Assembly: GCF_024298765.1 (NCBI RefSeq) | Contig: NZ_CP101210.1 | Source: Escherichia coli | GTDB lineage: Bacteria > Pseudomonadota > Gammaproteobacteria > Enterobacterales > Enterobacteriaceae | DNA length: 64,000 nucleotides | Direction: 5' to 3' (one strand) | Part shown: positions 1 through 64,000 of the stretch, piece after piece | How the letters are laid out: the number at the start of each line of letters is the position of its first letter | Position numbering within the stretch: the stretch's first letter is position 1 | Notes under the pieces: generated by a model | What the model saw: only the letters and a program-made list of their open reading frames with translations | Databases searched by the model: none | What the model was told of the DNA's origin: nothing | Made by a program: the position numbers and the translations under genes

Positions 1-1086
1 GCCACCGATGCGCTTTATACCACAATGCTTACCGGGATGGGGGCGCGACGTCAGCCACTGATGTGGGCCATCACCACCGCCGGGTACAACATTGAGGGGC
101 CGTGCTACGACAAGCGGCGGGAAGTCATCGAGATGCTCAACGGCTCGGTGCCTAACGATGAACTGTTCGGGATCATCTATACCGTTGATGAAGGTGACGA
201 CTGGACCGACCCGCAGGTGCTGGAAAAAGCCAATCCAAATATTGGCGTGTCGGTTTATCGCGAATTTTTGTTAAGTCAGCAGCAGCGTGCGAAAAATAAC
301 GCCCGTCTGGCAAACGTCTTTAAAACGAAACACCTCAATATCTGGGTGTCGGCACGTTCGGCGTATTTCAACCTGGTGAGCTGGCAGAGCTGCGAGGATA
401 AATCACTGACCCTTGAGCAGTTCGAGGGGCAGCCGTGCATTCTGGCCTTTGACCTGGCGCGTAAGCTGGATATGAACAGCATGGCGCGACTTTATACCCG
501 CGAGATTGACGGTAAAACGCATTACTACAGTGTGGCCCCGCGCTTCTGGGTACCGTATGACACGGTGTACAGCGTCGAGAAAAATGAAGATAGACGGACA
601 GCCGAACGCTTTCAGAAATGGGTGGAAATGGGCGTCCTGACCGTTACCGATGGTGCAGAGGTGGATTATCGCTACATCCTCGAAGAGGCCAAAGCGGCGA
701 ACAAAATCAGCCCGGTCAGTGAGTCACCCATCGACCCCTTCGGGGCGACCGGGCTGTCACATGACCTTGCTGATGAAGATCTGAATCCCGTCACTATCGT
801 CCAGAACTTCGCCAATATGTCCGATCCGATGAAAGAGCTGGAAGCAGCGATTGAATCGGGACGCTTTCATCATGACGGCAATCCCATCATGACCTGGTGT
901 ATCGGCAATGTGGTCGGCAAAAACATGCCTGGTAACGATGATTTAGTGAAGCCCGTCAAGGAGCAGGCGGAAAACAAAATCGATGGTGCGGTTGCACTGA
1001 TTATGACGATCGGTCGGGCAATGCTCAAAGAACCTGGCGATTTCCTCTCATCTCTTGATCCGGACGATGATCTCTTAATTCTATGA
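1..1086 (+). CDS. Terminase large subunit, C-terminal ~360 aa (5-prime end outside window)
   Basis: The frame of ORF 25..1086 stays open back to nt 1. The sequence (WAITTAGYN..., [10 protein letters not shown]-terminal nuclease-like part) and its position directly upstream of the portal fit HK97-type large terminases. Confidence 0.8.
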
Positions 1087-1244
1087 AATCACTAATTGCT
1101 GATGTTATCGGGCTGACTGGTTTTGGCCTGCTTACGTGCGGAGTTTACCTGCAGTTTGGTATGGCTCCGGCTCTGATTTTGTCCGGTGCTTTACTGCTGG
1201 TGGGTGCACTGGTTATGGTCAGAAGGGGGACGCGTGCTGCTTGA
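1083..1244 (+). CDS. Small hydrophobic protein, 53 aa, two predicted transmembrane segments (not in ORF track, below 60 aa)
   Basis: The ATG at 1083 overlaps the terminase stop (ATGA). Translation is [53 protein letters not shown]. The stop at 1242-1244 overlaps the preferred portal start (GTG 1234). Confidence 0.4.
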
Positions 1245-2460
1245 TGCTCTGTTCAGAAGTAAATCACTGGAGAATCCTTCCACCCCGATAACCGGGGATG
1301 CCGTTGATACTGATGGGCTGTTCCGGGCAGACGTTTATGTCAGTCCTGAAACTGCGATGAAACTGGCTGCGGTGTATTCCTGTATCTATGTCCTGTCTTC
1401 CAGCCTTGCCCAGATGCCGTTGCATGTTATGCGCAGGCACAATGGGAAGGTTGAGCCCGCACGCGATCATCCGGCGTTTTATCTGGTTCATGATGAGCCC
1501 AATACCTGGCAAACCAGTTACAAATGGCGCGAACTGAAGCAACGTCACATCCTTGGCTGGGGGAATGGGTATACCTGGGTGAAACGTAATCGTCGCGGTG
1601 AAGTCATATCTCTGGATTGCTGTATGCCGTGGGAAACGACGCTGATGAATACTGGTGGCCGATACACCTACGGTTTGTACAACGAATATGGGGCGTTTGC
1701 GATCAGCCCCGACGATATGATCCACATCCGAGCGCTGGGTAATAATCAGAAGATGGGGCTGAGTCCGATTATGCAACATGCCGAAACAATAGGCATGGGG
1801 ATGAGCGGTCAGAAGTACACAGAAAGCTTCTTCAGCGGTAATGCCCGTCCGGCGGGGATAGTATCCGTTAAAAGCGGACTCAATAAGGAAAGCTGGGGCT
1901 GGCTTAAAGAACAGTGGCAGAAGGCATCGCAGGCGTTACGCCGCCAGGAAAACAAAACCATGCTGCTGCCAGCCGATCTGGATTACAAGGCACTGACTGT
2001 GTCGCCAGTTGACGCTCAGATCATTGACATGATGAAGCTGAACCGTTCAATGATCGCCGGTATTTTCAATATTCCTGCGCACATGATTAATGACCTCGAA
2101 AAAGCCACCTTCTCCAATATTTCTGCGCAGGCGATTCAGTTTGTCCGCTACACGATGATGCCGTGGGTGACGAACTGGGAGCAGGAGCTTAACCGTCGCT
2201 TGTTTACCCGCGCTGAGTTAGCCGCCGGGTATTACGTCAGGTTCAATCTGACGGGGCTTTTACGCGGAACTCCGCAGGAGCGCGCGCAATTCTATCACTT
2301 CGCTATTACCGATGGATGGATGAGCCGTAATGAGGCCCGCGCATTTGAGGATATGAATCCGGTTGAAGGGCTGGACGAGATGCTGGTAAGCGTGAATGCT
2401 GCTAACCCGGCAGGAGATTTTAAGCCCCCAAAAAACGATGAGGGAAAAACCAATGAATGA
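1234..2460 (+). CDS. Portal protein, HK97 family
   Basis: Lies in ORF 1186..2460. I prefer GTG 1234 because AGGGGG sits ~6 nt upstream. The N-terminus ([17 protein letters not shown]), size (~408 aa) and position between terminase and prohead protease fit a portal. Confidence 0.85.
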   Translation: MLLDALFRSKSLENPSTPITGDAVDTDGLFRADVYVSPETAMKLAAVYSCIYVLSSSLAQMPLHVMRRHNGKVEPARDHPAFYLVHDEPNTWQTSYKWRELKQRHILGWGNGYTWVKRNRRGEVISLDCCMPWETTLMNTGGRYTYGLYNEYGAFAISPDDMIHIRALGNNQKMGLSPIMQHAETIGMGMSGQKYTESFFSGNARPAGIVSVKSGLNKESWGWLKEQWQKASQALRRQENKTMLLPADLDYKALTVSPVDAQIIDMMKLNRSMIAGIFNIPAHMINDLEKATFSNISAQAIQFVRYTMMPWVTNWEQELNRRLFTRAELAAGYYVRFNLTGLLRGTPQERAQFYHFAITDGWMSRNEARAFEDMNPVEGLDEMLVSVNAANPAGDFKPPKNDEGKTNE

Positions 2461-3055
2461 CCGTGAAATCCGTTGTTACAGCGGTGAGGTGCGTGCTGAG
2501 CGGCATGACGATAACCCGGCGCACATTATCGGTTATGGATCGGTGTTTGACTGTCGTTCTGAGCTGATATTCGGTTCATTCCGCGAAATCATCCGGCCCG
2601 GCGCTTTTGACGATGTGCTTGGTGATGATGTACGCGCACTGTTTAACCACGATCCTAATTTTATTCTTGGGCGTAGTGCAGCAGGCACGCTGAATCTTTC
2701 AGTTGATGAGCGCGGATTACGCTATGACATCCAGGCTCCGGAGACACAGACCATTCGTGATCTGGTGCTGGCCCCGATGCAACGTGGAGATATTAACCAG
2801 TCATCTTTCGCTTTCCGTGTCGCCCGTGACGGTGAGGAGTGGTATCAGGATGAGGACGGGGTTGTTATTCGCGAGATAACCCGCTTTTCCCGTCTGCTGG
2901 ATGTCAGTCCTGTGACATATCCTGCCTATCAGGAGGCTGACTCGGCTGTTCGCTCCATGAAAGCATGGCAGGAGGCGCGCAACAGTGGCGCGCTACAGAA
3001 AGCCATTAATCAACGTATGGCGCGTGAACGCGTCCTGACCCTTCTTAACGCGTAA
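2453..3055 (+). CDS. Prohead maturation protease, HK97 family
   Basis: Lies in ORF 2396..3055. ATG 2453 overlaps the portal stop (ATGAATGA). The pattern GYGSVFD...ELIFGSF, ~200 aa, directly upstream of the capsid gene is typical. Confidence 0.8.
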   Translation: MNDREIRCYSGEVRAERHDDNPAHIIGYGSVFDCRSELIFGSFREIIRPGAFDDVLGDDVRALFNHDPNFILGRSAAGTLNLSVDERGLRYDIQAPETQTIRDLVLAPMQRGDINQSSFAFRVARDGEEWYQDEDGVVIREITRFSRLLDVSPVTYPAYQEADSAVRSMKAWQEARNSGALQKAINQRMARERVLTLLNA

Positions 3056-3065
3056 AGGAAACATC

Positions 3066-4295
3066 ATGAAACTGCATGAACTGAAACAGAAACGTAATAC
3101 TATCGCAACTGACATGCGCGCCCTGAATGAAAAAATTGGTGATAACGCATGGACGGAAGAGCAGCGCACTGAGTGGAACAAAGCAAAATCCGAACTGGAA
3201 GCGCTTGATGAACGAATTGCACGCGAAGAAGAACTGCGTCGTCAGGATCAGGCGTACATTGAAAGCAATGAGGAAGAGCAGCGTCAGAATCTTGATCCGG
3301 AAAACAATCCGCAACAGGATGAGAAACGAGCTCAGGTTTTTGATAAGTGGATGCGTCACGGTGCCAGTGAGCTGACATCAGAAGAACGAAAGGCGTTGCG
3401 TGAACTTCGTGCCCAGGGTGTAGCTCAGGATGAAAAGGGCGGATATACCGTACCAGAAACATTCCTGGCGAAAGTTGTTGAGAAGATGAAATCCTACGGT
3501 GGCATCGCCAGTGTGGCGCAGATTCTGACCACTTCTGACGGTCGCACTATGGAGTGGGCAACAGCTGATGGTACTTCCGAAGTTGGTGTTCTGCTGGGCG
3601 AAAATGAAGAAGCCGGTGAAGAAGACACCGATTTCGGTATGGGAAGTCTTGGGGCGCTCAAAATGACATCGAAAATCATTCGTGTGTCTAATGAGTTGCT
3701 GCAGGACAGCGCGATCGATATGGAAGCTTATCTTGCCCGTCGCATTGCTGAACGTATTGGTCGTGGTGAAGCCCGTTATCTGATTCAGGGAACTGGTGCT
3801 GGTACGCCTAAACAACCCAAAGGGCTGGTCGCATCTGTGACCGGCACAACACAGACTGCCGCGGCAAATACGGTGAAGTGGCAGGAAATTCTGGCTCTGA
3901 AACACAGCATTGATCCTGCATATCGTCGCGGGCCGAAATTCCGCCTGGCGTTTAACGATAATACGCTGAAACTGATCAGTGAGATGGAAGACGGTCAGGG
4001 ACGCCCTTTATGGTTGCCGGATATTGTTGGTGTGGCACCTGCTTCAGTGTTGAATGTACCGTATGTCATTGATCAGGAAATTGATGATATCGGGGCGGGT
4101 AAAAAATTCATGTTCTGTGGTGACTTTGATCGCTTCATTATCCGTCGTGTGCGATACATGATTCTTAAACGTCTGGTTGAGCGTTACGCGGAATATGATC
4201 AGACTGGTTTTCTGGCCTTCCATCGTTTTGACTGTATCCTGGAAGACACCTCTGCCATTAAAGCGCTGGTGGGGAAAGGTAGCGTTGGTGGTTGA
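3066..4295 (+). CDS. Major capsid protein, HK97 family, with N-terminal coiled-coil delta domain
   Basis: 409 aa. The N-terminus is charged and helical (MKLHELKQKRNTIATDMRALNEK...), followed by the KGGYTVPETF motif and an HK97-fold-type body. AAGGAAA lies upstream of the ATG. Confidence 0.85.
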   Translation: MKLHELKQKRNTIATDMRALNEKIGDNAWTEEQRTEWNKAKSELEALDERIAREEELRRQDQAYIESNEEEQRQNLDPENNPQQDEKRAQVFDKWMRHGASELTSEERKALRELRAQGVAQDEKGGYTVPETFLAKVVEKMKSYGGIASVAQILTTSDGRTMEWATADGTSEVGVLLGENEEAGEEDTDFGMGSLGALKMTSKIIRVSNELLQDSAIDMEAYLARRIAERIGRGEARYLIQGTGAGTPKQPKGLVASVTGTTQTAAANTVKWQEILALKHSIDPAYRRGPKFRLAFNDNTLKLISEMEDGQGRPLWLPDIVGVAPASVLNVPYVIDQEIDDIGAGKKFMFCGDFDRFIIRRVRYMILKRLVERYAEYDQTGFLAFHRFDCILEDTSAIKALVGKGSVGG

Positions 4296-4310
4296 TTAGT
4301 CTTTTTACGT

Positions 4311-4363
4311 AATACAGCACGCCGCGTAATGCGGTTTTTTTGTGCCCGCGTTCTGGCGGGCAC
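4311..4363 (+). terminator. Two hairpins after the capsid gene: a weak CCGC/GCGG stem plus T7 run, then an 8-bp GTGCCCGC/GCGGGCAC stem
   Basis: Read directly. 4322-4334 is a stem-loop followed by tttttttg. 4342-4363 is a perfect 8-bp stem with a 6-nt loop, immediately before AGGAGG and ATG 4374. Confidence 0.4.
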
Positions 4364-4373
4364 AGGAGGTTTT

Positions 4374-4697
4374 ATGCTGTTAAAAATGGAAGAGATTAAG
4401 CTTCAGCTCCGTCTGGATGATGATTTCTCTGATGAAGATGAGTTGCTTGAACTGCTTGGTAAGGCCGCTCAGAGTCGTACGGAAAACTTCCTTAACCGTA
4501 AGTTGTATGCAACCGCAGATGACAGGCCTGCGGATGATCCTGATGGGCTTGTGATATCTGATGATGTGAAGCTGGCGCTTCTGCTACTTGTCAGCCATTT
4601 CTACGAAAACCGCTCAACGGTTACAGACGTTGAGAAAATGGAGTTGCCAATGAGTTTTAACTGGTTGGTTGTTCCTTATCGCCTTATACCACTATGA
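4374..4697 (+). CDS. Head-tail connector protein (gp6-like)
   Basis: Lies in ORF 4329..4697. I prefer ATG 4374, which has AGGAGG 5 nt upstream; the longer start would read through the hairpins. The sequence MLLKMEEIKLQLRLDDDFSDEDELL... resembles phage head-tail connector proteins. Confidence 0.6.
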   Translation: MLLKMEEIKLQLRLDDDFSDEDELLELLGKAAQSRTENFLNRKLYATADDRPADDPDGLVISDDVKLALLLLVSHFYENRSTVTDVEKMELPMSFNWLVVPYRLIPL

Positions 4698-5104
4698 AAA
4701 TTCGTCAGGCGCAGACCAGCGCAACCTACATTCTGCCGGACCCCGGCGAACTGAATAAACGCGTCCTGATCCGCCAGCGGGTGGATATGCCCGCGGATAA
4801 CTTTGGCGTGGAGCCTCAATACCCGGTTGCGTTCCGGGCATGGGCGAAGGTTATCCAGACCAGTGCCACCACCTGGCAGGAAACCGCGCAGACCGGAGAC
4901 GCCATCACCCATTACATCACCATTCGCTACCGCCGGGGGATCACTGCTGATTATGAGGTGGTCTGTGATGACAGTGTGTACCGGGTGAAACGTCAGCGCG
5001 ATCTGAACGGGGCGCGGCGCTTTCTGCTGCTGGAGTGTACGGAACTGGGCGAATTTACGCAGAGTCACGGAGGCAGCAATGGCGACTCCCTTTTTTCACG
5101 TTGA
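4694..5104 (+). CDS. Head closure / head-tail adaptor protein (SPP1 gp16-like)
   Basis: ATGA overlap with the upstream gene. The pattern ...AWAKVIQTSATTWQE...THYITIRYRRGIT...YRV... fits head-tail joining proteins. Confidence 0.6.
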   Translation: MKIRQAQTSATYILPDPGELNKRVLIRQRVDMPADNFGVEPQYPVAFRAWAKVIQTSATTWQETAQTGDAITHYITIRYRRGITADYEVVCDDSVYRVKRQRDLNGARRFLLLECTELGEFTQSHGGSNGDSLFSR

Positions 5105-5585
5105 TGTTCAGCAGCCCGCGGAGATGCGCTTTAACCGCGCCCGTGTCCGGCGGGCGTTTGTCACGATTGGGCAGCGTCATATGCGTGATGCCCGTCGGCT
5201 GGTGATGCGCCGTGCGCGGTCGGCACCGGGTGAAAACCCCGGTTATCAGACCGGACGCCTGGCTCGTTCGATTGGTTACATGGTGCCGAGAGCCAGTAAA
5301 AAGCGAGCCGGTTTTATGACACGCATTGCCCCTAACCAGCGCAACGGGAAGGGGAACCGGATGATCTCTGGTGACTTCTATCCGGCGTTTCTGTTTTTTG
5401 GTGTCCGGGGAGGAGCAAAACGTCGTCGTAGTCATCATCGTGGTGCATCCGGTGGCAGCGGCTGGCGGCTGGCTCCACGTAATAACTTTATGGTGGAAAC
5501 GCTTGAAAAGAACCGCAGCTGGACACGCTATTTTCTGGCGCGGGAATTGCGTAAATCACTGAAGCCGGAGCGACGACACAGATGA
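5079..5585 (+). CDS. Neck/tail-attachment protein (HK97 gp10-like), Arg/Gly-rich C-terminus
   Basis: 168-aa ORF in the operon at the conserved position. The family call is by position and weak resemblance only. Confidence 0.45.
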   Translation: MATPFFHVDVQQPAEMRFNRARVRRAFVTIGQRHMRDARRLVMRRARSAPGENPGYQTGRLARSIGYMVPRASKKRAGFMTRIAPNQRNGKGNRMISGDFYPAFLFFGVRGGAKRRRSHHRGASGGSGWRLAPRNNFMVETLEKNRSWTRYFLARELRKSLKPERRHR

Positions 5586-6142
5586 AACTGACGCCTGTTA
5601 TTGCTGCGCTGCGTGCCCGCTGCCCGTATTTTGAAAACCGGGTGGCAGGCGCGGCACAGTTCAAAAATCTGCCGGAGGTCGGAAAGCTGAGACTCCCGGC
5701 GGCGTATGTGGTACCGGGTGATGACTCTCCGGGAGAAAACAAAAGCCAGACCGACTACTGGCAGGAGCTGAAAGAGGGCTTCTCCGTGGTTGTCATACTG
5801 AGTAACGGGCGTGATGAGCGCGGTCAGTTTGCCTCGTATGATGTGGTGGACGATGTCCGGCAGATGCTCTTTAAGGCTCTGCTGGGCTGGAACCCGGAAG
5901 CGTGCGGTAACCCGATTACCTATGACGGCGGCACGCTGCTGGATCTGAATCGTCATGAGCTGATTTATCAGTTCGATTTTTCGGTCATCAGCGAGCTGAC
6001 CGAAGACGATACCCGCCAGCAGGATGACCTGAACAGTCTGGATGAACTGCGAACGCTGGCGATTGATGTTGATTATCTCGATCCCGGTAACGGGCCTGAC
6101 GGCGATATCGAACATCACACCGAAATAACCCTTCCTTCCTGA
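5582..6142 (+). CDS. Tail completion/terminator-type protein
   Basis: 186-aa ORF with an ATGA overlap, lying between the neck genes and the sheath. Assignment rests on synteny with Mu/SfV-like tails. Confidence 0.45.
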   Translation: MKLTPVIAALRARCPYFENRVAGAAQFKNLPEVGKLRLPAAYVVPGDDSPGENKSQTDYWQELKEGFSVVVILSNGRDERGQFASYDVVDDVRQMLFKALLGWNPEACGNPITYDGGTLLDLNRHELIYQFDFSVISELTEDDTRQQDDLNSLDELRTLAIDVDYLDPGNGPDGDIEHHTEITLPS

Positions 6143-6150
6143 GAATCTTC

Positions 6151-6321
6151 ATGTTTGTGAAACCTGTTAAAGGGCGGTCAGTTCCTGACCCTGCCCGCGG
6201 TGACCTTTTGCCCGCCGAGGGGCGAAATGTTGATGAGAACAACTACTGGCTGCGCCGTGAAGCAGCGGGTGATATCCGGCGCGTGAATGAAAAGGTGAAT
6301 ACCGATGACGATAAGCTTTAA
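6151..6321 (+). CDS. Small conserved protein upstream of the tail sheath (DUF2635-like), 56 aa, not in ORF track
   Basis: ATG 6151. Translation is MFVKPVKGRSVPDPARGDLLPAEGRNVDENNYWLRREAAGDIRRVNEKVNTDDDKL. The stop at 6319-6321 overlaps sheath start 6305. I recall this motif (VPDP...LP..G..V....YW.RR...GD) in the small gene preceding Mu-type sheath genes. Confidence 0.45.
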   Translation: MFVKPVKGRSVPDPARGDLLPAEGRNVDENNYWLRREAAGDIRRVNEKVNTDDDKL

Positions 6322-7801
6322 CACCATTCCGTCGAATACGCTGGTTCCGATTTTTTATGCGGAAATGGATAACCAGGCGGCGAATACTGCACAGGACAGC
6401 GGAGCATCGCTGCTGATTGGTCATGCCAATAACGGTGCAGAGATTGTTGCCAACAGTCTGGTGCTGATGCCATCGGCAGACTATGCACGCCAGATTTGTG
6501 GTGCGGGAAGTCAGCTGGCGCGTATGGTCGAGGCTTATCGCCAGACCGACCCGTTTGGTGAACTGTATGTGATTGCCGTTCCTGAATCCACGGGCGCGGC
6601 GGCAACAGTTACGCTGACGGTGACCGGCGCGGCAACCGAAACCGGCACGGTGAATGTTTATGTGGGACGTACCCGCGTGCAGGCTCCGGTGACCAACGGC
6701 GATAACGTCACGACGATTGCCAGCAGTATCCAGGATGCCATCAATGCCGTTCCGGCCCTGCCGTTTACGGCTTCATCTTCGGCAGGCGTGGTCACACTGA
6801 CCGCGCGTCATAAGGGGCTTTGCGGGAATGAAATTCCTGTCAGCCTCAATTACTACGGCTTTGGTGGGGGCGAAGTGCTGCCAGCGGGCGTACAGATTGC
6901 CGTGGCGACGGGGACCGCCGGTACGGGTGCTCCGGTTCTCACCGGCGCGGTGGCTGCAATGGCGGATGAGCCGTTTGATTATATCGGCCTGCCGTTCAAC
7001 GACACGGCCTCCGTTAACACGCTGGTGACCGAGATGAACGATACCAGCGGTCGCTGGAGCTATGCGCGTCAGCTGTATGGTCATGTGTATACGGCAAAGA
7101 TCGGCACGCTGTCAGAACTGGTGACCGCAGGTGACCAGTTTAACCAGCAGCACATTACCCTGGCGGGATACGAAAAAGAGACCCAGACGCCTGCCGACGA
7201 GCTGGCGGCAAGCCGTACCGCCCGCGCAGCGGTGTTTATTCGCAACGATCCGGCACGTCCCACGCAGACCGGTGAGCTGGTGGGTATGCTGCCTGCGCCG
7301 AAGGGGAAACGGTTCACGATGACTGAACAACAGACCCTGCTGTCTCATGGCGTGGCAACGGCGTATGTCGAAAGTGGGGTGCTGCGCATTCAGCGTGATG
7401 TCACCACGTACAGGAAAAACGCTTACGGTGTTGCGGATAACAGCTACCTCGACAGCGAGACGCTGCATACCAGTGCGTATGTACTGCGCAAACTGAAATC
7501 CGTCATTACCAGTAAGTACGGGCGTCACAAGCTTGCCAGCGACGGTACCCGCTTTGGTCCCGGTCAGGCGATTGTCACCCCGGCGGTGATCAAAGGGGAA
7601 CTGCTGGCAACCTACCGTCAGCTTGAGCGTGCGGGGATCGTGGAAAACTACGAACTGTTCAAGCAGTACCTGGTTGTGGAGCGTGATGCCAGCGATCCGA
7701 ACCGCCTGAACACGCTGTTCCCGCCTGACTATGTTAACCAGTTGCGTGTCTTTGCCGTGGTTAACCAGTTCCGTCTTCAGTATTCAGAGGAGTCTGCATA
7801 A
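6305..7801 (+). CDS. Contractile tail sheath protein (Mu gpL-like)
   Basis: 498 aa, followed directly (ATAATG overlap) by a ~118-aa tube gene. The order sheath-tube-chaperone-tape measure supports the call. Confidence 0.8.
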   Translation: MTISFNTIPSNTLVPIFYAEMDNQAANTAQDSGASLLIGHANNGAEIVANSLVLMPSADYARQICGAGSQLARMVEAYRQTDPFGELYVIAVPESTGAAATVTLTVTGAATETGTVNVYVGRTRVQAPVTNGDNVTTIASSIQDAINAVPALPFTASSSAGVVTLTARHKGLCGNEIPVSLNYYGFGGGEVLPAGVQIAVATGTAGTGAPVLTGAVAAMADEPFDYIGLPFNDTASVNTLVTEMNDTSGRWSYARQLYGHVYTAKIGTLSELVTAGDQFNQQHITLAGYEKETQTPADELAASRTARAAVFIRNDPARPTQTGELVGMLPAPKGKRFTMTEQQTLLSHGVATAYVESGVLRIQRDVTTYRKNAYGVADNSYLDSETLHTSAYVLRKLKSVITSKYGRHKLASDGTRFGPGQAIVTPAVIKGELLATYRQLERAGIVENYELFKQYLVVERDASDPNRLNTLFPPDYVNQLRVFAVVNQFRLQYSEESA

Positions 7802-8157
7802 TGGCCCGTATCGGGGGAACCTGTTATTTCAAAATTGACGGTCAGCAGCTATCGCTGACCGGCGGCATTGAGGTGCCCATGAACAGGATGGTTAATGATG
7901 ACATCATCGGCCTGGACGGTTCAGTGGACCGCAAGGAAACTCACCGTGCGCCTTATGTCAAAGGGACCTTCAAGGTGCCGAAGAATTTTCCGGTGGGCAA
8001 AATCACCTCGTCTGATGAGATGACAATCACTGCCGAGCTGGCGAACGGTCAGGTCTATGTACTGTCGTCTGCTTGGCTGCACGGCGAAGCGAACCATAAT
8101 GCCGAAGAAGGCACGGTCGATCTTGAGTTCCACGGTGAAGAAGGGGATTACCAGTAA
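7801..8157 (+). CDS. Tail tube protein (Mu gpM-like)
   Basis: 118 aa, at the position between sheath and chaperone. Confidence 0.7.
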   Translation: MARIGGTCYFKIDGQQLSLTGGIEVPMNRMVNDDIIGLDGSVDRKETHRAPYVKGTFKVPKNFPVGKITSSDEMTITAELANGQVYVLSSAWLHGEANHNAEEGTVDLEFHGEEGDYQ

Positions 8158-8426
8158 TGAAAGAGCTTGAGTTAAAGAAACCGATTACCGCTCATGGCGA
8201 GACACTCTCCGTACTGGAGTTTGATGAGCCCACCGGGAAAGATGTCCGCGAGCTGGGGTATCCCTACCAGATGAATCAGGATGAGTCCGTCAGACTTCTG
8301 GCGCATGTGGTATCGAAATATATTGTGCGGCTGGCGAAAGTGCCGCAAAGCTCTGTCGACCAGATGTCTCCGGCAGACCTGAATGCAGCGGCGTGGCTTG
8401 TGGCTGGTTTTTTCCTCCAGGCCTGA
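8157..8426 (+). CDS. Tail assembly chaperone, short (zero-frame) product
   Basis: 89 aa, TAATGA overlap with the tube gene, immediately upstream of the tape measure. Carries a slippery heptamer near its 3-prime end. Confidence 0.65.
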   Translation: MKELELKKPITAHGETLSVLEFDEPTGKDVRELGYPYQMNQDESVRLLAHVVSKYIVRLAKVPQSSVDQMSPADLNAAAWLVAGFFLQA

Positions 8427-8575
8427 CGGCTGAATACCTTACTGATCGCTTCTTTGATTGCGCCAGCTACTGGCGCATTAATCCTTTCGAATTGCTGAAT
8501 ATGCCGATCAGTGAAATTCCCTTGCTGGTCAGTCAGGCAAACAGGATAGAGCAGGAGAAACGCACACATGGCTGA
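8157..8575 (+). CDS. Tail assembly chaperone, long product made by -1 programmed frameshift at 8408-8414
   Basis: The zero frame reads GGT TTT TTC. The -1 frame continues as FFPPGLTAEYLTDRFF... (ORF 8393..8575, which has no credible start of its own) and ends at 8575, overlapping tape-measure start 8568. Confidence 0.55.
8408..8414 (+). promoter_or_regulatory. Slippery heptamer T_TTT_TTC for -1 ribosomal frameshifting
   Basis: Codon phase checked: (8406-8157) is divisible by 3, so the codons are GGT TTT TTC. This is a canonical X_XXY_YYZ heptamer 12 nt before the zero-frame stop. Confidence 0.6.
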
Positions 8576-10403
8576 ATTTGAGCTTAAGGCGTTGATCACC
8601 GGTGTCGACAGGCTTTCTCCCGCGCTGTCGAAAATGCAAAAGAAAATACGGGGATTTAAACGCCAGGCGGAAGAAGCGTCACAGGGTGGGCTGGCGCTTT
8701 GTGGCGGACTGGCAGCGGGTCTGACGCTTTCCCTGAAATCTTATGCCGATCAGGAAAACGCCGCCACCGGGCTGAAAGTCGCCATGATGGATGCGAATGG
8801 CGAGGTTGGAAAGCGCTTTCAGGACATCAATAAACTGGCTATTGGCCTGGGTAACCAGCTTCCCGGTACAACGGCTGATTTCCAGAACATGATGCAGATG
8901 CTGGTGCGTCAGGGGATCCCGGCAGAAAACATTCTTGGCGGTGTGGGTAAAGCGACAGCTTATCTTGCGGTACAACTGAAAAAAACACCGGAAGCGGCTG
9001 CTGAGTTTGCTGCAAAGATGCAGGATGCTACCGGAACGGCGTCAGAAGACATGATGGGGCTGTTCGACACTATCCAGAAGGCGTTTTATCTGGGCGTTGA
9101 CGATACCAACATGTTGTCCTTCTTCACTAAAACCAGTTCTGTTCTGAAGATGGTGAACAAGGACGGTCTTCAGGCTGCACAGAGCCTTGCCCCCATCAGC
9201 GTCATGATGGATCAGATGGGGATGAACGGGGAGTCGGCAGGTAATGCCCTGCGAAAAGTTATCCAGTCCGGATTAAGCGTTAAGAAAATCAGGGACGTCA
9301 ATAAAATCATGGCCCGCCAGAAACTCGGGGTACAGCTCGATTTTACTGACGGCAAAGGAAGTTTTGGCGGTCTTGATAACATGTTCAGGCAACTGGCAAA
9401 GCTGCGAAAACTGACCGACGTTAAGCGAACAGGTGTACTTAAGGCAATATTTGGTGATGATGCCGAAACCCTTCAGGTGGTCAATGCACTAATCGATAAA
9501 GGAAAGGATGGCTACGATCAGATCCAGCAGAAGATGAATAAACAGGCCAGCCTGAATAAACGTGTTCAGGCCCAGCTTGGTACGCTGTCCAACCTGTGGG
9601 AGGCAATGACGGGGACCGCAACTAACGGCCTTGCGGCTATTGGCGGCGCATTTTCTGGTGACGCCAAAAATATCACGCAATGGCTGGGGGAGTTGGGGGA
9701 AAAATTCACGAAGTTTGCGGATGAAAATCCCCGGGTTATTCGCGGCGTCGTCGGGCTTGCTGCCGGTCTTGCGATTCTGAAACTGGGATTGATGGGCGTT
9801 GGCAGTGCCATCAGTATTGTCAGCAGGCTCATGTCGATGACGCCGATTGGCATGATTGCGACGGCGATAGCCCTGGCTGCGGGATTAATTATCACTAACT
9901 GGGATGTTGTCGGACCTTATTTTAAGAAACTCTGGGAAACCATTGGTCCTTATTTTGAGACTGGCTGGGAACTCCTTAAGAAAGTTTTTGCCTGGTCGCC
10001 GCTGGGGATGGTGATCAATAACTGGGGGCCGGTTGTTAAGTGGTTTCAGGATATGTGGGACAAGCTGAAGCCAATTATTGAGTGGTTTACCGACAGTTCC
10101 GGTGACACGGTCGATGCCATTAACTCGGCGCAGTGGGGGGCGGGTGCTTATGATGCTTATGGGACGGGAATACCGGCACGGGGATACACACCTTATCCGG
10201 CGGTAGATCCGGCTCAGTCAAACAACGCCTCCGATGCCACAGGCCCGAATCCCTTCATGATTAACAAAGCTTCTGCGCCAAAAGTTGATGGTGAGATCAA
10301 GGTCTCTTTTGTGAATTCGCCTCCGGGTATGCGGGTTATGGAAACGCGATCCAGCGGTTTTGATGTCAGCCATGATGTTGGCTATACGCGCTTTGGCAGG
10401 TAA
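8568..10403 (+). CDS. Tail tape measure protein
   Basis: 611 aa, with AGGAGA upstream. It has an Ala/Gly-rich helical N-terminal half, a hydrophobic central block (VVGLAAGLAILKLGLMGVGSAISIV...) and W-rich repeats. The position after the chaperone pair fits. Confidence 0.85.
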   Translation: MAEFELKALITGVDRLSPALSKMQKKIRGFKRQAEEASQGGLALCGGLAAGLTLSLKSYADQENAATGLKVAMMDANGEVGKRFQDINKLAIGLGNQLPGTTADFQNMMQMLVRQGIPAENILGGVGKATAYLAVQLKKTPEAAAEFAAKMQDATGTASEDMMGLFDTIQKAFYLGVDDTNMLSFFTKTSSVLKMVNKDGLQAAQSLAPISVMMDQMGMNGESAGNALRKVIQSGLSVKKIRDVNKIMARQKLGVQLDFTDGKGSFGGLDNMFRQLAKLRKLTDVKRTGVLKAIFGDDAETLQVVNALIDKGKDGYDQIQQKMNKQASLNKRVQAQLGTLSNLWEAMTGTATNGLAAIGGAFSGDAKNITQWLGELGEKFTKFADENPRVIRGVVGLAAGLAILKLGLMGVGSAISIVSRLMSMTPIGMIATAIALAAGLIITNWDVVGPYFKKLWETIGPYFETGWELLKKVFAWSPLGMVINNWGPVVKWFQDMWDKLKPIIEWFTDSSGDTVDAINSAQWGAGAYDAYGTGIPARGYTPYPAVDPAQSNNASDATGPNPFMINKASAPKVDGEIKVSFVNSPPGMRVMETRSSGFDVSHDVGYTRFGR

Positions 10404-10426
10404 TGAAAAATTAATCTGTTAATGAG

Positions 10427-10448
10427 TCCCACTCCGGTGGGATTTTTT
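10427..10448 (+). terminator. Short hairpin (TCCCAC/GTGGGA) plus T6 run between the tape measure and baseplate genes
   Basis: Read directly: tcccac tccg gtggga tttttt. It lies inside the N-terminal extension of ORF 10422, which argues for the downstream start. Confidence 0.4.
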
Positions 10449-10463
10449 ATGTACGGAGTTTAT

Positions 10464-11792
10464 ATGACGTGGAAAGACAGACTTCAGGACGCGTCATTTC
10501 GCGGTGTGCCGTTTAAGGTTGAAGAAGAAAGTGCGGGAACCGGTCGTCGTGTGGAAACGCACGAATACCCGAACCGCGACAAACCCTATACCGAAGACCT
10601 GGGGAAAATCACTTTCCGCCCGTCCATCACAGCTTATGTGGTGGGAGATGACTGCTTTGACCAGCGCGATCGCCTGATTGACGCGCTGAATAAACCCGGT
10701 CCCGGCACGCTTGTCCATCCGACTTACGGTGAGCTGAAAGTCTGTGTTGACGGGGAAGTTCGGGTCAGCACATCGAAGAGTGAAGGGCGTATTGTCCGCT
10801 TTGACCTGAAGTTTGTCGAAGCGGGAGAACTCTCTTACCCCACTTCAGGTGCGGCGACGGCGCAGACGCTGATGTCATCCTGTTCTGCACTGGATGACTG
10901 CATCAGTGACAGCTTCAGTGGTTTCAGTATCGATGGCGTGGCAGATTTTGTGCAGAACGACGTCGTCGGTAATGCCGGCACAATGCTGGGGTATGTTTCT
11001 GATGCGATGAAAGTGGTGGATTCTGCCGTATCGGATGCCGCCAGGCTGTTGCAGGGGGATATCTCGGTACTTCTGCCGCCGCCATCGTCAGGCAAAAATT
11101 TCGTTGAGCAGGTGCAGAAAATGTGGCGTACCGGGAAACGCCTTTATGGTAACGCCAGCGACCTGGTCACCATGATCAAAACGCTTTCCGGTGTCAGCCT
11201 CGGCAGCGATCTGCAACCGCGCGGTGTCTGGAAAACGGACAGTAAAACCACCGCCACGGCGACGCAGCAGCGTAACGTGGTTGCCAGCATCCTTCGTACG
11301 ACCGCAATCAGCGAAGCGGCGTATGCCGTCACCCGATTGCCTGCGCCAACAACTTCCGCGGTGATGCAGAATGCCGCAGTGGGGCAGGCAACAACACCCG
11401 CGCAGAGCACTGGCTGGCCTTCCGTCACGCATCCGGCACTGAACAATGCACCGGCGGTGAAAAACACGGTTGACCTGCCGACGTGGGAAGAACTGACTGA
11501 CATTCGCGACACACTGAATACGGCAATTGATAAGGAGTTGTCCCGTACAACCAGTGATGCGCTGTTTCTGGCGCTGCGCCGGGTGAAAGCAGATCTGAAT
11601 GCGGATATCAACACGCGCCTTGAACAGTCTGCACGGATCATTCAGCGCACGCCGGATGAGGTTTTACCCGCGCTGGTGCTGGCGGCGACCTGGTTTGATA
11701 ACGCGGCGCGTGACGCGGACATTATCCGGCGTAATGCCATTACACATCCCGGCTTTGTGCCGGTGATCCCTCTGAAGGTGCCAGTGCAATGA
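10464..11792 (+). CDS. DNA circularisation protein N-like tail/baseplate protein (Mu gpN-like)
   Basis: Lies in ORF 10422..11792. I prefer ATG 10464 (GGAG upstream). The N-terminus MTWKDRLQDASFRGVPFKVEEES..GRRVETHEYPNRDKPYTEDLGK matches the remembered Mu N family signature. Confidence 0.7.
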   Translation: MTWKDRLQDASFRGVPFKVEEESAGTGRRVETHEYPNRDKPYTEDLGKITFRPSITAYVVGDDCFDQRDRLIDALNKPGPGTLVHPTYGELKVCVDGEVRVSTSKSEGRIVRFDLKFVEAGELSYPTSGAATAQTLMSSCSALDDCISDSFSGFSIDGVADFVQNDVVGNAGTMLGYVSDAMKVVDSAVSDAARLLQGDISVLLPPPSSGKNFVEQVQKMWRTGKRLYGNASDLVTMIKTLSGVSLGSDLQPRGVWKTDSKTTATATQQRNVVASILRTTAISEAAYAVTRLPAPTTSAVMQNAAVGQATTPAQSTGWPSVTHPALNNAPAVKNTVDLPTWEELTDIRDTLNTAIDKELSRTTSDALFLALRRVKADLNADINTRLEQSARIIQRTPDEVLPALVLAATWFDNAARDADIIRRNAITHPGFVPVIPLKVPVQ

Positions 11793-12868
11793 ACGACAAT
11801 GTCACGCTACGGGTAAATGGCCGGGAGTGGAATGGCTGGACATCGGTGCGCATCGGTGCCGGTATTGAACGGCTGGCGCGGGATTTCAGTGTGGAGATCA
11901 CTCGCCAGTGGCCGGGAGATGAGGGTATCACCACGCTTCAGCCGCGCATTAAAAACGGTTCAAAAGTGGAAGTGCTGATTGGTGATGAGCTGGTGATCAC
12001 CGGCTGGGTGGAGGCGACTCCCGTTCGTTACGATGCCCGTTCGGTCAGCACCGGTATTGCCGGACGTAGTCTGACGGCTGACCTGATTGACTGTGCAGCC
12101 GAACCGACACAGTTTAACGGACGCTCGCTGGTGCAGATTGCGCAGGCGCTTGCTGCGCCTTTCGGCATTGAGGTGGTGAACAGCGGTGCGCCGTCGGGTG
12201 TTATTCCTGATGTTCAGCCTGATCACGGTGAAACGGTGATTGAGGTGATCAACAAAATACTCGGTCAGCAGCAGGCGCTGGCTTACGACGACCCGCACGG
12301 CAGGCTGGTGATTGGCGGTATTGGCTCAACGCGGGCACATACCGCGCTGGTACTTGGGGAAAACATCCTTTCCTGTGATACGGAGAAGAGTATCCGGGAG
12401 CGGTTTTCTGTTTACCAGGTGGCGGGGCAGCGTGCCGGAAACGACGATGATTTCGGTGAGGCCACCACCACCGCGCTGCGGGCACGCACAGAGGACGCAT
12501 TTATTGCCCGTTACCGTCCGATGTATATCAGGCAGACAGGGCAGGCCACGGGGGCAGGTTGTATTGCGCGTGCTGACTTTGAAGCCCGACAACGGGCGGC
12601 GCGGACGGATGAAACCACCTATGTGGTGCAGGGCTGGCGACAGGGTAACGGTACGCTGTGGCAGCCCAACCAGCGGGTGATTGTCTTCGATCCGGTCTGT
12701 GGTTTCGACAATACCGAACTGCTTGTCTCGGAAGTCACGTTTACTCAGGACCAGAACGGCACCCTGACGGAAATCCGTGTCGGCCCACCTGATGCTTATC
12801 TGCCTGAACCCGAAGCCCCCGGCGCGCGGAAAAAGAAAAAAGCCAGAGTACAGGAGGACCCGTTCTGA
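11789..12868 (+). CDS. Baseplate hub/tail protein (Mu gpP-like, gpD-type)
   Basis: 359 aa, ATGA overlap. The sequence MNDNVTLRVNGREWNGWTSVRI..ERLARDFSVEIT fits, as does synteny N-P-gp45-gp46-gp47-gp48. Confidence 0.7.
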   Translation: MNDNVTLRVNGREWNGWTSVRIGAGIERLARDFSVEITRQWPGDEGITTLQPRIKNGSKVEVLIGDELVITGWVEATPVRYDARSVSTGIAGRSLTADLIDCAAEPTQFNGRSLVQIAQALAAPFGIEVVNSGAPSGVIPDVQPDHGETVIEVINKILGQQQALAYDDPHGRLVIGGIGSTRAHTALVLGENILSCDTEKSIRERFSVYQVAGQRAGNDDDFGEATTTALRARTEDAFIARYRPMYIRQTGQATGAGCIARADFEARQRAARTDETTYVVQGWRQGNGTLWQPNQRVIVFDPVCGFDNTELLVSEVTFTQDQNGTLTEIRVGPPDAYLPEPEAPGARKKKKARVQEDPF

Positions 12869-13416
12869 TGAGGACGATTGAAGCCATGCAGCGACAACTC
12901 CTCGGCCTGATTGGGCGGGCCGTGGTGAAAAGCATCAGTGCCGCCACGAAATGTCAGACCGTGGATGTGTCCCTGATTGCCGGTGAACCCAAAGCCGGGG
13001 TTGAACATCTTGAACCCTACGGTTTTACCGCAAGGGCAAACAGCGGTGCGGAAGCGGTGGTGTTGTTTCCGGATGGCGACCGTTCTCATGCGGTGGTTGT
13101 TACGGTGTCGGACCGGCGCTACCGCCTGAAAGGGCTGCAGACGGGTGAGGTGGCTGTCTATGACGATCAGGGGCAGTCCGTGACGCTGACCCGGGAGGGG
13201 ATCGTGGTGGACGGTGCAGGTAAAACGATCACGTTTCGCAATTCACCTAAAGCACGTTTTGAAATGGACCTGGAAGTGACAGGACAGGTGAAAGACCTGT
13301 GCGACTCCAGCGGCACTACCATGTCAGCGATGCGGCTTGCCTATAACGGGCATCGTCACAGAGAGAACGGTCAGGGCAGTAACACCGACAAACCGGATAA
13401 AGCGATGGAGGCATGA
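12868..13416 (+). CDS. Baseplate assembly protein V / spike (Mu gp45-like)
   Basis: 182 aa. The pattern ...LIGRAVVKSISAATKCQTVDVSLIAGEPKAGVEHLEPYGFTA... is typical of gpV-type spikes. Confidence 0.7.
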   Translation: MRTIEAMQRQLLGLIGRAVVKSISAATKCQTVDVSLIAGEPKAGVEHLEPYGFTARANSGAEAVVLFPDGDRSHAVVVTVSDRRYRLKGLQTGEVAVYDDQGQSVTLTREGIVVDGAGKTITFRNSPKARFEMDLEVTGQVKDLCDSSGTTMSAMRLAYNGHRHRENGQGSNTDKPDKAMEA

Positions 13417-13841
13417 TGGAACTGTGGCTGACGGTGAACGGTAAACGCACCTGCGCCAGCGCACCGCTGGATCCGCTGACCCGCGCCGTGGTGATTTCCC
13501 TGTTTACCTGGCGGCGGGCGGAGCCTGATGACAACGCCGACGTCCCGATGGGATGGTGGGGGGATACCTGGCCTGCGGTACAGAATGACCGTTACGGCTC
13601 CCGACTGTGGCTGCTTCAGCGCAGCAAACTGACCAATCAGCTGGTGCAGACAGTAAGGGGGTATATCCGCGAATGCCTGCAATGGATGATTGATGACGGC
13701 GTGGTGTCCCGTATTGATCTGGATATCCGCCGCACCGGGATTAATGAGCTGGGTAACAGTATCACCCTCTGGCGTCGTGACGGACCGGTAATGATTTCTT
13801 TTGATGATCTGTGGAGTGCGATAACGCATGGCGGACAGTGA
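13413..13841 (+). CDS. Baseplate protein (Mu gp46-like)
   Basis: 142 aa, ATGA overlap. It contains the GP46-type motif ...WRRAEPDD...WWGDTW...GSRLWLL. Confidence 0.6.
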   Translation: MMELWLTVNGKRTCASAPLDPLTRAVVISLFTWRRAEPDDNADVPMGWWGDTWPAVQNDRYGSRLWLLQRSKLTNQLVQTVRGYIRECLQWMIDDGVVSRIDLDIRRTGINELGNSITLWRRDGPVMISFDDLWSAITHGGQ

Positions 13842-14886
13842 ATTTCAGCGCCCGACGCTGGCAGAAAATATCAGTATGCTCCGTAACGATTTATTCGCCA
13901 GGCTGGACGTCAGCGACACGCTCCGGCGCATGGATGAAGACGTGCGGGCAAAGGTGTATGCGGCGGCGCTGCATACGGTTTACGGTTACATCGATTATCT
14001 GGCAATGAACATGCTGCCTGATCTGTGCGATGAGTCCTGGCTGGCGCGACATGCTGCGATGAAACGGTGTCCGCGCAAGGGGGCCACGGCTGCCAGCGGG
14101 TATATGCGCTGGGAAGGTGTCAGCGATGGCCTGAAGGTGACCGCCGGGAGTGTTATTCAGCGCGATGACCTGGTTCAGTACACGGCAACTGCCGATGCAA
14201 CCAGCACTGGTGGTGTCCTGCGTGTGCCGATCACTTGCTCAACTACAGGCGCGGTCGGTAACGCTGACGACGGTACGGCATTAATCCTGGTCACACCGGT
14301 GAATGGTCTGCCGTCTTCCGGTGTGGCTGACACCCTGACAGGCGGATTTGATACTGAAGAGCTGGAAACGTGGCGCGCCCGCGTCATTGAGCGGTATTAC
14401 TGGACGCCTCAGGGCGGGGCTGACGGGGACTATGTCGTCTGGGCTAAAGAAGTGCCCGGCATTACCCGCGCATGGACATACCGACACTGGATGGGAACGG
14501 GGACTGTCGGTGTGATGATTGCCAGCAGTGACCTGATTAATCCCATTCCGGAAGAGTCAACGGAAACGGCGGCAAGACAACATATCGAGCCACTGGCCCC
14601 GGTGGCAGGCTCTGATTTGTATGTATTCAGGCCGGTGGCGCATAAAGTGGATTTTCATATCCGCGTGACGCCGGACACACCGGAAATACGGGCTGCCATC
14701 ACCGCCGAGTTGCGTTCGTTCCTGCTGCGTGATGGTTATCCGCAGGGAGAACTGAAGGTGTCACGTATCAGTGAAGCGATTTCCGGTGCGAACGGGGAAT
14801 ACAGCCATCAGTTGCTTGCACCGGCAGACAATATCGCCATTGCAAAAAATGAACTGGCGGTACTGGGGACGATTTCATGGACGTGA
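13828..14886 (+). CDS. Baseplate wedge protein, J-like (Mu gp47-like)
   Basis: 352 aa, with the size and position of baseplate J proteins. Confidence 0.7.
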
Positions 14887-15461
14887 CAAACGATGATTAC
14901 ATCCGTCTGTTGTCGGCACTGTTGCCCCCCGGTCCGGCGTGGTCAGCCAGCGATCCGGCGATTGCCGGTGCGGCACCGTCATTAACCCGCGTTCATCAGC
15001 GTGCGGATGCCCTGATGCGGGAGCTGGATCCGCGCACTACCACTGAACTGATAAACCGCTGGGAGCGTCTGTGCGGTCTGCCGGATGAATGTATTCCCGC
15101 AGGGACACAGACCCTTCGCCAGCGTCAGCAACGGCTGGATGCGAAGGTTAACCTGTCGGGTGGCATCAACGAGGATTTTTATCTTGCACAGCTTGCTGCC
15201 CTGGGCAGACCAGATGCCACCATCACGCGATACGACAAAAGCACGTTCACCTGCTCATCGGCCTGTACTGACGCTGTGAACGCGCCTGAATGGCGGTATT
15301 ACTGGCAGGTCAACATGCCAGCCGCCACCAACACCACCTGGATGACATGTGGCGATCCCTGTGATTCCGCACTGCGTATCTGGGGCGACACCGTTGTCGA
15401 GTGTGTGCTTAACAAACTCTGCCCGTCGCATACCTACGTAATTTTTAAATATCCGGAGTAA
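14877..15461 (+). CDS. Baseplate/tail protein (Mu gp48-like, P2 I-like)
   Basis: 194 aa. The N-terminal [16 protein letters not shown] motif is typical of this family, and the gene directly precedes the tail fibre. Confidence 0.65.
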
Positions 15462-15464
15462 TCC

Positions 15465-16115
15465 ATGCATCGTATAGACACGAAAACCGCGCAGAAGGAT
15501 AAGTTCGGCGCGGGTAAGAACGGTTTTACCCGTGGTAACCCCCAGACCGGCACGCCTGCCACCGATCTGGATGATGACTACTTTGACATGTTGCAGGAGG
15601 AGCTTTGCAGCGTTGTGGAGGCGTCCGGTGCCAGCCTGGAGAAGGGGCGGCACGACCAGCTGCTTACCGCGCTTCGTGCGCTGCTGTTAAGCCGCAAGAA
15701 TCCGTTTGGTGATATCAAATCGGATGGCACGGTGAAAACGGCTCTCGAAAACCTTGGTTTGGGAGAAGCGGCGAAAAGGGATGTGGGCACAGGAGAAAAT
15801 CAGATACCGGATATGTCAGCCTGGAAAAGAAATCCGAGTTCTAATCGCTGGAGAAAATTGCCTGATGGAACCATCATTCAAATGGGAATATCAGCATCAG
15901 GGCCATTAGGCTCACCTGTAAATATCACCCTGCCGATATCTTTCAGCAATACCAATTATTGTGTTGTTGCATCGTACGATAATGCACGGTCAGGTGTGTC
16001 AACAATGGTTAGTTTTGCAGCGTTACCTGTTTCACCATCGCAATTTTCCCTGATGTCATCTGTGACTGAGCAAGGAATAAATCCTTTTGCTTACTGGATT
16101 GCTTTTGGAGATTAA
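15465..16115 (+). CDS. Tail fibre protein as assembled in the current orientation: constant N-terminus 15465-15755 plus variable receptor-binding part
   Basis: 216 aa. The conserved fibre N-terminus is [47 protein letters not shown].... The invertase crossover site lies in-frame at 15742-15767. The distal part is visibly lower in GC. Confidence 0.75.
15742..15767 (+). promoter_or_regulatory. Left invertase crossover site (pix/gix-like), inside the tail fibre gene
   Basis: The site reads ctctcgaaaacc tt ggtttgggagaa. Its reverse complement, ttctcccaaacc aa ggttttcgagag, shares the first 14 nt with the right site. Confidence 0.8.
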
Positions 16116-16118
16116 TAA

Positions 16119-16538
16119 ATGGATAGATACTTCTATTCACAAAAAGAAAATGGTTTTTTTACCGATTTAAATAAAGCACCTTCAGATGCTGTTGAGATAA
16201 CCACGGATGAATGGCTGTTACTACTGGATGGTCAGGATAATGGCATGAAAATAGTCAGCAATCAGGAGGGATATCCGGTTTTGACAGAGCAACCACCTTT
16301 ATCAAAAGAAAACCTTATTGCATTGGCGGATTTGAAAAAAAGAAAACTTATTAATGAAGCCAACGAGCACATGAACAGCAGACAATGGCCAGGTAAAGCG
16401 GCGATTGGTCGCCTGAAAGGTGAGGAACTGGCGCAATATAATTTGTGGCTGGATTATCTGGACGCACTGGAACTGGTCGATACTTCCGGTGCGCCAGATA
16501 TTGAATGGCCTACGCCTCCGGCAGTTCAGGCCAGATGA
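16119..16538 (+). CDS. Tail fibre assembly chaperone (for the currently expressed fibre)
   Basis: 139 aa, directly after the fibre gene. It has the C-terminal motif LWLDYLDALELVDTSGAPDIEWP typical of Tfa/U proteins. Confidence 0.7.
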   Translation: MDRYFYSQKENGFFTDLNKAPSDAVEITTDEWLLLLDGQDNGMKIVSNQEGYPVLTEQPPLSKENLIALADLKKRKLINEANEHMNSRQWPGKAAIGRLKGEELAQYNLWLDYLDALELVDTSGAPDIEWPTPPAVQAR

Positions 16539-17115
16539 CGTCCGGCGCGGTGCTGGTATCTGTTGCCGTCACCGCGTCAATGTAATCCAGCACAGCGTTA
16601 AGTCGGGTGTTTTCTGTCTGCATCAGCTTCCGCCCGGCCTGCAATTTCAGTTGAATCAGACTAATGGAAGCCATTGCAGTATCAATCAGTGACTGACGCT
16701 GTGCTTCTGCCGCGTCTACTGCGGCGCTATGCTGTGCCTCAGTATCGGTCACCCATTTCTCACCATCCCATTTATCGTATGGCGTTAATGGGGCGATAGT
16801 GGTTGTATTTTCAGGGTAATCACCCGGAACTGTGATTTCTTTGGTATCTCCCGTTTCGGTACTATAGACAACTTCACCGCGATGGTCTGGCACATATTCC
16901 CATGAATTTAAATCTACAGAGCGACAGATTGCATAACCAGCTTTATGTGTACCTGGTGCATCCAAACAGGAACATGCCGGGATACCGACGCCGACAGCGA
17001 GATATTCAGTTGATGTAGAAATATATTCCCGCGTTTCACCATCATAATTATAAACGGTAATATCTCCCGCTTTTATGGCAATGAGTTCGCTATTTAATAC
17101 AGCTTTATTCATCAT
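16510..17115 (-). CDS. Tail fibre assembly chaperone (alternative, TfaE-like)
   Basis: 201 aa, resembling the e14/Mu-type Tfa as I remember it (MNKAVLNSELIAIKAGDITVYNYDGETREYI...). ATGA overlap with the alternative fibre segment. Confidence 0.75.
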   Translation of the reverse strand: MMNKAVLNSELIAIKAGDITVYNYDGETREYISTSTEYLAVGVGIPACSCLDAPGTHKAGYAICRSVDLNSWEYVPDHRGEVVYSTETGDTKEITVPGDYPENTTTIAPLTPYDKWDGEKWVTDTEAQHSAAVDAAEAQRQSLIDTAMASISLIQLKLQAGRKLMQTENTRLNAVLDYIDAVTATDTSTAPDVIWPELPEA

Positions 17116-17632
17116 GCGGCCCTCACAATATAATTAAAAGCGATGTTACGAGGACGAGTTTCTGTACCTACATTTTCACTAATTTCACCATAACGTTTAA
17201 CACTACGAGAGCTAATAGCTCGTAGTGAGGAAGGCACCTTAAGACCGGGTTCGTCCGTTTTAACTATTCCCCCGTCACCGTATGTAGCCAGTATTCCTGG
17301 GTTTACTCCTTCCCGTGCACTTCCTGCGGCGAGTCCGTCCCCTGTCCATAATTCCATATAGTGTGCATGGTCCAAAATTGTGTGTGGCTGCCAATTAAGC
17401 AAAGCGCGACCAGTATCAATCCCGCGACCGTCATCCCAGCCACGAATAAATTCACCGCGTAAATCAGGCAATTTATTGGTCGGGTAAGCCTTTGCCAGTT
17501 CCGGGTATTCTTCAGCAGAAAAAGCCGCACCGTTGCATTTCAGCCAGCCTGTTGGCGGAGTGGCGGAAGGCCACGGAACAGGCACACCAACGGGTAATGC
17601 CGAACCTTCTCCCAAACCAACGTTTATGAAAA
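17112..17632 (-). CDS. Alternative tail-fibre C-terminal segment, promoterless and startless in this orientation
   Basis: From the crossover site it reads GLGEGSALPVGVPVPWPSATPPTGWLKCNGAAFSAEEYPELAKAYP...LPDLRGEFIRGWDDGRG (collar-type fibre tip as in Mu S / e14 StfE). The frame is continuous with the constant part after inversion. The 5-prime extension of the ORF-track ORF to 17660 lies outside the segment and is not credible. Confidence 0.7.
17607..17632 (+). promoter_or_regulatory. Right invertase crossover site (pix/gix-like)
   Basis: The site reads ttctcccaaacc aa cgtttatgaaaa: two 12-bp half-sites around a 2-bp core, 55 nt upstream of the invertase ATG. Confidence 0.8.
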
Positions 17633-17686
17633 TGCAGAAATAACGAGCAAATGGCATCATTCCTGCTTTTGTCAGGGAGATCTACC

Positions 17687-18241
17687 ATGCTTATTGGCTA
17701 TGTACGTGTGTCAACAAATGACCAGAACACAGATCTACAGCGTAATGCGCTGAACTGTGCAGGATGCGAGCTGATTTTTGAAGACAAGATAAGCGGTACA
17801 AAGTCTGAAAGGCCGGGACTGAAAAAACTGCTCAGGACATTATCGGAAGGTGACACTCTGGTTGTCTGGAAGCTGGATCGGCTGGGGCGTAGTATGCGGC
17901 ATCTGGTCATTCTGGTTGAGGAGTTGCGCGAACGTGGCGTTAATTTTCGCAGCCTGACGGATGCTATTGATACCAGCACACCGATGGGGCGTTTTTTCTT
18001 TCATGTGATGGGTGCCCTAGCTGAAATGGAACGAGAACTGATTGTTGAACGAACAAAAGCTGGACTGGAAGCTGCTCGCGCACAGGGACGAATTGGTGGA
18101 CGTCGTCCCAAACTTACACCAGAACAATGGGCGCAGGCTGGGCGATTAATTGCATCAGGCGTTCCTCGCCAGAAGGTGGCGATCATCTATGATGTTGGTA
18201 TATCGACACTGTATAAGAAGTTTTCGGTCGGAGATAAATGA
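17687..18241 (+). CDS. pin: Serine DNA invertase of the Pin/Gin/Cin/Hin family
   Basis: 184 aa from ATG 17687 (GGGAGA upstream). MLIGYVRVSTNDQNTDLQRNAL... is nearly identical to e14 Pin as I remember it. The catalytic Ser is in VRVSTNDQ, and there is a C-terminal HTH. Confidence 0.9.
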   Translation: MLIGYVRVSTNDQNTDLQRNALNCAGCELIFEDKISGTKSERPGLKKLLRTLSEGDTLVVWKLDRLGRSMRHLVILVEELRERGVNFRSLTDAIDTSTPMGRFFFHVMGALAEMERELIVERTKAGLEAARAQGRIGGRRPKLTPEQWAQAGRLIASGVPRQKVAIIYDVGISTLYKKFSVGDK

Positions 18242-18279
18242 AACCGTAGCACGTCGTATGCAAGATCGTGCTGCGGTTT
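18241..18279. repeat. Hairpin module copy A (13-bp stem, 13-nt loop) between pin and the GIY-YIG gene; probable bidirectional terminator
   Basis: aaaccgtagcacg (18241-18253) pairs with cgtgctgcggttt (18267-18279): 12 Watson-Crick pairs plus one G.T. Homologous to copy B at 19264-19321. Confidence 0.6.
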
Positions 18280-18298
18280 ATGCTTATCACTTAAAGAC

Positions 18299-19136
<838 letters not shown>

Positions 19137-19263
19137 CCAGTAGTGTTGAGAAAACCATCGGAGAAATGAGGCTAAGCCTTTGAATTTACATAGTACAAAA
19201 AAGATACTTTTCCTCATAATGTGAGCTAATTTTATGTTTCGTTTGATGATTGGACCGGTCTCG

Positions 19264-19321
19264 AAAACCGTAGACACATAGTATGCGTTAATTTATGAAC
19301 AAACTACTTGTCTGCTGTTTT
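19264..19321. repeat. Hairpin module copy B (13-bp stem, 32-nt loop) upstream of the methylase gene
   Basis: aaaaccgtagaca (19264-19276) pairs with tgtctgctgtttt (19309-19321), with one mismatch and one G.T. Both arms and part of the loop (gtatgc) are homologous to copy A. Confidence 0.55.
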
Positions 19322-19478
19322 TCTGTCATTAGTCGTATATAGAATGATTCTCTATGCCTAACAAAGCATCACCAGTGCTAGATTACGTTGTAGTCACTGT
19401 TTAAATATCCAGATAAAACATTTCCTTCTGGGTTGAATGAGTGATAAAGTTTCACCCATTAGACCCCTTGGAGGAATT

Positions 19479-20912
19479 ATGTCTGAATTTGAAGTGTTGG
19501 CACAGCATCTGCTGAAGGAAGCCGAGGCGGAAGAAAAGCTGCGACAGGAAAATGATAAAAAGCTTATCGAGAAAGTGCTGGAAATCTATGATCAGAAGTA
19601 TGTGGCTGAATTACTGAGAAAAGTCGGAAAAAATGAGTGGAGCCGTGAAACCATTAACCGCTGGATTAATGGCAAGTGTTTACCAAAATCGTTGACTTCA
19701 GTAGAAGAGTCTCTTCTGCGTAAGATGCTACCAGAACCACCTGCAAACCATCCGGAATATGCTTTCCGCTTCATTGACTTATTTGCTGGAATTGGAGGGA
19801 TACGGAAAGGTTTTGAGGCCATTGGAGGCCAGTGTGTTTTTACCAGTGAATGGAATAAAGATGCTGTGCGTACATACAAGGCCAACTGGTTTAACGATGA
19901 ACAGGTGCATAAATTCAATCTCGATATTCGGGAAGTCACGCTGAGTGATAAAACCGATGTATTGGAAACGGATGCTTATGCATATATTGATGAGCATGTG
20001 CCGGATCATGATGTGCTTCTTGCGGGGTTCCCGTGCCAGCCATTTAGCCTTGCTGGTGTTAGTAAGAAAAACTCACTTGGTCGTGCGCATGGTTTTGAAT
20101 GTGAAGCACAAGGAACACTTTTTTTTGACGTGGCACGTATTATACGAGCAAAAAAACCGGCAATTTTTGTGCTGGAAAATGTCAAAAATCTGAAGAGCCA
20201 TGATAAGGGTAAAACTTTCAAAGTCATTATGGAGACCCTTGACGAGCTGGGCTACGAAGTTGCCGATGCTGCAGAAATGGGAAAAAACGATCCAAAGATT
20301 ATCGATGGGAAGCATTTTTTGCCTCAGCATCGTGAACGCATTGTTCTGGTCGGATTTAGACGAGATCTGAATATTCACAAGGGGTTTACCTTGCGTGATA
20401 TCAGTCGTTTTTATCCGGAACACCGCCCATCATTTGGTGAATTGCTGGAGCCTGTAGTCGACAGTAAATATATACTTACGCCAAAACTATGGGAGTACCT
20501 TTATAACTACGCCAAAAAGCATGCAGCCAAGGGGAATGGTTTTGGCTTTGGGTTGGTCAATCCTGAGAATAAGGAAAGCATTGCACGCACACTTTCTGCC
20601 AGATATCACAAAGACGGATCAGAAATTCTTATTGATCGTGGTTGGGATATGGCAACGGGAGAGGCTGACTTTATGAATGAGAGTAATCAGGCTCGTCGAC
20701 CACGCAGGCTGACTCCCCGAGAGTGCGCACGCCTTATGGGATTTGAAAAACCTGGAGGGAAACCATTCCGTATTCCGGTTTCAGATACTCAGTCATATCG
20801 GCAGTTCGGTAACTCAGTTGTGGTGCCAGTATTTGAAGCTGTTGCCAGACTTCTGGAACCCTATATCCTCAAAGCTGTTTCTGCTGATGCTGGTAAGACT
20901 GGGCAGCCTTGA
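19479..20912 (+). CDS. ecoRIIM: DNA (cytosine-5) methyltransferase, EcoRII/Dcm type (CCWGG)
   Basis: 477 aa from ATG 19479 (GGAGG upstream). Motifs [15 protein letters not shown] (I), GFPCQPFS (IV), ENVKNL (VI) and QFGNSVVVP (X) are present. Near-colinear with M.EcoRII and K-12 Dcm as I remember them. Confidence 0.9.
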
Positions 20913-20918
20913 GAACAT

Positions 20919-20941
20919 CTCCCGGCCTTTTAAGCCGGGAG
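20919..20941. other. 8-bp-stem hairpin between the convergent methylase and endonuclease genes
   Basis: ctcccggc cttttaa gccgggag. There is no U-run on either strand, so it is not a canonical intrinsic terminator. Confidence 0.4.
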
Positions 20942-20946
20942 TCAGC

Positions 20947-22155
20947 CTATGATAGTTCAGCGTAAAGCTCTATCAGCTCAGTAATGAATGCTCCGAGCGT
21001 TATTAATTCTTCTCTAACTGCTTCTGGGTATTTTTTATGTAAAGTTGATGGTACAACGAGTCTGACACCCGCATCTTTCATTTCTCGGTATTGTGCTGAA
21101 GAAACACCTTCTTGCAGTGTAAATAAATGTACCTGATGGATTTTATCTGCTTCATTCAGTATCTGACGCCAGCGATCTTTGCAGGTGGTCTTTACTGCCA
21201 GCATACGTAAGTTTTCTACAGGAAATTCAACGTTATGATATGCCTCTGCTGAAGGAAACAGGAAATCTGGTTTTTTATTACCTTCAGTAACTGCCTGAGT
21301 GGAGAAATGCCGTAGTCCGTGCTCGATAAAAAGCTTCTCTAGGTGAAGTTCAAGTGATTTGCCTGCCCTTGATTTACGTCGATTACTGACAGAGTTGGCT
21401 AATGCAATAAACTCATCTACAGAATCGAATCCTTTCTTAATAATATCAAGAACATGTAATTCCTCGACGAGTAGAAAAATATCATACTCGACACGCCGAC
21501 GGTCAATCAGTTGCTCATCTGGATCCTTGGAGTTTTTAGCATAATGGCCAGCAGCATATTGAATAATTTCGTTTCCAGAAGGAAAACGCTTCTTCCAGTC
21601 TTCAGGAATAACATATTTATGATTTACTGGAGTTTGCTGAAGAGACAATCCGCCCAAAATTTGTCCGGCAGGGCCGGAAATTAGGGTTCCAGGTATGATT
21701 TCGCCAATAGCAGACTCGATGATATCCTCTTCATCGGGATTGACGCAGACCCATATATCTACCTCGGAACAGTCAGTGTTCTGTTCGTTTAACCTGAAAG
21801 CAAGAATTGTGAGGGCTCCTGTATTTTCAGGGTTCTGTAATGGACTTCCTCTCCCCCAGCGCGTAATTCTTTTTTCGTTTCGGGTCTTACCAAAATAACG
21901 GTTGTTGTAATAAATTGCGCGTGCTTGGGTATCAGGGCAATCATGGGATGATACATGCGCAGTAAGGAAGACTGAAGGGTTCAGTTCGCGAGTATGATTG
22001 ATAGATGGAAAAAGCTTTTCAACGATATTTGAGGGGATATAAAGTCCGACCTGATGGCCACCTGTTGCGCCTGTGTCGTTTGCAGAAAGGCGTTTGATGT
22101 AGATAAAGTAATTCCCGCTTGCGATATCAAGCAGCCAGTTATGAAAAACCGACAT
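20947..22155 (-). CDS. ecoRIIR: Type IIE restriction endonuclease EcoRII
   Basis: Lies in ORF 20947..22161. I prefer the second ATG (22155, MSVFHNWLL...), which has AAGGGA correctly spaced. The sequence follows remembered R.EcoRII almost throughout: N-terminal effector domain YIKRLSANDTGATGGHQVGLYIP and the C-terminal PD-(D/E)XK part. Confidence 0.9.
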   Translation of the reverse strand: MSVFHNWLLDIASGNYFIYIKRLSANDTGATGGHQVGLYIPSNIVEKLFPSINHTRELNPSVFLTAHVSSHDCPDTQARAIYYNNRYFGKTRNEKRITRWGRGSPLQNPENTGALTILAFRLNEQNTDCSEVDIWVCVNPDEEDIIESAIGEIIPGTLISGPAGQILGGLSLQQTPVNHKYVIPEDWKKRFPSGNEIIQYAAGHYAKNSKDPDEQLIDRRRVEYDIFLLVEELHVLDIIKKGFDSVDEFIALANSVSNRRKSRAGKSLELHLEKLFIEHGLRHFSTQAVTEGNKKPDFLFPSAEAYHNVEFPVENLRMLAVKTTCKDRWRQILNEADKIHQVHLFTLQEGVSSAQYREMKDAGVRLVVPSTLHKKYPEAVREELITLGAFITELIELYAELS

Positions 22156-22230
22156 ATACATCCCTTTGTTAACATACAGTCAGGGTTAACATTTTTCCAT
22201 AGTTATAGATAAGCGGCTAGGAACTTAAGG

Positions 22231-22264
22231 GAAAAACAAAAAGCCCGCATAAGCGGGCTTTTGT
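22231..22264. terminator. Rho-independent terminator (strong on the minus strand, downstream of ssrA; weaker on plus)
   Basis: aagcccgc ataa gcgggctt is flanked by an A-rich run on one side and a T run on the other. On the minus strand the stem is followed by tttttgttttt. Confidence 0.75.
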
Positions 22265-22389
22265 GTCACTCGAGAGCCGCGGCTCCTTTGCGTATCCTTT
22301 TTTATCTCCTCACCGTCTGGTCGGTGTCCTGCTGAGACTGCTAACTTCCTGTTTTTGTTGGTGTTGTCCTTACACCGTCCAATCATGAT

Positions 22390-22752
22390 TGGTGGAGCTG
22401 GCGGGAGTTGAACCCGCGTCCGAAATTCCTACATCCTCGGTACTACATGCTTAGTCAGTCTTTACATTCGCTTGCCAGCTGCGGACGGACACGCCACTAA
22501 CAAACTAGCCTGATTAAGTTTTAACGCTTCAACCCCAGGCAGGGCTTCCACGCGATCTCTTTTGGGTTTGACCTCTCTTGATCCCCGTCCTAAGAGCGGA
22601 GGCTAGGGAGAGAGGGCTCTAAGCAGGTTATTAAGCTGCTAAAGCGTAGTTTTCGTCGTTTGCGACTATTTTTTGCGGCTTTTTACGAGGCCAACCGCCC
22701 CTCGGCATGCACCTTGGGTTTCGCAAATCCCGTCGAATCCAGAATCAGCCCC
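22390..22752 (-). ncRNA. ssrA: tmRNA (SsrA / 10Sa RNA), complete, 363 nt
   Basis: The reverse complement starts GGGGCTGATTCTGGATTCGACGGGATTTGCG and ends GGGTTCAACTCCCGCCAGCTCCACCA. The tag reading frame at 22631-22663 encodes ANDENYALAA followed by a stop. Confidence 0.98.
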
Positions 22753-22966
22753 AATGTGTAACGGTAAGTATACCAGATTCATGAGTGCCATGACCAGCCT
22801 CAATGGCGTTATCGTTAAAGATTTAGCACCCATGTAGCCTGATTTTTATTCGATTAAGCAATGGGATGGCAACATTTGGGTCGGATGTGATAGCCAATAA
22901 GATGTGCATTCGCGCCGCCGGAGAGGGAGGCGCGGTGAGGAGCGGATCAATAATTGCAGTGCAGGT

Positions 22967-23449
22967 TTAACGGTGGGCGTTTTTCATGATACGCGCTTTA
23001 TCCACCTGCCATTCGCGTTCTTTGATATCTGAACGTTTATCATGCTGTTTCTTACCTTTGGCGACGCCGATTTTCACTTTGCACCAGGCATTTTTCCAGT
23101 ACAGGGAGAGCGCCACTACGGTATAGCCTTCTCGATTGACGCGACCGTACAATGAGTCCAGTTCGCGCTGGTTGAGAAGTAACTTGCGGGTACGGGTAGG
23201 ATCGCACACCACATGCGTGGAGGCCACAGCCATTGGCGTGATGTTAGCGCCAAACAGAAATGCCTCTCCGTCACGCAGAAGGACGTAGCTGTCGCTGATA
23301 TTGGCTTTTCCTGCACGCAGGGATTTAACCTCCCAGCCTTGCAGGGCAAGTCCCGCCTCGAACTCTTCTTCGATAAAGTATTCGTGCCGGGCGCGCTTGT
23401 TAAGCGCGATGGTCGCTGAACCAGGTTTATGTGCTTTTTTCTTCGTCAT
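22967..23449 (-). CDS. smpB: SsrA-binding protein SmpB
   Basis: 160 aa, matching E. coli SmpB ([29 protein letters not shown]...) and adjacent to ssrA. Confidence 0.97.
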
Positions 23450-23580
23450 AAGCGTCGTGAATCATCGGTAATCTGAAATCGAAAACACCCCATATCAATC
23501 CTGCGGGGGACAAGGCTCTATCTTAGCATGAACCCGATGTTACCCAGCGCCGGGATAGCGTTTTTTTTACAGCAGGATAA

Positions 23581-24057
23581 ATGATATTATTTGTTGGATT
23601 TTTGTTGATGGAAATTGTTATGCCTCAGATTAGCCGGACCGCACTGGTACCCTACAGCGCGGAGCAAATGTATCAGTTAGTGAATGACGTTCAGTCTTAT
23701 CCTCAGTTTTTGCCGGGTTGTACCGGAAGTCGGATTCTGGAGTCCACTCCTGGGCAGATGACTGCGGCGGTAGATGTCTCTAAGGCTGGGATCAGCAAAA
23801 CGTTTACTACCCGCAACCAGTTGACCAGTAACCAAAGTATTCTTATGAATCTGGTGGATGGGCCGTTCAAGAAATTGATCGGTGGATGGAAGTTTACGCC
23901 GCTGAGTCAGGAGGCGTGCCGTATCGAGTTTCATCTCGATTTTGAGTTTACCAATAAGTTGATTGAACTCGCCTTTGGCCGCGTGTTTAAAGAACTGGCG
24001 GCTAATATGGTCCAGGCTTTTACGGTTCGTGCGAAAGAGGTTTACAGTGCCAGGTAA
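23581..24057 (+). CDS. ratA: Ribosome association toxin RatA (PasT, YfjG), SRPBCC/START-like
   Basis: Matches K-12 YfjG as remembered. A downstream start at MPQISRT is possible. Confidence 0.85.
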
Positions 24058-24337
24058 AATTGCCGTTGAGGTGGCTTATGCGCTACCTGAGAAGCAGTAC
24101 CTGCAGCGTGTGACGCTGCAGGAGGGTGCGACGGTTGAAGAAGCTATTCGCGCCAGTGGCTTGCTGGAATTGCGTACCGATATCGATTTAACTAAAAACA
24201 AAGTCGGCATTTATAGCCGTCCGGCAAAACTGAGCGATAGTGTGCATGATGGCGATCGGGTGGAGATTTATCGCCCTCTCATTGCCGATCCGAAAGAGCT
24301 GCGCAGGCAACGAGCAGAAAAATCAGCGAATAAATAA
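24047..24337 (+). CDS. ratB: RatB (YfjF), UPF0125 / RnfH family
   Basis: The GTG at 24047 overlaps the ratA end. The 96-aa product [26 protein letters not shown]... matches K-12 YfjF. The ORF-track start 23963 is an upstream extension. Confidence 0.75.
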
Positions 24338-24344
24338 CAGACAG

Positions 24345-24373
24345 AAAAAAGGTGCTCATTGAGCACCTTTTTT
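24345..24373. terminator. Bidirectional terminator between ratB and bamE
   Basis: aaaaaa ggtgctc att gagcacc tttttt. Confidence 0.8.
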
Positions 24374-24398
24374 AACGTCTTTGAGAGCAACTTTATGA

Positions 24399-24740
24399 TT
24401 AGTTACCACTCAGCGCAGGTTTATTATCAATATTGGTCAACACCCCGCTACTATTAAAGGTCAGCGTCAGCGTTTGCTGCGTTACACCTTCATGACCTGG
24501 TTGCTGGCGGAAGACATAGAACCAGGTATTCGTACCAAATGGATCGGACATCAGCGGTGTACCCAATGCGTACGCAACTTGTTGTTGCGTCATGCCAACG
24601 CGTATTTTGGATACGTCGTTAGCGGTCAGATAATTCCCCTGGTTGATGTCAGGACGGTAAACCACTCGCTCCAGAGTGGAACAGCCTGCGGTCAACATCA
24701 ATAGTACTGCTGCTGCAGCAGTCAGCGTTTTACAGCGCAT
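24399..24740 (-). CDS. bamE: Outer membrane protein assembly factor BamE (SmpA) lipoprotein
   Basis: 113 aa with lipobox LTAGCS. Matches K-12. Confidence 0.95.
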
Positions 24741-24888
24741 AGTGATTTGATTCCTTTTCGGGCCCGAGCAGTACGTGGCTCATCTGTAATATGCCGATGA
24801 TAATAGACCTTTCATCACTTTAAAACCTTTTGCTTTCCGGTCTTACGGCGTTTTGCTGTTTACTCTGACCGTGAAGCAGGAAAAAAGT

Positions 24889-26550
24889 TTACGCCGCAAG
24901 CAGTTCTTTCGCATTCGCCAGTGTGTTACGTGTGACTTCACTGCCCCCAAGCAGGCGCGCCAGCTCTTGTAACCGCGCTTTTTTATCCAGGGATTGCATG
25001 TGTGTTTCTGTCATCGCACCATCGGTTTCTTTGCTGACAAAATAGTGTTGATGACCACATCCCGCGACTTGTGGCAGGTGGGTAACACACATCACCTGAG
25101 TTGATTCGCCAAGTTGACGCAGCAGTTTGCCGACAACTGCCGCTGTTGGACCGCTAATCCCTACATCCACTTCATCAAAAATCAGTGCCGGGGTTTCCAT
25201 TTTACGCGCCGTGATGACCTGAATTGCCAATGCGATGCGTGACAATTCACCACCGGATGCGACTTTGGCAATAGGCTGCATTGGCTGACCTGGGTTGGTG
25301 GTTACCCGAAACTCAATACGATCGGCACCGTCAGCGCCCAGGTGATGCTCGTCAAATTTAACATCGATCGTAAACTGCCCATGCGGCATTGAGAGCGCAT
25401 GCATACTGTCGGTGATCAGCAGTGCAAGTTCTTCTGCATACTGCTGGCGTTGCTGGTGTAATGCGCGCGCGGTTTCCAGTGCCTGCTGATGATGTTTCGT
25501 TACCGCCAGCGCGAGCGTTTCTTGTGAGTCGGCCTGATCGTCCAGTTGCTGCTGTTCTTCCAGTAGCGACTGGTAATACTGTGGCAATGCCTCAGGGCTG
25601 ACGTGATGTTTACGTGCCAGCGAAATCTGTTTTGAGATGCGCTGTTCAAGTTCAAACAGTCGGTTGGGATCGAGATCCAGACGATCGCAGTAGTGGCGCA
25701 GTTCATCGCTGGCTTCAGCAATCTGGATGGTAGCTTCTTCCAGCATATCAAGTACGCCGGACAGTTTGCTGTCCATGCCAATCAATTCGCTCACCAGTTG
25801 TTTAGCCGTGTAAAGCTGACTTTGCAGGTTTGCGTCTTCACCGTCGGCCATTACTGCCAATGCATTCTGGCTGGTAGTCAGCAATTGACCGCTGTTCGCC
25901 AGACGTTTGTACTCTTCGTCGATTTGCTCAAACTCTCCGGGCTGCGGATTAAATTCGTTAAGTTCTTTTAATTGGTATTGCAGCAGTTCCGCACGGGCGG
26001 CGCGTTCCTGACTTAACTGTTGATGATGCGCGAGGTCACGGCAGCTTTGATGCCACAACTGATAACGTGCGGTCATTTCCTGGAGCAGAGAGGTTTCATT
26101 GGCATAGCCATCAAGCAGGAATTTTTGGTGCTCGGGTTTGGTGAGTAACTGATGGGCGTGCTGACCATGGATCTGAATCAGCAACTGGCCCAGTTCGCGA
26201 AGTTGTGACAGAGGAACAGCTGTACCGTTGATAAAACCTCGTGAGCGACCATCGCTACTGATTACGCGACGAAGCAAACATTCATGACCGTCTTCAAGCT
26301 GGTTTTCTTCCAGCCAGCGCAGGGCCGCTGGCGTATCTTTCAGAGAAAAACGGGCGCACAGGTCGGCACGAGCAGCGCCGGTACGCACCATGTCGGCTTC
26401 AGCGCGACCACCGAGACAAAGGCCGAGGGCATCTATTGCAATAGATTTACCCGCGCCGGTCTCGCCAGTTATTACGGTCATGCCGCTATGAAAATCAATC
26501 TCAAGCTCACGAACGATAGCAAAGTTGCTGATGGTCAGTTGTGCCAACAT
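24889..26550 (-). CDS. recN: DNA repair protein RecN (SMC-like)
   Basis: 553 aa, with Walker A GETGAGKS, a coiled-coil middle region and an ABC signature near the C-terminus. Confidence 0.97.
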
Positions 26551-26576
26551 AGTTGTTTTCCTGTATGAAAAACCAT

Positions 26577-26618
26577 TACTGTTATTGTGTACAGTATAAA
26601 CTGGTTTTATATACAGTA
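26577..26618 (-). promoter_or_regulatory. Tandem LexA (SOS) boxes in the recN promoter
   Basis: tactgttattgtgtacagta (26577-26596) and aactggttttatatacagta (26599-26618) both fit CTGT-N8-ACAG. Confidence 0.8.
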
Positions 26619-26635
26619 AAGAGGCTGGCGTAAAA

Positions 26636-27514
26636 TTAGAATAATTTTTTTGACCAGCCGAGCTTGGTGCTTAATGTATTGAAATAACTGTAATCTTTCG
26701 GATGAATCAGATTCAGATGGTAATCACAGCGACGAATCAGGACATCTTCACCTTCCTGAATCGGCAGTGCTATCTGGCTGTCGCAACTGATTTCCAGGTC
26801 GTTACGGCGATGCGAAAAACGCAGACGGATCGTGCTGCTGCTGTTTATCACCAGTGGTCGTGCTGACAACGTATGCGGGAACATGGGCACCAGGGTAATC
26901 GCATCCAGAGAGGGGGTCAGAATAGGACCGCCCGCAGAGAGGGAATAGGCGGTGGAGCCTGTTGGCGTCGAAATAATCAGTCCATCGGAACGCTGAGAAA
27001 ACGCAAAGATCTCGTCGATATACACTTCGAACTCAATCATATGCGCCACTTTGCCAGGATGAAGTACCACTTCGTTAATCGCGGTGCTGATGCGTTTCTG
27101 GCAATCTTGCTGACAAACTTGCGCTTCCAGCAAAAAACGTTTCTCGCTGATGTAGTGGCCTTCCAGCACATCGGCTAATTGTTGCTGGGCGTTATCGGGG
27201 TCAAGGTCAGTCAGGAAACCCAGGTTGCCACGGTTGATTCCAATAACTTTAATATCGTAACGGGCGAGTGTGCGCGCCGCGCCCAGCATATTACCGTCGC
27301 CACCAACGACTACCGCGAGATCAGCCAGTTGCCCAATCTCCGCGAGCGTGCCAGTCTTCACATTCTTCAGTTGCAGTTCGTGAGCGATTTGCTGCTCAAC
27401 GATGACCTCGTAACCTTTTGTGCACAGCCAGCGGTAGAGCATTTCATGTGTTGTCAGTGCAGTGGGGTGCCGTGGGTGTCCCACAATGCCAATACACTTG
27501 AAATGATTATTCAT
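26636..27514 (-). CDS. nadK: NAD kinase
   Basis: 292 aa with the GGDG motif ([14 protein letters not shown]). Matches K-12 NadK/YfjB. Confidence 0.95.
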
Positions 27515-27562
27515 TTTTCCGAGGTCCTTGTTGCGAAGATTGATGACAATGTGAGTGCTTCC

Positions 27563-27590
27563 CTTGAAACCCTGAAACTGATCCCCATAA
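27563..27590 (+). promoter_or_regulatory. Sigma32 heat-shock promoter of grpE
   Basis: CTTGAAA (27563-27569), a 13-nt spacer, then CCCCATAA (27583-27590). Fits the sigma32 consensus CTTGAAA / CCCCATNT. Confidence 0.7.
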
Positions 27591-27603
27591 TAAGCGAAGT
27601 TAG

Positions 27604-28230
<627 letters not shown>

Positions 28231-28251
28231 TTTCTGTTTTCGTAATAATTC

Positions 28252-28282
28252 ACGGCCCTGCATGCGAATGCAGGGCCGTTTT
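28252..28282. terminator. Bidirectional terminator between grpE and yfjD
   Basis: acggccctgcat gcga atgcagggccgt followed by ttt. Confidence 0.75.
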
Positions 28283-28284
28283 CG

Positions 28285-29571
28285 TTACTCCGCCACACTC
28301 TCGCGCAGCGGTTTTACAGGAAAAACTTTTACCTGCTTAATCATATTGTCCTGTACGTCGAGAATATCGATATCGTACTCGCCAATACGCACGCGGGTGC
28401 CTGCGACAGGGATCTCTTCCAGTGCCTCAAGAATGACGCCATTAACCGTGCGGGCATCATCTTCCGGTAGATGCCAGTTAAAGGCTTTGTTGATTTCTCG
28501 CACGTTGGCGGTGCCATCGATAATCACCGAACCGTCGTTTTGCGGCGTGACCTCTTCGGCAAGTGTTGGCGACATCGAGGTAGTGAAATCGCCGACAATC
28601 TCTTCCAGAATATCTTCAACCGTCACCAGCCCCTGAATGTCTCCATATTCGTTGACGACCAGGCCGACTTTCTTTTTGTTGCGCTGAAACTTGACCAGCT
28701 GTGTGCTGAGCGGCGTACCCTCCGGGACAAAATAGATCTCGTCCGCGGCGCGTAGCATGGTTTCTTTGGTGAACTCTTTTTTCTCCGACATGAGTCGCCA
28801 GGCTTCACGCACACGCAGCATACTGATGGCGTCGTCCAGCGAATCACGGTAGAGCACGATGCGCCCGTGAGGTGAGTGGGAGAGTTGGCGCAGAATCGAT
28901 TTCCAGTCATCGTTGATATCAATACCGATAATTTCACTTCGCGGCACCATGATGTCATCGACGGTCATCTTTTCCAGATCGAGCACCGACAGCAGCATAT
29001 CCTGATTGCGACGGGAAATTTGTGAGCGTGATTCGTGCACGATAGTACGCAACTCTTCTTTGCTCAAAGAGCCGCTAACCACGATATCGGTTTTGATGCC
29101 CATCATGCGCATTAACATGCGGGTAATAGCATTCAGCAACCAGACCAGCGGCATCATCAAAATTTGCAGCGGAGCCAGTAAAAAACTACTCGGATAAGCG
29201 ACTTTTTCCGGGTACAGCGCGGCAATGGTTTTCGGCAATACCTCAGCAAAAACCAGCACGACAAAAGTCAGCACACCAGTCGCAATTGCCACGCCCGCAT
29301 CGCCGTACAAACGCATCCCAACAATAGTGCCGAGCGCGGAGGCAAGAATATTGACCAGGTTATTGCCGATTAACACCAGGCTTATCAGGCGGTCTGGCTT
29401 ACGCAGCAATTTTTCGACGCGTTTGGCCGAGCGATTACCCTGTTTCGCCATATGTCGAAGACGATAGCGGTTGAGAGTCATCATTCCGGTTTCGGACCCG
29501 GAAAAATAGGCTGAAATGACCACCATGATGATCAGAATAATGATCAACGTAGTAGTAGAAATGTGTTCCAG
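28285..29571 (-). CDS. yfjD: CNNM/CorB-type inner membrane protein with CBS pair and CorC_HlyC domain (YfjD)
   Basis: The ORF-track start 29547 is a TTG inside the first TM helix. The frame stays open upstream (LEHISTTTL), and I recall the K-12 protein as 428 aa starting MEHISTTTLIIILII, implying a non-ATG (CTG) start at 29571. This start is less certain than the body of the gene. Confidence 0.8.
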   Translation of the reverse strand: MEHISTTTLIIILIIMVVISAYFSGSETGMMTLNRYRLRHMAKQGNRSAKRVEKLLRKPDRLISLVLIGNNLVNILASALGTIVGMRLYGDAGVAIATGVLTFVVLVFAEVLPKTIAALYPEKVAYPSSFLLAPLQILMMPLVWLLNAITRMLMRMMGIKTDIVVSGSLSKEELRTIVHESRSQISRRNQDMLLSVLDLEKMTVDDIMVPRSEIIGIDINDDWKSILRQLSHSPHGRIVLYRDSLDDAISMLRVREAWRLMSEKKEFTKETMLRAADEIYFVPEGTPLSTQLVKFQRNKKKVGLVVNEYGDIQGLVTVEDILEEIVGDFTTSMSPTLAEEVTPQNDGSVIIDGTANVREINKAFNWHLPEDDARTVNGVILEALEEIPVAGTRVRIGEYDIDILDVQDNMIKQVKVFPVKPLRESVAE

Positions 29572-29591
29572 GGGAAACTCCTTTTCTGGGT

Positions 29592-30383
29592 TTAGCTGAT
29601 TAACTGCTGAAAAATTCGGCTGCCGAAGTAGGCCAGTGTCAGAATGACTGCACCCGCAACGTTAAACCAGACGACGCGGCGTCCACGCCATCCTTCATGA
29701 TAATGTCCCCACAGCAGCACAATATAGACAAACCACGCCACGATAGAGAGCACGGCCTTGTCGATATTTTCCATGCTAAATAAGTTGTGCATGTAGAACA
29801 GGCCAGTGCAAAGAGTGAGCGTTAGCAGCACCACGCCAATCTGCGTGATATGGAACATTTTACGCTCGATACTCATCAATGGCGGCATTTCCTGGTTAAA
29901 TGCCAGCTTCTTGTTCTTCAGTTGGTAATCAATCCACGCCAGTTGCAGCGCGTACAGGGCAGCGATAATTAGCGTGGCATAGGAAAAAAGCGATAAGCCA
30001 ATGTGCACCAGCATCCCCGGCGTTGCTTCCAGATGGGTGATGTATTCATTGGGCATGAAGGTCGCCAGCGCCAGGTTGATAAGCGCAAAGGCATAGACAA
30101 TGGGTAGCAACAACCAGCCACGATTGCGAGAAGCCACAATGGTCATTACCGTACAGATCATCAAACTGACCAATGAACCAACGTTCAGCAGGCTGAGGTT
30201 TTGTCCGCTATCACCGTCGGGCAGGATGCGGGCTTCCAGAGCGATTGCGTGGCAGACCAGCGCAATGACCGCAGAAATAATAGCCATGCGCCGCCAGCCG
30301 CCGTTTTTTTGCAGCAGACCGGGAACAATCAGCGCAAGACTGACGGAGTAGGCGACAAGCGCGAGCAGAGCAAAAACGGGCAT
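29592..30383 (-). CDS. ypjD: Cytochrome c assembly-family inner membrane protein YpjD
   Basis: 263 aa from MPVFALLALVAYSV. The ORF-track start 30458 is an upstream extension. Confidence 0.85.
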   Translation of the reverse strand: MPVFALLALVAYSVSLALIVPGLLQKNGGWRRMAIISAVIALVCHAIALEARILPDGDSGQNLSLLNVGSLVSLMICTVMTIVASRNRGWLLLPIVYAFALINLALATFMPNEYITHLEATPGMLVHIGLSLFSYATLIIAALYALQLAWIDYQLKNKKLAFNQEMPPLMSIERKMFHITQIGVVLLTLTLCTGLFYMHNLFSMENIDKAVLSIVAWFVYIVLLWGHYHEGWRGRRVVWFNVAGAVILTLAYFGSRIFQQLIS

Positions 30384-30549
30384 AGTAATGTCGACAGTTT
30401 GAGCAATAAGAAAGAGAAGCAGTATAGCGTCAGGTGAACGCTGCTCCAACCGTTGCATAACAACAAAGACGCCTTCATGTTATACTGCGGCAAAATACTG
30501 ATGATGTGTCGCGATTGCGGCCAACCGTTTCCACCCCAGGCGAGAGACA

Positions 30550-31911
30550 ATGTTTGATAATTTAACCGATCGTTTGTCGCGCACGCTGCGCAATATCAGT
30601 GGCCGTGGACGCCTCACTGAAGACAACGTAAAAGATACGCTGCGCGAAGTGCGCATGGCGCTGCTGGAGGCGGACGTCGCTCTGCCGGTAGTGCGTGAGT
30701 TTATCAATCGCGTAAAAGAGAAAGCGGTTGGTCATGAAGTTAATAAGAGCCTGACGCCGGGGCAGGAGTTCGTCAAAATCGTCCGTAACGAACTGGTTGC
30801 GGCGATGGGCGAAGAGAACCAGACCCTGAACCTGGCTGCGCAACCGCCTGCGGTCGTGCTGATGGCGGGCCTGCAAGGTGCCGGTAAAACAACCAGCGTT
30901 GGTAAACTCGGTAAGTTCCTGCGCGAGAAGCACAAGAAGAAAGTGCTGGTGGTTTCTGCCGACGTTTATCGCCCGGCGGCAATCAAACAGCTTGAGACGT
31001 TGGCAGAGCAGGTGGGCGTTGATTTCTTCCCTTCTGATGTTGGTCAGAAGCCGGTAGATATCGTTAACGCGGCGCTGAAAGAAGCCAAACTGAAATTCTA
31101 CGACGTGCTGCTGGTGGATACCGCTGGTCGTCTGCACGTTGACGAAGCGATGATGGACGAGATCAAACAAGTCCATGCGTCGATTAACCCGGTTGAAACC
31201 CTATTTGTGGTTGACGCCATGACCGGTCAGGATGCGGCCAATACGGCAAAAGCATTCAATGAAGCGTTACCGCTTACCGGCGTAGTGTTGACCAAAGTGG
31301 ACGGCGATGCCCGCGGCGGTGCGGCGCTCTCTATTCGTCACATCACTGGCAAACCGATCAAGTTCCTCGGTGTTGGCGAGAAAACTGAGGCGCTGGAGCC
31401 GTTCCATCCGGACCGCATCGCGTCGCGTATTCTCGGCATGGGCGACGTACTGTCACTGATCGAAGATATCGAAAGCAAAGTTGACCGCGCGCAGGCAGAG
31501 AAATTAGCCAGCAAGTTAAAAAAAGGCGACGGCTTCGATCTCAACGACTTCCTTGAGCAACTGCGCCAGATGAAAAATATGGGCGGCATGGCCAGCTTGA
31601 TGGGCAAACTGCCGGGCATGGGGCAGATCCCGGATAACGTCAAGTCGCAGATGGACGATAAAGTGCTGGTGCGTATGGAAGCCATCATCAACTCGATGAC
31701 GATGAAAGAGCGCGCTAAGCCAGAAATCATCAAAGGTTCGCGTAAACGCCGTATCGCTGCCGGTTGCGGTATGCAGGTGCAGGACGTTAACCGTCTTCTG
31801 AAACAGTTCGACGACATGCAGCGCATGATGAAGAAAATGAAGAAGGGCGGGATGGCGAAGATGATGAGAAGCATGAAGGGTATGATGCCGCCGGGATTTC
31901 CTGGTCGCTAA
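30550..31911 (+). CDS. ffh: Signal recognition particle protein Ffh
   Basis: 453 aa with GLQGAGKTT, DTAGR, TKVDGD and a Met-rich C-terminal M domain. Confidence 0.97.
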   Translation: MFDNLTDRLSRTLRNISGRGRLTEDNVKDTLREVRMALLEADVALPVVREFINRVKEKAVGHEVNKSLTPGQEFVKIVRNELVAAMGEENQTLNLAAQPPAVVLMAGLQGAGKTTSVGKLGKFLREKHKKKVLVVSADVYRPAAIKQLETLAEQVGVDFFPSDVGQKPVDIVNAALKEAKLKFYDVLLVDTAGRLHVDEAMMDEIKQVHASINPVETLFVVDAMTGQDAANTAKAFNEALPLTGVVLTKVDGDARGGAALSIRHITGKPIKFLGVGEKTEALEPFHPDRIASRILGMGDVLSLIEDIESKVDRAQAEKLASKLKKGDGFDLNDFLEQLRQMKNMGGMASLMGKLPGMGQIPDNVKSQMDDKVLVRMEAIINSMTMKERAKPEIIKGSRKRRIAAGCGMQVQDVNRLLKQFDDMQRMMKKMKKGGMAKMMRSMKGMMPPGFPGR

Positions 31912-32081
31912 TCGGCCTGGCTTGTTTGCCATTTTGGCACCGGGGTGTGCTCGTCATCCTCACGTATTGCGTGTACGCTCCGGTGACTGCGCGCACTCCG
32001 GCACCAAACTGGCTGCACCGCCGACGGCCTTTTACAGCAGAGTTAGCAACTGTTGATTGCAATTTCTGCAAAAATGAGTAA

Positions 32082-32408
<327 letters not shown>

Positions 32409-32426
32409 TCTGTCACGGTGGTCATG

Positions 32427-32975
32427 ATGAGCAAACAACTCACCGCGCAAGCACCTGTTGATCCCATCGTTTTGGGAAAAATGGGTTCGTCTTACGGTAT
32501 TCGTGGGTGGCTCAGAGTGTTTTCTTCCACCGAAGACGCCGAAAGCATTTTTGACTATCAGCCCTGGTTTATCCAGAAGGCGGGTCAGTGGCAGCAAGTC
32601 CAGCTGGAAAGCTGGAAGCACCACAATCAGGACATGATCATCAAGCTGAAAGGCGTTGACGATCGTGATGCGGCGAACCTGCTGACGAATTGTGAAATTG
32701 TCGTGGATTCATCGCAGCTGCCTCAGCTTGAAGAGGGTGACTACTACTGGAAAGACCTGATGGGCTGCCAGGTAGTAACCACTGAAGGCTACGATCTCGG
32801 TAAAGTCGTCGATATGATGGAAACCGGATCTAATGACGTTCTCGTCATTAAGGCAAACCTGAAAGATGCGTTTGGTATCAAGGAACGTCTCGTACCGTTC
32901 CTCGATGGGCAGGTTATCAAGAAAGTCGATCTCACTACTCGTTCAATCGAAGTAGATTGGGATCCTGGTTTTTAA
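32427..32975 (+). CDS. rimM: 16S rRNA processing protein RimM
   Basis: 182 aa from [18 protein letters not shown]. Confidence 0.95.
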
Positions 32976-33005
32976 ACCACCGGATAAACGGTAAAAGACG
33001 GCGCT

Positions 33006-33773
33006 ATGTGGATTGGCATAATTAGCCTGTTTCCTGAAATGTTCCGCGCAATTACCGATTACGGGGTAACTGGCCGGGCAGTTAAAAATGGCCTGCTGAG
33101 CATCCAGAGTTGGAGTCCTCGCGACTTCACGCATGACCGGCACCGTACCGTGGACGATCGTCCTTACGGCGGCGGACCGGGGATGTTAATGATGGTGCAA
33201 CCCTTGCGGGACGCCATTCATGCAGCAAAAGCCGCGGCGGGTGAAGGCGCAAAGGTGATTTATCTGTCACCACAGGGACGCAAGCTTGATCAAGCGGGCG
33301 TCAGCGAACTGGCAACGAATCAAAAATTGATTCTGGTGTGCGGTCGCTACGAAGGTATAGATGAGCGCGTGATCCAAACCGAAATTGACGAAGAATGGTC
33401 AATCGGCGATTACGTTCTCAGTGGTGGTGAGTTACCAGCAATGACGCTGATTGACTCCGTTTCCCGGTTTATTCCGGGAGTACTGGGACATGAAGCCTCG
33501 GCAACGGAAGATTCCTTTGCTGAAGGATTGCTGGATTGCCCGCACTATACGCGGCCTGAGGTGTTAGAAGGGATGGAAGTTCCGCCAGTGTTACTGTCGG
33601 GCAACCATGCCGAGATACGTCGCTGGCGTTTGAAACAGTCGCTGGGCCGTACCTGGCTTAGAAGACCTGAACTTCTGGAAAACCTGGCTCTGACTGAAGA
33701 GCAAGCAAGGTTGCTGGCGGAGTTCAAAACGGAACACGCACAACAGCAACATAAACATGATGGGATGGCGTAA
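33006..33773 (+). CDS. trmD: tRNA (guanine37-N1)-methyltransferase TrmD
   Basis: 255 aa, [13 protein letters not shown].... Confidence 0.97.
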
Positions 33774-33811
33774 GCCCCCGAGATATCAGTTTACCCAGGA
33801 TAAGAGATTAA

Positions 33812-34162
<351 letters not shown>

Positions 34163-34192
34163 GATTTCGCTTAAGCGACATCCTGTTAAGAA

Positions 34193-34221
34193 GGGCTGGC
34201 CAATTGGCTGGCCCTTTTTTT
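34193..34221 (+). terminator. Terminator of the rpsP-rimM-trmD-rplS operon
   Basis: gggctggccaattggctggccc followed by ttttttt. Confidence 0.8.
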
Positions 34222-34238
34222 GTCTGTTTGCTCGTGTT

Positions 34239-34721
34239 TTAAGGGGTTGTAATCACCACTGCGACGCGGCGGTTCTCGGCGCGGCCCTGGGCGGTCTTGT
34301 TACTGGCTATGGGATATTTTTTTCCTAAACCCTGTGTGGTGAGATTGCTGCGTGGAATTTGTCCACCAATAGCCCATGCATCGGCCACGACATTCGCCCG
34401 TTTCAATGATAAGCCTTCGTTGTAACTGTCTTCACCATAGTTATCGGTGTGTCCATCCATACGGGCATGTGTTAGCCCTGTCGAGGCCAATTTGGCTGCC
34501 ATGGTTTGGATCTGTTGCTGGCTTTCCGGGAGCAATTTGTAGTCATTTTTTGCGAACAGAATGGCATCTGATAAGCCCAGCGACCAGTCGCCGGCGGATT
34601 CAGTAAATCCATAAGATTGCATAGCGGCGACTTGCTCAGGAGTAAACTTTCCCTGAGGGGACTGGCAGCCAGTCAGTATTAGCGAGGTGAAAATCAGGGG
34701 TGCTACCAGGTGCTTTATCAT
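34239..34721 (-). CDS. yfiB: OmpA-family outer membrane lipoprotein YfiB
   Basis: 160 aa with lipobox LTGCQ and a C-terminal OmpA-like peptidoglycan-binding motif (NRRV). Confidence 0.95.
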   Translation of the reverse strand: MIKHLVAPLIFTSLILTGCQSPQGKFTPEQVAAMQSYGFTESAGDWSLGLSDAILFAKNDYKLLPESQQQIQTMAAKLASTGLTHARMDGHTDNYGEDSYNEGLSLKRANVVADAWAIGGQIPRSNLTTQGLGKKYPIASNKTAQGRAENRRVAVVITTP

Positions 34722-34736
34722 ATCGATATATCCTTG

Positions 34737-35963
34737 TTATCTCACCAGCTTTTCGGCACGCTGGTGTTTGGCCTGATACATATTGTGATCGGCAAGCTCT
34801 TGTAATTTTTCCGCAGAGGCGTGCTCAATGGTCATCGCGTAACCAATGCTTAATGTCATGGTGGTCTGATGGCCATTATGAAGATCAAACGGGAGATTAA
34901 AGATTTGTGTCAGTGCTGAGCATATCTGCTGCACTTCAGATTCCGACTGTACATCATAGAGCACCATAGCGAATTCATCGCCGCCCAGGCGGTATGCTTT
35001 ATGTCGCAGCCCGCCAAATTCAGCTAACCGTTTTGCGATTTCAATCAAGACTCTATCGCCCGTCGCATGACCCCAGGTATCATTGATATATTTGAAATTA
35101 TCGCCATCAAGAAATAGTAACGCCGACGTTTTTCGGGCGTCGGAACTGCTCATCAATGTGTTGATGCCGCTACGAAACGCTGCGCGGTTAGCCAGCCCGG
35201 TTAATGGGTCATGTAGCGCGGTACGCAGAAGCTGCGCATTTTTGGCCTGTAAACGAAGCTGCCACTCTTCCATTTCATCAAGCAGACTGTTGAAGTCGAG
35301 AGCGAAGCGGTGAAACTCAGCGATACGTTCTTCCGAAACTCGTCGGGAAAAATTGCGGTTGGAACGCACATCATGTACGACATCGGTGATATTTTTCAGT
35401 GCTTCCACCAGGCCATTGTGCAAATGGCGGGTGAGGGTAATTGCGATTCCTGATGCCAGCAGAATACAACCGGTCAGTACGGCGAGCGAAAACCAGATGA
35501 AATGGCTGATTGAACTGTCGCGAGCGGTTAAGCGTACTTCGCCAATGGTTTCGCCATTGTGACGAATCGGCTGAATGATGGGGGCAGGGAAGAGCCAGTG
35601 GCTTATGAAATTGCTGAAAGTATCGCCTGGATCCTTACGGGTGTAATGCCAGGATGCCAGAATATTTTGCTGCTTATCACGTACTTCTGCAGTTGAAAAT
35701 TGCCCTTGCTGGCCCAGCGCTGCCAGTGTTTCAGTTGCTGCAGGGCCATCGGCAAAAACGACCGCTGCTTCCAGACTGTAAGTCATTGTTGCTGCTGTCA
35801 GTGCCAGGTTTTTTTGCGCGTACTGTTTCAGGGTCAGCACCGAGGTCACGGAAAGCAGCAACCAGATCAGCATCATAGTGATAAATATGCTGGTCATACT
35901 GATGTTGCGTAATGCTCTTTTAAACGTGGGGCGCTTATTAAGAGAATTATCGTTATCCATCAT
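34737..35963 (-). CDS. dgcN: Diguanylate cyclase DgcN (YfiN)
   Basis: 408 aa: two TM segments, HAMP, and a GGDEF domain (RLGGDEF). Confidence 0.95.
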
Positions 35964-36471
35964 TTTTCTTCCGTGCGAGCATCAAGACATCCGGGTTGAC
36001 CTTTACACCGCTACGCGATAAGGCATCCAGGTTTACGGCAAATCTGACGTCATTATTGTGGATGATCAGACAAAAGGCGCTACCAATAATGCACTCGGTA
36101 TTTTGTTCGGCAATTAATAATAACGCCTTTGACGGATATTGTTCGGTTAATTCCATCTGGAATGTCGGTGACTCATTGCCAAAATAAAAACCATTGCAGC
36201 CTGAAATCATCGCCTCTTGTTGAGTGTGAATGATGACAGGCAGATAAGGCAAAGATGTCGCGGCATTCTCTTGTAGGGCGGTACTAAAACGTGAAGATGA
36301 AAAGATACATAACTTTGGTGGCCCTGATAGCGCAGGCCAGCGGGTGTAACTGACAATACCGGAAACCATCATACGCACGTTTTTCGCAACGTCAGAAGGC
36401 TCCTGAGCGAGTATTGGTGCTCCCGTCAGCAGGAGAATCAGAAGTAAGAACAGTCGGTGAGAAAAACGCAT
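35953..36471 (-). CDS. yfiR: Periplasmic repressor of DgcN, YfiR
   Basis: 172 aa with a signal peptide. It is the first gene of yfiRNB and overlaps the dgcN start. Confidence 0.93.
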
Positions 36472-36620
36472 TCAGGGATCCCCACCATCTTCGCTCGAAA
36501 TGCATCGATATTTTTTCAGAATGCTCATTAAAATATCATTTTTTCATGCGATCGTCATCATTGTGAGAAATAAAACATAATGAGTAAAATCTTATGTTTA
36601 ATTTATTTGTGGGGTTTTAA

Positions 36621-36986
36621 TTAATTTAATCGTATTGTGCTGGCATTTTCATCAGCCCCTTTTTGCCATACTTCATGCAGTTGGCTTGTATTTTCAACAT
36701 TGTTGCAGCTGGCAGGAAAGCTTTTACCGGAAAGTCCTCGGGCATAAGTAAAATCGGTCTGGCAAGTTTTCTTTTGTCCTTCGGCATATCCTTTAAGGTA
36801 TAGACCGCGATCCGCCTGTGAATCGCTAAATGCATCGTCATCTTTTATGGTGCTGCCCGATATCGCATCTTCCATACCGCCATCATACCAGTCGGTGCTG
36901 GTCAAGGTTGGCGCGTGAGTATAAGGATCAATCTGACATCCGCTAACCAGTAAAGCCAACAAGGGGGCAATAAACTTTTTCATCAT
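36621..36986 (-). CDS. yfiL: Lipoprotein YfiL
   Basis: 121 aa from MMKKFIAPLLALLVSGCQ (lipobox). Confidence 0.85.
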   Translation of the reverse strand: MMKKFIAPLLALLVSGCQIDPYTHAPTLTSTDWYDGGMEDAISGSTIKDDDAFSDSQADRGLYLKGYAEGQKKTCQTDFTYARGLSGKSFPASCNNVENTSQLHEVWQKGADENASTIRLN

Positions 36987-37031
36987 TTCTTTCTCCTTTT
37001 TCAAAGCATAGCGGATTGTTTTCAAAGGTGG

Positions 37032-37124
37032 TGTAAATTTATTTATACATAAACAAGGGTTAAAAGCGCGAATAAATTGCTTGTGTAAAGAAAAATGTAC
37101 GAAATATGGATTGAAAACTTTACT
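37032..37124 (+). promoter_or_regulatory. aroF promoter region with three TyrR boxes
   Basis: tgtaaatttatttataca (37032-37049), tgtaaagaaaaatgtacg (37084-37101) and tggattgaaaactttact (37107-37124) fit TGTAAA-N6-TTTACA to varying degrees. Confidence 0.65.
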
Positions 37125-37195
37125 TTATGTGTTATCGTTACGTCATCCTCGCTGAGGATCAACTATCGCAAACGAGCATAAACAGGATCGCCATC

Positions 37196-38266
37196 ATGCA
37201 AAAAGACGCGCTGAATAACGTACATATTACCGACGAACAAGTTTTAATGACTCCGGAACAACTGAAGGCCGCTTTTCCATTAAGCCTGCAACAGGAAGCC
37301 CAGATTGCTGACTCGCGTAAAACCATTTCAGATATTATCGCCGGGCGCGATCCTCGTCTGTTGGTAGTCTGTGGTCCTTGTTCCATTCATGATCCGGAAA
37401 CTGCTCTGGAATATGCTCGTCGATTTAAAGCCCTTGCCGCAGAGGTCAGCGATAGCCTCTATCTGGTAATGCGCGTCTATTTTGAAAAACCCCGTACCAC
37501 TGTCGGTTGGAAAGGGTTGATTAACGATCCCCATATGGATGGCTCTTTTGATGTAGAAGCCGGGCTGCAGATCGCGCGTAAATTGCTGCTTGAGCTGGTG
37601 AATATGGGACTGCCACTGGCGACGGAAGCGTTAGATCCTAATAGCCCGCAATACCTGGGCGATCTGTTTAGCTGGTCAGCAATTGGTGCTCGTACAACGG
37701 AATCGCAAACACACCGTGAAATGGCCTCCGGGCTTTCCATGCCGGTTGGTTTTAAAAACGGCACCGACGGCAGCCTTGCAACGGCTATTAACGCTATGCG
37801 TGCCGCCGCCCAGCCGCACCGTTTTGTTGGCATTAACCAGGCAGGGCAGGTGGCGTTGCTACAAACTCAGGGGAATCCGGACGGGCATGTGATCCTGCGC
37901 GGTGGTAAAGCGCCGAACTATAGCCCTGCGGATGTTGCGCAATGTGAAAAAGAGATGGAACAGGCGGGACTGCGCCCGTCTCTGATGGTAGATTGCAGCC
38001 ACGGTAATTCCAATAAAGATTATCGCCGTCAGCCTGCGGTGGCAGAATCCGTGGTTGCTCAAATCAAAGATGGCAATCGCTCAATTATTGGTCTGATGAT
38101 CGAAAGTAATATCCACGAGGGCAATCAGTCTTCCGAGCAACCGCGCAGTGAAATGAAATACGGTGTATCCGTAACCGATGCCTGCATTAGCTGGGAAATG
38201 ACCGATGCCTTGCTGCGTGAAATTCATCAGGATCTGAACGGGCAGCTGACGGCTCGCGTGGCTTAA
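37196..38266 (+). CDS. aroF: DAHP synthase, Tyr-sensitive
   Basis: 356 aa from [23 protein letters not shown]. Confidence 0.97.
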
Positions 38267-38276
38267 GAGGTTTATT

Positions 38277-39398
38277 ATGGTTGCTGAATTGACCGCATTA
38301 CGCGATCAAATTGATGAAGTCGATAAAGCGCTGCTGAATTTATTAGCGAAGCGTCTGGAACTGGTTGCTGAAGTGGGCGAGGTGAAAAGCCGCTTTGGAC
38401 TGCCTATTTATGTTCCGGAGCGCGAGGCATCTATATTGGCCTCGCGTCGTGCAGAGGCGGAAGCTCTGGGTGTACCGCCAGATCTGATTGAGGATGTTTT
38501 GCGTCGGGTGATGCGTGAATCTTACTCCAGTGAAAACGACAAAGGATTTAAAACGCTTTGTCCGTCACTGCGCCCGGTGGTTATCGTCGGCGGTGGCGGT
38601 CAGATGGGACGCCTGTTCGAGAAGATGCTGACACTATCGGGTTATCAGGTGCGGATTCTGGAGCAACATGACTGGGATCGAGCGGCTGAGATAGTTGCCG
38701 ATGCCGGAATGGTGATTGTTAGTGTGCCCATCCACGTTACTGAACAAGTTATTGGCAAATTACCGCCTTTACCGAAAGATTGTATTCTGGTCGATCTGGC
38801 ATCGGTGAAAAATGGACCATTACAGGCCATGCTGGCGGCGCATGATGGTCCGGTGCTGGGGTTACACCCGATGTTCGGCCCGGACAGCGGTAGCCTGGCA
38901 AAACAAGTTGTGGTCTGGTGTGATGGACGTAAGCCGGAAGCATACCAATGGTTTCTGGAGCAAATTCAGGTCTGGGGCGCTCGGCTGCATCGTATTAGCG
39001 CTGTCGAGCACGATCAGAATATGGCGTTTATTCAGGCACTGCGCCACTTTGCTACTTTTGCTTATGGGCTGCACCTGGCAGAAGAAAATGTTCAGCTTGA
39101 GCAACTTCTGGCGCTTTCTTCGCCGATTTACCGCCTTGAGCTGGCGATGGTTGGGCGACTGTTTGCCCAGGATCCGCAACTGTATGCCGACATTATTATG
39201 TCGTCAGAGCGTAATCTGGCGTTAATCAAACGTTACTATAAGCGTTTCGGCGAGGCGATTGAGTTGCTGGAGCAGGGCGATAAGCAGGCGTTTATTGACA
39301 GTTTCCGCAAGGTGGAGCACTGGTTCGGCGATTACGCACAGCGTTTTCAGAGTGAAAGCCGCGTGTTATTGCGTCAGGCGAATGACAACCGTCACTAA
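38277..39398 (+). CDS. tyrA: Chorismate mutase / prephenate dehydrogenase (T-protein)
   Basis: 373 aa, [26 protein letters not shown].... Confidence 0.97.
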
Positions 39399-39440
39399 TA
39401 ATCCAGTGCCGGGTGATTCACATCATCCGGCACCTTTTCA

Positions 39441-40601
39441 TCAGGTTGGATCAACAGGCACTACGTTCTCACTTGGGTAACAGCCCAATACCTTCATCGA
39501 ACGGGTGATGTCCCCTAACTCTTTCAATGCTTTTTGCATTTCCGCTGATTCAAGATTGGCCTGAATATCCAGATAAAACATCTCTTCCCATGGATTACCG
39601 TGAATCGGGCGTGACTCCAGACGGGTCATAATCAGATTGTGGTTGCGCAGTACCAGCAACGCTTCAACCAGCGCACCAGCTTGTTGCCCGGTCGCCATTA
39701 ACAACGTCGTTTTCGCTGGAACCTGGTCAGACACGTTAATGGCTTTACGTGCCAACACTACAAATCGGGTGAAGTTTTGTCGCTGATTCGCTTCAATACG
39801 CTCCAGTACCTGCAAACCGTACAAAGTGCCGCCAGCTTCGCTTCCCAACGCAGCAACATGCGGTGATTTTGCCTGTGCAACCTTTTCCATTGCCGCAGAC
39901 GTACTTTCGGTATATTCAATCTTCCATTGCGGATAACGATTAAGGAATTTGCTGCATTGCTGGAATGGCTGCGGATGGCTGTAGACCGTATTGATGGTGG
40001 ATAAATCAGTAGTGCCGGAGACCAACAAACAATGGTCGATAGTTAACGTCATCTCGCCAACAATCGACAAACTGGTATGTTGCAGCAGATCGTAAACGTC
40101 ATTTATGGCACCGGAGCTGGTATTTTCAATCGGTACGACGGCATAGTCGGCCTGGCCGGTTTCCACCTGATTAAAAATATCGGCAAATTTGGCGCAGCCA
40201 CTTTCAATGAATTGCTCAAAGTGACGGGCAGCATACTGGCGCGCCGCAAGATGGGAATAAGAACCTTTGGGGCCGAGAAAAGCGATGCGTGCTGAGTGCG
40301 GATTAATTTTATTGAGATGTTGCTGGAGCAAAGCCTGCTGAGTTAATACGGAATCTTCAATGATGAGCTGGAACAGGCGAGTAATGTAATGGGCGTCCAG
40401 ATGGTGCGCTTTACCGAGCGTAATTAATCTTTCCAGCAAATCGCGTTCACGATCAATATCACGTACCGGGCGATGCGAGAGCAGTTTGGCTTTTCCCACC
40501 TCGACGGCCAGTTCGCGTCGCTCTGCCAGTAATGCTAATAATTTTTCATCCAGCGCGCTGATTTTCTCTCGCAGCGCCAGTAACGGGTTTTCCGATGTCA
40601 T
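39441..40601 (-). CDS. pheA: Chorismate mutase / prephenate dehydratase (P-protein)
   Basis: 386 aa, [22 protein letters not shown].... Confidence 0.97.
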
Positions 40602-40623
40602 AGTGTTGCCTTTTTGTTATCAA

Positions 40624-40653
40624 TAAAAAAGGCCCCCCGATTTGGGAGGCCTT
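40624..40653 (-). terminator. pheA attenuator terminator
   Basis: On the minus strand: aaggcctcccaaatcggggggcctttttttatt, lying between pheL and pheA. Confidence 0.8.
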
Positions 40654-40699
40654 ATTGTTCGTCTTCGCATTCTGTTTCACACGACGAAACGCCTCCCAT

Positions 40700-40747
40700 T
40701 CAGGGGAAGGTAAAAAAGAATGCGAAGAAAAACGGTGTGTGTTTCAT
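40700..40747 (-). CDS. pheL: pheA leader peptide (15 aa, 7 Phe)
   Basis: The reverse complement reads ATGAAACACACACCGTTTTTCTTCGCATTCTTTTTTACCTTCCCCTGA, i.e. MKHTPFFFAFFFTFP. Confidence 0.9.
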   Translation of the reverse strand: MKHTPFFFAFFFTFP

Positions 40748-40850
40748 GTTTGTTTCCTTAAGTGACTTTAGTACAGTACCCGTACTGTTTTCACGCTGTC
40801 AACAAAAAACGCGCCCGAAGGCGCGTTGGCGATACACTCAATATAAAGGA

Positions 40851-41246
<396 letters not shown>

Positions 41247-41425
41247 TCAAAATGTGTGATGGAAATCTCATAATTTTGTCACTTTTTGTCAACGAATCTT
41301 TTTTGTGAGAAATCGCAGGAAGAGGTGTTTTTTTACTTGAGGAATATCTCAAAGCGAGCCATATTTGATGAGATCGATAGTGACTAAATCGCTTCAGTTT
41401 CACAACTAACAGAATAAAAAAACGG

Positions 41426-41439
41426 CAGCTCAAGGGCTG
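41426..41439. repeat. IS4 target-site duplication, left copy (cagctcaagggctg)
   Basis: Identical 14-mer at 42867-42880, directly abutting the two IS termini. Confidence 0.8.
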
Positions 41440-42866
41440 TAATGCCGATCAGTTAAGCAACTGACTGGCTCTTTTTCGGGGCTGTGGGGTATTTCCAGGG
41501 CCTCTCCTTTACCACTCTCGGGAAGGCCCTTTCCCTTCTTGTCGGTAATTTCACAAGTTGTCCCATACTTGCAAGATCGCGCATCAGCTCCGGTATACGT
41601 CCCGGTGAAGCGCCCTGCAATGTCATCAGCATTCTCATCACCATTCCGCATGATTCTGAGAAACTCAGTTGATTCGGCCAGTAACCTTTCAGATGTTCCG
41701 CCATTTTAATCATCTGATATCTCACCAGATTATAAGCCAGTAAGACACCCCACAGCTCTTGCTCCACAAGCTCCGGCTTTTTACTTCTCAGCGTCAGCCT
41801 GCTCAGTTGCATCGTCTGTTTTATCTCCCTGTATCCCAGTTCGATTTCCCAGCGATGACTGTACAGATCCGCCATTTCTCCTCCGGGGAAGCGCATGGCG
41901 TCCGTCATCGACGTCAGCAGATGGCAGACTTTTCCTTTGCGCGTCACGGTCAGCAGGCGGGCTGTCACTTCATTTCCCAGTCCCGGCCACTTTTTTCGTG
42001 CCTGCGGGCTGGTTTTCAGCTTCACCAGATGATCGCCTTTACCCAGTTTTCTGATCTCTTCATATTGCGCTCCCTTTCTGAGAGGTATCATCCAGTGGCG
42101 GTGTTCTCCCGCCAGGCTCCAGGCATTTAACAGTCCCAGTGAGTAATAACCTTTATCCATTAACGTCAGAGTGTTATCGCCGGTTTGTTCTATAAGTTGC
42201 TCAGCAAGCTCATTTTCGCTGTTCTTCATCGTGCCGAAGGCTGCAGCCGTCAGCAGATGGCTGGTCAGTTCCATCTGGCAGACCATTTTGACCTGCGGGT
42301 AGAGCGCCGGGTTCCCGTCATGTGTCTGGCGGGGGAAGGCTGCATCGTTCTCTGGTGTATCCGGTGTGCGCCAGAACACACCATCGATGGCCAGCAGGGT
42401 CAGGCCGCACCAGTGCGGATGCGGCGTGGCGTTATGCCAGAGCTGCGCTGTTTTCGTGAACACGCGGCGGACAGCCTCACTTCCCAGGCGCTGGCGGGCC
42501 TGAATAACGGCACTGGGGGGCAACGAAGGGGCGATTGCCCGGCAGCATGATGTCCAGGCGATTCACAATCTGGTGAAGAGGTTCTTTACGCTCAAGCGCC
42601 ATGCCAACAATACACCAGACCATCATTTCGAGGGGAAGACGGCGCTTGCGTAGCGTTACAGTACCTGATTCGGCAAGGCAACGAGAGATGAGTTCGGGGT
42701 CGAGGTAATCCCCCAGAGAAGTCAGTGGGTTACGCAGAGAATCGTAACGGGATACCAGATCAAGAGCCTGTCCAATGTGCATAAAAAAATCCGGAAACAA
42801 GTGAGCGTTTCCGGATTCTTACACAGCCACTGGATCGGTCAACTGATCCTTAACTGATCGGCATTA
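41440..42866 (-). mobile_element. IS4 insertion sequence (1427 bp as read)
   Basis: 18-bp terminal inverted repeats: taatgccgatcagttaag (41440-41457) and cttaactgatcggcatta (42849-42866). The internal ORF equals IS4 transposase InsG. Not present at this locus in K-12. Confidence 0.93.
41453..42782 (-). pseudogene. insG: IS4 transposase (InsG) split by a +1 frameshift
   Basis: The N-terminal 101 codons (MHIGQALDLV...GNRPFVAP) and the C-terminal 350+ codons ([11 protein letters not shown]...) are in different frames. The break is at a run of six G (42515-42520, C6 on the coding strand), where my remembered wild-type reading GCC CCC AGT GCC needs five. Confidence 0.8.
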
Positions 42867-42880
42867 CAGCTCAAGGGCTG
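42867..42880. repeat. IS4 target-site duplication, right copy
   Basis: cagctcaagggctg, identical to 41426-41439. Confidence 0.8.
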
Positions 42881-42903
42881 CCGTTTTGTGTTTCAGGTTT
42901 CTG

Positions 42904-43641
42904 TTATGTATTGCTGCTGTTTGCGGCGATGATTTTCGCTACTTTTTCAGCTTGCGCATTCAACTGCATCTGACGGTATGCATTTTCCATCAGCGGCAGC
43001 GCATCACGCGTAGCCTGGGTATCCGGGTAGTCGCGCAACATGCCTTCTACGCGGTTAACGACGGCAACCCATGCACCACGTTCTGTATAGTACTCGGCAA
43101 CGGAGTATTCATATTTCGCCAGACGATCTTTCAGGAATACCAGACGTTTGGTGGCATCGGTGGTGTACTGACTGTTCGGATAGCCGCGCACCAGTTTGGA
43201 AAAGTCACTAAACGCAGCTCGTGCATGTTGAGGATCGCGATCGCTACGGTCAACGCCAAAGAACCCTTGCAGCGCACTGTCATCCAGCGCCATATTGGTC
43301 AGGCCACGCATGTACATGACATAATCGATATTCGGATGGGTCGGGTTAAGGCGAATAAAACGATCGATGGCAGCCTGTGCTAACGGCAAATCGGCGTTTT
43401 TATAGTAGGCGTAGATGAGATCCAGCTGCACCTGCTGCGAATACGGACCAAACGGATAGCGATTATCTAACGCTTCCAGTTGCGTTATTGCCTGTCTCCA
43501 GTTACCGTCCTGCAGCTTTTGTTGTGCAGTCGCGTAAATTTCATTTGGCGGATTATCAGGTACTTCTTCCTTTGACCCCGAGCAACCCGCCAAAAACAGG
43601 CTTAGTGTGGCGGCTGCCACCAGATATTTCATGCGCGTCAT
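42904..43641 (-). CDS. bamD: Outer membrane protein assembly factor BamD (YfiO) lipoprotein
   Basis: 245 aa with lipobox LAGCSG and TPR-like repeats. Confidence 0.96.
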
Positions 43642-43775
43642 GACGTTTTGACTTTCCTCAAAATGTAATACGGGAGATTCTCTGTTCCTGCTCCCGGTTA
43701 AGACCAGCTACAATAGCACACTATATTAAACGGCAAAGCCGTAAAACCCCAACGATAAACGAAGAAGCAGTATAT

Positions 43776-44756
43776 ATGGCACAACGAGTACAGCTCACTG
43801 CAACGGTGTCCGAAAACCAACTCGGTCAACGCTTAGATCAGGCTTTGGCCGAAATGTTCCCGGATTATTCACGTTCGCGAATAAAAGAATGGATCCTCGA
43901 CCAGCGCGTGCTGGTTAACGGCAAAGTTTGTGATAAGCCGAAAGAAAAAGTATTGGGTGGCGAGCAGGTGGCCATCAACGCTGAGATTGAAGAAGAAGCG
44001 CGTTTTGAACCGCAGGATATCCCGCTGGATATCGTCTATGAAGATGAAGATATCATCGTCATTAATAAACCACGCGACCTGGTGGTACATCCTGGCGCGG
44101 GTAACCCGGATGGTACGGTACTGAATGCGTTGCTTCATTATTATCCGCCCATTGCCGATGTACCGCGTGCGGGCATCGTCCATCGTCTGGATAAAGACAC
44201 CACCGGCCTGATGGTTGTGGCAAAAACCGTTCCGGCTCAGACGCGTTTAGTCGAATCTTTGCAACGGCGTGAAATTACTCGTGAGTATGAAGCGGTGGCA
44301 ATTGGTCATATGACCGCTGGCGGTACAGTAGATGAACCAATCAGCCGCCACCCGACCAAACGTACTCACATGGCGGTGCATCCGATGGGTAAACCGGCGG
44401 TCACTCACTATCGCATCATGGAACACTTCCGTGTGCACACGCGTCTGCGGTTGCGTCTGGAAACCGGACGTACGCACCAGATCCGCGTGCATATGGCCCA
44501 TATCACTCATCCGCTGGTGGGCGATCCGGTTTATGGTGGCCGTCCGCGTCCGCCAAAAGGTGCTTCGGAAGCGTTTATCTCCACGCTGCGTAAGTTTGAC
44601 CGCCAGGCGCTTCATGCAACCATGCTGCGTCTTTATCACCCGATCTCCGGTATCGAAATGGAATGGCATGCGCCTATTCCAGAAGATATGGTGGAGCTGA
44701 TTGAGGTGATGCGCGCCGATTTCGAAGAGCATAAGGATGAAGTGGACTGGTTATGA
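43776..44756 (+). CDS. rluD: 23S rRNA pseudouridine 1911/1915/1917 synthase RluD
   Basis: 326 aa with an S4 domain and the HRLDKDTTG catalytic motif. Confidence 0.96.
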   Translation: MAQRVQLTATVSENQLGQRLDQALAEMFPDYSRSRIKEWILDQRVLVNGKVCDKPKEKVLGGEQVAINAEIEEEARFEPQDIPLDIVYEDEDIIVINKPRDLVVHPGAGNPDGTVLNALLHYYPPIADVPRAGIVHRLDKDTTGLMVVAKTVPAQTRLVESLQRREITREYEAVAIGHMTAGGTVDEPISRHPTKRTHMAVHPMGKPAVTHYRIMEHFRVHTRLRLRLETGRTHQIRVHMAHITHPLVGDPVYGGRPRPPKGASEAFISTLRKFDRQALHATMLRLYHPISGIEMEWHAPIPEDMVELIEVMRADFEEHKDEVDWL

Positions 44757-45484
44757 GTAAGCTGATTGTCCCGCAGTGGCCGCTGCCAAAAGGTGTTGCG
44801 GCCTGTAGCTCCACTCGTATCGGCGGCGTGAGCTTGCCCCCGTATGATTCGCTCAACCTCGGTGCTCATTGTGGCGATAACCCGGATCACGTTGAAGAGA
44901 ATCGCAAGCGACTTTTTGCTGCGGGCAATTTGCCTTCAAAACCGGTCTGGCTTGAGCAGGTACACGGCAAAGATGTGCTTAAGCTTACTGGCGAACCTTA
45001 TGCCTCAAAACGAGCAGATGCCTCTTATAGCAACACGCCGGGCACGGTTTGCGCAGTGATGACTGCCGACTGCCTCCCCGTGCTGTTTTGCAATCGAGCG
45101 GGAACGGAAATCGCCGCCGCTCATGCTGGCTGGCGTGGACTGTGCTCAGGCGTGCTGGAAGAGACGGTTTCCTGTTTTGCTGATAATCCGGAAAATATTC
45201 TCGCCTGGTTAGGGCCGGCAATTGGTCCACGCGCGTTTGAAGTGGGGGCGGAGGTTCGCGAGGCGTTTATGGCAGTAGACGCCAAAGCGAGTACAGCTTT
45301 CATTCAGCATGGTGATAAGTATCTGGCAGATATTTATCAGCTTGCCCGGCAGCGTCTGGCGAGCGTTGGTGTTGAACAAATTTTCGGCGGCGACCGTTGT
45401 ACATATACGGAAAATGAGACTTTCTTCTCTTATCGTCGCGACAAGACCACCGGTCGTATGGCAAGTTTCATTTGGCTGATATAA
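44753..45484 (+). CDS. pgeF: Purine nucleoside phosphorylase / peptidoglycan editing factor YfiH (PgeF)
   Basis: 243 aa, ATGA overlap with rluD. Matches K-12 YfiH. Confidence 0.93.
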   Translation: MSKLIVPQWPLPKGVAACSSTRIGGVSLPPYDSLNLGAHCGDNPDHVEENRKRLFAAGNLPSKPVWLEQVHGKDVLKLTGEPYASKRADASYSNTPGTVCAVMTADCLPVLFCNRAGTEIAAAHAGWRGLCSGVLEETVSCFADNPENILAWLGPAIGPRAFEVGAEVREAFMAVDAKASTAFIQHGDKYLADIYQLARQRLASVGVEQIFGGDRCTYTENETFFSYRRDKTTGRMASFIWLI

Positions 45485-45546
45485 CCTAAAGAATCAAGAC
45501 GATCCGGTACGCGTGATTTTCTTTTCACATTAATCTGGTCAATAAC

Positions 45547-45575
45547 CTTGAATAATTGAGGGATGACCTCATTTA
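45547..45575 (+). promoter_or_regulatory. Sigma32 heat-shock promoter of clpB
   Basis: CTTGAAT (45547-45553), a 13-nt spacer, then CCTCATTTA (45567-45575). Confidence 0.65.
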
Positions 45576-45613
45576 ATCTCCAGTAGCAACTTTGATCCGT
45601 TATGGGAGGAGTT

Positions 45614-48187
45614 ATGCGTCTGGATCGTCTTACTAATAAATTCCAGCTTGCTCTTGCCGATGCCCAATCACTTGCACTCGGGCACGACAACCAATTCATC
45701 GAACCACTTCATTTAATGAGCGCCCTGCTGAATCAGGAAGGGGGTTCGGTTAGTCCTTTATTAACATCCGCTGGCATTAATGCTGGCCAGTTGCGCACAG
45801 ATATCAATCAGGCATTAAATCGTTTACCGCAGGTTGAAGGTACTGGTGGTGATGTCCAGCCATCACAGGATCTGGTGCGCGTTCTTAATCTTTGCGACAA
45901 GCTGGCGCAAAAACGTGGTGATAACTTTATCTCGTCAGAACTGTTCGTTCTGGCGGCACTTGAGTCTCGCGGCACGCTGGCCGACATCCTGAAAGCAGCA
46001 GGGGCGACCACCGCCAACATTACTCAAGCGATTGAACAAATGCGTGGAGGTGAAAGCGTGAACGATCAAGGTGCTGAAGACCAACGTCAGGCTTTGAAAA
46101 AATATACCATCGACCTTACAGAACGAGCCGAACAGGGCAAACTCGATCCGGTGATTGGTCGTGATGAAGAAATTCGCCGTACCATTCAGGTGCTGCAACG
46201 TCGTACTAAAAATAACCCGGTACTGATTGGTGAACCAGGCGTCGGTAAAACTGCCATCGTTGAAGGTCTGGCGCAGCGTATCATCAACGGCGAAGTGCCG
46301 GAAGGGTTGAAAGGCCGCCGCGTACTGGCGCTGGATATGGGCGCGCTGGTGGCTGGGGCGAAATATCGCGGTGAGTTTGAAGAACGTTTAAAAGGCGTAC
46401 TTAACGATCTTGCTAAACAGGAAGGCAACGTCATCCTGTTTATCGACGAATTACATACCATGGTCGGCGCGGGTAAAGCCGATGGCGCAATGGACGCCGG
46501 AAACATGCTGAAACCGGCGCTGGCGCGTGGTGAATTGCACTGCGTAGGTGCCACGACGCTTGACGAATATCGCCAGTACATCGAAAAAGATGCTGCGCTG
46601 GAACGTCGTTTCCAGAAAGTGTTTGTTGCCGAGCCTTCTGTTGAAGATACCATTGCGATTCTGCGTGGCCTGAAAGAACGTTACGAATTGCACCACCATG
46701 TGCAAATTACTGACCCGGCAATTGTTGCAGCGGCGACGTTGTCTCATCGCTACATTGCTGACCGTCAGCTGCCGGATAAAGCCATCGACCTGATCGATGA
46801 AGCAGCATCCAGCATTCGTATGCAGATTGACTCAAAACCAGAAGAACTCGACCGACTCGATCGCCGTATCATCCAGCTTAAACTGGAACAACAGGCGTTA
46901 ATGAAAGAGTCTGATGAAGCCAGTAAAAAACGCCTGGATATGCTCAACGAAGAACTGAGCGACAAAGAACGTCAGTACTCCGAGTTAGAAGAAGAGTGGA
47001 AAGCAGAGAAAGCATCGCTTTCTGGTACGCAGACCATTAAAGCGGAACTGGAACAAGCGAAAATCGCTATTGAACAGGCTCGCCGTGTGGGGGACCTGGC
47101 GCGGATGTCTGAACTGCAATACGGCAAAATCCCGGAACTGGAAAAGCAACTGGAAGCCGCAACGCAGCTCGAAGGCAAAACTATGCGTCTGTTGCGTAAT
47201 AAAGTGACCGATGCCGAAATTGCTGAAGTGCTGGCGCGTTGGACGGGGATTCCGGTTTCTCGCATGATGGAAAGCGAGCGCGAAAAACTGCTGCGTATGG
47301 AGCAAGAACTGCACCATCGCGTTATTGGTCAGAACGAAGCGGTTGATGCGGTATCTAACGCTATTCGTCGTAGCCGTGCGGGGCTGGCGGATCCAAATCG
47401 CCCGATTGGTTCATTCCTGTTCCTCGGCCCAACCGGTGTGGGGAAAACTGAGCTTTGTAAGGCGCTGGCGAACTTTATGTTTGATAGCGACGAGGCGATG
47501 ATCCGTATCGATATGTCCGAGTTTATGGAGAAACACTCTGTGTCTCGTCTGGTTGGTGCGCCTCCGGGATATGTCGGTTATGAAGAAGGTGGCTACCTGA
47601 CCGAAGCTGTGCGTCGTCGTCCGTATTCCGTCATCCTGCTGGATGAAGTGGAAAAAGCGCATCCGGATGTCTTCAACATTCTGTTGCAGGTACTGGATGA
47701 TGGGCGTCTGACTGACGGGCAGGGGAGAACGGTCGACTTCCGTAATACGGTTGTCATTATGACCTCTAACCTCGGTTCCGATTTGATTCAGGAACGCTTC
47801 GGTGAACTGGATTATGCGCACATGAAAGAGCTGGTGCTCGGTGTGGTAAGCCATAACTTCCGTCCGGAATTCATTAACCGTATCGATGAAGTGGTGGTCT
47901 TCCATCCGCTGGGTGAACAGCACATTGCGTCGATTGCGCAGATTCAGTTGAAACGTCTGTACAAACGTCTGGAAGAACGTGGTTATGAAATCCACATTTC
48001 TGACGAGGCGCTGAAACTGCTGAGCGAGAACGGTTACGATCCGGTCTATGGTGCACGTCCGCTGAAACGTGCTATCCAGCAGCAGATCGAAAACCCGCTG
48101 GCACAGCAAATACTGTCTGGTGAATTGGTTCCGGGTAAAGTTATTCGCCTGGAAGTTAATGAAGACCGGATTGTCGCCGTCCAGTAA
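45614..48187 (+). CDS. clpB: Disaggregase ClpB (Hsp100)
   Basis: 857 aa from [18 protein letters not shown]. Two AAA+ modules ([18 protein letters not shown]) with a coiled-coil M domain. Confidence 0.97.
46058..46060 (+). other. clpB: Internal GTG (Val149) translation start giving the N-terminally truncated ClpB-80 isoform
   Basis: The GTG at codon 149 (GES-V-NDQ) is preceded by GGAGGTGA. The dual start is established for E. coli clpB. Confidence 0.6.
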
Positions 48188-48192
48188 TGATA

Positions 48193-48218
48193 AAACGAGC
48201 CCTTCGGGGCTCGTTTTT
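48193..48218 (+). terminator. clpB terminator
   Basis: aaacgagccc ttcg gggctcgttt followed by ttgt. Confidence 0.8.
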
Positions 48219-48301
48219 GTCTATAAATTAGACGGAAAAGGCTATGTTTAAGATGTTTTGCCTGAAAAATGAGCGAACGATAAAGTTTTTATATTTTTTG
48301 C

Positions 48302-48329
48302 TTGTCAGGCCGGAATAACTCCCTATAAT
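48302..48329 (+). promoter_or_regulatory. rrn P1 promoter with an AT-rich UP element upstream
   Basis: TTGTCA, a 16-nt spacer, TATAAT, followed by the GC-rich discriminator gcgccacc. An UP-like sequence, taaagtttttatatttttt, lies at 48281-48299. Confidence 0.8.
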
Positions 48330-48420
48330 GCGCCACCACTGACACGGAACAACGGCAAACACGCCGCCGGGTTAGCGGGGTTCTCCTGAGAATTCCGGCA
48401 GAGAAAGCAAAAACAAATGC

Positions 48421-48448
48421 TTGACTCTGTAGCGGGAAAGCGTATTAT
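48421..48448 (+). promoter_or_regulatory. rrn P2 promoter
   Basis: TTGACT (48421-48426) and TATTAT (48443-48448). Confidence 0.75.
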
Positions 48449-48629
48449 GCACACCCCGCGCCGCTGAGAAAAAGCGAAGCGGCACTGCTCTTTAACAATT
48501 TATCAGACAATCTGTGTGGGCACTCGAAGATACGGATTCTTAACGTCGCAAGACGAAAAATGAATACCAAGTCTCAAGAGTGAACACGTAATTCATTACG
48601 AAGTTTAATTCTTTGAGCATCAAACTTTT

Positions 48630-50171
<1,542 letters not shown>

Positions 50172-50239
50172 CCTTAAAGAAGCGTTCTTTGCAGTGCTCA
50201 CACAGATTGTCTGATGAAAATGAGCAGTAAAACCTCTAC

Positions 50240-50316
<77 letters not shown>

Positions 50317-50358
50317 AATTTGCACGGCAAATTTGAAGAGGTTTTAACTACATGTTAT

Positions 50359-50434
50359 GGGGCTATAGCTCAGCTGGGAGAGCGCCTGCTTTGCACGCAG
50401 GAGGTCTGCGGTTCGATCCCGCATAGCTCCACCA
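50359..50434 (+). tRNA. tRNA-Ala (anticodon TGC)
   Basis: ggggctatagctcagctgggagagcgcctgcttTGCacgcaggaggtctgcggttcgatcccgcatagctccacca. Confidence 0.97.
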
Positions 50435-50608
50435 TCTCTGTAGTGATTAAATAAAAAATACTTCAGAGTGTACCTGCAAAGGTTCACTGCGAAGTTTTGC
50501 TCTTTAAAAATCTGGATCAAGCTGAAAATTGAAACACTGAACAACGAAAGTTGTTCGTGAGTCTCTCAAATTTTCGCAACTCTGAAGTGAAACATCTTCG
50601 GGTTGTGA

Positions 50609-53514
<2,906 letters not shown>

Positions 53515-53612
53515 ACAACGCCGAAGGTGTTTTGGCGGATAGAGAGAAGATTTTCAGCCTGATACAGATTAAATCGACAGGTCATAACGAGACGTGTTGA
53601 TAAAACAGAATT

Positions 53613-53732
53613 TGCCTGGCGGCCTTAGCGCGGTGGTCCCACCTGACCCCATGCCGAACTCAGAAGTGAAACGCCGTAGCGCCGATGGTAGTGTGGGGTC
53701 TCCCCATGCGAGAGTAGGGAACTGCCAGGCAT
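53613..53732 (+). rRNA. rrfG: 5S ribosomal RNA
   Basis: TGCCTGGCGGCC...GGAACTGCCAGGCAT, 120 nt. Confidence 0.97.
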
Positions 53733-53744
53733 CAAATTAAGCAG

Positions 53745-53771
53745 AAGGCCATCCTGACGGATGGCCTTTTT
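53745..53771 (+). terminator. rrn operon terminator
   Basis: aaggccatcc tgac ggatggcctt followed by ttt. Confidence 0.85.
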
Positions 53772-53789
53772 GCGCTGGTGCGGAATAAA

Positions 53790-53817
53790 TGCCGGATGTG
53801 ACGCTGGCGCGTCTTAT
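53790..53817. repeat. Partial REP-like element
   Basis: tgccggatgtgacgctggcgcgtcttat resembles the left arm and loop of E. coli REP units. The distal arm (ccggc...) is missing. Confidence 0.4.
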
Positions 53818-54055
53818 ACTCCCACATAAGCTAGATTCAGCAGCGAATACGGCTTCCCCAACTTGCCCACCTCCATACGTGTCCTCCTTACCAGAAATTT
53901 ATCCTTAAGCTCCTCAATAACCATTTTCCTGCTAACTAAATTCGTGGTTAAGGTTGCATAATGATATGCAACAAATGTATAACATTTTCTTTACCAATAG
54001 AAATAAACAAAAGCGACCGACAAAAGCATCGGATTACGGCAGGAGACATAATGGC

Positions 54056-55354
54056 ATGGCTGAAAGTACTGTAATGGCAGACAGCAAACTGACAAGTAGT
54101 GATACTCGTCGCCGCATTTGGGCAATTGTGGGGGCCTCTTTAGGTAATCTGGTCGAGTGGTTCGATTTCTATGTCTACTCGTTCTGTTCACTCTACTTCG
54201 CCCACATTTTCTTCCCTTCCGGGAACACGACGACTCAACTACTACAAACAGCAGGTGTTTTTGCTGCGGGATTCCTGATGCGCCCAATAGGCGGTTGGCT
54301 ATTTGGCCGCATAGCCGATAAACATGGTCGCAAAAAATCGATGCTGTTATCGGTGTGTATGATGTGTTTCGGATCGCTGGTTATCGCCTGCCTCCCAGGT
54401 TATGAAACTATAGGTACGTGGGCTCCGGCATTATTGCTTCTCGCTCGTTTATTTCAGGGATTATCCGTTGGCGGAGAATATGGCACCAGCGCCACCTATA
54501 TGAGTGAAGTTGCCGTTGAAGGGCGCAAAGGTTTTTACGCATCATTTCAGTATGTGACGTTGATCGGCGGACAACTGCTAGCCCTACTGGTTGTCGTGGT
54601 TTTACAACATACCATGGAAGACGCTGCACTCAGAGAGTGGGGATGGCGTATTCCTTTCGCGTTAGGAGCTGTGTTAGCTGTTGTGGCGTTGTGGTTACGT
54701 CGTCAGTTAGATGAAACTTCGCAACAAGAAACGCGCGCTTTAAAAGAAGCTGGATCTCTGAAAGGATTATGGCGCAATCGCCGTGCATTCATCATGGTTC
54801 TCGGTTTTACCGCTGCGGGCTCCCTTTGTTTCTATACCTTCACCACTTATATGCAGAAGTATCTGGTAAATACTGCGGGAATGCATGCCAACGTGGCGAG
54901 TGGCATTATGACTGCCGCATTGTTTGTATTCATGCTTATTCAACCACTCATTGGCGCGCTGTCGGATAAGATTGGTCGCCGTACCTCAATGTTATGTTTC
55001 GGTTCGCTGGCAGCCATTTTTACCGTTCCTATTCTCTCAGCATTACAAAACGTTTCCTCGCCTTATGCCGCTTTTGGTCTGGTGATGTGTGCCCTGCTGA
55101 TCGTGAGTTTTTATACTTCAATCAGTGGAATACTGAAGGCTGAGATGTTCCCGGCACAGGTTCGTGCATTAGGTGTTGGTCTGTCATATGCGGTCGCCAA
55201 TGCTATATTTGGTGGTTCGGCGGAGTACGTAGCGTTGTCGCTGAAATCAATAGGAATGGAAACAGCCTTCTTCTGGTATGTGACCTTGATGGCCGTGGTG
55301 GCGTTTCTGGTTTCTTTGATGCTACATCGCAAAGGGAAGGGGATGCGTCTTTAG
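54056..55354 (+). CDS. kgtP: Alpha-ketoglutarate:H+ symporter KgtP (MFS)
   Basis: 432 aa from [28 protein letters not shown]. The ORF-track start 53954 is an extension. Confidence 0.95.
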
Positions 55355-55674
55355 TGACGGGTCAGTTGCCAGACGGTATAGCCAGTAGTTGCACCGGCGA
55401 CATCCCAGGTAAAATCTTTCCAGCTCCAGCCGCTCCCCTCGGGGCGGCTATCCCAAAGTTCTTTTGACGCGCCCAGCCCAACAGAGAACATCAGCCCGAA
55501 AGTGGCACTGCGATCGCGACTCATCCCCTGATGCTGTGCATATTCATTTCCGGCGGCGGAAAGCATCGCCGAGGCGATAAAGTGTTGAGCTTTATCCTGC
55601 CCGCTCCAGCTATCGTTAGCCATATGGCTGCATCCAGAAAGTAACAATAGCGAACAGACAAAAAGAATACGCAA
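55351..55674 (-). CDS. yfiM: Lipoprotein YfiM
   Basis: 107 aa with lipobox LLSGCS. Confidence 0.9.
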
Positions 55675-55717
55675 AACGTGGCCTCCAAAACAAACCCCGT
55701 ACAGGACGGGGTTGTGA

Positions 55718-57073
55718 TTACAGGATGCGGCTAATTAATCGGTCGATGCGGATACGGCGCAAACGACGGATGAGTTTACGAACCTTCACCGGATAATCGG
55801 CAATACTTTGCAGATCGCGATAGTGCTTAACGATGGTGGTATGCTCGCGGATCAGCTCCAGTTCTTTCTCTCGCTGTGGCGCAAGCTCCAGTTGCGGATC
55901 GTGGATCAAAATGGCGTTTTCCAGATCCAGACGCCAGGCGCGCGGGTTCAGGTTATTACCGGTGATCAACATCCACTTATCATCAACCCACATCCCTTTT
56001 AGGTGATAGGTGTTGTCGTCATCTTTCCATAACCGAACCACTAGCTGGTCAGTATTGACGTAATACTGCAAACGGCTCAGGAAACGACGCAGATTGATCT
56101 CATAGAGATAAGGCAATGCGCCAATTATCTTGAAAGGTTCATCTTCCGGAATGTAGAAGTCGTTCGCGGTTTTATCACCAACAATAATTTCGACCTTTTT
56201 CCCTTCGCGCAGCAACTGGATAATATTGCGCACAAGGATTGCTGGCAGGTTGAAGTATGGCGTACAGATGGTTAGTTTCTGCTCGGCACAAGGCATAAGA
56301 TGGAAAATGGTCTTGTTCAACAGACTCGATTTCCCCAGCCCCACTAGCGGCGTTACGGAAAGCTGATCGTTGTCGGCATCGCCCTGGAAATGATAAGCGG
56401 CATCACGCAGCTCCTGGCGGAACAGGCGAATGTCGTTCTTGATTTCCGGGCTTTTTGGCCGATTAACATCATCCAGACGATTAACGCCGCGGCCATTCAT
56501 AATATTCTGTGTAACCCATTCAAACATAATGTCTGACATCTTACGGTTACGGATCAGATGATAACGGTCGTAGCGATATTTATCGTGCTGATGCAGGTAA
56601 ACATCGTTCAGGCTGGCACCGCTATAAAGTACGCTATCGTCGATGATAAAGCCTTTAAAGTGCAGAACACCAAGGGCTTCACGGGTATTGATTGGAACGC
56701 CATAAACCGGAACATCTACGCCCGGATTTTCCTGCGCCATGCGGCAGTACCAGTCAGCGTTAGTGTTAGATGCCGCAGCGCCAATGCGTCCACGTTGTGC
56801 ACGATGCCAGTCGACCAGCACCCGCACATCCAGTTCCGGACGCTGCCTTTTAGCCTCATACAACGCGTTCAGAATGCCTTTGCCACCGTCATCCTGTTCG
56901 AGATACAGGGCAACAATGCAAATGCGCTGCTTCGCGCTGGCTATTTTTTCCAGCAACGTCTCCCGGAAGTCGGCGGGAGCGTAAAAGAAATCGACATCAT
57001 CAACTGATTGAGAAATCTTGGGTAGTTGGGCAAGGTGTTGTTGATGTTTATTACGCTTAAATTTTGACAACAT
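55718..57073 (-). CDS. pssA: Phosphatidylserine synthase (PLD-type, two HKD motifs)
   Basis: 451 aa from [19 protein letters not shown]. Contains HFKGFIIDD and HLKGMWVDD. Confidence 0.96.
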
Positions 57074-57186
57074 CACAGTGCATTTCTTCTCTGTTCATTG
57101 AAGGGTCCTCTGTGCAATGCAGACGACATAAGCGGGCAATAATAACACCAGTCCCGATTAAGTGGTCAACATTTCCAGTACCTTAC

Positions 57187-59847
57187 TCATGATTCCTCGC
57201 GCTGGGCAAGATTTAGCGTAAGCCCAACGATCCCCTCTTCGAGCTGGATATCAACGTTAAACCCGAGCTTGCGGGCCAGCGCCACCATGCCACGATTGTT
57301 TGGCATCGTAATACCATTCAGACGTTGTAGTCCGTGATCTCGCGTATAGGTAATCAACTTTTCCATTAAGCGTCGACCTAAGCCTAACCCTTTGAGATCC
57401 GAGCGAACCAGCACGGCAAATTCGGCATCGATGTTATCAGGGTCGGAGATCGCACGCGTGACGCCGAGGATCTCTTCTGTTTGATCAATACGTCGTACCG
57501 CCACAAAAGCCATTTCCCGATCGTAGTCGATCTGCGTCATGTTGGCTAAATCTTCATGGGTAAATTCGTTGATCTCGCTAAAGTAGCGGTAATAAAGATC
57601 TTCTTTGGTGACTCGCGAAATGAATTGCTGAAGCTGTGGCTCATCTTCTGGCAAAATCGGGCGGAACAAGCAGCGTTCACCGTTTTTCAATTCTACCCAT
57701 TCTTCCAGCTGATGCGGATAAGGGCGCACTGCCAGCCGACTCTCGTTATCGCCTTCAAACGGCGCGATATCCAGCGTGACATCCAGCGCGGTAAATTCAC
57801 TGCCAGAAGCCAGCAAAGGATGAATATCCAGACGCTGAATTTCCGGGCAATCGACAATCAAGTTAGAAACCTGCACCAGAAGCTGGCTCAAGCCTGCAAC
57901 ATCTAATGGGCGTAGCGCACTGCGCGCACGAATCTTTTTACTTTTGATCCCCTGAATAACCAGATAGCGGGCCAGGTTCATGTTCAGCGGCGGTAGTGCG
58001 ACGACGGCTTGATCTTCAGGACGCCACTCCACACCGCCTTCGCCCAGCATGATCAACGGCCCGAAAACCGGATCGTGCTCAACCACAACCCGCAACTCCT
58101 GAGCGCCAGCACGGTTAGCCATACTTTGCACCAACAGGCCGTGGATCCGCGCCTGCGGCCAGGCCATTTTTACGCGATCGAAAATAGCGTTTGCCGCTTG
58201 CTGGACTTCATTAGCTGTACGCAGGTAGAGCATTACGCCCTGAACTTCCGATTTATGTGGAATATCCGGCGAACGCAATTTCAGCGCCACCGGATAACCA
58301 ATCTGTTCGGCAATATGCACCGCTTCGGTGCTATCGCTGGCAATCCAGGTGGGGAGCGTGTTCATGCCATACGCTTGCAGGATGGGCTGAACTTCATGGG
58401 TATCGAGCGACGTAGCCCCTTCGGCAATCGCCTGTTGCAACAGAAGATGCGCTTCTGCGGTATTAGAGGTCAGATTGCTGGGCAACGCCGGCGTTTCGCG
58501 TAGTTGCTTCTGATTACGTCGGTACTCCACCATATGCATAAAAGCAGTGATGGTTCCTTCCGGCGTGCGATAGGTCGGCAGCCCGGCTTCACTGAATAAT
58601 CGTCGTGCCTCTTGCGAGGAGTGCTCGCCGCACCAGTTCGTCAGCAGAGAAACATACTTGCTGCGGGGATGATGCTTTACCGCTTCAATTAATGCTTGCG
58701 CACTTTCTGTTGCGGGAGCAGCGGCGCTGGGCGAATGAATAACCATCAGCGCGTCAAAATCCTGGCTGTGGAGCAGAATATCCAGCGTTTTAATATAGTG
58801 CTCACTGCTGGCGTCATCGCGTAGATCGAGCGGGTTAGAGATTGCCACATGTTCTGGCAGTGCATCGCGCAGTTTCTGGCAGGTTTCTTCGCTTAGCGTT
58901 GCCAGCTTGCCATTGCGTGACCATAAGGCATCCAGCGCCAGCGCGGCAGGCGCAGCACCGTTGCTGATAATCATCAGCCGGTCGCCACGCAGCGGGCGCA
59001 TATGGCTGAGGGTTTCCACCGCCGAAAACAGCTCGTGAGTATCCTGTACCCGCAACAAACCGGCACGCTGAATAGCCGCATCCCACGCCGGATCCATTCC
59101 TGCCGTGGTGTTCAACAGACGTTGAGCCGCCGGGCTACGTCCGCTTTTAATCACCAGAATCGGTTTGTTGCGAGAGGCACTACGGGCCGCCGAAACAAAG
59201 CGTCGTGCGTCGCTTAACTGTTCGAGATAGAGCAGGATGGCGCTGGTTTTACTGTCGCGGGCCAGATAGTCGAGCAATTCATCAACGTCGATATCCAGGC
59301 TGTCGCCGAGCGCAATAAAGTAGGAAAAGCCCATCTCACGCTGTTGCGCCCAGTCGAGGATGGTATTGGAGACGGCAGCCGATTGCGAAATAAACGCCAG
59401 CTTGCCGCGTTTAATCGGCACAGGCGAAAAGCTGGCATTCAGACCTTGCCAGGGAGCCAGTAACCCCAGACTGTTTGGTCCTAGCAGGCGCATGTTATGG
59501 CGCAGGGCGCAGGCGCGGAGATCTTCATGTTGCGATGCCGGGGCGGAAAGAATAATGCAGGTTTTACAGCCTTTCTCGCCGAGCTCTTCCAGAAGAGCAA
59601 GATTACGGCTGGCATTGGTACATAAAACCGCAAGGTCGGGTGTAAAGGGCAAGCTGGCAATATCCGGCCAGGCCAACACACCCAACACCGCTTTCCAGGC
59701 TGGCGTCACCGGGAGTACCGGTCCGTTAAAGCCTCCCGCCAGCAGGTTACGCATCATCAGGTAACCTGCTCGATTGGATTTCATCGATGCGCCAATTACC
59801 GCAATCGATTTTGGTCGCAGTAGTGCTTCCAGTCCTCGCTGACTCAT
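57187..59847 (-). CDS. patZ: Protein lysine acetyltransferase PatZ (Pka, YfiQ)
   Basis: 886 aa: a CoA-ligase-like N-terminal part and a C-terminal GNAT domain (RSDLKGLGLGRRLMEKL). Confidence 0.95.
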   Translation of the reverse strand: MSQRGLEALLRPKSIAVIGASMKSNRAGYLMMRNLLAGGFNGPVLPVTPAWKAVLGVLAWPDIASLPFTPDLAVLCTNASRNLALLEELGEKGCKTCIILSAPASQHEDLRACALRHNMRLLGPNSLGLLAPWQGLNASFSPVPIKRGKLAFISQSAAVSNTILDWAQQREMGFSYFIALGDSLDIDVDELLDYLARDSKTSAILLYLEQLSDARRFVSAARSASRNKPILVIKSGRSPAAQRLLNTTAGMDPAWDAAIQRAGLLRVQDTHELFSAVETLSHMRPLRGDRLMIISNGAAPAALALDALWSRNGKLATLSEETCQKLRDALPEHVAISNPLDLRDDASSEHYIKTLDILLHSQDFDALMVIHSPSAAAPATESAQALIEAVKHHPRSKYVSLLTNWCGEHSSQEARRLFSEAGLPTYRTPEGTITAFMHMVEYRRNQKQLRETPALPSNLTSNTAEAHLLLQQAIAEGATSLDTHEVQPILQAYGMNTLPTWIASDSTEAVHIAEQIGYPVALKLRSPDIPHKSEVQGVMLYLRTANEVQQAANAIFDRVKMAWPQARIHGLLVQSMANRAGAQELRVVVEHDPVFGPLIMLGEGGVEWRPEDQAVVALPPLNMNLARYLVIQGIKSKKIRARSALRPLDVAGLSQLLVQVSNLIVDCPEIQRLDIHPLLASGSEFTALDVTLDIAPFEGDNESRLAVRPYPHQLEEWVELKNGERCLFRPILPEDEPQLQQFISRVTKEDLYYRYFSEINEFTHEDLANMTQIDYDREMAFVAVRRIDQTEEILGVTRAISDPDNIDAEFAVLVRSDLKGLGLGRRLMEKLITYTRDHGLQRLNGITMPNNRGMVALARKLGFNVDIQLEEGIVGLTLNLAQREES

Positions 59848-59878
59848 ACCGGTCTCCCGCAGAAGTGACCGAATGATT

Positions 59879-60577
59879 TTAAACGCTTTCTAACTGTTCT
59901 GCTGTGATGCTACCCAGATGTTGCGTTTTTCCTGCCAGATAGCGCGTTTTAAAACGAGTGAAATGCTCGCCTAAGCCCGTTGCGGCTTCGGTATCGCCGG
60001 CCATATCTAACAGTGCGATGGCTACCTCGGCAGTACAATATTGGCCTTCAGCCTGGGCTTCACGCAGGCGATAGGCAGAAAGCCGGGAAAGATCGACGGA
60101 AATGACGGGAAGATTATCCAGATACGGACTTTTACGAAACATCTTGCGAGCTTCAGGCCAGGTACCATCGAGCATGATAAATAGCGGAGGCTTACCGGCA
60201 GGTGGTGTGAAGATCACTTCCCGTTGCTCATCAGCATACGAGGCGGGAAAGACCACCATTGGCTGATAGTCCGGGTTTTGTACCAGATCCAGCAAATCTA
60301 GCGAGGGTTCGGTACGCGACCATTGAAACGCAACGGTATCAGGCAAAATATCAGCAATCAGACGCCCGGTATTACTGGGCTTCATTGGCTCGGTGTCGAA
60401 CATCAGCAAACAGAAGCGACTTTTTGCTTGTGCTGGGGTAATTGTCGAACAGAGACATAATGTCTCTGGCAAAAGACAGCGTTGGCAGCGACGAACGCGA
60501 TTACCGCGGGCAAGAAAAGGACGTGTTGCGCGCGCAATACGCTCGGCGCGTAACTGGAGAACAGCGTTTTCGGTCAT
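59879..60577 (-). CDS. tapT: tRNA-uridine aminocarboxypropyltransferase TapT (YfiP), DTW domain
   Basis: 232 aa from MTENAVLQLRAERIARATRPF. Contains the DGTW motif. Confidence 0.9.
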   Translation of the reverse strand: MTENAVLQLRAERIARATRPFLARGNRVRRCQRCLLPETLCLCSTITPAQAKSRFCLLMFDTEPMKPSNTGRLIADILPDTVAFQWSRTEPSLDLLDLVQNPDYQPMVVFPASYADEQREVIFTPPAGKPPLFIMLDGTWPEARKMFRKSPYLDNLPVISVDLSRLSAYRLREAQAEGQYCTAEVAIALLDMAGDTEAATGLGEHFTRFKTRYLAGKTQHLGSITAEQLESV

Positions 60578-60645
60578 AAGAGAGCGTCGAAAAAACGCCA
60601 TTGTCGCAGAGGAGAAAACGGGGCACAAGATGCGCCCCGGTAAGA

Positions 60646-61065
60646 TTAAAGAGATTCGTTCAGCCAGCTATCAAACGGCGCTTTCGGTACTGCGCCATTA
60701 AGCATGTCGACAACCTGACCGTTTTTGAAAATCATGATCGTCGGTATACTACGAATTCCAAAGTGACTGCTCAATTCACGTTCAGCTTCGGTATTCACTT
60801 TCACAAAGCGCACTTTACCGCTACGCTCTTGCGCGACATCTTCAAAAATTGGTGCGAAATTACGGCAGGGGCCGCACCACGGTGCCCAGAAGTCGATCAC
60901 CACAGGTAGATCATCTTTCAGCAATTTGTCGAGCGTTTCACCGGTCGCATTAATCACCTCTCCGTCAAACAAGTCGTGACCGCAGCGTCCGCATTTTGCC
61001 GCATCTTCGATCCGATCGTCGGGAATGCGATTGATGGCCTGACAATGGGTACAAACGGTATTCAT
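60646..61065 (-). CDS. trxC: Thioredoxin 2
   Basis: 139 aa: an N-terminal Zn-finger CxxC pair plus the WCGPC active site. Confidence 0.96.
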
Positions 61066-61271
61066 AACTAACCTCGGGATGAGTAAGGAGACTTATCGGC
61101 AACGACGCCGGTATGTTTCTAATATGTTACATATTATCGGGGACATTGTTCCAGACAACAATCTGTTTTATTCAATAGGTATGATAGTCGCAGGCTTTGG
61201 TACGAAATCATGGCGAACCGCGCGGACTTCGGGTAATCTGCGCGCTTCGCGCAGCGCTGGTGGAGAAAAGC

Positions 61272-62309
61272 ATGAACGATGAAATGAAAGGTAAAAGCGG
61301 CAAGGTCAAAGTGATGTATGTCCGCAGTGATGATGATTCTGATAAACGTACCCACAACCCGCGTACCGGGAAAGGGGGCGGGCGTCCAGGAAAATCTCGT
61401 GCTGACGGTGGCCGTCGCCCCGCCCGCGATGACAAACAGAGTCAGCCCCGTGACCGCAAGTGGGAAGAGTCGCCGTGGCGCACAGTTTCCCGCGCGCCGG
61501 GTGATGAGACGCCGGAAAAGGCCGATCACGGTGGCATCAGTGGTAAAAGTTTTATTGATCCGGAAGTGTTGCGTCGTCAGCGTGCGGAAGAAACCCGCGT
61601 CTACGGCGAAAATGCCTGTCAGGCACTGTTCCAGAGCCGTCCGGAAGCGATTGTTCGCGCCTGGTTTATCCAGAGTGTAACGCCGCGTTTTAAAGAAGCC
61701 TTGCGCTGGATGGCAGCAAACCGCAAAGCGTACCATGTGGTAGATGAAGCGGAACTGACAAAAGCGTCAGGCACGGAACATCACGGCGGCGTTTGCTTCC
61801 TGATCAAAAAGCGTAACGGTACAACCGTGCAGCAGTGGGTAAGCCAGGCAGGCGCGCAGGATTGTGTACTGGCGCTGGAAAACGAATCTAACCCGCATAA
61901 CCTGGGTGGCATGATGCGCAGCTGCGCGCACTTCGGCGTGAAAGGCGTTGTGGTGCAGGATGCGGCACTGCTGGAGTCGGGGGCGGCTATCCGTACCGCA
62001 GAAGGCGGCGCAGAGCACGTTCAGCCGATTACTGGCGACAACATTGTTAACGTGCTGGATGATTTCCGTCAGGCAGGTTACACCGTAGTGACCACTTCCA
62101 GCGAGCAGGGGAAACCGCTGTTCAAAACCAGTCTGCCAGCGAAAATGGTACTGGTGCTGGGTCAGGAATATGAAGGGTTACCGGATGCCGCACGCGATCC
62201 GAACGATTTGCGCGTGAAGATTGATGGTACTGGCAACGTTGCCGGGCTAAATATCTCTGTTGCAACCGGCGTTTTGCTTGGTGAATGGTGGCGTCAGAAT
62301 AAAGCCTGA
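61272..62309 (+). CDS. yfiF: SpoU/TrmH-family RNA 2-prime-O-methyltransferase YfiF
   Basis: 345 aa from [22 protein letters not shown]. Basic N-terminus with a SpoU C-terminal domain. Confidence 0.9.
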
Positions 62310-62356
62310 TAAATCAGCCGGGTGGCAACGCTGCCATCCGGCGTTTTCCTGCAAAT

Positions 62357-63046
62357 TTACTCACTTTCTGCCGGTAATACTGGCATCCAGTCAATCGGTT
62401 TCTCGCCACGTTGTTCCAGCCACTGATTTGCCAGCACAAAATGGTTGCAGCCAAAGAACCCACGATGCGCAGAAAGCGGTGATGGATGCGGCGCTTTCAG
62501 TATGTGATGGCGTTGCTTATCAATAATCGCCCCTTTCTTTTGCGCATGTGAGCCCCACAACAAAAACACCACGCCTTCGCGGTGCTGGTTAATCAGGCTG
62601 ATTACTTTATCGGTGAAGGTCTCCCAGCCGAGGCTGGCGTGGGAATGTGCCTGACCTGCGCGAACCGTCAACACAGTATTGAGTAGCAGAACGCCCTGAC
62701 GCGCCCAGCTTTCAAGATAACCATGATTAGGGCGGGTGAAACCGGGAATAGTATTTTCCAGCTCTTTATACATATTCAGCAGTGACGGCGGTGTCGCAAT
62801 GCCGGGGCGAACGGAAAATGCCAGACCATGCGCCTGTCCCGGTCCGTGATAAGGATCCTGGCCGAGAATCACCACTTTAACGTCACCCAACTCTGTAAAG
62901 CGGAACGCGTTAAAGACATCTTTTTGTGGCGGATAGATAGTGACGCCGGACTGCCGCTCGCTGGCGACGGTCTGTAGGGTATTAAGAAAATAGGGTTGCT
63001 GCTTCTCTTCAGCCAGCACATCATGCCAGGTTAATTCGTTTGCCAT
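62357..63046 (-). CDS. ung: Uracil-DNA glycosylase
   Basis: 229 aa with GQDPYHG and HPSPLS motifs. Confidence 0.97.
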
Positions 63047-63350
63047 CTCGCTCTCCCGCGAATCTTCAATCCGCCTAGCTTAACTGCTTCTTTCTACAGA
63101 ACAAAATCATGCTCATTTTTTAGACTTAAACGAGTGCAAAAAAATGTAAATTGGTAAAATTTCACACCTGCATAAGTTGATGTAAAACAATAAAATCCAT
63201 TTGCAACCATACTTGATGTGTGGTTTTTATTGATTTAAATCAAAGATTCAAGGGTGTTTGAGGAGTATATATACACTCAAGCAACAATGGTTTTACCAAT
63301 TGGCCGCGACAGGCTGAACAAATCAAATAATTTTGCCGGGGAGGCATCAC

Positions 63351-63734
63351 ATGATTACAGGTATCCAGATTACTAAAGCCGCTAACGACGATCTGCTGAA
63401 CTCTTTCTGGCTGCTGGACAGCGAAAAAGGCGAAGCGCGTTGCATCGTTGCGAAAGCAGGTTTTGCAGAAGACGAAGTGGTTGCAGTAAGCAAACTGGGT
63501 GACATTGAGTACCGTGAAGTTCCAGTAGAAGTGAAACCAGAAGTTCGCGTTGAAGGTGGTCAACACCTGAACGTAAACGTTCTGCGTCGTGAAACTCTGG
63601 AAGATGCAGTTAAGCATCCGGAAAAATATCCGCAGCTGACCATCCGTGTATCCGGTTATGCAGTTCGCTTTAACTCTCTGACTCCGGAACAGCAGCGCGA
63701 CGTTATCGCTCGTACCTTTACTGAAAGCCTGTAA
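63351..63734 (+). CDS. grcA: Autonomous glycyl radical cofactor GrcA (YfiD)
   Basis: 127 aa from [14 protein letters not shown], with the RVSGYAV glycyl-radical motif. AGGGGAGG lies upstream. Confidence 0.96.
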
Positions 63735-63756
63735 GGCTTAAGTAGCAAGTTACTAA

Positions 63757-63786
63757 GCGGAAGAGGGCGACCTCTTCCGCTTTTTT
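63757..63786. terminator. Bidirectional terminator between grcA and eamB
   Basis: gcggaagagg gcga cctcttccgc followed by tttttt. Confidence 0.8.
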
Positions 63787-63788
63787 CA

Positions 63789-64000
63789 TTAATAGAAAAT
63801 GCGTACCGCGCAATAGACCAGCAGCAGCGCGAGCACGATATTTAACTGGCGACCATACTGGCGAAACAATCGCTGAAACAGGTGCCCCGCCAGCGCCCAG
63901 CACACATTGCCAAACGTCCCAATCACCGCCAGCAAAACGCTGACGCCAATTATCCAGCTTAGCGCCTGCGTTTGCGGCAGGACAAACGTCGACAGTGCTG
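63789..64000 (-). CDS. eamB: Cysteine/O-acetylserine exporter EamB (YfiK), C-terminal 70 codons (5-prime end outside window)
   Basis: The minus-strand frame ending at the stop 63789-63791 reads ...FGNVCWALAGHLFQRLFRQYGRQLNIVLALLLVYCAVRIFY, as in K-12 EamB. It is absent from the ORF track because the start lies beyond the window. Confidence 0.85.
   Translation of the reverse strand, partial: ALSTFVLPQTQALSWIIGVSVLLAVIGTFGNVCWALAGHLFQRLFRQYGRQLNIVLALLLVYCAVRIFY

Follow-up and report, generated by a model that had tools for sequence, protein, structure and literature searches.

In a prophage of Escherichia coli, a short stretch of DNA lies where the gene for the terminase large subunit gives way to that for the portal protein. 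The question raised by this locus is whether the stretch encodes a protein of its own and, if so, what that protein might do. The window, i.e., the whole stretch of 64,000 nucleotides that was analysed (contig NZ_CP101210.1), contains the junction close to its beginning. The original prediction placed here a 53-codon open reading frame (ORF) that overlaps the terminase stop in an ATGA and extends into the portal start, and this arrangement is confirmed by the sequence. The features of the junction, in window coordinates, are as follows:

25–1086, plus strand: terminase large subunit gene, 3' part, with a mosaic breakpoint approximately 60–80 nt ahead of the stop
1083–1244, plus strand: small ORF of 53 codons plus stop, predicted to encode a two-helix membrane hairpin; member of PHROG 7105, RefSeq WP_015364398.1
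1083–1086, plus strand: ATGA overlap, in which the ATG of the small ORF (1083–1085) shares bases with the terminase TGA (1084–1086) in the sequence CTATGA
1092–1151, plus strand: predicted helix 1 (approximately residues 4–23), glycine-rich and weakly hydrophobic, as delimited by hydropathy, column conservation and AlphaFold2
1158–1160, plus strand: codon of Gly26, the near-invariant turn of the predicted hairpin
1164–1220, plus strand: predicted helix 2 (approximately residues 28–46), strongly hydrophobic, as delimited by hydropathy, conservation and AlphaFold2
1221–1230, plus strand: AGAAGGGGGA, the portal Shine-Dalgarno (SD) sequence, which also encodes R47-R48-G49 of the basic tail of the small ORF
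1234–2460, plus strand: portal gene of the PF04860 type, assigned start GTG 1234–1236, overlapping the small ORF by 11 nt

The small ORF ends at TGA 1242–1244, and the portal GTG sits 11 nt within its 3' end, preceded by AGAAGGGGGA. Taken together, we estimate at about 95% the probability that the small ORF is a genuine late phage gene of an SfV-like prophage, that it encodes a 53-residue hairpin of two hydrophobic helices, that it is most likely translated at a low level by reinitiation, that its 3' end carries the SD and start codon of the portal gene, and that it belongs to the portal module.

The reading frame is intact, with a length of 52–53 residues, at all 88 related loci. In 85 of the 88, it shares 4 nt with the terminase stop, and in 83 of 87 its overlap with the portal start measures 11 nt. 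Not one of the 57 distinct nucleotide versions has a stop in the ORF frame, whereas none is open in the +1 frame and 24 are open in the +2 frame. A shuffled sequence of the same composition stays open across 52 codons with P = 0.126; because all 14 divergent members (median nucleotide identity 53%) are open, chance would account for this with a probability of roughly 2e-13, the members being treated as independent. Variation over the three codon positions is 34/24/45, the third position being the most variable. In the divergent family members, GC at third positions ranges from 0.21 to 0.94, tracking the GC of the host, and GC at second positions from 0.28 to 0.58; the protein motif persists across 38% to 69% GC. 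Asp7, Gly13, Gly20, Gly26 and Gly35 are invariant or nearly so even among members that share only 26–52% identity. ORFs of 52–53 residues occupy the same position in phages of Edwardsiella, Salmonella, Klebsiella, Escherichia and Morganella at a nucleotide identity of only 67–75%, and a 54-residue version is found in a Ralstonia phage of 66% GC. Mean pN/pS is 0.58 for the small ORF, 0.40 for the terminase C-terminus and 0.19 for the portal, values that point to purifying selection on the peptide, relaxed relative to both neighbours. An RNA element in place of a gene was also considered and rejected: the region 1070–1260 folds with a z-score of −0.96, 36 of 200 shuffled sequences fold equally well, and promoter- and terminator-like sites occur at chance level.

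The boundary with the portal gene has been drawn in two ways. In the SfV record of 2002 (NC_003444), the portal gene starts at the homologue of GTG 1186 and the small ORF is omitted, whereas the RefSeq start is the equivalent of 1234. The N-terminus of the portal that follows the latter position is conserved, with ATG as the start codon in 44 of the 87 loci and GTG in 41, and the anti-SD duplex energy of the SD ahead of it is −10.8 kcal/mol. Ahead of 1234, the window keeps the portal frame open over 19 codons. In four relatives (L005–L008), however, a stop occurs three codons before this conserved start; the peptides that the extension would add are unrelated among relatives and not conserved. 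Because a stop closes the extension in the four relatives and an ATG occupies the 1234 position in 44 of 87 loci, a start at 1186 fails; by this comparison the true portal start is GTG 1234, the codon favoured in the original prediction. That prediction had also named the pattern that would speak against the small gene, namely a frame disrupted in relatives next to a conserved extension from 1186; the opposite was found, with the frame intact in 88 of 88 loci and the extension closed. The reading in which the stretch is non-coding, or serves as an N-terminal extension of the portal from GTG 1186, draws on the SfV record and on the open portal frame in the window. It is contradicted by the closed and unconserved extension, by the ATG with its strong SD at the 1234 position, and by the small frame being open in 57 of 57 versions and in the 14 divergent members, and its probability is negligible. 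For SfV-like phages, the position of the portal start is thereby settled; in the SfV reference record, the portal seems to begin 16 codons too early, and the small gene is left out.

The description of the ORF as unlisted holds in part. It is absent from the gene list that accompanied the original prediction and from the SfV record of 2002, but the mechanical ORF list contains it and RefSeq holds it as WP_015364398.1, a "hypothetical protein" at the same coordinates in an E. coli genome that is identical across the 601 bases compared. The peptide matches the profile of PHROG 7105 with E = 1.4e-21, residues 1–52 aligning to positions 1–52 of 52. The small ORF is, therefore, not new: both databases already include it, as a hypothetical protein, and in itself it alters little; its modest interest lies in a hairpin faithfully coupled to one class of portal. 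Relatives in the same slot are annotated in phages of Edwardsiella, Salmonella, Escherichia and Morganella. A profile search gave 154 clusters at 90% identity, all annotated as hypothetical, and an exhaustive profile search 228 representatives at 50% identity, nearly all of 45–80 residues. The named hosts include many Enterobacterales as well as Pragia, Alcaligenes, Aliidiomarina and Ralstonia. The motif of these peptides of about 50 residues (D7, G13, G20-x-Y/W-L-x-F/Y-G26, G35 and a basic tail) is complete in the window peptide, and D7, G13, G20, G26, G35 and the basic tail are retained by the distant members.

Further searches with the peptide returned nothing meaningful from Pfam (E ≤ 10), NCBIfam, PADLOC (E ≤ 1) or the sequences of the PDB. 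Its matches in PHROGs are confined to families labelled unknown or "membrane protein", including weak ones to phrog_502 (E = 3e-5) and phrog_4810 (E = 0.0065). When the peptide was compared with phages by tblastn, low-complexity masking removed helix 2, and the matches are limited to residues 1–29. Pattern scans of viral contigs (P0204, P0194) found no relatives.

The predicted structure agrees with the two-helix membrane protein that had been proposed. The peptide has a GRAVY of +1.29, and both hydrophobic segments exceed 1.6 in Kyte-Doolittle windows of 19 residues (about 1.7 for the first and up to 2.4 for the second). The AlphaFold2 model, computed from an alignment of 38 sequences, is a helical hairpin with helices at residues 2–25 and 27–52, a turn at Gly26 and a mean pLDDT of 86.9. 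Column conservation shows Asp7, Gly13 and Gly20 of helix 1 to be invariant and Phe14, Gly15, Tyr22 and Leu23 to be nearly so; in helix 2, Leu31 and Gly35 are invariant. The peptide is predicted to reside in the inner membrane, with both Lys2 and the RRGTR tail expected on its cytoplasmic side, an orientation that follows from the charge distribution only. The LLTC at residues 16–19 is no real lipobox, as Cys19 varies in the family, and a lipoprotein was therefore rejected. A Foldseek comparison of the model with viral structures gave nothing below E = 1; a helical hairpin is too simple a fold for such a search to be informative.

The small ORF lacks an SD of its own, the anti-SD duplex energy being +0.3 kcal/mol in the window, with a family median of −1.0. 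Given the missing ribosome-binding site and the overlap of its start with the terminase stop, the small ORF is probably translated at a low level by ribosomes that reinitiate after the terminase. Its 3' end appears to serve two purposes. The codons for R47-R48-G49 (AGA AGG GGG) constitute the portal SD, and residue 51 is Arg, Asn or His depending on whether the portal starts with GTG or ATG. The codons AGA and AGG account for 71 of the 103 arginine codons in the tails of the family, versus 4 of 74 in the flanking genes. The translation signals of the portal, rather than the peptide itself, would thus explain part of the conservation of the basic tail. Since the tail is largely the ribosome-binding site of the portal read in another frame, caution is warranted when function is inferred from it. 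A programmed frameshift at AGA-AGG-GGG that fuses the peptide to the portal was considered as well. The overlaps measure 11, 4, 1 and 14 nt among subfamilies, so that the frame relation of the two genes differs between them, and a conserved fusion is consequently unlikely.

The terminase/small ORF/portal junction shares 98% identity with that of Shigella phage SfV, and the 601 bases compared with E. coli EC1515 match completely; among 5,426 complete E. coli genomes, 256 carry the junction. EC1515 has, in this order, a lambda-family holin, a GH24 endolysin, spanins, HNH, the small terminase (P27 family), the large terminase, the small ORF, the portal, the S78 protease, the major capsid and a contractile tail. 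The lysis genes (holin, GH24 endolysin and spanins) lie approximately 4 kb upstream of the small ORF, with the HNH and both terminase genes in between, and in the window a tmRNA gene at 22390–22752 marks the prophage end. Mosaic breakpoints in the terminase are located at approximately 1005–1054 of the window. Phages SfI, SfII and SfIV and about 960 E. coli genomes have the terminase in common until some 60–80 nt before its stop and then continue into another module; in SfII, 91% of the terminase is shared up to about 60 nt before the stop, followed by a different mini-protein and portal. In Klebsiella and vB_EcoS phages, DNA similarity begins 29–44 nt before the small ORF and continues into the portal. 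Because both the breakpoints and the onset of similarity fall in the late terminase, the unit appears to consist of the terminase tail joined to the mini-protein and the portal. The region of the small ORF has no promoter-like site on the plus strand and a single weak terminator-like site, which is no more than chance would give, and its GC content (0.47–0.52, versus 0.49–0.56 in the flanks) reveals no shift in composition.

Which of its two neighbours the small ORF belongs with was addressed by comparing loci. In the close family, where the order is terminase, small ORF and portal, the portal was found by tblastn downstream of the small ORF in 87 of 88 loci. Pairwise identities within this family correlate about equally with those of the terminase (Spearman 0.56) and of the portal (0.49); the divergence correlation did not separate the two, and the linkage to the portal rests on gene order at distant loci. 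There, a PF04860 portal identified with Pfam lies directly downstream in 10 of 10 representatives, usually with an overlap of 1–14 nt. A position directly upstream of a PF04860 portal, usually overlapping it, serves here as a working definition of membership drawn from the loci examined. The upstream gene is a terminase in eight distant representatives and a fragment in one. One locus (L093) has the order holin, small ORF, portal; in two others (L094 and L095), the terminase is followed by five genes before the small ORF, and the 11-nt overlap with the portal is kept. Conversely, phage phi1026b has a terminase closely related to that of the window, a different portal and no small ORF. Phage HK97 has no small ORF either, and in both of these phages terminase and portal are adjacent and coupled directly, without a spacer ORF. 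The small ORF is present in every locus of its portal clade. These comparisons assign it to the portal module and not to the terminase or to a cargo island. The module is accompanied here by a myovirus tail and is also found in D3 and vB_EcoS phages, which we take to be siphoviruses (the latter by naming convention); since it occurs with both, the small ORF would be tied to the head module and not to the tail. Although a small membrane protein in a head-morphogenesis operon had been regarded as unusual, it is common to this head module in HK97-like phages of Gamma- and Betaproteobacteria, across which the small ORF is best described as a fixed, translationally coupled gene.

With regard to function, the leading but tentative proposal, to which we give appreciably less than even odds, is that the peptide may be an inner-membrane factor acting with the portal in prohead initiation or DNA packaging. 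It would be located at the inner membrane alongside the portal during either of these steps, and might hold or organise newly made portal subunits there. Such a role is consistent with the frame being intact in all loci, with the persistent motif and the predicted hairpin, and with the portal directly downstream in distant representatives. It is also in keeping with the start and stop coupling to terminase and portal and the portal SD inside the small ORF; with the lack of the gene in HK97 and in phi1026b, where a related terminase adjoins another portal; with the different mini-protein that accompanies the different portal of SfII; and with the occurrence of the module next to tails of different types, that of a myovirus here and those of presumed siphoviruses in D3 and vB_EcoS phages. 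A precedent is provided by T4, in which gp40 is a chaperone required for the membrane-bound portal initiator gp20 and links portal assembly to the inner membrane (PMC9958956). The analogy is proposed for function only: the sequences of the two are not similar (hhalign probability 0.1%), gp40 has 114 residues, is acidic and lacks a hydrophobic hairpin, its gene neighbours are gene 41 and uvsX rather than the portal gene, and the capsid lineage is different. Other observations weigh against the proposal. HK97, the model for this type of capsid, has no such gene, and hence the role is not essential to HK97-type assembly in general. The selection on the peptide is relaxed (pN/pS 0.58 versus 0.19 for the portal), the conservation of the tail is due in part to the portal translation signals, divergence in the close family tracks terminase and portal about equally, and the adjacency to the portal could be mere translational convenience. 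A search of full-text literature returned no work on the function of a membrane mini-protein encoded ahead of a portal gene; occurrences of "small membrane protein" were generic text on holins. That so small a membrane protein is kept beside the portal gene across diverse hosts and GC contents, yet is dispensed with by HK97, raises the possibility of a membrane step in head assembly or packaging.

The original prediction had suggested a moron, such as a superinfection-exclusion, holin-like or toxin peptide, a reading that the analysis does not support. The peptide matches no holin, defence or other named family, and the prophage has a full lysis cassette elsewhere. Holin-like and exclusion roles retain low probabilities, with no observation specific to either. 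Class II holins and pinholins, such as S68 of phage 21, are small proteins of two helices with both ends in the cytoplasm, a weakly hydrophobic, Gly-rich helix 1 and a basic C-terminus. The window peptide recalls them in its weakly hydrophobic, Gly/Thr-rich helix 1, its short basic C-terminus and its predicted N-in/C-in orientation, deduced from charge distribution; its position in the late operon, and the holin gene directly upstream in L093, would also suit a holin-like, pinholin-like or lysis-timing peptide that builds up late in the inner membrane and changes the permeability or potential of that membrane. Nevertheless, we consider such a peptide unlikely. No holin family is matched in Pfam or PHROGs, a dual-start motif is lacking, and the peptide is shorter than typical holins, with a tail of only about seven residues. 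Its gene lies outside the lysis cassette, with no adjoining endolysin and with the lambda-family holin, GH24 endolysin and spanins some 4 kb away; the lack of an SD makes its expression probably low; and the conserved linkage is to the portal and not to lysis genes. The relaxed selection, the tail residues dictated by portal signals, the SD-less start overlapping the terminase stop, and a portal SD and start codon situated inside the ORF could also be explained if the ORF were a translational coupler only, its translation setting the portal level or keeping the portal SD accessible and the peptide being a by-product. This explanation, to which we assign a small probability, does not readily account for a length fixed at 52–53 residues in 88 of 88 loci, nor for a specific motif and hydrophobic hairpin that persist from 38% to 69% GC. 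HK97 and phi1026b, moreover, couple terminase to portal directly without a spacer ORF, and in L093 and L094 the small ORF is uncoupled from the terminase.

A role as cargo that would shut out incoming phage DNA or damage the cell is improbable. Small inner-membrane proteins with exclusion activity are known, as exemplified by T4 Imm and HK97 gp15, the latter encoded inside a morphogenesis operon; the absence of the gene from HK97 and phi1026b, in which terminase and portal adjoin, would be expected of cargo, and the neighbouring family PHROG 502 is filed under the "moron" category. By contrast, promoter and terminator signals stay at chance level and composition does not shift, both ends overlap late genes, which makes expression in the lysogen unlikely, and the gene is always present in its portal clade, across two proteobacterial classes and 38–69% GC. 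Neither PADLOC (E ≤ 1) nor a comparison with T4 Imm (hhalign probability 0.1%) provides a match, and the gene occurs both with the myovirus tail here and in presumed siphoviruses. More improbable still is a minor component of the virion, packaged beside the portal and inserting itself into the membrane of the next host at DNA entry. The genetic linkage to the portal and the hydrophobic hairpin would fit this role, but the peptide is very hydrophobic and has no soluble domain, its synthesis is probably low, its distribution appears independent of tail type, and no virion proteomics was found.

Other small genes occupy the same position in the genomes of known phages. In lambda, gpW is a soluble head-completion protein of 68 residues that binds the filled head, and its gene lies between A (large terminase) and B (portal); the likeness is one of small size and position, and the window peptide is a hydrophobic hairpin. 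PHROG 7105, represented by WP_015364398.1, is the own family of the window peptide, from which it does not differ, and it has no assigned function. Together with PHROGs 4810 and perhaps 502, it might form a widespread class of inner-membrane hairpins of about 50 residues in HK97-like phages of Proteobacteria, each coupled to its own portal gene and tethering or chaperoning the nascent portal, a generalisation that we regard as rather unlikely. If it were true, membrane-associated head initiation, so far a speciality of T4, would also be widespread in a lineage of capsids whose assembly is believed to take place free in the cytoplasm.

The member of PHROG 502 that was compared is SfII_03 of Shigella phage SfII, annotated as a "putative integral membrane protein" (phrog_502, "membrane protein"). 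It occupies the terminase-portal slot, has 60 residues and two helices, and its stop overlaps the portal start as in the window; the two peptides have in common the pattern G-x-x-G ... G-x-W/Y-L ... A-G ... A-R. The hhalign probability between SfII_03 and the window family is, however, only 8%, and homology is not established. SfII_03 differs further in an 11-nt gap after the terminase, in having its own SD and in the type of portal that follows. A scan with SfII_03 returned 80 near-identical loci, which added little information. The counterpart from PHROG 4810, orf3 of Pseudomonas phage D3, is a two-helix ORF of 54 residues whose overlaps measure 4 nt with the terminase stop and 8 nt with the portal start. 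It is assigned to a different PHROG and does not have the M-K-x-L-x-x-D motif found at the N-terminus of the window peptide, but aligns to the profile of the distant members with an hhalign probability of 89.6% (E = 1.9e-6).

The 3' end of the 53-codon small ORF (1083..1244, + strand), which encodes a two-helix membrane peptide, is used twice. The bases at 1221–1236 code for the basic tail of the peptide and also supply the Shine-Dalgarno sequence and start-codon bases of the portal gene (1234..2460, + strand). The Shine-Dalgarno sequence, AGA AGG GGG, together with the first bases of the start codon, encodes the conserved residues R47, R48, G49 and R51 of the peptide. Of the 103 arginine codons in such tails, 71 are the rare AGA or AGG; in the neighbouring genes on either side, these make up just 4 of 74.

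Most portals that lie downstream of the small gene begin with the motif M-[IL]-[LF]-D-x-L-F. The N-terminus was examined in the window at 1234–1260, and in related loci carrying the small gene at positions 2656 (L009), 3153 (L090), 3152 (L094), 2947 (L096), 337 (L183) and 3375 (L186). The motif is absent from the start of the portals of HK97 (MEEPKYTIDL) and phi1026b (MKQGKQRALG), two phages that lack the small gene. The shared motif could be a contact site, or could merely reflect common ancestry.

In the record of phage SfV (NC_003444), the small ORF carries no annotation and the portal is annotated at 1787–3061, which corresponds to 1186–2460 of the window and begins at an upstream GTG. The portal start in this record is probably placed 16 codons too early. 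In 14 of 87 related loci, the portal frame is open for 49–56 codons upstream of the portal start, spanning the entire small ORF (equivalent to 1083–1233 of the window); other relatives do not share this open stretch of the portal frame.

A mosaic breakpoint is located at about 1005–1054, within the 3' end of the terminase gene. Some 960 E. coli genomes and the phages SfI, SfII and SfIV have the terminase in common with the window up to this point, and carry a different mini-protein and portal module past it, whereas Klebsiella and vB_EcoS phages display the opposite pattern. In a metagenomic contig (L185, 751–4291), a 106-aa ORF without any Pfam match comes after the small gene, and next to it, where the portal would normally be, lies an inverted segment containing a Mu F-like gene; the assembly of this contig may be chimeric or rearranged.

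Farther along the window, the following features were recorded:

~16500–18250, two leftward ORFs of ~200 and ~180 aa, adjoining a rightward ORF of 196 aa
22390–22752, − strand, tmRNA gene (ssrA), at the border between prophage and chromosome
50240–50434, tRNA-Ile and tRNA-Ala genes, in the host part

Between the related prophage of E. coli EC1515 and the window there is an indel farther downstream of the ~16500–18250 region. In this prophage, tail-fibre and tail-fibre-assembly genes in opposite orientations adjoin a pinE-type recombinase, an arrangement that looks like an invertible tail-fibre segment. The tRNA pair at ~50.3 kb indicates that the host part contains an rRNA operon.

Follow-up and report, generated by a model that had tools for sequence, protein, structure and literature searches.

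Within the window, the 64,000-nucleotide stretch of Escherichia coli DNA analyzed here, a prophage tail-fibre gene runs from a constant N-terminal part into an invertible segment bounded by two crossover sites and followed by pin, which encodes a serine DNA invertase (Table 1). Terminase, portal, protease, capsid, sheath, tape measure and Mu-type baseplate genes are found upstream, and baseplate J-like and Mu gp48-like (YmfQ) genes precede the constant part. Downstream of pin lie GIY-YIG, Dcm-type methyltransferase and EcoRII endonuclease genes, and the prophage abuts ssrA (tmRNA, 22390-22752). To judge from its gene content, the prophage appears e14-like and intact, with a predicted HK97-type head and Mu-type contractile tail; the window begins inside the terminase gene. 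A relative in M37H, 99.4% identical, is a complete prophage of ~38.7 kb.

Table 1. Features of the invertible tail-fibre locus in window coordinates
Feature	Position	Strand	Description
Constant tail-fibre N-terminal part	15465-15755	+	ORF; codons 1-97, outside the segment
Left 26-bp crossover site	15742-15767	.	CTCTCGAAAACC-TT-GGTTTGGGAGAA; core TT at 15754-15755
Invertible segment	15754-17620	.	1,867 bp core to core inclusive; from in-silico inversion and near-isogenic genomes
Tip A, joined to the constant part at present	15756-16115	+	G-L-G-E, then gp53-like C-terminal receptor-binding domain; fibre of 216 aa
tfaA, tail-fibre assembly chaperone of tip A	16119-16538	+	139 aa; Pfam Caudo_TAP, E 3e-25
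tfaB, chaperone of tip B	16510-17115	-	201 aa; Pfam Caudo_TAP, E 3e-30
Tip B, not joined to the constant part at present	17112-17618	-	G-L-G-E, tail-collar domain, variable distal insert, C-terminus ...ETRPRNIAFNYIVRAA
Right 26-bp crossover site	17607-17632	.	TTCTCCCAAACC-AA-CGTTTATGAAAA; core AA at 17619-17620
Short leader with ATG (MMPFARYFCIFINV)	17633-17660	-	Outside the segment; predicted ORF into whichever tip faces pin
pin, serine DNA invertase	17687-18241	+	184 aa; Pfam Resolvase and HTH_7
Putative recombinational enhancer	17709-17771	.	Fis-consensus sites at 17709-17723 and 17757-17771, 48 bp apart, in the 5′ end of pin

Tips, chaperones and reading frames

The preliminary description of this DNA had placed two fibre tips between the sites, each with its own chaperone, and two convergent tip-plus-chaperone pairs are indeed found there. 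A profile search of the expressed tip, which that description had proposed, matched residues 131-215 of the fibre to Pfam PF21882 (Gp53-like_C, E 5e-13). Past residue ~104, tip A bears weak similarity to the tip of K-12 StfP, which has likewise been placed in the gp53-like class (PMC12529663). TfaA is 53% identical to K-12 TfaP; its C-part is conserved, whereas its N-part diverges. From the other strand, tfaB converges on tfaA with an overlap of 29 bp, and its product is 91% identical to K-12 TfaE. Tip B contains a Collar domain (Pfam PF07484, E 1e-15) and matches the T4 gp37 tip (2xgf, E 6e-18) and short tail fibres among PDB sequences. Its collar part is that of K-12 StfE and its C-terminus (...ETRPRNIAFNYIVRAA) is conserved, while the distal insert (17165-17402) differs. 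In a first comparison this insert matched KSC1031 only and was considered as possibly rare or novel, a view rejected since 193 of 5,426 complete E. coli genomes, plasmids included, carry it.

The ORF spanning 15465-16115 gives the 216-aa fibre that had been described for the present orientation. In-silico inversion yields an in-frame fibre of exactly 265 aa (...ENLGLGE-GSALPVGVPVPWP...), where ~265 had been anticipated. The core TT supplies positions 2-3 of codon 97 (Leu). Although the 97 codons called constant do lie outside the segment, the two fibres actually have 101 residues in common, because the inner half-site TTCTCCCAAACC encodes the shared G-L-G-E. Over residues 1-101, the constant part differs from K-12 StfP (YcfK) at one position, and it weakly resembles the N-terminus of the Mu fibre S (E 0.04-0.06). 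Its presumed role is to anchor the fibre to the baseplate.

The expressed tip and chaperone had also been described as much more AT-rich than the silent pair, suggesting recent modular acquisition. The contrast is real but modest, and it is not specific to the expressed pair: GC is 0.43 in tip A and 0.37 in the TfaA N-part, versus 0.47-0.55 in tip B and 0.48 in TfaB, whose own N-terminal part is also low (0.35-0.42). Recent acquisition was rejected, since the K-12 counterparts are equally AT-rich (0.46 in the StfP tip and 0.39 in the TfaP N-part), the tip A/TfaA module is widespread (144 of 5,426 complete E. coli genomes at 95-100% identity), and P2-like phages carry the same cassette. Low GC characterizes this class of modules.

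Crossover sites, Pin and a putative enhancer

The crossover sites were read at exactly the positions first proposed for them, in inverted orientation and with cores TT and AA; both have a 12-2-12 architecture with matching cores. The half-site common to both had been assigned to their outer sides; it is instead the inner one, TTCTCCCAAACC, lying inward of each core (15756-15767 and 17607-17618). A repeat finder reports a 20-nt inverted repeat, 95% complementary, at 15749-15768 and 17606-17625. Within the 64-kb window, the core motif AAACCWWSGTTT is confined to these two sites (0.05 occurrences expected from shuffles), and a palindromised 26-bp site, allowing ≤3 mismatches, is expected 0.00 times and likewise finds only these two. 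The left site is identical to the left site of K-12 e14 and to the sites of CX07, JE86, M37H, UTAK-14, ACN002 and SKA5; the right site matches its counterparts in K-12 e14 and CX07 exactly. The matching K-12 e14 sites lie at 12779-12804 and 14606-14631 of L001. Further crossover sites were sought across the 64-kb window and none was found. A multi-inversion system of the Min or shufflon type was rejected, the window holding no additional sites.

Pin matches Pfam Resolvase (E 6e-52) and HTH_7 (E 8e-13), and among PDB entries it is closest to Gin (3uj3, E 3e-93), aligned over the full length. Its N-terminus, MLIGYVRVS(9)TNDQ, includes Ser9. The near-identity to e14 Pin that had been put forward holds at 173 of 184 residues (94%) against K-12 PinE, a difference of 11 positions; 8 residues differ from the CX07 Pin, and identity to Mu Gin is 141/184 (77%). 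Pin has K46, K47 and R50, together with a Q-A-G-R-L stretch aligned to Q-A-G-R-L of Gin; its numbering is offset by one from that of Hin. These fall at the positions conserved in Fis-dependent invertases for contact with Fis and the enhancer, namely Hin K47, K/R48, K/R51, Q151, R154 and L155 (PMC3798978). None of the substitutions in Pin appears, from the alignments, to fall at a known catalytic or Fis-contact position.

Known enhancers of this kind comprise two Fis sites spaced 48 bp. A pair with this spacing lies at the 5′ end of pin, recovered with the published degenerate consensus, a strict Fis pattern having given one site only. Shuffling produced a pair of this kind in 45 of 5,000 trials. 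K-12 pinE, Mu gin, pro483, CX07 and JE86 have the pair at matching positions, but because the sites fit a degenerate consensus within conserved coding sequence, this recurrence is confounded with protein conservation. The center of the proximal site is 96.5 bp from the right core, and ~100 bp separate the crossover site from the proximal Fis site in the Hin system (PMC3798978).

In the proposed mechanism, Pin dimers would bind both 26-bp sites and, with Fis on the enhancer inside the 5′ end of pin, would assemble an invertasome on supercoiled DNA. Pin would then cut at the 2-bp cores, exchange strands and invert the 1,867-bp segment. The constant 97 codons would always be transcribed by the late operon, and orientation would set the in-frame tip, either the gp53-like tip A (216 aa, with TfaA) or the collar-type tip B (265 aa, with TfaB). 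Since orientation would select the tip, a lysogen population would release virions with two receptor specificities. The switch is expected to be Fis-dependent, and its inversion would probably change host range.

Relatives and the occurrence of both orientations

The P segment of K-12 e14 (stfP/ycfK, tfaP, tfaE, stfE, pinE) comprises the same five genes, with order and orientation unchanged. Both 26-bp sites and the StfE collar part are identical, the constant part is near-identical, and the 29-bp overlap of the convergent tfa genes is shared, as is the leader ORF beside pin. DNA identity is 96% over jayE, ymfQ and the constant part, 92% over pin and the stfE collar, and 88% over the tfaP C-part and tfaE. 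Tip A and the TfaA N-domain represent a different allele of the gp53-like class, the distal insert of tip B differs, and the window segment is 38 bp longer (1,835 versus 1,797 bp between 16-bp repeats). K-12 e14 is a 15-kb remnant at icd with mcrA after pinE, whereas the window element is a complete-looking prophage at ssrA with GIY-YIG and EcoRII restriction-modification genes after pin. Residence in icd and a downstream mcrA are thus both lacking, and the element is an e14-family relative, not e14 itself.

The Mu G segment with Gin, like the P1 C segment with Cin, follows the same logic, with a constant part Sc and tips Sv and S′v accompanied by chaperones U and U′. As in the window, the Mu invertase gene lies beside the right site. 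It contains the Mu enhancer, and its Fis-like pair is placed as in the putative enhancer of pin. Mu differs in its crossover-site sequences and tips, in a much longer constant part and in the size of the G segment (~3 kb). The same invertible cassette is carried by P2-like (Peduovirus) phages such as Escherichia phage pro483, with DNA homology of 84-93% from query positions 344-350, at the left crossover site, through the tips, chaperones and invertase (161/184 residues identical). In pro483 the right site is identical, but the left site has another outer half (TTCTCGCATACC), and a P2 H-type fibre N-terminus of ~270 aa, borne on a P2 baseplate, serves as the constant part. The Hin/hix switch for flagellar phase variation in Salmonella shares the recombinase subclass and works by the Fis/enhancer-dependent invertasome mechanism proposed here (PMC3798978). 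It inverts a promoter, however, with no swap of coding 3′ ends, and has no fibre genes.

Among 5,426 complete E. coli genomes, the window orientation was found in 22 and the flipped form, as constructed in silico, in 28. In two near-isogenic pairs (CX07 with CX15, JE86-ST05 with JE86-ST02), the only difference along ~8.8 kb is that the segment is exactly reverse-complemented, starting from the first T of the left core. The 95 nt covering the right site, the region upstream of pin and the pin start are 100% identical between the window and CX07. In MG1655 cultures, the e14 segment is present in both orientations together (PMC4272514), and it is inverted by PinE and by PinQ of prophage Qin (PMC12529663). 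Trans-action of Pin-type invertases is thereby documented. The element, at first treated as a likely partner for cross-talk with an e14 P segment, is itself a P segment of the e14 family.

These observations bear out the initial view of a Pin-type switch, with a constant N-terminus, two tips with their own chaperones and an adjacent invertase, now in the short orientation. The sites, frames, domains, identity of the cis elements to those of flipping elements, and both orientations in public genomes are directly established. The e14-type Pin tail-fibre switch is genuine, and the region is very likely an intact e14 P-segment allele, a serine-invertase switch of the Hin/Gin/Cin/Pin class, dependent on Fis and an enhancer and carried by an e14-like myovirus prophage at ssrA. 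Judging from its relatives, the switch is very probably active in this strain.

Role and state of the switch

In the lysogen, the segment might instead act mainly as a host invertase-activated anti-phage device, as reported for K-12 e14. The leader beside pin opens a predicted ORF of 182 aa at present and 133 aa after inversion, so that a fusion ORF is present whichever way the segment lies. The leader ORF is the counterpart of K-12 stfE/StfE2, and the leader is conserved in K-12, where StfE2, composed of the leader and a gp53-like tip, is described as blocking T2 adsorption (PMC12529663). Fused to tip A in the flipped state, the leader ORF (ATG at 17660) would produce a 133-aa StfE2-like adsorption blocker. 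However, no promoter emerged for the leader ORF, in scans that gave nothing above shuffle background for it or for pin and so were of little information, and the weak similarity of tip A to the StfP tip past residue ~104 means that no spectrum is transferable. The cassette also resides in an apparently complete phage, for which a host-range role is the simpler reading. A mainly anti-phage function is thus unlikely here, and the two roles are not mutually exclusive.

A switch that is structurally intact but frozen in this strain, with Pin unexpressed or inactivated by substitution, would make the 216-aa gp53-like fibre only. Upstream of pin, a simple sigma-70 scan at ≥9/12 matches gave no promoter-like site, Pin carries 8-11 amino-acid differences from the Pins of elements known to flip, and locked relatives without an invertase do exist, e.g. 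SfIV, which matches query positions 1-1625 only. Yet the crossover sites, the sequence upstream of pin and the putative enhancer match those of CX07 exactly, and clone-mates of CX07 are flipped. Pin is encoded by a full-length ORF, Ser9 and the Gin-aligned residues are conserved, and the substitutions are conservative and away from catalytic positions. Furthermore, Pin-type invertases from elsewhere in the cell can work on such a segment in trans (PMC12529663). A frozen state is accordingly improbable. Finally, that the inverted repeats reflect chance, or homology between two related fibre genes lying face to face, without site-specific recombination, is effectively refuted: the tfa genes do share an inverted repeat (I3) from their homologous C-termini, so that some repeats here are plain homology, but the sites have chance expectations of 0.00-0.05, show the 12-2-12 architecture, are identical to the experimentally inverted e14 sites (PMC12529663) and mark, at the core, the exact start of the inversion between isogenic pairs.

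The functional Pin switch favored here is of a type long known as the e14 P segment, and the window copy is ordinary and already known, with little importance beyond annotation. The element provides a view of the intact relative of the K-12 e14 remnant, a ~39-kb prophage with an HK97-type head and Mu-type tail at ssrA, and the isogenic pairs are clean genomic evidence for flipping of the cassette in nature. How the locus is assembled and annotated (“pseudogene” stfE, partial tail proteins) varies with whichever orientation was captured. In practice, lysates of the induced prophage, or any use of its fibre, would involve a mix of two fibre types. It is conceivable, if doubtful, that inversion acts beyond virion host range: a free 133-aa receptor-binding domain could coat the host receptor and exclude unrelated phages as StfE2 does, with an exclusion spectrum that would differ from that of K-12 because the tip allele differs. 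If so, the many tip alleles of E. coli would constitute a diversified, invertase-gated repertoire for superinfection exclusion.

Architecture of the invertible segment

The tail-fibre switch of the window is a textbook system, and its locus is an allele of the P segment of K-12 e14; the window allele is itself already present in many public genomes, annotated as pinE, tfaE, stfP and gp53-like. Both crossover sites lie where the preliminary description had placed them from the sequence alone, according to a reading of the sequence and a repeat finder, which independently returned a 20-nt inverted repeat, 95% complementary, at 15749-15768 and 17606-17625. The motif AAACCWWSGTTT occurs in only two places in 64 kb, namely the two crossover sites (0.05 expected), and the palindromised 26-mer with ≤3 mismatches is expected 0.00 times. 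Both 26-bp sites are base-for-base identical to the K-12 e14 sites. Their identical half-sites, first described as outer, are really the inner ones, each adjoining its core on the side that faces the segment. Because these inner half-sites encode G-L-G-E, the fibres of both orientations have 101 residues in common.

Between the sites, four genes are arranged as two convergent pairs, each composed of an alternative 3′ end of the fibre gene (tip A or tip B) and its chaperone (TfaA or TfaB). The fibre ORF (15465-16115) encodes 216 aa, with the core TT forming positions 2-3 of codon 97. After in-silico inversion the reading frame is kept and the fibre is exactly 265 aa long, in line with the approximately 265 aa proposed earlier. 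Where they converge, the chaperone genes overlap by 29 bp (16510-16538); they also have in common an 18-nt, 83% inverted repeat (16448-16465 and 16574-16591), which derives from their homologous C-termini (WLDYLDAL, VLDYIDAV) and is a possible substrate for homologous, not site-specific, inversion.

Features of the tail-fibre switch and its prophage surroundings in the window
Feature	Position	Strand	Assignment or remark
Upstream genes			terminase nuclease domain, portal, S78 protease, HK97-type capsid, sheath, tape measure, DNA-circularisation protein, Mu gpP-like hub, gp46, baseplate J, Mu gp48/YmfQ-like protein
Left crossover site	15742-15767		CTCTCGAAAACC-TT-GGTTTGGGAGAA
Tip A	15756-16115	+	Pfam Gp53-like_C, E 5e-13
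TfaA	16119-16538	+	Caudo_TAP
TfaB	16510-17115	-	Caudo_TAP
Tip B	17112-17618	-	phage tail Collar domain
Right crossover site	17607-17632		TTCTCCCAAACC-AA-CGTTTATGAAAA
pin	17687-18241		after right site; Resolvase + HTH_7
LEM-3-like GIY-YIG nuclease-domain protein	18299-19072	-	between pin and ssrA
Dcm-type C5 methyltransferase	19437-20912	+	EcoRII-type N-domain; between pin and ssrA
EcoRII-family endonuclease	20947-22161	-	between pin and ssrA
ssrA (tmRNA)	22390-22752	-	directly adjoins prophage end; ordinary E. coli chromosome beyond

Relationship to K-12 e14 and modular exchange

The gene order in MG1655 e14 is jayE-ymfQ-ycfK(stfP)-tfaP-tfaE-stfE-pinE. DNA identity to K-12 is 96% across jayE, ymfQ and the constant part of the fibre gene (14099-15776), 88% across the C-part of tfaP and tfaE (16371-17164) and 92% across the stfE collar and pinE (17403-18242). 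At the protein level, fibre residues 1-101 contain one difference, TfaB is 91% identical to TfaE, the tip B collar is identical to that of StfE, and Pin retains 173/184 residues of the serine invertase PinE. Three stretches differ from K-12: tip A together with its chaperone's N-domain (15777-16370), and the distal insert within tip B (17165-17402). Each is an allelic module from the same domain class as its K-12 counterpart, and the K-12 StfP tip is likewise gp53-like (PMC12529663).

The low GC content of the expressed pair had been read as a mark of recent acquisition. Tip A (0.43) and the N-part of TfaA (0.37) do fall below tip B (0.47-0.55) and TfaB (0.48), although the contrast is modest. 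The K-12 counterparts are as AT-rich (StfP tip, 0.46; TfaP N-part, 0.39), and low GC is therefore no sign of recent acquisition by the window prophage. The tip A/TfaA module is present in 144 genomes; 193 contain the tip B insert, in some cases on plasmids. Homology to P2-like phages (pro483, a P2-like prophage of O157:H43, and Klebsiella and Salmonella peduoviruses) sets in at the left crossover site (query positions 344-350) and continues through the cassette. This indicates that the cassette is common to different tail backbones. In SfIV-type phages the match is confined to the constant part, a tip and tfa, and the invertase is absent.

Evidence for activity and proposed mechanism

The switch is real and intact. 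Two Fis-consensus matches (17709-17723 and 17757-17771) lie exactly 48 bp apart, the centre of the proximal match being 96.5 bp from the core, and K-12 pinE, Mu gin and pro483 have such a pair at identical positions, a conservation that is confounded with coding constraint. Fis sites in known enhancers are spaced 48 bp, and a match pair with this spacing arose in 45 of 5,000 shuffles. Pin is full length and has Ser9; of the invertase-specific features listed in PMC3798978, it carries the basic K46/K47/R50 and the Fis-contact patch Q-x-x-R-L.

Over the 95 nt that include the right site, the sequence upstream of pin and the beginning of pin, the window and strain CX07 are 100% identical. CX07 and CX15 have equal genome lengths and equal cassette coordinates, a pattern repeated by JE86-ST05 and JE86-ST02; within each pair, ~8.8 kb outside the segment is identical and the segment is an exact reverse complement, with the left core's first T as the start of the reverse-complement-consistent stretch. 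The cassette is collinear as in the window (over at least 80%) in 22 of 5,426 complete E. coli genomes, and in 28 when the query is flipped in silico. The K-12 e14 sites invert in culture (PMC4272514), and do so under PinE or PinQ (PMC12529663). The window switch is very probably active, and we infer as much for the window's own strain.

Only one complete genome, that of E. coli KSC1031 (L002 6066-8238), is collinear with the cassette over its whole length at 98.4%. Aligned with the window it has 20 gap positions, and its annotation treats stfP, tfa, tfaE and the tail protein as pseudogenes, partial or frameshifted; this probably stems from assembly indels, not biology.

As established for the family, Pin dimers on both sites and Fis on the putative enhancer would form an invertasome on supercoiled DNA, which would cut both strands at the 2-bp cores and invert the 1,867-bp segment by subunit rotation. 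The constant 97 codons would always be read by the late transcript, with orientation selecting tip A and TfaA or tip B and TfaB, so that a lysogen population would yield virions with two adsorption specificities.

Prophage setting and the leader ORF

Since its end adjoins ssrA, the prophage has this gene as its integration site, and not icd, where e14 lies; KSC1031 and M37H have the same ssrA arrangement. The latter is the closest complete genome (99.4% identical over 23 kb), and its complete prophage at ssrA, ~38.7 kb long, contains e14-type ymfK/ymfT/ymfL, Q and a lysis cassette and, at its far end, an integrase; the window prophage is thus related to the e14 remnant but full length. In the M37H prophage, the lysis cassette and Q are separated by a Kiwa (KwaA/KwaB) anti-phage system (L013 28316-29727), in a part whose matching region is upstream of the window start. 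The cargo genes between pin and ssrA (18299-22161) occupy the place equivalent to that of mcrA in K-12 e14, and the methyltransferase and EcoRII-family endonuclease (19437-22161) make up a CCWGG-type restriction-modification system carried by the prophage. Ordinary E. coli chromosome fills the right two-thirds of the window, where tRNA-Ile(GAT) and tRNA-Ala(TGC) (50240-50434) mark the spacer of an rRNA operon.

On the minus strand, a short leader, MMPFARYFCIFINV (17633-17660), starts from an ATG at 17660, outside the segment, and reads into whichever tip faces pin (17112-17632 at present). The predicted product has 182 aa in the present orientation; after inversion, the leader plus tip A would give 133 aa. 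This ORF is the counterpart of K-12 stfE/StfE2, and StfE2 blocks T2 adsorption in K-12, according to Kirigo et al. (PMC12529663). A scan of the window locus detected no promoter for the leader ORF and the window tip allele differs from that of K-12, so a StfE2-like defence role of the predicted ORF in the window strain is possible but unsupported.

Of the 5,426 complete E. coli genomes, 3,781 have matches to parts of the cassette, the median being 2 matching places per genome and the maximum 11. Many strains therefore carry multiple Pin-type sites and invertases on a single chromosome, which gives scope for action in trans and possibly for recombination between elements.
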